Below are positions 1 through 5,630 of a stretch of DNA of 5,630 nucleotides, piece after piece. Within the stretch, counting starts at the first letter, position 1. Each line of letters opens with the position of its first letter. The stretch is taken from the IMG/VR virus record IMGVR_UViG_3300045988_012546; one strand, 5' to 3'. This DNA is from a virus. The position numbers were made by a program, and so were the translations under genes. Below the pieces are notes generated by a model, which had not been told where the DNA came from, made no database searches, and was given only the letters and a program-made list of their open reading frames with translations.

Positions 1-55
1 TACTTGCACTCCCGATTGTTCCCTGCGCTCCGCTTGGAGTGCTTGCGCCGCCTTG
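1..55. repeat. Left copy of the exact 55-nt direct terminal repeat (identical to 5576-5630); circular-contig overlap
   Basis: The string tacttgcactcccgattgttccctgcgctccgcttggagtgcttgcgccgccttg occurs at both window ends. The minus-strand reading frame is continuous across the junction. Confidence 0.98.
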
Positions 56-541
56 TGTGTATGCTAAGATAGGATTGATACCTGCTTTTCGCATATCTTC
101 GACGGCTCTTTGGTATGCTGTGTTACTCATTTGCTCTTGCCATGCTCTGTTTTTCGCGGCCTCTGCCGAGTTGTAGCTCATGGCTGTCTGCTGCTGGATG
201 TGATTGTATACGCCTTGTTGGATTGCTCCTAAGGTGTTGTATCCCATCTGCATAAGCATCGAATTGCGATTGTATTTTTGCTGGTTGGCCATACTGCCTT
301 GGCTTAGCTGGTTTGCAAGTGCTGCAATGCTTTGGTTCATGGCGTCATTTGAGCCGCTGTTGCTAAAACTTGCGCTGTCGCTTGAGCCTTGCGACCAGCT
401 CGACCCGCTGCTTTGACTATTTGCTTGTCCTTGCTGTCCGTAGCTCGAACTTGTTCCAAATAGTTTATTTGCTGCGGCTCCTATTAAGCTTGGCACTGCT
501 GCTTTGAGGAGCCCCATCCCGAATGTTGCTAATAATCCCAT
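1..541 (-). CDS. VP2: VP2 minor capsid / DNA pilot protein, N-terminal 180 codons; the gene continues across the circular junction into 5575..5238, 292 aa in total
   Basis: ATG at 541..539. I checked every minus-frame triplet from 541 to 2 and found no stop. Translation begins [29 protein letters not shown] (hydrophobic N-terminus), then an S/G/Q-rich tract, then [26 protein letters not shown], which matches the conserved gokushovirus VP2 motif. It is in frame with the 112-aa ORF at 5238..5576. The ORF track missed this part because it runs off the window edge. Confidence 0.9.
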
Positions 542-549
542 AAAAATAT

Positions 550-570
550 GCCCGGGGTATTGCCCCGGGC
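550..570 (-). terminator. GC hairpin in the 45-nt VP1-VP2 spacer; possible partial terminator/attenuator or mRNA-structure element
   Basis: gcccgggg (550-557) pairs with ccccgggc (563-570), an 8-bp all-G/C stem with a 5-nt loop. On the minus strand it is followed by ATATTTTT and then the VP2 ATG. An SD-like AAAGGGGGAA (580..571) lies just upstream of the stem. Confidence 0.5.
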
Positions 571-586
571 TTCCCCCTTTCCCGCT

Positions 587-2284
587 TTAGTGATGATCCA
601 CGAGACCCGGAATACTGTACATGGGCATAGGTCTGACCGATGTGTTGTCGATGATCGTATCCATGATAAATTGAGGCTCGTTGTCCACTGCGAGAGTTCT
701 CTGGATTTCTGAGTCGCCTTCTTTCATCCATGCTTGACTCAGGCTTGGCGTTTCTTTATAGTCGTCGCCGTAGTGCCAACTATCCAGCGTTCCCGTTGCG
801 TTGCTGCGGAATTTTCCACAGATTCGGTTTGGTTTCATCCGGTATTCTGCCCATGCCTCTTGATACCCAAATGCCTGTTCGTCCGTTGCGGTTCCGGTGA
901 GATACAGCTCTTTTTTGAGGATGGCTTGTTCCCCCAGATTTGCAAAGACAGGGTAATAGAAATCCAGATTGGTTTTACGGCTCCACATCCGTTCGAGTCC
1001 CTGCTGGTAGGTATGATCATGCCGGATGCAGCATACTCCAATAACATATCCGTGCTCTTCGAAGCTCTTAGTGAACATACTGCCGTTGTACGGTGTGACG
1101 GACACTGCTGCCGTGTTACCCTGCGGACTATCAGTCGTTGTGCCGCTGGTCTGGATGACCTGACTCATGTTGATGGTGATGCGCGTACCGCCCAAATACT
1201 CCGGGATTTGTACCGTTTTATCGCTGATTTTCGTGTGAAACAGCGAATAAATCATCTCGCGGTATCGGCTGCCGCCTCGTGCGAGTTCTTCGTAGTACTT
1301 TTGTACCTGAAACGCCTGTCGCAGCTGGTTGATGGTTGTTGCATTTACCTGGCTCATGTCCGTGTATAGGTTCATGCTTTCGTATGCGTATGTGCCACCG
1401 TCGTCAATTTTGTAGGCGTTAATTTCTAACCGTCCGTCGTCGGTGTTCTCTATCGTCGAATTTTGTCCGATATGCGACACAAAATTTAACTTTCCCGGCG
1501 TTTTTGTGTCACTATTGTACTCATATCCATATACTGGTGCTTTCCCGCCGAGCGGAATGTTTACTGAATCTCCCGATCTCTGCGGACTTGGCAGTGCGCT
1601 CGTGAAATAGTCGTGGAATTTGTTAACGGGCAGCGGTCTGCCGCCTTTGTATGCTTGCTGTAATGTTGTCTCTAGGTCTTCTTTTTTTTCTTTTTCCTGG
1701 TCGCTGTATCTTACAGTTTCGTCTCCTGTTGTGTTTATTGCTGGATTATCTACGTTTTGATCTCTGAACCACTCGTTCCAGATTTTAACATATGCTCTGA
1801 CGGGCAGTGCGTTGATGCTGAAACTGGCTTCTCCACTGTTTGGTTTTTTTATTACCTTTGTGGGAATTCCCATGTAGTCCAGAATGCTTCCTTCGTATGG
1901 CGCTGGTTCATCCGATGAGGTTGCACTTGTGTCTTTTTTTACGATTAGCTGTGGAATATTGTATTCTACTTGCTGTACCCATGGTTTGTCTGTTACTTCG
2001 CCCATAAATTCTTTCCAGTGATCCCAGATAATTCTATTGGGTACGAAAAAGTAATAGATGTCCATGTAGCAGTTATCCATGACCGGAAAGATAGGCGTTG
2101 TCATGCGGATGATTGCCGCTTCGTCAATGCTGAAAGTGTCGCCCGGTAACACTTCATCAACGTAAAACGGGATAAGTTTCCCCGCGTTCATTGTTAGCTT
2201 GACGTCTTGCCGTCTTTTAAAGCGGCTTCTCGTGATGTCCAGCCTCGGAACTTGGTTAAATCCTGCGTCTTTGTTTCTGTTCAT
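587..2284 (-). CDS. VP1: VP1 major capsid protein (Microviridae F-like jelly-roll capsid, gokushovirus type), 565 aa
   Basis: The N-terminus FNQVPRLDITRSRFKRRQDVKLTMNAGKLIPFYVDEVLPGDTF and later PVRAYVKIWNEWFRDQN are hallmark gokushovirus VP1 blocks. ATG at 2284 is preceded by GGAGGT and overlaps the VP3 stop (ATGA). Confidence 0.97.
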   Translation of the reverse strand: MNRNKDAGFNQVPRLDITRSRFKRRQDVKLTMNAGKLIPFYVDEVLPGDTFSIDEAAIIRMTTPIFPVMDNCYMDIYYFFVPNRIIWDHWKEFMGEVTDKPWVQQVEYNIPQLIVKKDTSATSSDEPAPYEGSILDYMGIPTKVIKKPNSGEASFSINALPVRAYVKIWNEWFRDQNVDNPAINTTGDETVRYSDQEKEKKEDLETTLQQAYKGGRPLPVNKFHDYFTSALPSPQRSGDSVNIPLGGKAPVYGYEYNSDTKTPGKLNFVSHIGQNSTIENTDDGRLEINAYKIDDGGTYAYESMNLYTDMSQVNATTINQLRQAFQVQKYYEELARGGSRYREMIYSLFHTKISDKTVQIPEYLGGTRITINMSQVIQTSGTTTDSPQGNTAAVSVTPYNGSMFTKSFEEHGYVIGVCCIRHDHTYQQGLERMWSRKTNLDFYYPVFANLGEQAILKKELYLTGTATDEQAFGYQEAWAEYRMKPNRICGKFRSNATGTLDSWHYGDDYKETPSLSQAWMKEGDSEIQRTLAVDNEPQFIMDTIIDNTSVRPMPMYSIPGLVDHH

Positions 2285-2775
2285 TGTTTAACCTCCGCTG
2301 CTTCTGTTACCTCGGTTACTTTGGCTTCGGTCTGTTTTTCTTTGTAGATACCCAGATTTTTCGCCCATTCGACTGTGCCAAACGATGCAACAAATTTATC
2401 GACATCGTTGTCGAACTTGAGTTTGATTTCTCTCGGTACTTCGTCCCAGATTTGCTCTGCTCGAATCATGATGTTTTGGAGTTCGGCTAGCGTTTTCGGC
2501 ATTTGGGTATAATCTTGGATGCCGCCGCCTAGTTCCGGTGCGATGCGCGTTGCGATGTTCGGGTCTATGGATGCTCGCCGGATAATGTTTTCAATTTTGG
2601 TTTCTTCCAGATAGCTGTCGATTTCCGCCTGTTGGTCAATGACCTGGTCGAGCCTCAGTACTCTTTCGCCTTTTTCGTTGAGCTCCCAGAGGTACGTGCG
2701 TCTTACGCTTTCTCCGGCTTCGGTTGGCTTTGCTGTTGCGGTCTCTCGAAAGTTACTTACTGAGCGATATGCCAT
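2281..2775 (-). CDS. VP3: VP3 internal scaffolding protein, 164 aa from ATG 2775
   Basis: MAYRSVSNF...DYTQMPKTLAELQNIMIRAEQIWDEVPREIKLKFDNDVDKFVASF matches the conserved VP3 C-terminal pattern. AAGGAGA lies 9 nt upstream of ATG 2775. The ORF-track start at 2832 is a TTG with no SD. Confidence 0.87.
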   Translation of the reverse strand: MAYRSVSNFRETATAKPTEAGESVRRTYLWELNEKGERVLRLDQVIDQQAEIDSYLEETKIENIIRRASIDPNIATRIAPELGGGIQDYTQMPKTLAELQNIMIRAEQIWDEVPREIKLKFDNDVDKFVASFGTVEWAKNLGIYKEKQTEAKVTEVTEAAEVKQ

Positions 2776-2995
2776 CGTAAATATTCTCCTTTGCTTCTTC
2801 AAACAGTCCGGTTTTTTCGTCGAATCTTGCAAGTCGTACCAGTCTGTAATCGCTTGGTGTCTTATTCATGATGTTGTGCTCGTCAGTCAGCGCAATTTTA
2901 AAATTGCGCTCGGCGACTTTGTCATCTCTTTCGGTAAAGATCGTGATGTAGCCCATCACACAGTTGTCGTAGATTCCGTATACATTAGTGCTCAC
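2753..2995 (-). CDS. VP5: VP5-like small non-structural protein (gokushovirus ORF5 family, tentative), 80 aa
   Basis: GTG start at 2995 with GAGGAGGT 8 nt upstream. It overlaps the upstream stop as GTGA. The pattern VYGIYD...ERNFKIAL...NKTPSDYRLVRLARFDEKTGLF resembles the ORF5/VP5 pattern (PEDY-x-L-x-x-IG-x-FD-x-x-TG), and its position just before VP3 fits. The family call is from memory of the motif, not a search. Confidence 0.68.
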   Translation of the reverse strand: MSTNVYGIYDNCVMGYITIFTERDDKVAERNFKIALTDEHNIMNKTPSDYRLVRLARFDEKTGLFEEAKENIYDGISLSK

Positions 2996-3111
2996 AGTCG
3001 GATACCTCCTCGCATTGCGCCGTTCCCCAGATTAATAGCTTTGGTCTTTCGTGCGGTCTTGTTGTAGATTTTTGTGTCTTTGGATTTGCGGACTTTATTC
3101 CTCTTTCCCAT
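2992..3111 (-). CDS. ORF8: Small basic DNA-binding/packaging protein (ORF8 / phiX174 J-like), 39 aa; absent from the ORF track
   Basis: Hand translation from ATG 3111 gives MGKRNKVRKSKDTKIYNKTARKTKAINLGNGAMRGGIRL, with stop at 2994..2992. About one third of residues are K/R. The C-terminal MRGGIRL matches the conserved end of gokushovirus ORF8 proteins. AAGGGA lies 8 nt upstream. Confidence 0.8.
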   Translation of the reverse strand: MGKRNKVRKSKDTKIYNKTARKTKAINLGNGAMRGGIRL

Positions 3112-3322
3112 GGTTGATTTCCCTTCTGAGCAGTTCTACTTCGATTTCTGTTGCTTTTGCCTTTTTGCGGTATGCCACGTCAAGGTAAAATTTTGCGTCG
3201 TCGATGTTTGCGGCCTGTCGTAGCAGTTTGTACGCGTTGTCGATTTCCTTGTAGGTTCGTGTCAGTTCCTTCATTAGGTTCGTATCGGTCTGGTCTCGTA
3301 CGTTCCATACTTTTCCTTCCAT
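3095..3322 (-). CDS. Hypothetical 75-aa helical, charged protein (accessory, no recognised family)
   Basis: ATG 3322 has AAGGAG 6 nt upstream. It is co-oriented with the operon and overlaps the ORF8-like start by 17 nt. The sequence is rich in K/E/L/A, consistent with helices or a coiled coil. Confidence 0.7.
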   Translation of the reverse strand: MEGKVWNVRDQTDTNLMKELTRTYKEIDNAYKLLRQAANIDDAKFYLDVAYRKKAKATEIEVELLRREINHGKEE

Positions 3323-3325
3323 GGC

Positions 3326-3430
3326 TTACTCCTTGGGCTTGTTGCCCTCTACTGCGTGGTAAATCTTATCCAACATGGCTAAGATTTTGCGGATGTTGTT
3401 AAACAGCGCGTCAATTTCTTTGAGAGTCAG
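3326..3430 (-). CDS. Possible 34-codon ORF initiated at CTG (LTLKEIDALFNNIRKILAMLDKIYHAVEGNKPKE); speculative
   Basis: The strongest SD in the genome, TAGGAGGTG (3446..3438), is followed 9 nt after GGAGG by CTG 3430. This is the only downstream frame that stays open. Its TAA (3328..3326) lies 3 nt before the next ATG. No ATG, GTG or TTG option gives more than 9 codons. Confidence 0.25.
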   Translation of the reverse strand: MTLKEIDALFNNIRKILAMLDKIYHAVEGNKPKE

Positions 3431-3515
3431 AGCAAAACACCTCCTAAAAAATTATTTTGTATAAATGGTTTTTCAGCGGAACACTTTTGTGCTGTTCAAC
3501 TGTCTTTTTTATATC

Positions 3516-3545
3516 AAAAAAAAGAGGGTTCGTCAAGCCCTCTTT
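3516..3545 (-). terminator. Rho-independent terminator or attenuator after the Cys-rich ORF
   Basis: The minus strand reads AAAGAGGG-CTTGACGAA-CCCTCTTT followed by more T (eight consecutive T in total, complement of A 3516-3523). It starts 4 nt after the TAA at 3552..3550. Confidence 0.8.
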
Positions 3546-3549
3546 GAAA

Positions 3550-3717
3550 TTATTCTCTTCTTCGACTCAGCTCCTTTTTTACTTCGTCGTGGATGTAGCC
3601 ACAGTGGTAGCTTACATCGTGACACGGGCATTTTTCGCAATCGCCTCTGCAGCTTGCCCATTTGTAGTTCATCCACTTCAAGGTTTCGGTGTCAAGTTCC
3701 TTAAATATGTTTTTCAT
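3550..3717 (-). CDS. Small Cys/His-rich protein, 55 aa (putative metal-binding; function unknown)
   Basis: MKNIFKELDTETLKWMNYKWASCRGDCEKCPCHDVSYHCGYIHDEVKKELSRRRE. ATG 3717 follows AAAGGGGA and lies about 22 nt downstream of the predicted transcription start of the promoter at 3746-3774. The Cys/His cluster is C-x3-C-x2-C-x-C-H-x4-H-C-x3-H. A terminator follows directly. Confidence 0.7.
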   Translation of the reverse strand: MKNIFKELDTETLKWMNYKWASCRGDCEKCPCHDVSYHCGYIHDEVKKELSRRRE

Positions 3718-3745
3718 GGTCTTTTTATCCCCTTTCTTTGATTGG

Positions 3746-3774
3746 ATTATCCCACAACTTTGTCTTTTTGTCAA
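3746..3774 (-). promoter_or_regulatory. Near-consensus sigma70-type promoter, probably the main promoter of the phage operon
   Basis: The minus strand reads TTGACA (3774..3769), a 17-nt spacer, then TGgGATAAT (extended -10; hexamer 3751..3746). Upstream is the A-rich CAAAAAAGTTTCAAAAAACTA, which resembles an UP element. Confidence 0.72.
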
Positions 3775-3799
3775 TAGTTTTTTGAAACTTTTTTGATAG

Positions 3800-3839
3800 G
3801 TCATGCGGTAGGCGCGGTGCGCCGTGCGAAGAGCATGAC
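3800..3839. other. Nested GC-rich inverted repeat (hairpin in ssDNA, cruciform in the replicative form)
   Basis: Outer stem gtcatgc (3800-3806) pairs with gcatgac (3833-3839). Inner stem ggcgc (3811-3815) pairs with gcgcc (3819-3823) around the loop ggt. Confidence 0.6.
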
Positions 3840-3882
3840 GCAACTTTTCGGTTTCGCTCGCCGGACGGCCTTTATTTGCTTT

Positions 3883-3909
3883 TTTCAACACTTTCAACAC
3901 TTTCAACAG
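3883..3909 (+). repeat. Three tandem 9-bp repeats TTTCAACAC / TTTCAACAC / TTTCAACAG
   Basis: Read directly at 3883-3891, 3892-3900 and 3901-3909. The same TCAACA core recurs in the same orientation, with the extended words lying at 3957-3964, 3966-3972, 3989-3995 and 4050-4058. Confidence 0.9.
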
Positions 3910-3910
3910 G

Positions 3911-3919
3911 TTTTCCACA
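3911..3919 (+). promoter_or_regulatory. DnaA-box-like motif TTTTCCACA (fits TTWTNCACA)
   Basis: It directly follows the tandem repeats. Its CACAAAA part (3916-3922) can pair with TTTTGTG (3937-3943), as an alternative to the 3926-3945 hairpin. Confidence 0.3.
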
Positions 3920-3925
3920 AAATGT

Positions 3926-3945
3926 TGCACAAAGGTTTTTGTGCA
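3926..3945. other. Short hairpin tgcacaaa-ggtt-tttgtgca
   Basis: 8-bp perfect inverted repeat with a 4-nt loop, lying between the two DnaA-box motifs. One stem of this size is roughly what chance predicts for a genome this long. Confidence 0.45.
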
Positions 3946-3966
3946 TATTGCTACACTTTCAACAAT

Positions 3967-4050
3967 TCAACAAGTTATCCACAAAAGTATCAACATTAAA
4001 ATTAGCCAAAAAATATCGTTCCAAGGATAAGAATTCATAGTATTTAACAT
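3967..4050 (-). CDS. Candidate 27-aa hydrophobic peptide MLNTMNSYPWNDIFWLILMLILLWITC (speculative membrane-active peptide)
   Basis: Hand translation: ATG 4050..4048 with GGGAG (4062..4058) 7 nt upstream, TGA at 3969..3967. Residues 13-26 are uniformly hydrophobic or aromatic. It is below the ORF-track size cutoff. Confidence 0.3.
   Translation of the reverse strand: MLNTMNSYPWNDIFWLILMLILLWITC
3975..3983 (+). promoter_or_regulatory. Perfect DnaA-box consensus TTATCCACA
   Basis: Exact 9-mer match. It lies in a repeated context (CACTTTCAACA...TT[T/A]TCCACAAAA) shared with the 3911 motif, 64 nt away in the same orientation. Confidence 0.35.
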
Positions 4051-4061
4051 TTCAACACTCC

Positions 4062-4108
4062 CTACTACTACGACTACAACAAATTAATAATAAAATAATA
4101 ATAATACA
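4062..4108. repeat. Simple-sequence tract: (CTA)-type triplets (ctactactacgactac) followed by an (AAT)n AT-only stretch
   Basis: cctactactacgactacaac is followed by aaattaataataaaataataataata, about 30 nt that are almost purely A/T. Confidence 0.85.
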
Positions 4109-4148
4109 ATGCGCGTGTGCGCGCGATTACGTGTGCGCACGTGCATGT
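4109..4148. repeat. GC-rich alternating purine-pyrimidine block with an internal direct repeat and overlapping palindromes
   Basis: Strict Pu/Py alternation over 4109-4125 (17 nt) and 4128-4148 (21 nt). CGTGTGCGC occurs at 4114-4122 and 4130-4138. Palindromes are GTGCGCAC (4133-4140) and GCACGTGC (4137-4144). Confidence 0.85.
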
Positions 4149-4151
4149 CAA

Positions 4152-4205
4152 TATAAAACAAAAATACTCCGCCAAGTAGTCTTACTTGATAGTTACTTGG
4201 CGGAG
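4152..4205 (-). terminator. Strong rho-independent terminator after VP4; end of the phage transcription unit
   Basis: 12-bp perfect stem: ctccgccaagta (4167-4178) pairs with tacttggcggag (4194-4205), with a 15-nt loop. On the minus strand it is followed by TATTTTTGTTTTATAT. It starts 13 nt after the VP4 stop. Confidence 0.88.
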
Positions 4206-4217
4206 TGACACCACGTG

Positions 4218-5237
4218 TCAAAATATGCCTTTGGCTTTGCTCATCTTTTTGGACATAGATGCCTCTTTGTCCTTTAGCTGCTCTGCGTATGGTTTATCGG
4301 TTTCCGCGTTTCTTTCGATTAAGGACGCTATAGCTTTTTCTTGTCGATACTTCTTGATTCTCCAAGCTTTCTCAGGGTTCTCTACTTCAAGCTTTCGCCA
4401 ATAATATTCTGGTATAGCTGCTCTTTTGCCGTTGGTAAGCTGTATGTACCCCTGCTGCCAAAGTTTTTCTTGGTTGTCCTCAAACCACTTGTCTCCAAGC
4501 CCCGGTTTCCGGCTCATTGTGCAAAATGGTGGTACTAAACCCATTTTTTGGTAACGTTTTTTGTCGTTGCCGTACAGCTTTTTGGTAACATACCCTGCAA
4601 CATAATTATAGGTTTCTGGTGTTGCTTGCGCTATGTCAACTGTACCTTGCCCCCAGATTTTTACCAGCTTATCGCTTGTATAATGCCCGTGTCTTGACAG
4701 TTTGTGGATTGGTTTTAAGTCGTCCGGATGCCATCCATACAGTATCACGTGATAGTGCGGTCTCGCTGTGTTGTCTCCGTACTCTCCTGCCAAAAAGTAT
4801 CTTAGAGGCTCTTTGACGGCCTTTCTGAGCCTTTTTATAAATAGTTGGGTATCCTCTACGCTTAGAGTTTGCGCTGTTCTTGGACGCTCTGAGCCGCCTT
4901 TCCAGATGTTTATGCCGCCTTTATAGATTTCTCCTGTTTCTGTGTCTTGTGTTGGTACGTGGTCATCATCGTAGGTTAGTGTGATAAACCAGATCGTATC
5001 TTTGTTGTGTCCGTATGCTTCTAGTTCCATGCGTGTGCTCCAGTCTTTGCGCTTGCGCAATCTGCATCCGGTACACTGTCCGCATGGTATCAACATTACA
5101 TCTTTTCTGTACATTAAATTTTCGTATGTCATTTTGGTCTTGTGTATCTCGTTGAAAGAGGCGAGTGAGTCCACTCGCCCACTCGCCTCTCTGTCATGAG
5201 GTACATAAAACCGGATTAACGGTTTATTGCATCCCAT
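4218..5237 (-). CDS. VP4: VP4 rolling-circle replication initiator (HUH endonuclease, phiX174 A-like), 339 aa
   Basis: Motifs present: CGQCTGCRLRKRKDW, FITLTYDD (motif 1), RPHYHVILYG (HUH motif) and YNYVAGYVTKK (paired catalytic Tyr, compare YVAKYVNKK in phiX174 A). ATG 5237 abuts the VP2 TAA, with GAGAGGT upstream. Confidence 0.96.
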   Translation of the reverse strand: MGCNKPLIRFYVPHDREASGRVDSLASFNEIHKTKMTYENLMYRKDVMLIPCGQCTGCRLRKRKDWSTRMELEAYGHNKDTIWFITLTYDDDHVPTQDTETGEIYKGGINIWKGGSERPRTAQTLSVEDTQLFIKRLRKAVKEPLRYFLAGEYGDNTARPHYHVILYGWHPDDLKPIHKLSRHGHYTSDKLVKIWGQGTVDIAQATPETYNYVAGYVTKKLYGNDKKRYQKMGLVPPFCTMSRKPGLGDKWFEDNQEKLWQQGYIQLTNGKRAAIPEYYWRKLEVENPEKAWRIKKYRQEKAIASLIERNAETDKPYAEQLKDKEASMSKKMSKAKGIF

Positions 5238-5630
5238 TTATTTACCTCTCGGATTTATGCTCATATACCCTGTGGGCAAGTATCTTCTTGTACTTTCGAG
5301 TCTGTTTGCAAGTTCGTTTTTTGCTTTGTCTGCTACGGGTAAGGCTGCGAACTTTTCTTTAAGCTTGGCCGCGTTTTCCGCTGCCGTTTCGGCTATGGCC
5401 TCCATGTCTCCTTTGAGTCTTACCGGACTTGAGCTGCTCGACATGATAGCTTGCTGGATGCTCTGTGCTGCGTTTTCTGCGTGACTCCATGCTTCGCTGT
5501 GGCTACTCCAACTGCCGTCTTGTTTGATTCCCGGTAATGCTGTTGCTCCCAGTGCGCTGCTGGATGCCATACCCATACTTGCACTCCCGATTGTTCCCTG
5601 CGCTCCGCTTGGAGTGCTTGCGCCGCCTTG
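5238..5630 (-). CDS. VP2: VP2 minor capsid / DNA pilot protein, C-terminal portion (5576-5630 duplicates 1-55)
   Basis: The frame is open from the window end ([25 protein letters not shown]...) to TAA at 5240..5238. That stop directly abuts the VP4 ATG (TAAATG). Confidence 0.9.
   Translation of the reverse strand, partial: QGGASTPSGAQGTIGSASMGMASSSALGATALPGIKQDGSWSSHSEAWSHAENAAQSIQQAIMSSSSSPVRLKGDMEAIAETAAENAAKLKEKFAALPVADKAKNELANRLESTRRYLPTGYMSINPRGK
5576..5630. repeat. Right copy of the exact 55-nt direct terminal repeat (identical to 1-55)
   Basis: Character-by-character identity with 1-55. A 55-nt overlap is what a de Bruijn assembler using k=55 leaves on a circular molecule (inference). 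Confidence 0.98.

What the first reader, a model, noticed from the sequence alone, without database searches (positions are those of the whole stretch)
3513..3774. Self-contained promoter-gene-terminator cassette encoding a 55-aa Cys/His-rich protein
**What the sequence shows.**
- A near-perfect promoter is present: TTGACA, 17 nt, TGnGATAAT, with an A-tract upstream.
- It is followed by a single small ORF with the cluster C-x3-C-x2-C-x-C-H-x4-H-C-x3-H.
- A clean terminator with an 8-T tail follows directly.

**Why it matters.**
- This is the layout of a moron-like autonomous unit, and the protein is not one of the recognised gokushovirus core proteins.
- C-x3-C-x2-C is the spacing used for 4Fe-4S binding in radical-SAM proteins, but 55 aa is far too small for such an enzyme. 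A small zinc or Fe-S binding regulator, a host-takeover factor or an anti-defence factor is more plausible.
- I found no second convincing promoter. The terminator may therefore act as an attenuator that sets the ratio of this protein to the downstream structural genes.
Basis: partly seen in the sequence, partly recalled or inferred. Interest (0 to 1): 0.65.

Follow-up and report, generated by a model that had tools for sequence, protein, structure and literature searches.

The report
Swappable small-gene cassette inside a gokushovirus promoter
The promoter, 55-aa gene and terminator are all real, but the gene is one optional occupant of a slot in a gut microvirus genome that holds other small genes or none in sister genomes, and its "terminator" also carries the promoter for the rest of the phage genes.

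Summary
On the minus strand of a circular ~5.58-kb gokushovirus genome lie a promoter P1 (TTGACA-17-TGgGATAAT, 3774-3746), a 55-aa ORF (3717-3550) and a hairpin with a T8 tail (3545-3516).

- **The gene is real.** It has more than 30 homologues, all in microviruses. Median dN/dS is 0.15. The 126-aa GTG form is not conserved.
- **The metal site is smaller than reported.** Only four cysteines are invariant (C-x3-C-x2-C-x8/9-C). The fifth Cys and all three His vary. AlphaFold gives a helix / Cys-loop / helix shape with no match in Pfam, PHROGs, NCBIfam, PADLOC or PDB.
- **The slot is variable.** In 81 genomes sharing the upstream non-coding motif (W included), the first gene called after P1 (64 genomes) falls into at least 7 unrelated small-protein families. 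Some genomes carry two cargo genes and 11 carry none.
- **The terminator also holds a second promoter, P2.** Its loop is a -35 box (TTGACG), its T-tract is the spacer, and TGaTATAAA is an extended -10 (3536-3508). In cargo-less genomes this is the only promoter-like site found in that region.

So this is a moron-like accessory unit split into the backbone promoter, not a single promoter plus attenuator. The protein's function is unknown. My best guess is a dispensable metal-stapled host-takeover or counter-defence factor.

The parts
3775..3797 (-). A-tract / UP-like region upstream of P1 (caaaaaagtttcaaaaaacta). The string TTTCAAA..TTGAC recurs at the terminator, giving a direct repeat that flanks the cassette.
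   Evidence: The same TTTCAAA-N-TTGAC string precedes both -35 boxes.
3746..3774 (-). Promoter P1: -35 TTGACA (3774-3769), 17-nt spacer, TG (3754-3753), -10 GATAAT (3751-3746).
   Evidence: 11/12 plus TG. (11 of 2000 shuffles). A conserved TTGAC[AT]-16/18-TGnTAnAAT lies about 50-65 nt after the conserved motif in relatives.
3718..3745 (-). 5' UTR with Shine-Dalgarno GAAAGGGGA (3736-3728). The UTR core AATCAAAGAAAGG is shared by cassettes that carry unrelated cargo genes.
3550..3717 (-). 55-aa Cys4 protein gene (stop codon included): MKNIFKELDTETLKWMNYKWASCRGDCEKCPCHDVSYHCGYIHDEVKKELSRRRE.
   Evidence: Homologues. Median dN/dS 0.15. Invariant C23, C27, C30, C39. AlphaFold2 helix-loop-helix at pLDDT 73.
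3516..3545 (-). Intrinsic-terminator-like hairpin (arms 3545-3535 and 3531-3521, loop GAC) followed by a T8 run (3523-3516).
   Evidence: -10.8 kcal/mol here, -13 to -17 kcal/mol in L013, L015, L026 and L027; 86% of cells paired and 4 pairs changed on both sides.
3508..3536 (-). Promoter P2, overlapping the terminator: -35 TTGACG (3536-3531, in the hairpin loop), 17-nt spacer made of the right arm plus T8, TG (3516-3515), -10 TATAAA (3513-3508).
   Evidence: It is the promoter-like site left in this region of cargo-less genomes L034, L036, L037, L060, L075, L096, L098, L107, L108 and L112 and in the P1-deleted KT264789. The same composite sits in an Enterococcus phage IME-EF1 intergenic region.
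3799..3822 (-). Conserved non-coding motif GGCGCACCGCGCCTAcCGCATGAC, which anchors the slot. It is the 3' edge of the conserved VP4-P1 intergenic region.
   Evidence: exact matches in 84 IMG/VR microvirus contigs; it is part of inverted repeat I1.

Best explanation
**Context.** The window is a circular gokushovirus genome with every gene on the minus strand.

**What 3508-3797 is.** It is a promoter-embedded accessory-gene cassette.
- A strong sigma-70/sigma-A-type extended -10 promoter (P1) makes a short transcript of about 220 nt.
- That transcript carries one Shine-Dalgarno-led gene and ends at an intrinsic terminator.
- The terminator is bifunctional. Its loop carries a -35 box (TTGACG) and its right arm plus the T8 tract form a 17-nt spacer. 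TGaTATAAA is an extended -10. Together they form promoter P2.
- P2 is the backbone promoter for the downstream operon: small ORFs, VP8-like, VP5, VP3, VP1, VP2, VP4.
- The cargo is therefore expressed as its own unit, insulated from the structural operon to a degree set by hairpin strength.

**How the cassette turns over.**
- It is bounded by direct repeats of the -35 region (TTTCAAA..TTGAC).
- Recombination or replication slippage between these repeats, and between the shared UTR and hairpin flanks, deletes or swaps the cargo. This step is inferred.
- That would explain sister genomes with zero, one or two genes from at least 7 unrelated families.

**The cargo here.**
- It belongs to a new, microvirus-restricted family of about 55-60 aa.
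- It is a near-neutral helical hairpin. The connecting loop and the start of helix 2 carry four invariant cysteines (C-x3-C-x2-C-x8/9-C).
- These most likely bind one metal ion, as Zn(Cys)4, or possibly an Fe-S cluster in an anaerobic host.
- The protein is dispensable for the virus.
- It probably acts early by binding a host protein, as a host-takeover or counter-defence factor, in a Firmicutes-type host.

**Shown from sequence:** the anatomy, conservation, purifying selection, variable cargo, empty slots, and P2 as the remaining promoter-like site.

**Inferred:** actual transcript ends, metal binding, the recombination mechanism, and the protein's target and role.
For: **Gene.**
- Homologues occur only in microvirus contigs, always between VP4 and VP5.
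- Pairwise dN/dS is 0.05-0.29 with a median of 0.15. Third codon positions vary most.
- Upstream in-frame stops in 14 of 18 relatives rule out the 126-aa form.
- Four Cys are invariant across distant homologues.
- The structure model is helix 10-21 / Cys loop / helix 39-54.

**P1.**

**Variable slot.**
- Similarity between W and KT264790 stops at 3710 and resumes at 3545.
- KT264790, KT264788 and MG945657 carry unrelated ORFs between the same P1 and the same hairpin.
- 8 clusters of first genes were found among 64 genomes.
- The distance from the motif to the backbone ORF is trimodal: about 210-270 (empty, 11 genomes), 350-500 (one gene) and 520-760 (two genes).

**Terminator.** Folding energies and covariation support it.

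**P2.**
- TTGAC, the T-tract and TGATA are invariant in 13 sequences, while the stem varies.
- P2 is the second-best promoter-like site on the coding strand.
- Empty-slot genomes keep a single TTGACA-17/18-TAAAAT, TATACT or (TG)TATAAC site at exactly this position.
- Among these, the -10 boxes that lack T at position 6 all have the TG extension.
- KT264789, L060 and L107 have lost the P1 -10 but keep the composite.
- Enterococcus phage IME-EF1 has the same arrangement in front of a gene: a hairpin with TTGACG in its loop, T6, then TGtTATAGT.

**Host type.** Strong Shine-Dalgarno sites precede nearly all genes.
Against: - No transcript data exist for any of these phages. Every promoter and terminator call is a consensus match plus conservation.
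- The P2 -10 in this window (TATAAA) lacks the usually critical T at position 6.
- The W hairpin has a mismatch and is only marginally better than shuffles on its own.
- The hairpin is degraded in L006, L007 and L029 although they keep a cargo gene. Termination is therefore not essential.
- Another clade (L001-4, L008-12, L020) has the Cys4 gene with no hairpin at all. There it is directly followed by the next gene, so the Cys4 gene can also sit in a plain operon.
- Conservation of TTGAC could partly reflect shared descent of a palindrome, since TTG pairs with CAA.
- Metagenomic contigs with empty slots are not proven to be viable phages.
- Nothing links the protein to any target. Purifying selection (dN/dS about 0.15) shows no arms-race signature.
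- The model is of medium confidence (pLDDT 73), and metal binding is inferred only from the four conserved Cys.
Confidence: 0.62

Rival explanations
1. P1 is the only promoter for the whole rightward operon, and the hairpin is a leaky attenuator that sets the ratio of the small protein to the structural proteins. This mirrors phiX174, where constitutive promoters combine with weak terminators.
For: - P1 is the best promoter match in the genome.
- phiX174 terminators TJ, TF and TG block only 20-40% of transcription (10.1101/2020.03.05.979765).
- The hairpin in this window is imperfect.
- In clades without a hairpin, P1 must drive the downstream genes.
Against: - A -35 / 17-nt / TG-extended -10 arrangement overlaps the hairpin and is more conserved than the stem.
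- Genomes that have lost the P1 -10 (KT264789, L060, L107) or the whole cassette still carry this second promoter, and no other was found in the region.
- Read-through from P1 may still contribute, so the two models can coexist in part.
Confidence: 0.15
2. The hairpin is mainly a structure of the packaged single-stranded viral DNA rather than an RNA terminator. It could be a priming, packaging or recombination signal. Its position after the ORF would then be incidental.
For: - The viral strand has the same sense as the mRNA, so the hairpin also forms in ssDNA.
- The hairpin is retained in genomes with no cargo left to terminate (L037, L060, L107, L108, L112).
- Duplications and deletions cluster at it.
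Against: - A GC-rich stem followed directly by T8-T10 is the canonical intrinsic-terminator layout.
- A sequence-unrelated hairpin with a T13 tail sits at the same place in L014, L024 and L025.
- The same composite occurs in a dsDNA Enterococcus phage between two genes.
- In a circular one-strand genome, a terminator just upstream of the promoter would also stop genome-length transcripts. That explains why it is kept without cargo.
Confidence: 0.1
3. The Cys4 protein is a phage-directed regulator or replication/assembly factor rather than a host-directed accessory factor. For example, it could be a metal-dependent DNA- or RNA-binding protein that controls the P1/P2 switch or the nearby conserved origin-like region.
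For: - It is encoded next to the conserved non-coding region with iterons and DnaA boxes.
- It is under purifying selection.
- Several known small phage regulators are zinc-binding proteins (from my own knowledge).
Against: - Sister genomes with the same non-coding region, P1 and P2 carry unrelated proteins or none.
- Net charge is about +1, unlike the basic VP8-like protein.
- No DNA-binding domain was detected.
Confidence: 0.1
4. The four cysteines bind an Fe-S cluster, or form disulfides or a redox switch, rather than structural zinc. The protein would then act as a redox or iron-dependent effector.
For: - C-x3-C-x2-C is the spacing used by radical-SAM [4Fe-4S] sites.
- A nearly invariant Pro follows the third Cys, as in ferredoxin C-P motifs (the ferredoxin comparison is from my own knowledge).
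- The likely hosts are gut anaerobes.
Against: - There is no radical-SAM or ferredoxin profile match.
- 55 aa cannot hold the radical-SAM fold.
- Cys4 sites in small helical proteins are most often zinc sites (from my own knowledge).
- Sequence alone cannot decide this.
Confidence: 0.2

Closest known systems
Morons of lambdoid/HK97-type phages (Juhala/Hendrix; reviewed in PMC3594210)
   Same: A small extra gene with its own promoter and its own terminator. It is present in some genomes and absent from close relatives, and it is dispensable.
   Different: - The promoter and terminator here belong to the conserved backbone, and only the ORF changes.
- GC content is not distinct.
- There is no prophage state from which it would be expressed.
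- The unit is inserted inside the main promoter: -35 duplicated, terminator fused to a regenerated promoter.
phiX174 transcription architecture: constitutive promoters PA/PB/PD plus weak intrinsic terminators TJ/TF/TG/TH (10.1101/2020.03.05.979765)
   Same: Same virus family. Expression ratios are set by promoter and terminator strength, with no dedicated regulators.
   Different: - In the phiX174 literature read here I saw no terminator that houses a promoter's -35 box and no variable cargo slot; I did not look for either systematically.
- No gokushovirus transcript map turned up in my searches.
Anti-defence / anti-CRISPR accessory loci: small, unrelated, rapidly exchanged genes at a fixed position behind a strong early promoter (for example the regulatory-sequence-guided discovery in PMC11065993)
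   Same: A fixed locus, a strong conserved promoter, cargo of 55-68 aa from many unrelated families, and presence/absence variation among close relatives.
   Different: - No Aca-like HTH regulator is present.
- No cargo family matches a known anti-defence protein or any PHROG of known function.
- The function has not been tested.
Enterococcus Saphexavirus (IME-EF1) intergenic terminator/promoter element, KF192053 29206-29251
   Same: 87% identical over 45 nt. It has a hairpin with TTGACG in its loop, a T-tract, then a TG-extended -10 at 17 nt, followed by a Shine-Dalgarno site and a gene.
   Different: - It lies in a 57-kb dsDNA siphovirus and is not associated with a variable cargo slot, as far as I examined it.
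- It is not annotated in that record either.
Twin CX3C / CHCH helical hairpins (small Tim proteins, Cox17) and small Cys4 zinc proteins
   Same: Two antiparallel helices tied together by cysteines placed at the hairpin end. C23-x3-C27 faces C39-x3-H43 in this copy.
   Different: - The second x3 partner (H43) is not conserved, whereas C30 is.
- There is no sequence or fold match.
- The resemblance comes from memory only.

Membership tests
Moron (independent transcription unit added to a phage genome) | Own promoter upstream of the gene | tested here: met
   P1 is an 11/12 match plus TG and is conserved in relatives. This is sequence-level evidence only.
Moron (independent transcription unit added to a phage genome) | Own terminator downstream | tested here: met
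   A hairpin plus T8, with covariation. This is sequence-level evidence only.
Moron (independent transcription unit added to a phage genome) | Present in some genomes and absent from otherwise similar relatives | tested here: met
   11 empty-slot genomes, and relatives with other cargo.
Moron (independent transcription unit added to a phage genome) | Base composition differs from the surrounding genes | tested here: not met
   GC is 43.5% against 45.9% for the genome. That lies within the spread of coding windows.
Moron (independent transcription unit added to a phage genome) | Expressed from a repressed prophage to benefit the lysogen | not testable with these tools
   No integrase or repressor was detected in the window. 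The lifestyle is unknown.
Radical-SAM enzymes | A CX3CX2C motif inside a partial TIM-barrel of about 200 aa or more, with SAM-binding motifs | tested here: not met
   The motif spacing is present, but the protein is 55 aa and has no Pfam or NCBIfam hit.
Intrinsic (Rho-independent) terminator | GC-rich stem-loop directly followed by a U-tract | tested here: met
   An 11-pair stem with one mismatch, then T8.
Intrinsic (Rho-independent) terminator | Stem maintained by compensatory changes | tested here: met
   4 pairs are changed on both sides and 86% of cells are paired. 0 of 500 shuffles reach the covariation score. Three relatives have a degraded stem.
Intrinsic (Rho-independent) terminator | Transcript 3' ends at the U-tract | not testable with these tools
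   This needs Term-seq or in vitro transcription.
Sigma-70/sigma-A extended -10 promoter (P2) | A -35 hexamer, a 16-18 nt spacer, and TGn plus a -10 hexamer | tested here: met
   TTGACG-17-TGaTATAAA at 3536-3508. T at -10 position 6 is missing in this copy.
Sigma-70/sigma-A extended -10 promoter (P2) | Conserved as the functional promoter in relatives | tested here: met
   It is the promoter-like site found in this region of 10 cargo-less genomes and of KT264789. TTGAC and TGATA are invariant.
Sigma-70/sigma-A extended -10 promoter (P2) | Mapped transcription start | not testable with these tools
   This needs 5' RACE, Cappable-seq or reporter fusions.
Anti-CRISPR / anti-defence locus | Homology to a known anti-defence protein, or an adjacent Aca-type HTH regulator | tested here: not met
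   There are no hits for any cargo family and no HTH gene next to the slot. No dedicated anti-defence library was available.
Known zinc-finger / zinc-ribbon families | Profile or fold match to a curated family | tested here: not met
   - Pfam, PHROGs and NCBIfam give no hit.
- The best PDB sequence match has E = 2.
- Foldseek against PDB gives nothing below E = 1.6.
- The only BFVD hit is a microvirus homologue.

The most novel reading that the evidence does not exclude
Gut gokushoviruses carry a dedicated cassette-exchange site built into their main promoter.
- Short direct repeats of the -35 region, together with a half-terminator in the promoter spacer, let small genes be inserted, swapped or lost without ever leaving the structural operon promoterless.
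- The cargo, including this Cys4 metalloprotein, would be a previously unrecognised repertoire of microvirus counter-defence or host-takeover proteins.
Probability: 0.3. Interest if true: 0.75.

Novelty: new variant of a known kind. Interest (0 to 1): 0.55.

Why it matters
- **Accessory genes in microviruses.** Microviruses are described as having very limited accessory gene repertoires, and their many small peptides of about 65 aa are unassigned (PMC9239249). I found no transcript map for any gokushovirus. This locus gives a concrete, testable map of where such a phage starts and stops transcription.
- **A fixed swap site.** It shows that a 5.6-kb ssDNA phage keeps a position where dispensable small genes are exchanged. 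At least 7 protein families of unknown function sit there, all expressed from the same strong promoter. That is a compact hunting ground for host-takeover or anti-defence factors of gut Firmicutes phages.
- **A reusable regulatory part.** The overlapping terminator/promoter element also occurs in Enterococcus siphophages and may be a general design in Firmicutes phages.
- **The protein.** It defines a new family of small proteins with four conserved cysteines.

Tried and rejected
**Protein searches that gave no assignment.**
- Pfam, PHROGs, NCBIfam and PADLOC gave no hit for the 55-aa protein, for its 126-aa extension, or for an alignment of 19 homologues.
- A PDB profile search gave only an E = 2 match of the Cys stretch to a Kunitz-type seed protein. 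That match probably explains the misleading public name 'trypsin inhibitor... Kunitz' on homologue P0008.
- Foldseek against PDB returned only generic helical hairpins (ribosomal L29, Rop) at E > 1.
- Foldseek against BFVD returned only a microvirus homologue misnamed 'Hui1'.
- The exhaustive HMMER search found 15 proteins. Three of them (P0021, P0028, P0032) are repeat-driven artefacts.
- The bacterial genome scan returned only short Cys-rich chance matches: a Clostridia membrane-protein C-terminus and a Planctomycetota Cys repeat. No prophage or host homologue was found, so this route does not identify the host.
- The other cargo families also have no known function.

**Other searches and ideas dropped.**
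- Rfam found nothing in the window.
- The 126-aa GTG form is rejected.
- A radical-SAM assignment is rejected on size and the lack of any profile match.
- Foreign base composition is rejected.
- Literature searches found no description of gokushovirus promoters or terminators, or of this slot.
Full report
**Context.**
- The window is a complete circular gokushovirus genome. A 55-nt terminal direct repeat means the true length is about 5575 nt.
- All genes lie on the minus strand:
  - VP1, 587-2284
  - VP3, 2281-2832
  - VP5, 2753-2995
  - a basic 39-aa VP8-like protein, 2992-3111
  - a 75-aa ORF, 3095-3322
  - the Cys-rich ORF, 3550-3717
  - VP4, 4218-5237
  - the C-terminal part of VP2, 5238-5576
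- The nearest GenBank records are gut 'Gokushovirus WZ-2015a' and pig or human faecal Microviridae. They match about 85% over roughly 40-70% of the genome.
- Strong Shine-Dalgarno sites precede nearly every gene. This points to a Shine-Dalgarno-using, Firmicutes-type host in which a TTGACA/TATAAT promoter is meaningful.

**Observation check.**
- P1 is TTGACA (3774-3769), a 17-nt spacer, and TGgGATAAT (3754-3746), behind A-tracts.
- An 11/12 site with TG appears in only 11 of 2000 dinucleotide shuffles.
- The ORF has 55 codons, from ATG 3717 to TAA 3552-3550, with the stated Cys/His pattern.
- The hairpin AAAGAGGGCTT-GAC-GAACCCTCTTT (3545-3521) is followed by T8.
- Its folding energy is -10.8 kcal/mol, with one C.A mismatch. 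On its own it is only marginally unusual (z = -1.65).

**The gene is real and the 55-aa form is the product.**
- tblastn finds unannotated homologues in four GenBank microviruses.
- Protein searches find about 30 distinct homologues, all short and all from microvirus-sized contigs.
- The gene always lies between VP4 and VP5.
- Nineteen distinct coding sequences give pairwise dN/dS of 0.05-0.29, with a median of 0.15. Third-position variation is in excess.
- Only this window has the long in-frame upstream extension. In 14 of 18 relatives a stop lies 3-9 codons upstream of the ATG. In L024 the annotated 99-aa form runs across the promoter itself.

**What the protein looks like.**
- Across close and distant homologues only C23, C27, C30 and C39 are invariant, giving C-x3-C-x2-C-x8/9-C.
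- C32 is replaced by N, Y or F. H33 and H38 vary freely. H43 is N or Y in several homologues. P31 is nearly invariant.
- The N-terminal LDTETLxWMxYK segment and the C-terminal KELxRR helix are also conserved.
- AlphaFold2 on 19 sequences gives helix 10-21, a Cys loop and helix 39-54, with pLDDT 73.
- Nothing matches in Pfam, PHROGs, NCBIfam, PADLOC, PDB sequences or PDB folds.
- The only structural neighbour is a microvirus homologue carrying the spurious name 'Hui1'.
- Net charge is about +1 (read from the sequence), so it is not a J/VP8-like DNA condenser.
- A four-cysteine metal site stapling a helical hairpin is the most economical reading. Sequence cannot separate zinc from Fe-S.

**The key result: a variable slot.**
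- The closest GenBank relatives keep P1 and keep the hairpin, but carry different genes between them:

| Genome | Cargo between P1 and the hairpin |
|---|---|
| KT264790 | a 61-aa and a 56-aa ORF |
| KT264788 | a 65-aa ORF |
| MG945657 | a 62-aa ORF |
| KT264789 | a deletion that removes the P1 -10 and most of the cargo |

- Pairwise BLAST places the breakpoints of W against KT264790 at 3710 and 3545, that is, at the start codon and at the first base of the hairpin. The flanks are 81-88% identical.
- I then fetched 84 IMG/VR contigs that share the conserved non-coding motif GGCGCACCGCGCCTAnCGCATGAC just upstream of P1. Eighty of them, plus W, were analysed.
- Nearly all have P1 about 50-65 nt after the motif.
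- A first gene was called in 64 genomes. These genes fall into 8 clusters:
  - a YDTKKYRY...LDPENW family, n = 20
  - a family starting MRKPRL / EAGHEVEKGK, n = 15
  - an EPKxAK family, n = 11
  - the Cys4 family, n = 11 including W
  - four smaller clusters, one of which (L066) is the conserved backbone ORF rather than cargo
- None has a known function.
- The distance from the motif to a conserved downstream ORF is trimodal: empty (11 genomes), one gene, or two genes.
- The cargo is therefore dispensable and exchangeable, and the Cys4 gene is one option among at least seven.
- The shared 5' UTR (AATCAAAGAAAGG) and the shared hairpin are the likely recombination flanks.

**The terminator is also a promoter.**
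- In an alignment of 13 hairpin regions the invariant columns are TTGAC, the T-tract and TGATA. The stem varies.
- Stem changes are compensated in some genomes: G-C to C-G in L015-L019 and C-G to A-U in KT264790.
- In others the stem simply decays: L006, L007 and L029.
- TTGAC[A/G], a 17-nt spacer and TGnTA[T/C]A.. form an extended -10 promoter. In W it is TTGACG-17-TGaTATAAA at 3536-3508.
- It is the second-best promoter-like site on the coding strand. The tool's scan skipped it because position 6 of the hexamer is A.
- Empty-slot genomes show what this element does.
  - In L036, L075, L098, L034 and L096 the P1 upstream region and a single TTGACA are fused directly to the right half of the hairpin. 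They then use TGaTATAAC, TGaTACAAA or TGaTAAAAT as the -10.
  - In L037, L060, L107, L108 and L112 the P1 -10 and the cargo are deleted. The full hairpin, with TTGACA-17/18-TATACT or TAAAAT, remains.
  - These genomes have no other promoter-like site in this region.
  - The -10 boxes lacking T at position 6 all carry the TG extension.
- Enterococcus phage IME-EF1 has an 87%-identical element over 45 nt between two genes. It is a hairpin with TTGACG in its loop, T6, then TGtTATAGT, then a Shine-Dalgarno site and ATG.
- This suggests an overlapping terminator/promoter design in Firmicutes phages.

**Model.**
- P1 produces a short cargo mRNA that stops at the hairpin.
- P2, embedded in that hairpin, starts the structural operon.
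- Read-through from P1 adds to P2 to a degree set by hairpin strength.
- Because the genome is a circle with one coding strand, the same hairpin would also stop genome-length transcripts just before they re-enter P2. That would explain its retention in some cargo-less genomes.
- The cassette is flanked by direct repeats of the -35 region (TTTCAAA..TTGAC).
- Deletions end at or near the two TTGAC boxes (KT264789, L060, L107), and duplications lie next to them in L063. This fits slippage or recombination at the repeats.
- A different clade (L001-4, L008-12, L020) has the Cys4 gene with no hairpin, directly abutting the next gene. The Cys4 gene itself is therefore not tied to the terminator.

**Function of the protein.**
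- This is inference only.
- It is promoter-proximal, probably transcribed first, small, dispensable, replaced by unrelated small proteins in sister genomes, and free of nucleic-acid-binding features.
- That profile fits accessory host-takeover or counter-defence proteins, as seen in anti-CRISPR loci and in the promoter-guided anti-defence discovery of PMC11065993.
- Against this, no homology supports it, no Aca-like regulator is present, and selection is purifying rather than diversifying.

**Comparison with known systems.**
- It works like a moron: own promoter, own terminator, optional (PMC3594210). It fails the composition criterion, and its promoter and terminator belong to the backbone.
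- It resembles phiX174's regulator-free promoter/terminator economy (10.1101/2020.03.05.979765). In what I read of phiX174 I saw no terminator-embedded promoter and no cargo slot.
- It is not a radical-SAM protein or a member of any curated zinc-finger family.

**Verdict.**
- This is a new variant of a known kind: a moron-like accessory cassette in a family said to have few accessory genes (PMC9239249). It carries a new Cys4 mini-protein family and a bifunctional terminator/promoter.

Noticed in passing
window 3880-3997 (viral strand = minus): - This is the most widely conserved non-coding piece of the genome: 83-88% nt identity in more than 12 otherwise diverged gokushoviruses.
- It holds 9-nt iterons (TGTTGAAAG, at least 5 copies).
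- It holds two DnaA-box matches on the + strand: TTATCCACA at 3975-3983 (perfect consensus) and TTTTCCACA at 3911-3919. Each sits in a 21-nt direct repeat.
- TTWTNCACA has 4 hits against 0.44 expected, and 0 of 200 shuffles reach 4.
- An inverted repeat (3937-3947 / 3976-3986) would put a DnaA box in an ssDNA stem.
- This makes it a candidate complementary-strand origin of the DnaA-box-hairpin type.
   Followed up: partly
window 4166-4206: - A perfect 13-bp inverted repeat (ACTCCGCCAAGTA / TACTTGGCGGAGT) with a 15-nt loop lies just after the VP4 stop.
- Relatives show a compensatory change: CCGCC to CAGCC paired with GGCGG to GGCTG (sequences).
- It is a candidate Rep-recognised origin hairpin.
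- GC-rich CGTGTGCGCGCG repeats follow at 4114-4141.
   Followed up: partly
window 3326-3430 (minus strand): - A conserved 34-aa ORF (LTLKEIDALFNNIRKILAMLDKIYHAVEGNKPKE) lies 9 nt after a perfect AGGAGG, with no ATG, GTG or TTG start. It appears to start at CTG 3430.
- The relative L066 has a normal ATG two codons earlier.
- Its stop overlaps the Shine-Dalgarno site of the 75-aa ORF.
- The ORF lister cannot report it as such, because it starts ORFs only at ATG, GTG or TTG.
   Followed up: partly
L033 1501-1546 (Enterococcus phage IME-EF1, KF192053 29206-29251), plus about 40 related Saphexavirus records: - An 87%-identical, 45-nt match to the window's terminator/P2 composite lies in an unannotated intergenic region between two same-strand genes.
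- It could be a host clue (Enterococcus or another Firmicute), horizontal transfer, or convergence.
   Followed up: partly
L026 about 1205-1215; L027 about 1265-1272; L056 and L086 (segments printed): In several unrelated cargo families the ORF runs into the left arm of the hairpin and stops at the TGA inside the TTGAC -35 box. The last 3-4 residues (KEG, KGT, KED, KEA) are therefore encoded by the terminator stem.
   Followed up: no
L063, L091, L101, L066 (segments printed): - Tandem duplications of 40-100 nt lie in this region. In L063 they are bounded by the GAGGGCTTGACAAG repeat.
- In L046 and L063 the start codon of the cargo gene is ATA instead of ATG.
- These are either real instability of the slot or metagenome assembly artefacts.
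   Followed up: no
P0008 (nr) and BFVD A0A8S5R347: Public records name homologues of the Cys4 protein 'TRYPSIN INHIBITOR ... KUNITZ' and 'Hui1'. Both names appear to come from weak matches of the Cys-rich stretch (E = 2) and should not be propagated.
   Followed up: yes
window 1-55 and 5576-5630: A 55-nt exact terminal direct repeat marks a circular assembly. VP2 runs across the junction, so the 112-aa ORF at 5238-5576 is only its C-terminal part.
   Followed up: yes

What the first reader, a model, noticed from the sequence alone, without database searches (positions are those of the whole stretch)
3883..4148. Origin-like control region: iteron-type repeats, two DnaA-box motifs, an AT-only tract and a GC block inside a microvirus
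**What the sequence shows.**
- The only long region without a conventional gene lies between the VP4 terminator and the main promoter.
- Seven same-orientation copies of a TCAACA core fall within about 176 nt, three of them as perfect tandem 9-mers.
- There is one exact DnaA box, TTATCCACA (3975-3983), and one consensus-compatible box, TTTTCCACA (3911-3919). Both sit in a repeated context.
- These are followed by an almost pure A/T tract of about 30 nt and then a GC block.

**Why it matters.**
- Repeats plus DnaA boxes plus an AT-rich unwinding element is the layout of iteron plasmid and chromosomal theta origins. It is not what is described for microvirus rolling-circle origins.
- Option 1: the double-stranded replicative form recruits host DnaA, giving episomal or carrier-state maintenance.
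- Option 2: the ssDNA uses a DnaA-box hairpin as a DnaA-dependent primosome assembly site for complementary-strand synthesis. This has been described for the A-site hairpin of some plasmids. CACAAAA (3916-3922) can pair with TTTTGTG (3937-3943), which would put half of box 1 in a stem.
- Option 3: the repeats bind a phage-encoded regulator.

**Caveats.**
- A given 9-mer is expected about 0.04 times on both strands of 5.6 kb, but I looked for several known motifs.
- The perfect box also lies inside the 27-codon mini-ORF.
Basis: partly seen in the sequence, partly recalled or inferred. Interest (0 to 1): 0.7.

Follow-up and report, generated by a model that had tools for sequence, protein, structure and literature searches.

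The report
Chromosome-origin mimic in a gut microvirus
The main non-coding stretch of this small single-stranded-DNA gut phage is laid out like the part of a bacterial chromosome origin that the host initiator protein DnaA opens, which suggests this phage group borrows the host's own replication start signal.

Summary

- **What is there.** The window is a circular gokushovirus with all genes on the minus strand. Positions 3882-4110 (+ strand) hold about ten same-direction 9-mers (TTTTCAACA, some TTTTCCACA or TTATCCACA). These are followed by a 4-nt spacer, CTA CTA CTA CGA CTA CAA CAA, and the least stable AT tract in the genome.
The triplet block is a DnaA-trio array.
- **Bacterial comparison.** TTWTCCACA-N4-CTACTACTAC gave at least 120 bacterial hits, and 103 lie beside dnaA and/or dnaN.
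- **Viral comparison.** The same motif in viral contigs is mostly in microvirus-sized contigs.
- **Family.** 157 distinct microvirus genomes carry the element with boxes at fixed positions, in either orientation relative to the genes. The unit consensus is the same in Rep lineages only 34% identical.
- **"Iterons" and "DnaA boxes" are one repeat.** The window's perfect box is not conserved. A Ruminococcus MAG and a human-gut Eubacteriales MAG have TTTTCAACA-rich origins between dnaA and dnaN.

Best reading (0.6): a host-origin mimic that recruits DnaA to open the double-stranded replicative form. DnaA binding and the downstream role are inferred, not shown. No report was found in the searchable literature.

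The parts
3882..3919 (+). Distal box cluster: TTTTCAACA (3882-3890), CTTTCAACA (3891-3899), CTTTCAACA (3900-3908) and TTTTCCACA (3911-3919, a strict DnaA-box match). All point toward the AT tract.
   Evidence: Sequence. Box positions in the window are listed. These are slots -179/-170/-161/-150 relative to the trios, and the slots are conserved across 157 genomes.
3926..3945 (.). Palindrome TGCACAAA-GGTT-TTTGTGCA between the distal and middle box clusters. It is lineage-specific: other lineages carry CGTCATTTTGACG at the same place.
   Evidence: (inverted repeat I15), the alignment and the sequences. There is no covariation support. Its role is unknown.
3956..3995 (+). Middle box cluster: CTTTCAACA (3956-3964), AATTCAACA (3964-3972), TTATCCACA (3975-3983, a perfect DnaA box) and GTATCAACA (3987-3995).
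   Evidence: These are slots -106/-98/-87/-75. Slot -87 is TTTTCAACA in 92 of 157 genomes and TTATCCACA in 21.
3996..4040 (.). Variable spacer of about 45 nt between the middle and proximal boxes. It contains the small palindrome TATC...GATA (4014-4029). The sequence differs between lineages, and several lineages have their own palindrome here.
   Evidence: Alignment, contexts.
4041..4057 (+). Proximal tandem boxes TATTTAACA (4041-4049) and ATTTCAACA (4049-4057), at an 8-nt period. In most relatives this pair reads TTTTCAAC-TTTTCCACA.
   Evidence: The proximal slot is TTTTCCACA in 92 of 157 genomes and ATTTCAACA in 19. Bacterial origins show the same tandem arrangement.
4058..4061 (+). 4-nt spacer CTCC between the proximal box and the first trio.
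   Evidence: The spacer is always 4 nt; TTGC, TACT, GCCC and CTCC are the commonest forms. It corresponds to the roughly 4-bp gap, earlier called the GC-rich region, in the published BUS definition (PMC8287927).
4062..4082 (+). DnaA-trio block CTA CTA CTA CGA CTA CAA CAA, which reads 3'-GAT GAT GAT GCT GAT GTT GTT-5' on the minus strand. This is the most conserved block of the element.
   Evidence: It is nearly invariant across 157 genomes apart from the 2 nt of the fourth triplet.
It has the same strand sense and near-identical sequence to the C. difficile oriC2 trios CACCTACTACTATTACTACTATGA and the B. subtilis CTACTATTACTTCTACTA.
The motif box-N4-CTACTACTAC lies beside dnaA and/or dnaN in 103 of 120 bacterial hits.
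4083..4110 (.). AT tract (a single C at 4107). This is the candidate DNA unwinding element.
   Evidence: It holds the least stable 25-mers of the genome. An AT tract follows the trios in the family (median 13 nt, range 1-29) and in most of the bacterial origins.
4111..4144 (.). GC block of alternating purine/pyrimidine with short hairpin potential. It is lineage-specific and probably a boundary of the unwound region. It is not a universal part of the element.
   Evidence: other lineages have different GC hairpins, or only the VP4 terminator, at this place. The Eubacteriales origin L224 also has a GC run after its AT tract.
4166..4206 (-). VP4 terminator hairpin (13-bp perfect stem) followed by a T-rich run on the minus strand. 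It flanks the element and is not part of it.
   Evidence: (inverted repeat I3), sequence.
3746..3774 (-). Sigma-70-type promoter TTGACA-17-GATAAT with an extended -10 TG, driving the small ORFs, VP5, VP3 and VP1. It flanks the element and lies outside the conserved core.
   Evidence: 11 of 12 matches. Conservation of the element ends near 3882.

Best explanation
The region 3882-4110 is a copy, or mimic, of the unwinding module of a bacterial chromosomal origin (the 'basal unwinding system' of the dnaA-dnaN origin in Firmicutes). It sits in the genome of a gut gokushovirus.

**Proposed mechanism, on the double-stranded replicative form**
1. Host DnaA binds the one-directional array of about ten 9-mers. 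These are TTTTCAACA-type boxes, the box variant seen in some Ruminococcus/Eubacteriales origins, plus a few canonical TTWTCCACA boxes.
2. From the proximal tandem boxes (4041-4057), across the 4-nt spacer, ATP-DnaA extends as a filament onto the DnaA-trios of the minus strand (4062-4082).
3. This melts the adjacent AT tract (4083-4110).
4. The opened DNA is then used to load the host helicase and start replication of the replicative form without needing a Rep nick. That could serve early amplification or plasmid-like carriage.

**Shown here**
- The anatomy of the element.
- Its conservation, and its independence of orientation and of Rep lineage.
- Its equivalence to motifs that mark oriC in bacteria.

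**Inferred**
- DnaA binding, unwinding, helicase loading and the biological purpose.
For: 1. **Anatomy matches the published BUS definition.** That definition is a DnaA box, an optional tandem box, a spacer of up to 16 bp that includes a gap of about 4 bp, at least 3 trios of consensus 3'-GAT-5', and an AT-rich region downstream (window sequence).
2. **Same sequence and strand sense as characterised origins.** The trio block resembles C. difficile oriC2 and the B. subtilis strand opposite the trios.
3. **The motif marks oriC in bacteria.** TTWTCCACA-N4-CTACTACTAC gave at least 120 bacterial hits against about 9 expected (my estimate). Of these, 73 lie between dnaA and dnaN and 30 more lie beside one of the two. 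Pfam confirmed the flanking genes for one locus.
4. **In viruses the motif is mostly in microvirus-sized contigs.** 105 stretches matched; of the 80 listed, 70 are 4-7 kb contigs.
5. **Fixed architecture.** 157 distinct genomes have boxes at slots -179, -170, -161, -150, -106, -98, -87, -75, -21 and -13. The median is 9 forward and 0 reverse boxes, and the trios are nearly invariant.
6. **No covariation with Rep.** The unit consensus is TTTTCAACA in all four VP4 lineages, from above 85% to below 40% identity. This points to a conserved host factor rather than the fast-evolving Rep.
7. **The box variant exists in real chromosomal origins.**
   - A Ruminococcus MAG (L191) has 13 forward TTTCAACA in its dnaA-dnaN spacer, followed by TTTTCCACA-GCCC-CTACTACTAC.
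   - A human-gut Eubacteriales MAG (L224) has TTTCAAC-TTTTCCACA-N4-CTACTACTAC followed by an AT tract and a GC run.
   - L146 continues its trios as CTA CTA CTA CAA CAA, like the phage.
8. **Orientation-independent.** The element is inverted in 18 of 157 genomes, including in-place inversions in L089 and L017. This fits a duplex-level function.
9. **Not RNA, not coding, not a folded single strand**.
10. **Weakest duplex.** The AT tract is the least stable stretch in the genome.
Against: - **No experiment.** DnaA binding to TTTTCAACA is inferred only from its clustering in two or three MAG origins.
- **The window's own proximal box is weak.** ATTTCAACA has 3 mismatches to TTATCCACA. The window therefore fails the strict BUS rule (2 mismatches or fewer) unless the host's box variant is taken as the standard.
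- **Some elements lack strict boxes.** 25 of 92 elements have no TTWTNCACA box at all.
- **No matching change in DnaA was found.** A Tyr at the position of E. coli H439 occurs in the CAACA-type bacteria, but also in many CCACA-type bacteria.
- **The distal triplets do not fit.** CAA CAA does not match the trio consensus, yet it is invariant in the phages, so something else may also constrain that block.
- **No known need.** A rolling-circle phage with its own Rep has no known requirement for DnaA.
- **The Rep origin is unmapped.** The rolling-circle origin of gokushoviruses has not been mapped as far as I know, so an overlap with the Rep nick site cannot be excluded.
- **Host unproven.** No prophage or CRISPR link was obtained.
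Confidence: 0.6

Rival explanations
1. The element is the rolling-circle double-strand origin of the phage. In this reading VP4 (the HUH Rep) binds the 9-mer repeats as its iterons. It then nicks within the invariant block or AT tract, as CRESS-virus and pMV158-type origins combine iterons with a nick site.
For: - It lies next to the VP4 gene in every genome, and the AT-tract end always faces VP4.
- TTGTTGTAGnnGTAGTAGTAG is invariant, and its distal part (CAACAA) is not explained by the trio consensus.
- The mosaic junction falls at this block. Recombination hot spots at the origin are known for geminiviruses (my own knowledge).
- Most relatives read AACTTG on the coding strand, recalling the phiX174 origin CAACTTG/ATA (from my own knowledge).
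Against: - The repeat unit is identical across VP4 lineages only 34-57% identical to the window's, so there is no Rep-iteron covariation.
- Only about 39 of 2228 phage records with a VP4 homologue carry the element, so it cannot be the general gokushovirus Rep origin.
- It is inverted relative to the genes in 18 of 157 genomes. If it were the Rep origin, those phages would package the non-coding strand, which is unknown in Microviridae.
- The AACTTG match is not conserved. The window itself reads AATTTG, and the base before TTGTTG varies.
- Bacterial origins explain the whole layout, including the CAA CAA continuation in L146.
Confidence: 0.13
2. The array binds host DnaA, but its purpose is not initiation. 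It could be a DnaA sink that perturbs host initiation, like datA or the DnaA-box clusters of B. subtilis. Or it could be a DnaA-responsive switch that couples the nearby phage promoter to the host's growth state.
For: - About ten boxes sit on a multicopy replicative form.
- The array lies about 110 nt upstream of the main promoter at 3774-3746 in the window's lineage.
- DnaA is a known transcription factor, and box clusters outside oriC regulate initiation in B. subtilis (titles and abstracts listed: PMC3245932, PMC13438810).
Against: - Binding alone does not need trios at a fixed 4-nt distance, nor an AT tract, yet these are the most conserved features.
- The position relative to promoters is not kept. 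In the roughly 35% VP4 clade the element is inverted and moved to just upstream of VP4.
Confidence: 0.1
3. The element is a complementary-strand (single-strand) origin. In this reading the packaged strand folds so that a DnaA box becomes double-stranded and nucleates a DnaA-dependent primosome. Alternatively, DnaA binds the single-stranded trios directly.
For: - In the main lineage the coding-sense strand, which is the packaged strand in known Microviridae, carries 5'-TAG TAG TAG. That is the strand DnaA binds as single-stranded DNA.
- Some lineages have one reversed box at the far end of the array that could pair with a forward box.
Against: - The packaged-sense strand folds no better than shuffled sequence: z +0.94, with 161 of 200 shuffles at least as stable.
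- The consensus structure energy is -0.19 kcal/mol with 0 covarying pairs.
- Reverse-oriented boxes have a median of 0 per element.
- Single-strand origins depend on orientation, yet 18 of 157 elements are inverted.
Confidence: 0.05
4. The repeats are operators for a phage-encoded DNA-binding protein that controls transcription or packaging. Candidates are VP5 or the Cys-rich 55-aa product of 3717-3550.
For: - Small, possibly DNA-binding, proteins are encoded just downstream. VP5 matches Phage_ORF5 and a PHROG annotated as DNA binding.
- Lineage-specific palindromes lie between the box clusters.
Against: - The same unit and the same trio block are kept in phages whose proteins are only about 35-55% identical.
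- The same motif marks oriC in bacteria that carry no phage genes.
- This reading does not explain the trios or the AT tract.
Confidence: 0.04

Closest known systems
Basal unwinding system (BUS) of bacterial chromosomal origins: B. subtilis incC (DnaA-boxes 6 and 7 plus DnaA-trios) and C. difficile oriC2 (Richardson 2016 and 2019; Pelliciari 2021, PMC8287927; PMC7561715)
   Same: - Tandem same-direction DnaA-type boxes, a 4-nt spacer, CTA-repeat trios on the box strand (3'-GAT-5' on the other strand), an AT-rich unwinding tract, and further boxes upstream.
- Near-identical trio sequence.
- The diagnostic motif box-N4-CTACTACTAC lies beside dnaA and/or dnaN in 103 of 120 bacterial hits.
   Different: - It sits in a 5.6-kb single-stranded-DNA phage that has its own HUH Rep and no dnaA or dnaN.
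- Most boxes are TTTTCAACA rather than TTATCCACA.
- The window's proximal box is weak.
- The distal triplets CAA CAA are invariant.
- It occurs in either orientation relative to the genes.
- Its function has not been tested.
Iteron-plasmid theta origins that contain DnaA boxes (pSC101, P1, F, RK2, R6K)
   Same: - Direct repeats, DnaA boxes and an AT-rich region in one short non-coding stretch of a small replicon.
- Reliance on host DnaA.
   Different: - Those origins need a plasmid-encoded initiator that binds 17-22-bp iterons distinct from the DnaA boxes.
- Here no such gene exists, the repeat is a 9-mer of DnaA-box type, and DnaA-trios are present.
- No similar DNA was found in 72,556 plasmids.
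phiX174-type rolling-circle origin (30-bp origin in gene A, CAACTTG/ATATTAATAAC), and the iteron-plus-nick-site origins of CRESS viruses and pMV158
   Same: - Next to, or inside, the Rep gene.
- An AT-rich stretch beside a conserved short sequence.
- Repeats nearby.
   Different: - No covariation with Rep.
- Absent from about 98% of relatives that have a homologous Rep.
- Orientation is not fixed.
- The AACTTG resemblance is not conserved.
DnaA-dependent single-strand initiation site (the A-site hairpin or ABC primosome of R6K and pBR322-type plasmids)
   Same: - A DnaA-box sequence on a replicon that passes through a single-stranded stage.
   Different: - No stable or conserved hairpin places a box in a duplex.
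- Orientation is not fixed.
DnaA-box clusters outside oriC (E. coli datA; the B. subtilis DBCs)
   Same: - A dense cluster of DnaA-type boxes outside the chromosomal origin.
   Different: - As far as I know, those clusters are not described with DnaA-trios at a fixed spacing plus an unwinding tract. This element has both, and they are its most conserved parts.

Membership tests
Chromosomal-origin basal unwinding system (BUS; definition in Pelliciari 2021) | A DnaA box with 2 mismatches or fewer to TTATCCACA (or to the species-specific box), 0-16 bp upstream of the first trio | tested here: inconclusive
   - Window: the proximal box ATTTCAACA (4049-4057) has 3 mismatches to TTATCCACA, but only 1 to the TTTTCAACA variant seen in the Ruminococcus/Eubacteriales origins.
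- Family: the proximal slot has a CCAC core in 108 of 157 genomes; 92 are exactly TTTTCCACA, which has 1 mismatch.
Chromosomal-origin basal unwinding system (BUS) | The box points toward the trios: 5'-box-spacer-CTA repeats-3' on one strand, so that the trios read 3'-GAT-5' on the other strand | tested here: met
   The strand sense is the same as in 120 bacterial loci, the C. difficile trios and the B. subtilis strand opposite the trios. Window sequence.
Chromosomal-origin basal unwinding system (BUS) | A short gap of about 4 bp between the proximal box and the first trio (earlier called the GC-rich region) | tested here: met
   The window has CTCC at 4058-4061. The gap is always 4 nt in 157 genomes.
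Chromosomal-origin basal unwinding system (BUS) | At least three consecutive DnaA-trios (middle A, consensus 3'-GAT-5') | tested here: met
   The minus strand of 4062-4082 reads 3'-GAT GAT GAT GCT GAT GTT GTT-5'. That is three perfect trios plus a fifth. The block is nearly invariant in the family.
Chromosomal-origin basal unwinding system (BUS) | An AT-rich unwinding element directly beyond the trios | tested here: met
   4083-4110 holds the least stable 25-mers of the genome. An AT tract is present across the family.
Chromosomal-origin basal unwinding system (BUS) | Located at the chromosomal origin, typically beside dnaA and/or dnaN | tested here: not met
   The element lies in a microvirus genome between VP4 and the structural-gene promoter, with no dnaA or dnaN. 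It is therefore a mimic or captured copy, not a chromosomal origin.
Chromosomal-origin basal unwinding system (BUS) | DnaA binds the boxes and, with ATP, separates the strands at the trios | not testable with these tools
   This needs EMSA or footprinting and a strand-separation assay with the host's DnaA.
Iteron-plasmid theta origin | A replicon-encoded initiator that binds 17-22-bp iterons distinct from the DnaA boxes | tested here: not met
   The seven minus-strand ORFs tested gave only Rep (HUH type), capsid F, scaffold and ORF5 families, or no match. The repeat is a 9-mer of DnaA-box type.
Rolling-circle double-strand origin of the phage's own Rep | Present wherever the homologous Rep is present, and repeats covary with Rep | tested here: not met
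   About 39 of 2228 records with a VP4 homologue carry it. The unit consensus is identical in all VP4 lineages.
Rolling-circle double-strand origin of the phage's own Rep | Fixed orientation relative to the packaged (coding-sense) strand | tested here: inconclusive
   The element is inverted in 18 of 157 genomes. However, which strand those phages package is unknown.
DnaA-dependent single-strand initiation site (A-site hairpin) | A stable hairpin on the packaged strand that makes a DnaA box double-stranded | tested here: not met
   Folding z-score is +0.94. The alignment has no covarying pairs. The median number of reverse boxes is 0.
Structured RNA or protein-coding element | An Rfam match, a conserved structure, or a conserved open frame | tested here: not met
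   There is no Rfam hit at E up to 1 and no tRNA. No consensus structure was found. Every frame has stops in most genomes, and the 27-aa mini-ORF is present in only 27 of 157.

The most novel reading that the evidence does not exclude
A clade of gut gokushoviruses has a second replication mode driven by the host initiator. In this reading the double-stranded replicative form fires like a mini-chromosome from a captured oriC unwinding module. That would allow plasmid-like, cell-cycle-coupled carriage without an integrase, alongside Rep-driven rolling-circle production of virion DNA. A variant of this reading is that DnaA-opened DNA is the substrate the HUH Rep needs for nicking. Either way, the box variant of the element would name the host (Ruminococcus/Eubacteriales-like Clostridia) for phages that have never been cultured.
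Probability: 0.35. Interest if true: 0.9.

Novelty: new variant of a known kind. Interest (0 to 1): 0.8.

Why it matters
- **A new dependence on the host.** Microviruses are textbook rolling-circle replicons whose initiation depends on their own Rep. A conserved, chromosome-type DnaA unwinding module in more than 150 of them would mean some single-stranded-DNA phages also use the host's master initiator.
- **Testable consequences.** It gives a concrete route to the long-suspected carrier or persistent states of gut microviruses that lack integrases. It also offers a natural minimal BUS for replication biochemists.
- **Host prediction.** Matching the phage's DnaA-box variant and trios to bacterial origins could assign hosts to uncultured gut phages.
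- **Bacterial origins.** It flags TTTTCAACA as a probable DnaA-box variant in some Ruminococcus/Eubacteriales origins.

Tried and rejected
- **Rfam and tRNA scans.** The Rfam scan of the whole window at E up to 1 and the tRNA scan found nothing.
- **Structured RNA or ssDNA.** RNAalifold gave -0.19 kcal/mol with no covarying pairs. DNA folding of the packaged-sense strand gave z +0.94. Rejected.
- **Protein-coding.** No frame is open across the family, and the 27-aa mini-ORF is confined to near relatives. Rejected.
- **phiX-like nick site AACTTG.** It is not conserved. The window has AATTTG, and the base before TTGTTG varies. Kept only as a weak point for the Rep-origin rival.
- **XerCD/dif-like site.** Considered by eye early on (ATTTAACAT, GTGCGCA). 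It was dropped because those bases fall in a box slot and in the lineage-specific GC block.
- **Spo0A box** (TTCGACA, from my own knowledge). The unit TTCAACA lacks the conserved CG. Rejected by inspection.
- **Specificity change in DnaA.** Tyr at the position of E. coli H439 occurs in the CAACA-type bacteria, but also in CCACA-type cyanobacteria and others. Inconclusive.
- **Plasmid homologues.** None were found.
- **Prophage or host link.** No microvirus genes occur in the 120 bacterial loci.
- **Relatives without the element.** L334 and L335 lack it. L333 is a partial record that breaks exactly where the element should be, so it is uninformative.
- **Literature.** Searches for Microviridae or gokushovirus combined with DnaA box, DnaA or oriC, and for DnaA-trio with phage, returned nothing relevant. 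Fujikawa 2003 was not available.
Full report
**1. Setting**

The window is a complete circular gokushovirus genome of about 5575 nt; positions 1-55 repeat at 5576-5630. All genes lie on the minus strand:
- VP4/Rep at 5237-4218, matching REP_ORF2-G2P and phrog_942.
- VP1 at 2284-587, matching Phage_F.
- VP3 at 2832-2281, matching Chlamy_scaf.
- VP5 at 2995-2753, matching Phage_ORF5.
- Several small ORFs.

The only long non-coding stretch runs from the VP4 stop to the ATG at 3717. It contains:
- the VP4 terminator hairpin (4166-4206);
- the finding itself;
- a near-consensus promoter, TTGACA-17-GATAAT, at 3774-3746 on the minus strand.

**2.

- Seven TCAACA cores lie on the + strand between 3885 and 4057.
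- TTATCCACA is at 3975 and TTTTCCACA at 3911.
- An A/T tract spans 4083-4110 and a GC block spans 4111-4144.
- Using the fuller unit TTWTCMACA with up to 1 mismatch, there are 8 forward copies in 176 nt. The rest of the genome has 3 forward and 5 reverse copies.
- The AT tract holds the least stable 25-mers of the genome: dG -20.2 against a mean of -33.0, sd 3.0.

**3. It is a conserved element, not a local oddity**

- Megablast of the genome against GenBank phages finds many gokushoviruses that match the window only here, covering 1-6% of the genome.
- A sensitive search with the region finds 39 records.
- The conserved core is window 3882-4094.
- A 13-genome alignment shows that the repeated unit is TGTTGAAAA on the coding strand, which is TTTTCAACA on the + strand.
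- The same alignment shows that the most conserved block is TTGTTGTAGnnGTAGTAGTAG (window 4083-4062).
- Pattern scans of IMG/VR, added to the GenBank records, gave 157 distinct microvirus genomes with the element.

**4. What the invariant block is**

Read on the + strand, the window has this layout:
- tandem boxes TATTTAACA and ATTTCAACA (4041-4057);
- the spacer CTCC;
- CTA CTA CTA CGA CTA CAA CAA (4062-4082);
- the AT tract.

Most relatives read TTTTCAAC-TTTTCCACA, then 4 nt, then CTACTACTACnnCTACAACAA, then an AT tract.

This is the layout of the basal unwinding system of bacterial chromosomal origins. That system is defined as a DnaA box, an optional tandem box, a gap of about 4 bp, at least three DnaA-trios (3'-GAT-5' on the other strand), and an AT-rich unwinding element (PMC8287927).

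Two characterised origins have nearly the same trio sequence in the same strand sense:
- The C. difficile oriC2 trio sequence is 5'-CACCTACTACTATTACTACTATGA-3' (PMC7561715).
- The B. subtilis strand opposite the trios is 5'-CTACTATTACTTCTACTA-3' (PMC10201434).

**5. Independent test in bacteria**

I scanned one genome per bacterial species for TTWTCCACA-N4-CTACTACTAC.
I estimate about 9 matches by chance from the pattern's information content and the size of the collection.
- 73 hits lie between dnaA and dnaN in the expected orientation. 19 more lie just upstream of dnaN, and 11 just downstream of dnaA.
- Pfam confirmed DnaA and the beta clamp for one locus.
- None of the 120 loci contains microvirus genes.

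So in bacteria this motif essentially marks the chromosomal origin. The same scan of 2.9 million viral contigs gave 105 stretches. Of the 80 listed, 70 are 4-7 kb, microvirus-sized contigs.

**6. The 'iterons' and the 'DnaA boxes' are one repeat**

Across the 157 genomes the boxes sit at fixed distances from the trios:
- a distal cluster at -179, -170, -161 and -150;
- a gap with a lineage-specific palindrome;
- a middle cluster at -106, -98, -87 and -75;
- a variable spacer of about 50 nt;
- a proximal pair at -21 and -13.

The median is 9 forward and 0 reverse boxes. CAACA cores outnumber CCACA cores five to one. CCACA appears mainly at slots -13, -150, -87 and -161.

The window's perfect TTATCCACA sits in slot -87, where 92 genomes have TTTTCAACA. 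In the unbiased subset, 25 of 92 elements have no strict TTWTNCACA box. What is conserved is the TTTTCAACA-type array.

**7. Is TTTTCAACA a DnaA box?**

However, three of the bacterial origins found are informative:
- **L191, a rumen Ruminococcus MAG.** It has 13 forward TTTCAACA in its 613-nt dnaA-dnaN spacer, against 2 TTWTCCACA. These are followed by TTTTCCACA-GCCC-CTACTACTAC.
- **L224, a Hadza-gut Eubacteriales MAG.** It mixes TTTTCAACA and TTTTCCACA. It has TTTCAAC-TTTTCCACA-N4-CTACTACTAC followed by an AT tract and a GC run.
- **L146, another Ruminococcus MAG.** It continues its trios as CTA CTA CTA CAA CAA, as the phages do.

Other clostridial origins use TTATCAAC as the upstream tandem box. 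Across the 120 loci, CAACA-type boxes are about 8-fold enriched upstream of the trios.

The simplest reading is that the phage array is written in the DnaA-box variant of a Ruminococcus/Eubacteriales-like host. I looked for a matching change in the DNA-contacting helix of DnaA. Tyr at the position of E. coli H439 is present in the CAACA-type bacteria, but it is not specific to them (residue roles from PMC5043019). That test is inconclusive.

**8. Evidence that separates the explanations**

a) **No covariation with Rep.** The unit consensus is TTTTCAACA in all four VP4 lineages, from above 85% to below 40% identity to the window's VP4. Rep-specific iterons would be expected to covary with Rep. 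A conserved host protein explains the constancy.

b) **Not universal.** 2228 phage records have a VP4 homologue, and about 39 have the element. It is an accessory module of a few gut lineages, not the general gokushovirus Rep origin.

c) **Orientation.**
   - The box strand is the template strand in 139 genomes and the coding strand in 18.
   - In the clade with about 35% VP4 identity, the element is inverted and sits just upstream of VP4.
   - In L089 and L017 it is flipped in place downstream of VP4.
   - If these phages package the coding-sense strand, as known Microviridae do, this argues for a function on duplex DNA.

d) **Modular exchange.** L015, L030, L032 and L131 have VP4 only 45% identical to the window's. 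Yet their box half is 93-95% identical to the window's, and their AT-tract side is unrelated to it. The junction is at the trios.

e) **Not RNA, not coding, not a folded single strand**.

**9. Mechanism proposed**

On the replicative form:
1. Host DnaA occupies the box array.
2. ATP-DnaA extends from the proximal tandem boxes onto the minus-strand trios.
3. This melts the AT tract.
4. In Firmicutes the CTA strand also supplies the 5'-TnnT-3' motifs recognised by DnaD. Helicase loading and replication of the duplex circle would follow.

Shown here:
- the anatomy, the conservation and the equivalence to origin motifs;
- the lack of coupling to Rep and to orientation.

Inferred:
- DnaA binding, opening and helicase loading;
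- the purpose, which could be early amplification of the replicative form or plasmid-like carriage.

A variant I cannot exclude is that DnaA-opened DNA serves the HUH Rep, which cleaves only single-stranded DNA. The invariance of the distal CAA CAA triplets leaves room for a second constraint on that block.

**10. Comparison and novelty**

- It works like, and looks like, a chromosomal-origin BUS.
- It is not a chromosomal origin, since there is no dnaA or dnaN context.
- The window's own proximal box meets the published rule only if the host's box variant is used as the standard.
- It is not an iteron-plasmid origin. There is no plasmid-type initiator, the units are 9-mers, and no plasmid match was found.
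- I found no report of DnaA boxes, DnaA-trios or oriC-like modules in Microviridae in the searchable literature.

I rate it a new variant of a known kind.

**11. Limits**

- There is no experiment.
- Host assignment rests on similarity of origin sequence in three MAGs.
- The family sample was collected with patterns that required the trios or the box plus trios. Conservation of those exact bases is therefore partly built in. Conservation of slot positions, spacer length, box direction and the distal triplets was not built in.
- The gokushovirus Rep nick site has not been mapped, as far as I know.

Noticed in passing
window 1-55 and 5576-5630: The two ends of the window are identical, so the sequence is a circular genome of about 5575 nt. 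VP2 runs across the junction, starting near 540 on the minus strand, continuing through position 1, and ending at 5238.
   Followed up: partly
window 3926-3945; same place in L027, L035 and others: A perfect palindrome, TGCACAAA-GGTT-TTTGTGCA, sits between the distal and middle box clusters. Other lineages carry a different palindrome (CGTCATTTTGACG) at the same place. A palindrome is kept while its sequence is replaced. This could be a site for a dimeric regulator or a cruciform.
   Followed up: partly
window 3996-4040; same place in relatives: The roughly 50-nt spacer between the middle and proximal boxes is the only fast-evolving part of the element. Even so, most lineages have a short palindrome there that often contains ACGTT or AACG. 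Examples are GTGCTTTTTCTT...AAGAAAAAGCAC with a 12-bp stem in KT264790, ACGCTTTAGCGT, and AACGTAGTAACGTT.
   Followed up: no
window 3967-4050, minus strand: A 27-codon hydrophobic mini-ORF (MLNTMNSYPWNDIFWLILMLILLWITC) overlaps the boxes. A similarly placed ATG ORF of at least 20 aa occurs in 27 of 157 genomes, so it is unlikely to be the reason for conservation.
   Followed up: yes
window 3550-3717, minus strand; L333 31-198: The first ORF after the promoter encodes a 55-aa Cys-rich protein (C-x3-C-x2-C-x-C ... H-C). It has no Pfam or PHROG match, but it is conserved in a relative with only 47% VP4 identity. It may be a zinc-binding small protein.
   Followed up: partly
window 4111-4144; L224 after its AT tract: The GC block consists of alternating purine/pyrimidine (CG/TG) repeats with Z-DNA or cruciform potential. 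It is lineage-specific in the phages. A GC run also follows the AT tract in the Eubacteriales chromosomal origin L224.
   Followed up: partly
L015, L030, L032, L131 compared with the window and L008: These are mosaic elements. Their box half is 93-95% identical to the window's, although VP4 is only 45% identical. Their AT-tract side is unrelated to the window's and closer to the L008 lineage for L015 and L030. The junction is at the trio block.
   Followed up: yes
L089 (trios near 1722) and L017 (trios at 2083-2103): In these genomes the whole element is inverted in place, downstream of VP4. Their VP4 lineage otherwise has the window's orientation.
   Followed up: partly
L253, L260, L328 (IMG/VR contigs of 17-41 kb); L173 and L219 (two places on one Prevotella MAG contig): The sequence GAAATGTTGAG-TTTTCCACA-GACC-CTACTACTAC-TATTAGTATTAC is identical in all of these. 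It occurs in larger viral contigs and twice in a Prevotella MAG contig, with no dnaA or dnaN nearby. Other phages or prophages may therefore carry BUS-like modules too.
   Followed up: no
L191 489-715: The Ruminococcus MAG has a second small cluster of four forward TTTTCAACA about 3 kb upstream of dnaA, away from the dnaA-dnaN spacer. This may be an extra DnaA-box cluster.
   Followed up: no
window 3800-3839: An imperfect GC-rich inverted repeat (GTCATGCGGTAGGCGCGG / CCGTGCGAAGAGCATGAC) lies between the box array and the promoter. It is outside the conserved core, and its role is unknown.
   Followed up: no
L333 (MG945199), record end: This 'partial genome' record ends exactly at the GC hairpin that precedes the element in the related L003 and L007 genomes. 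Repeat-rich origin regions may be a common break point in microvirus assemblies, which would make the element under-counted.
   Followed up: partly
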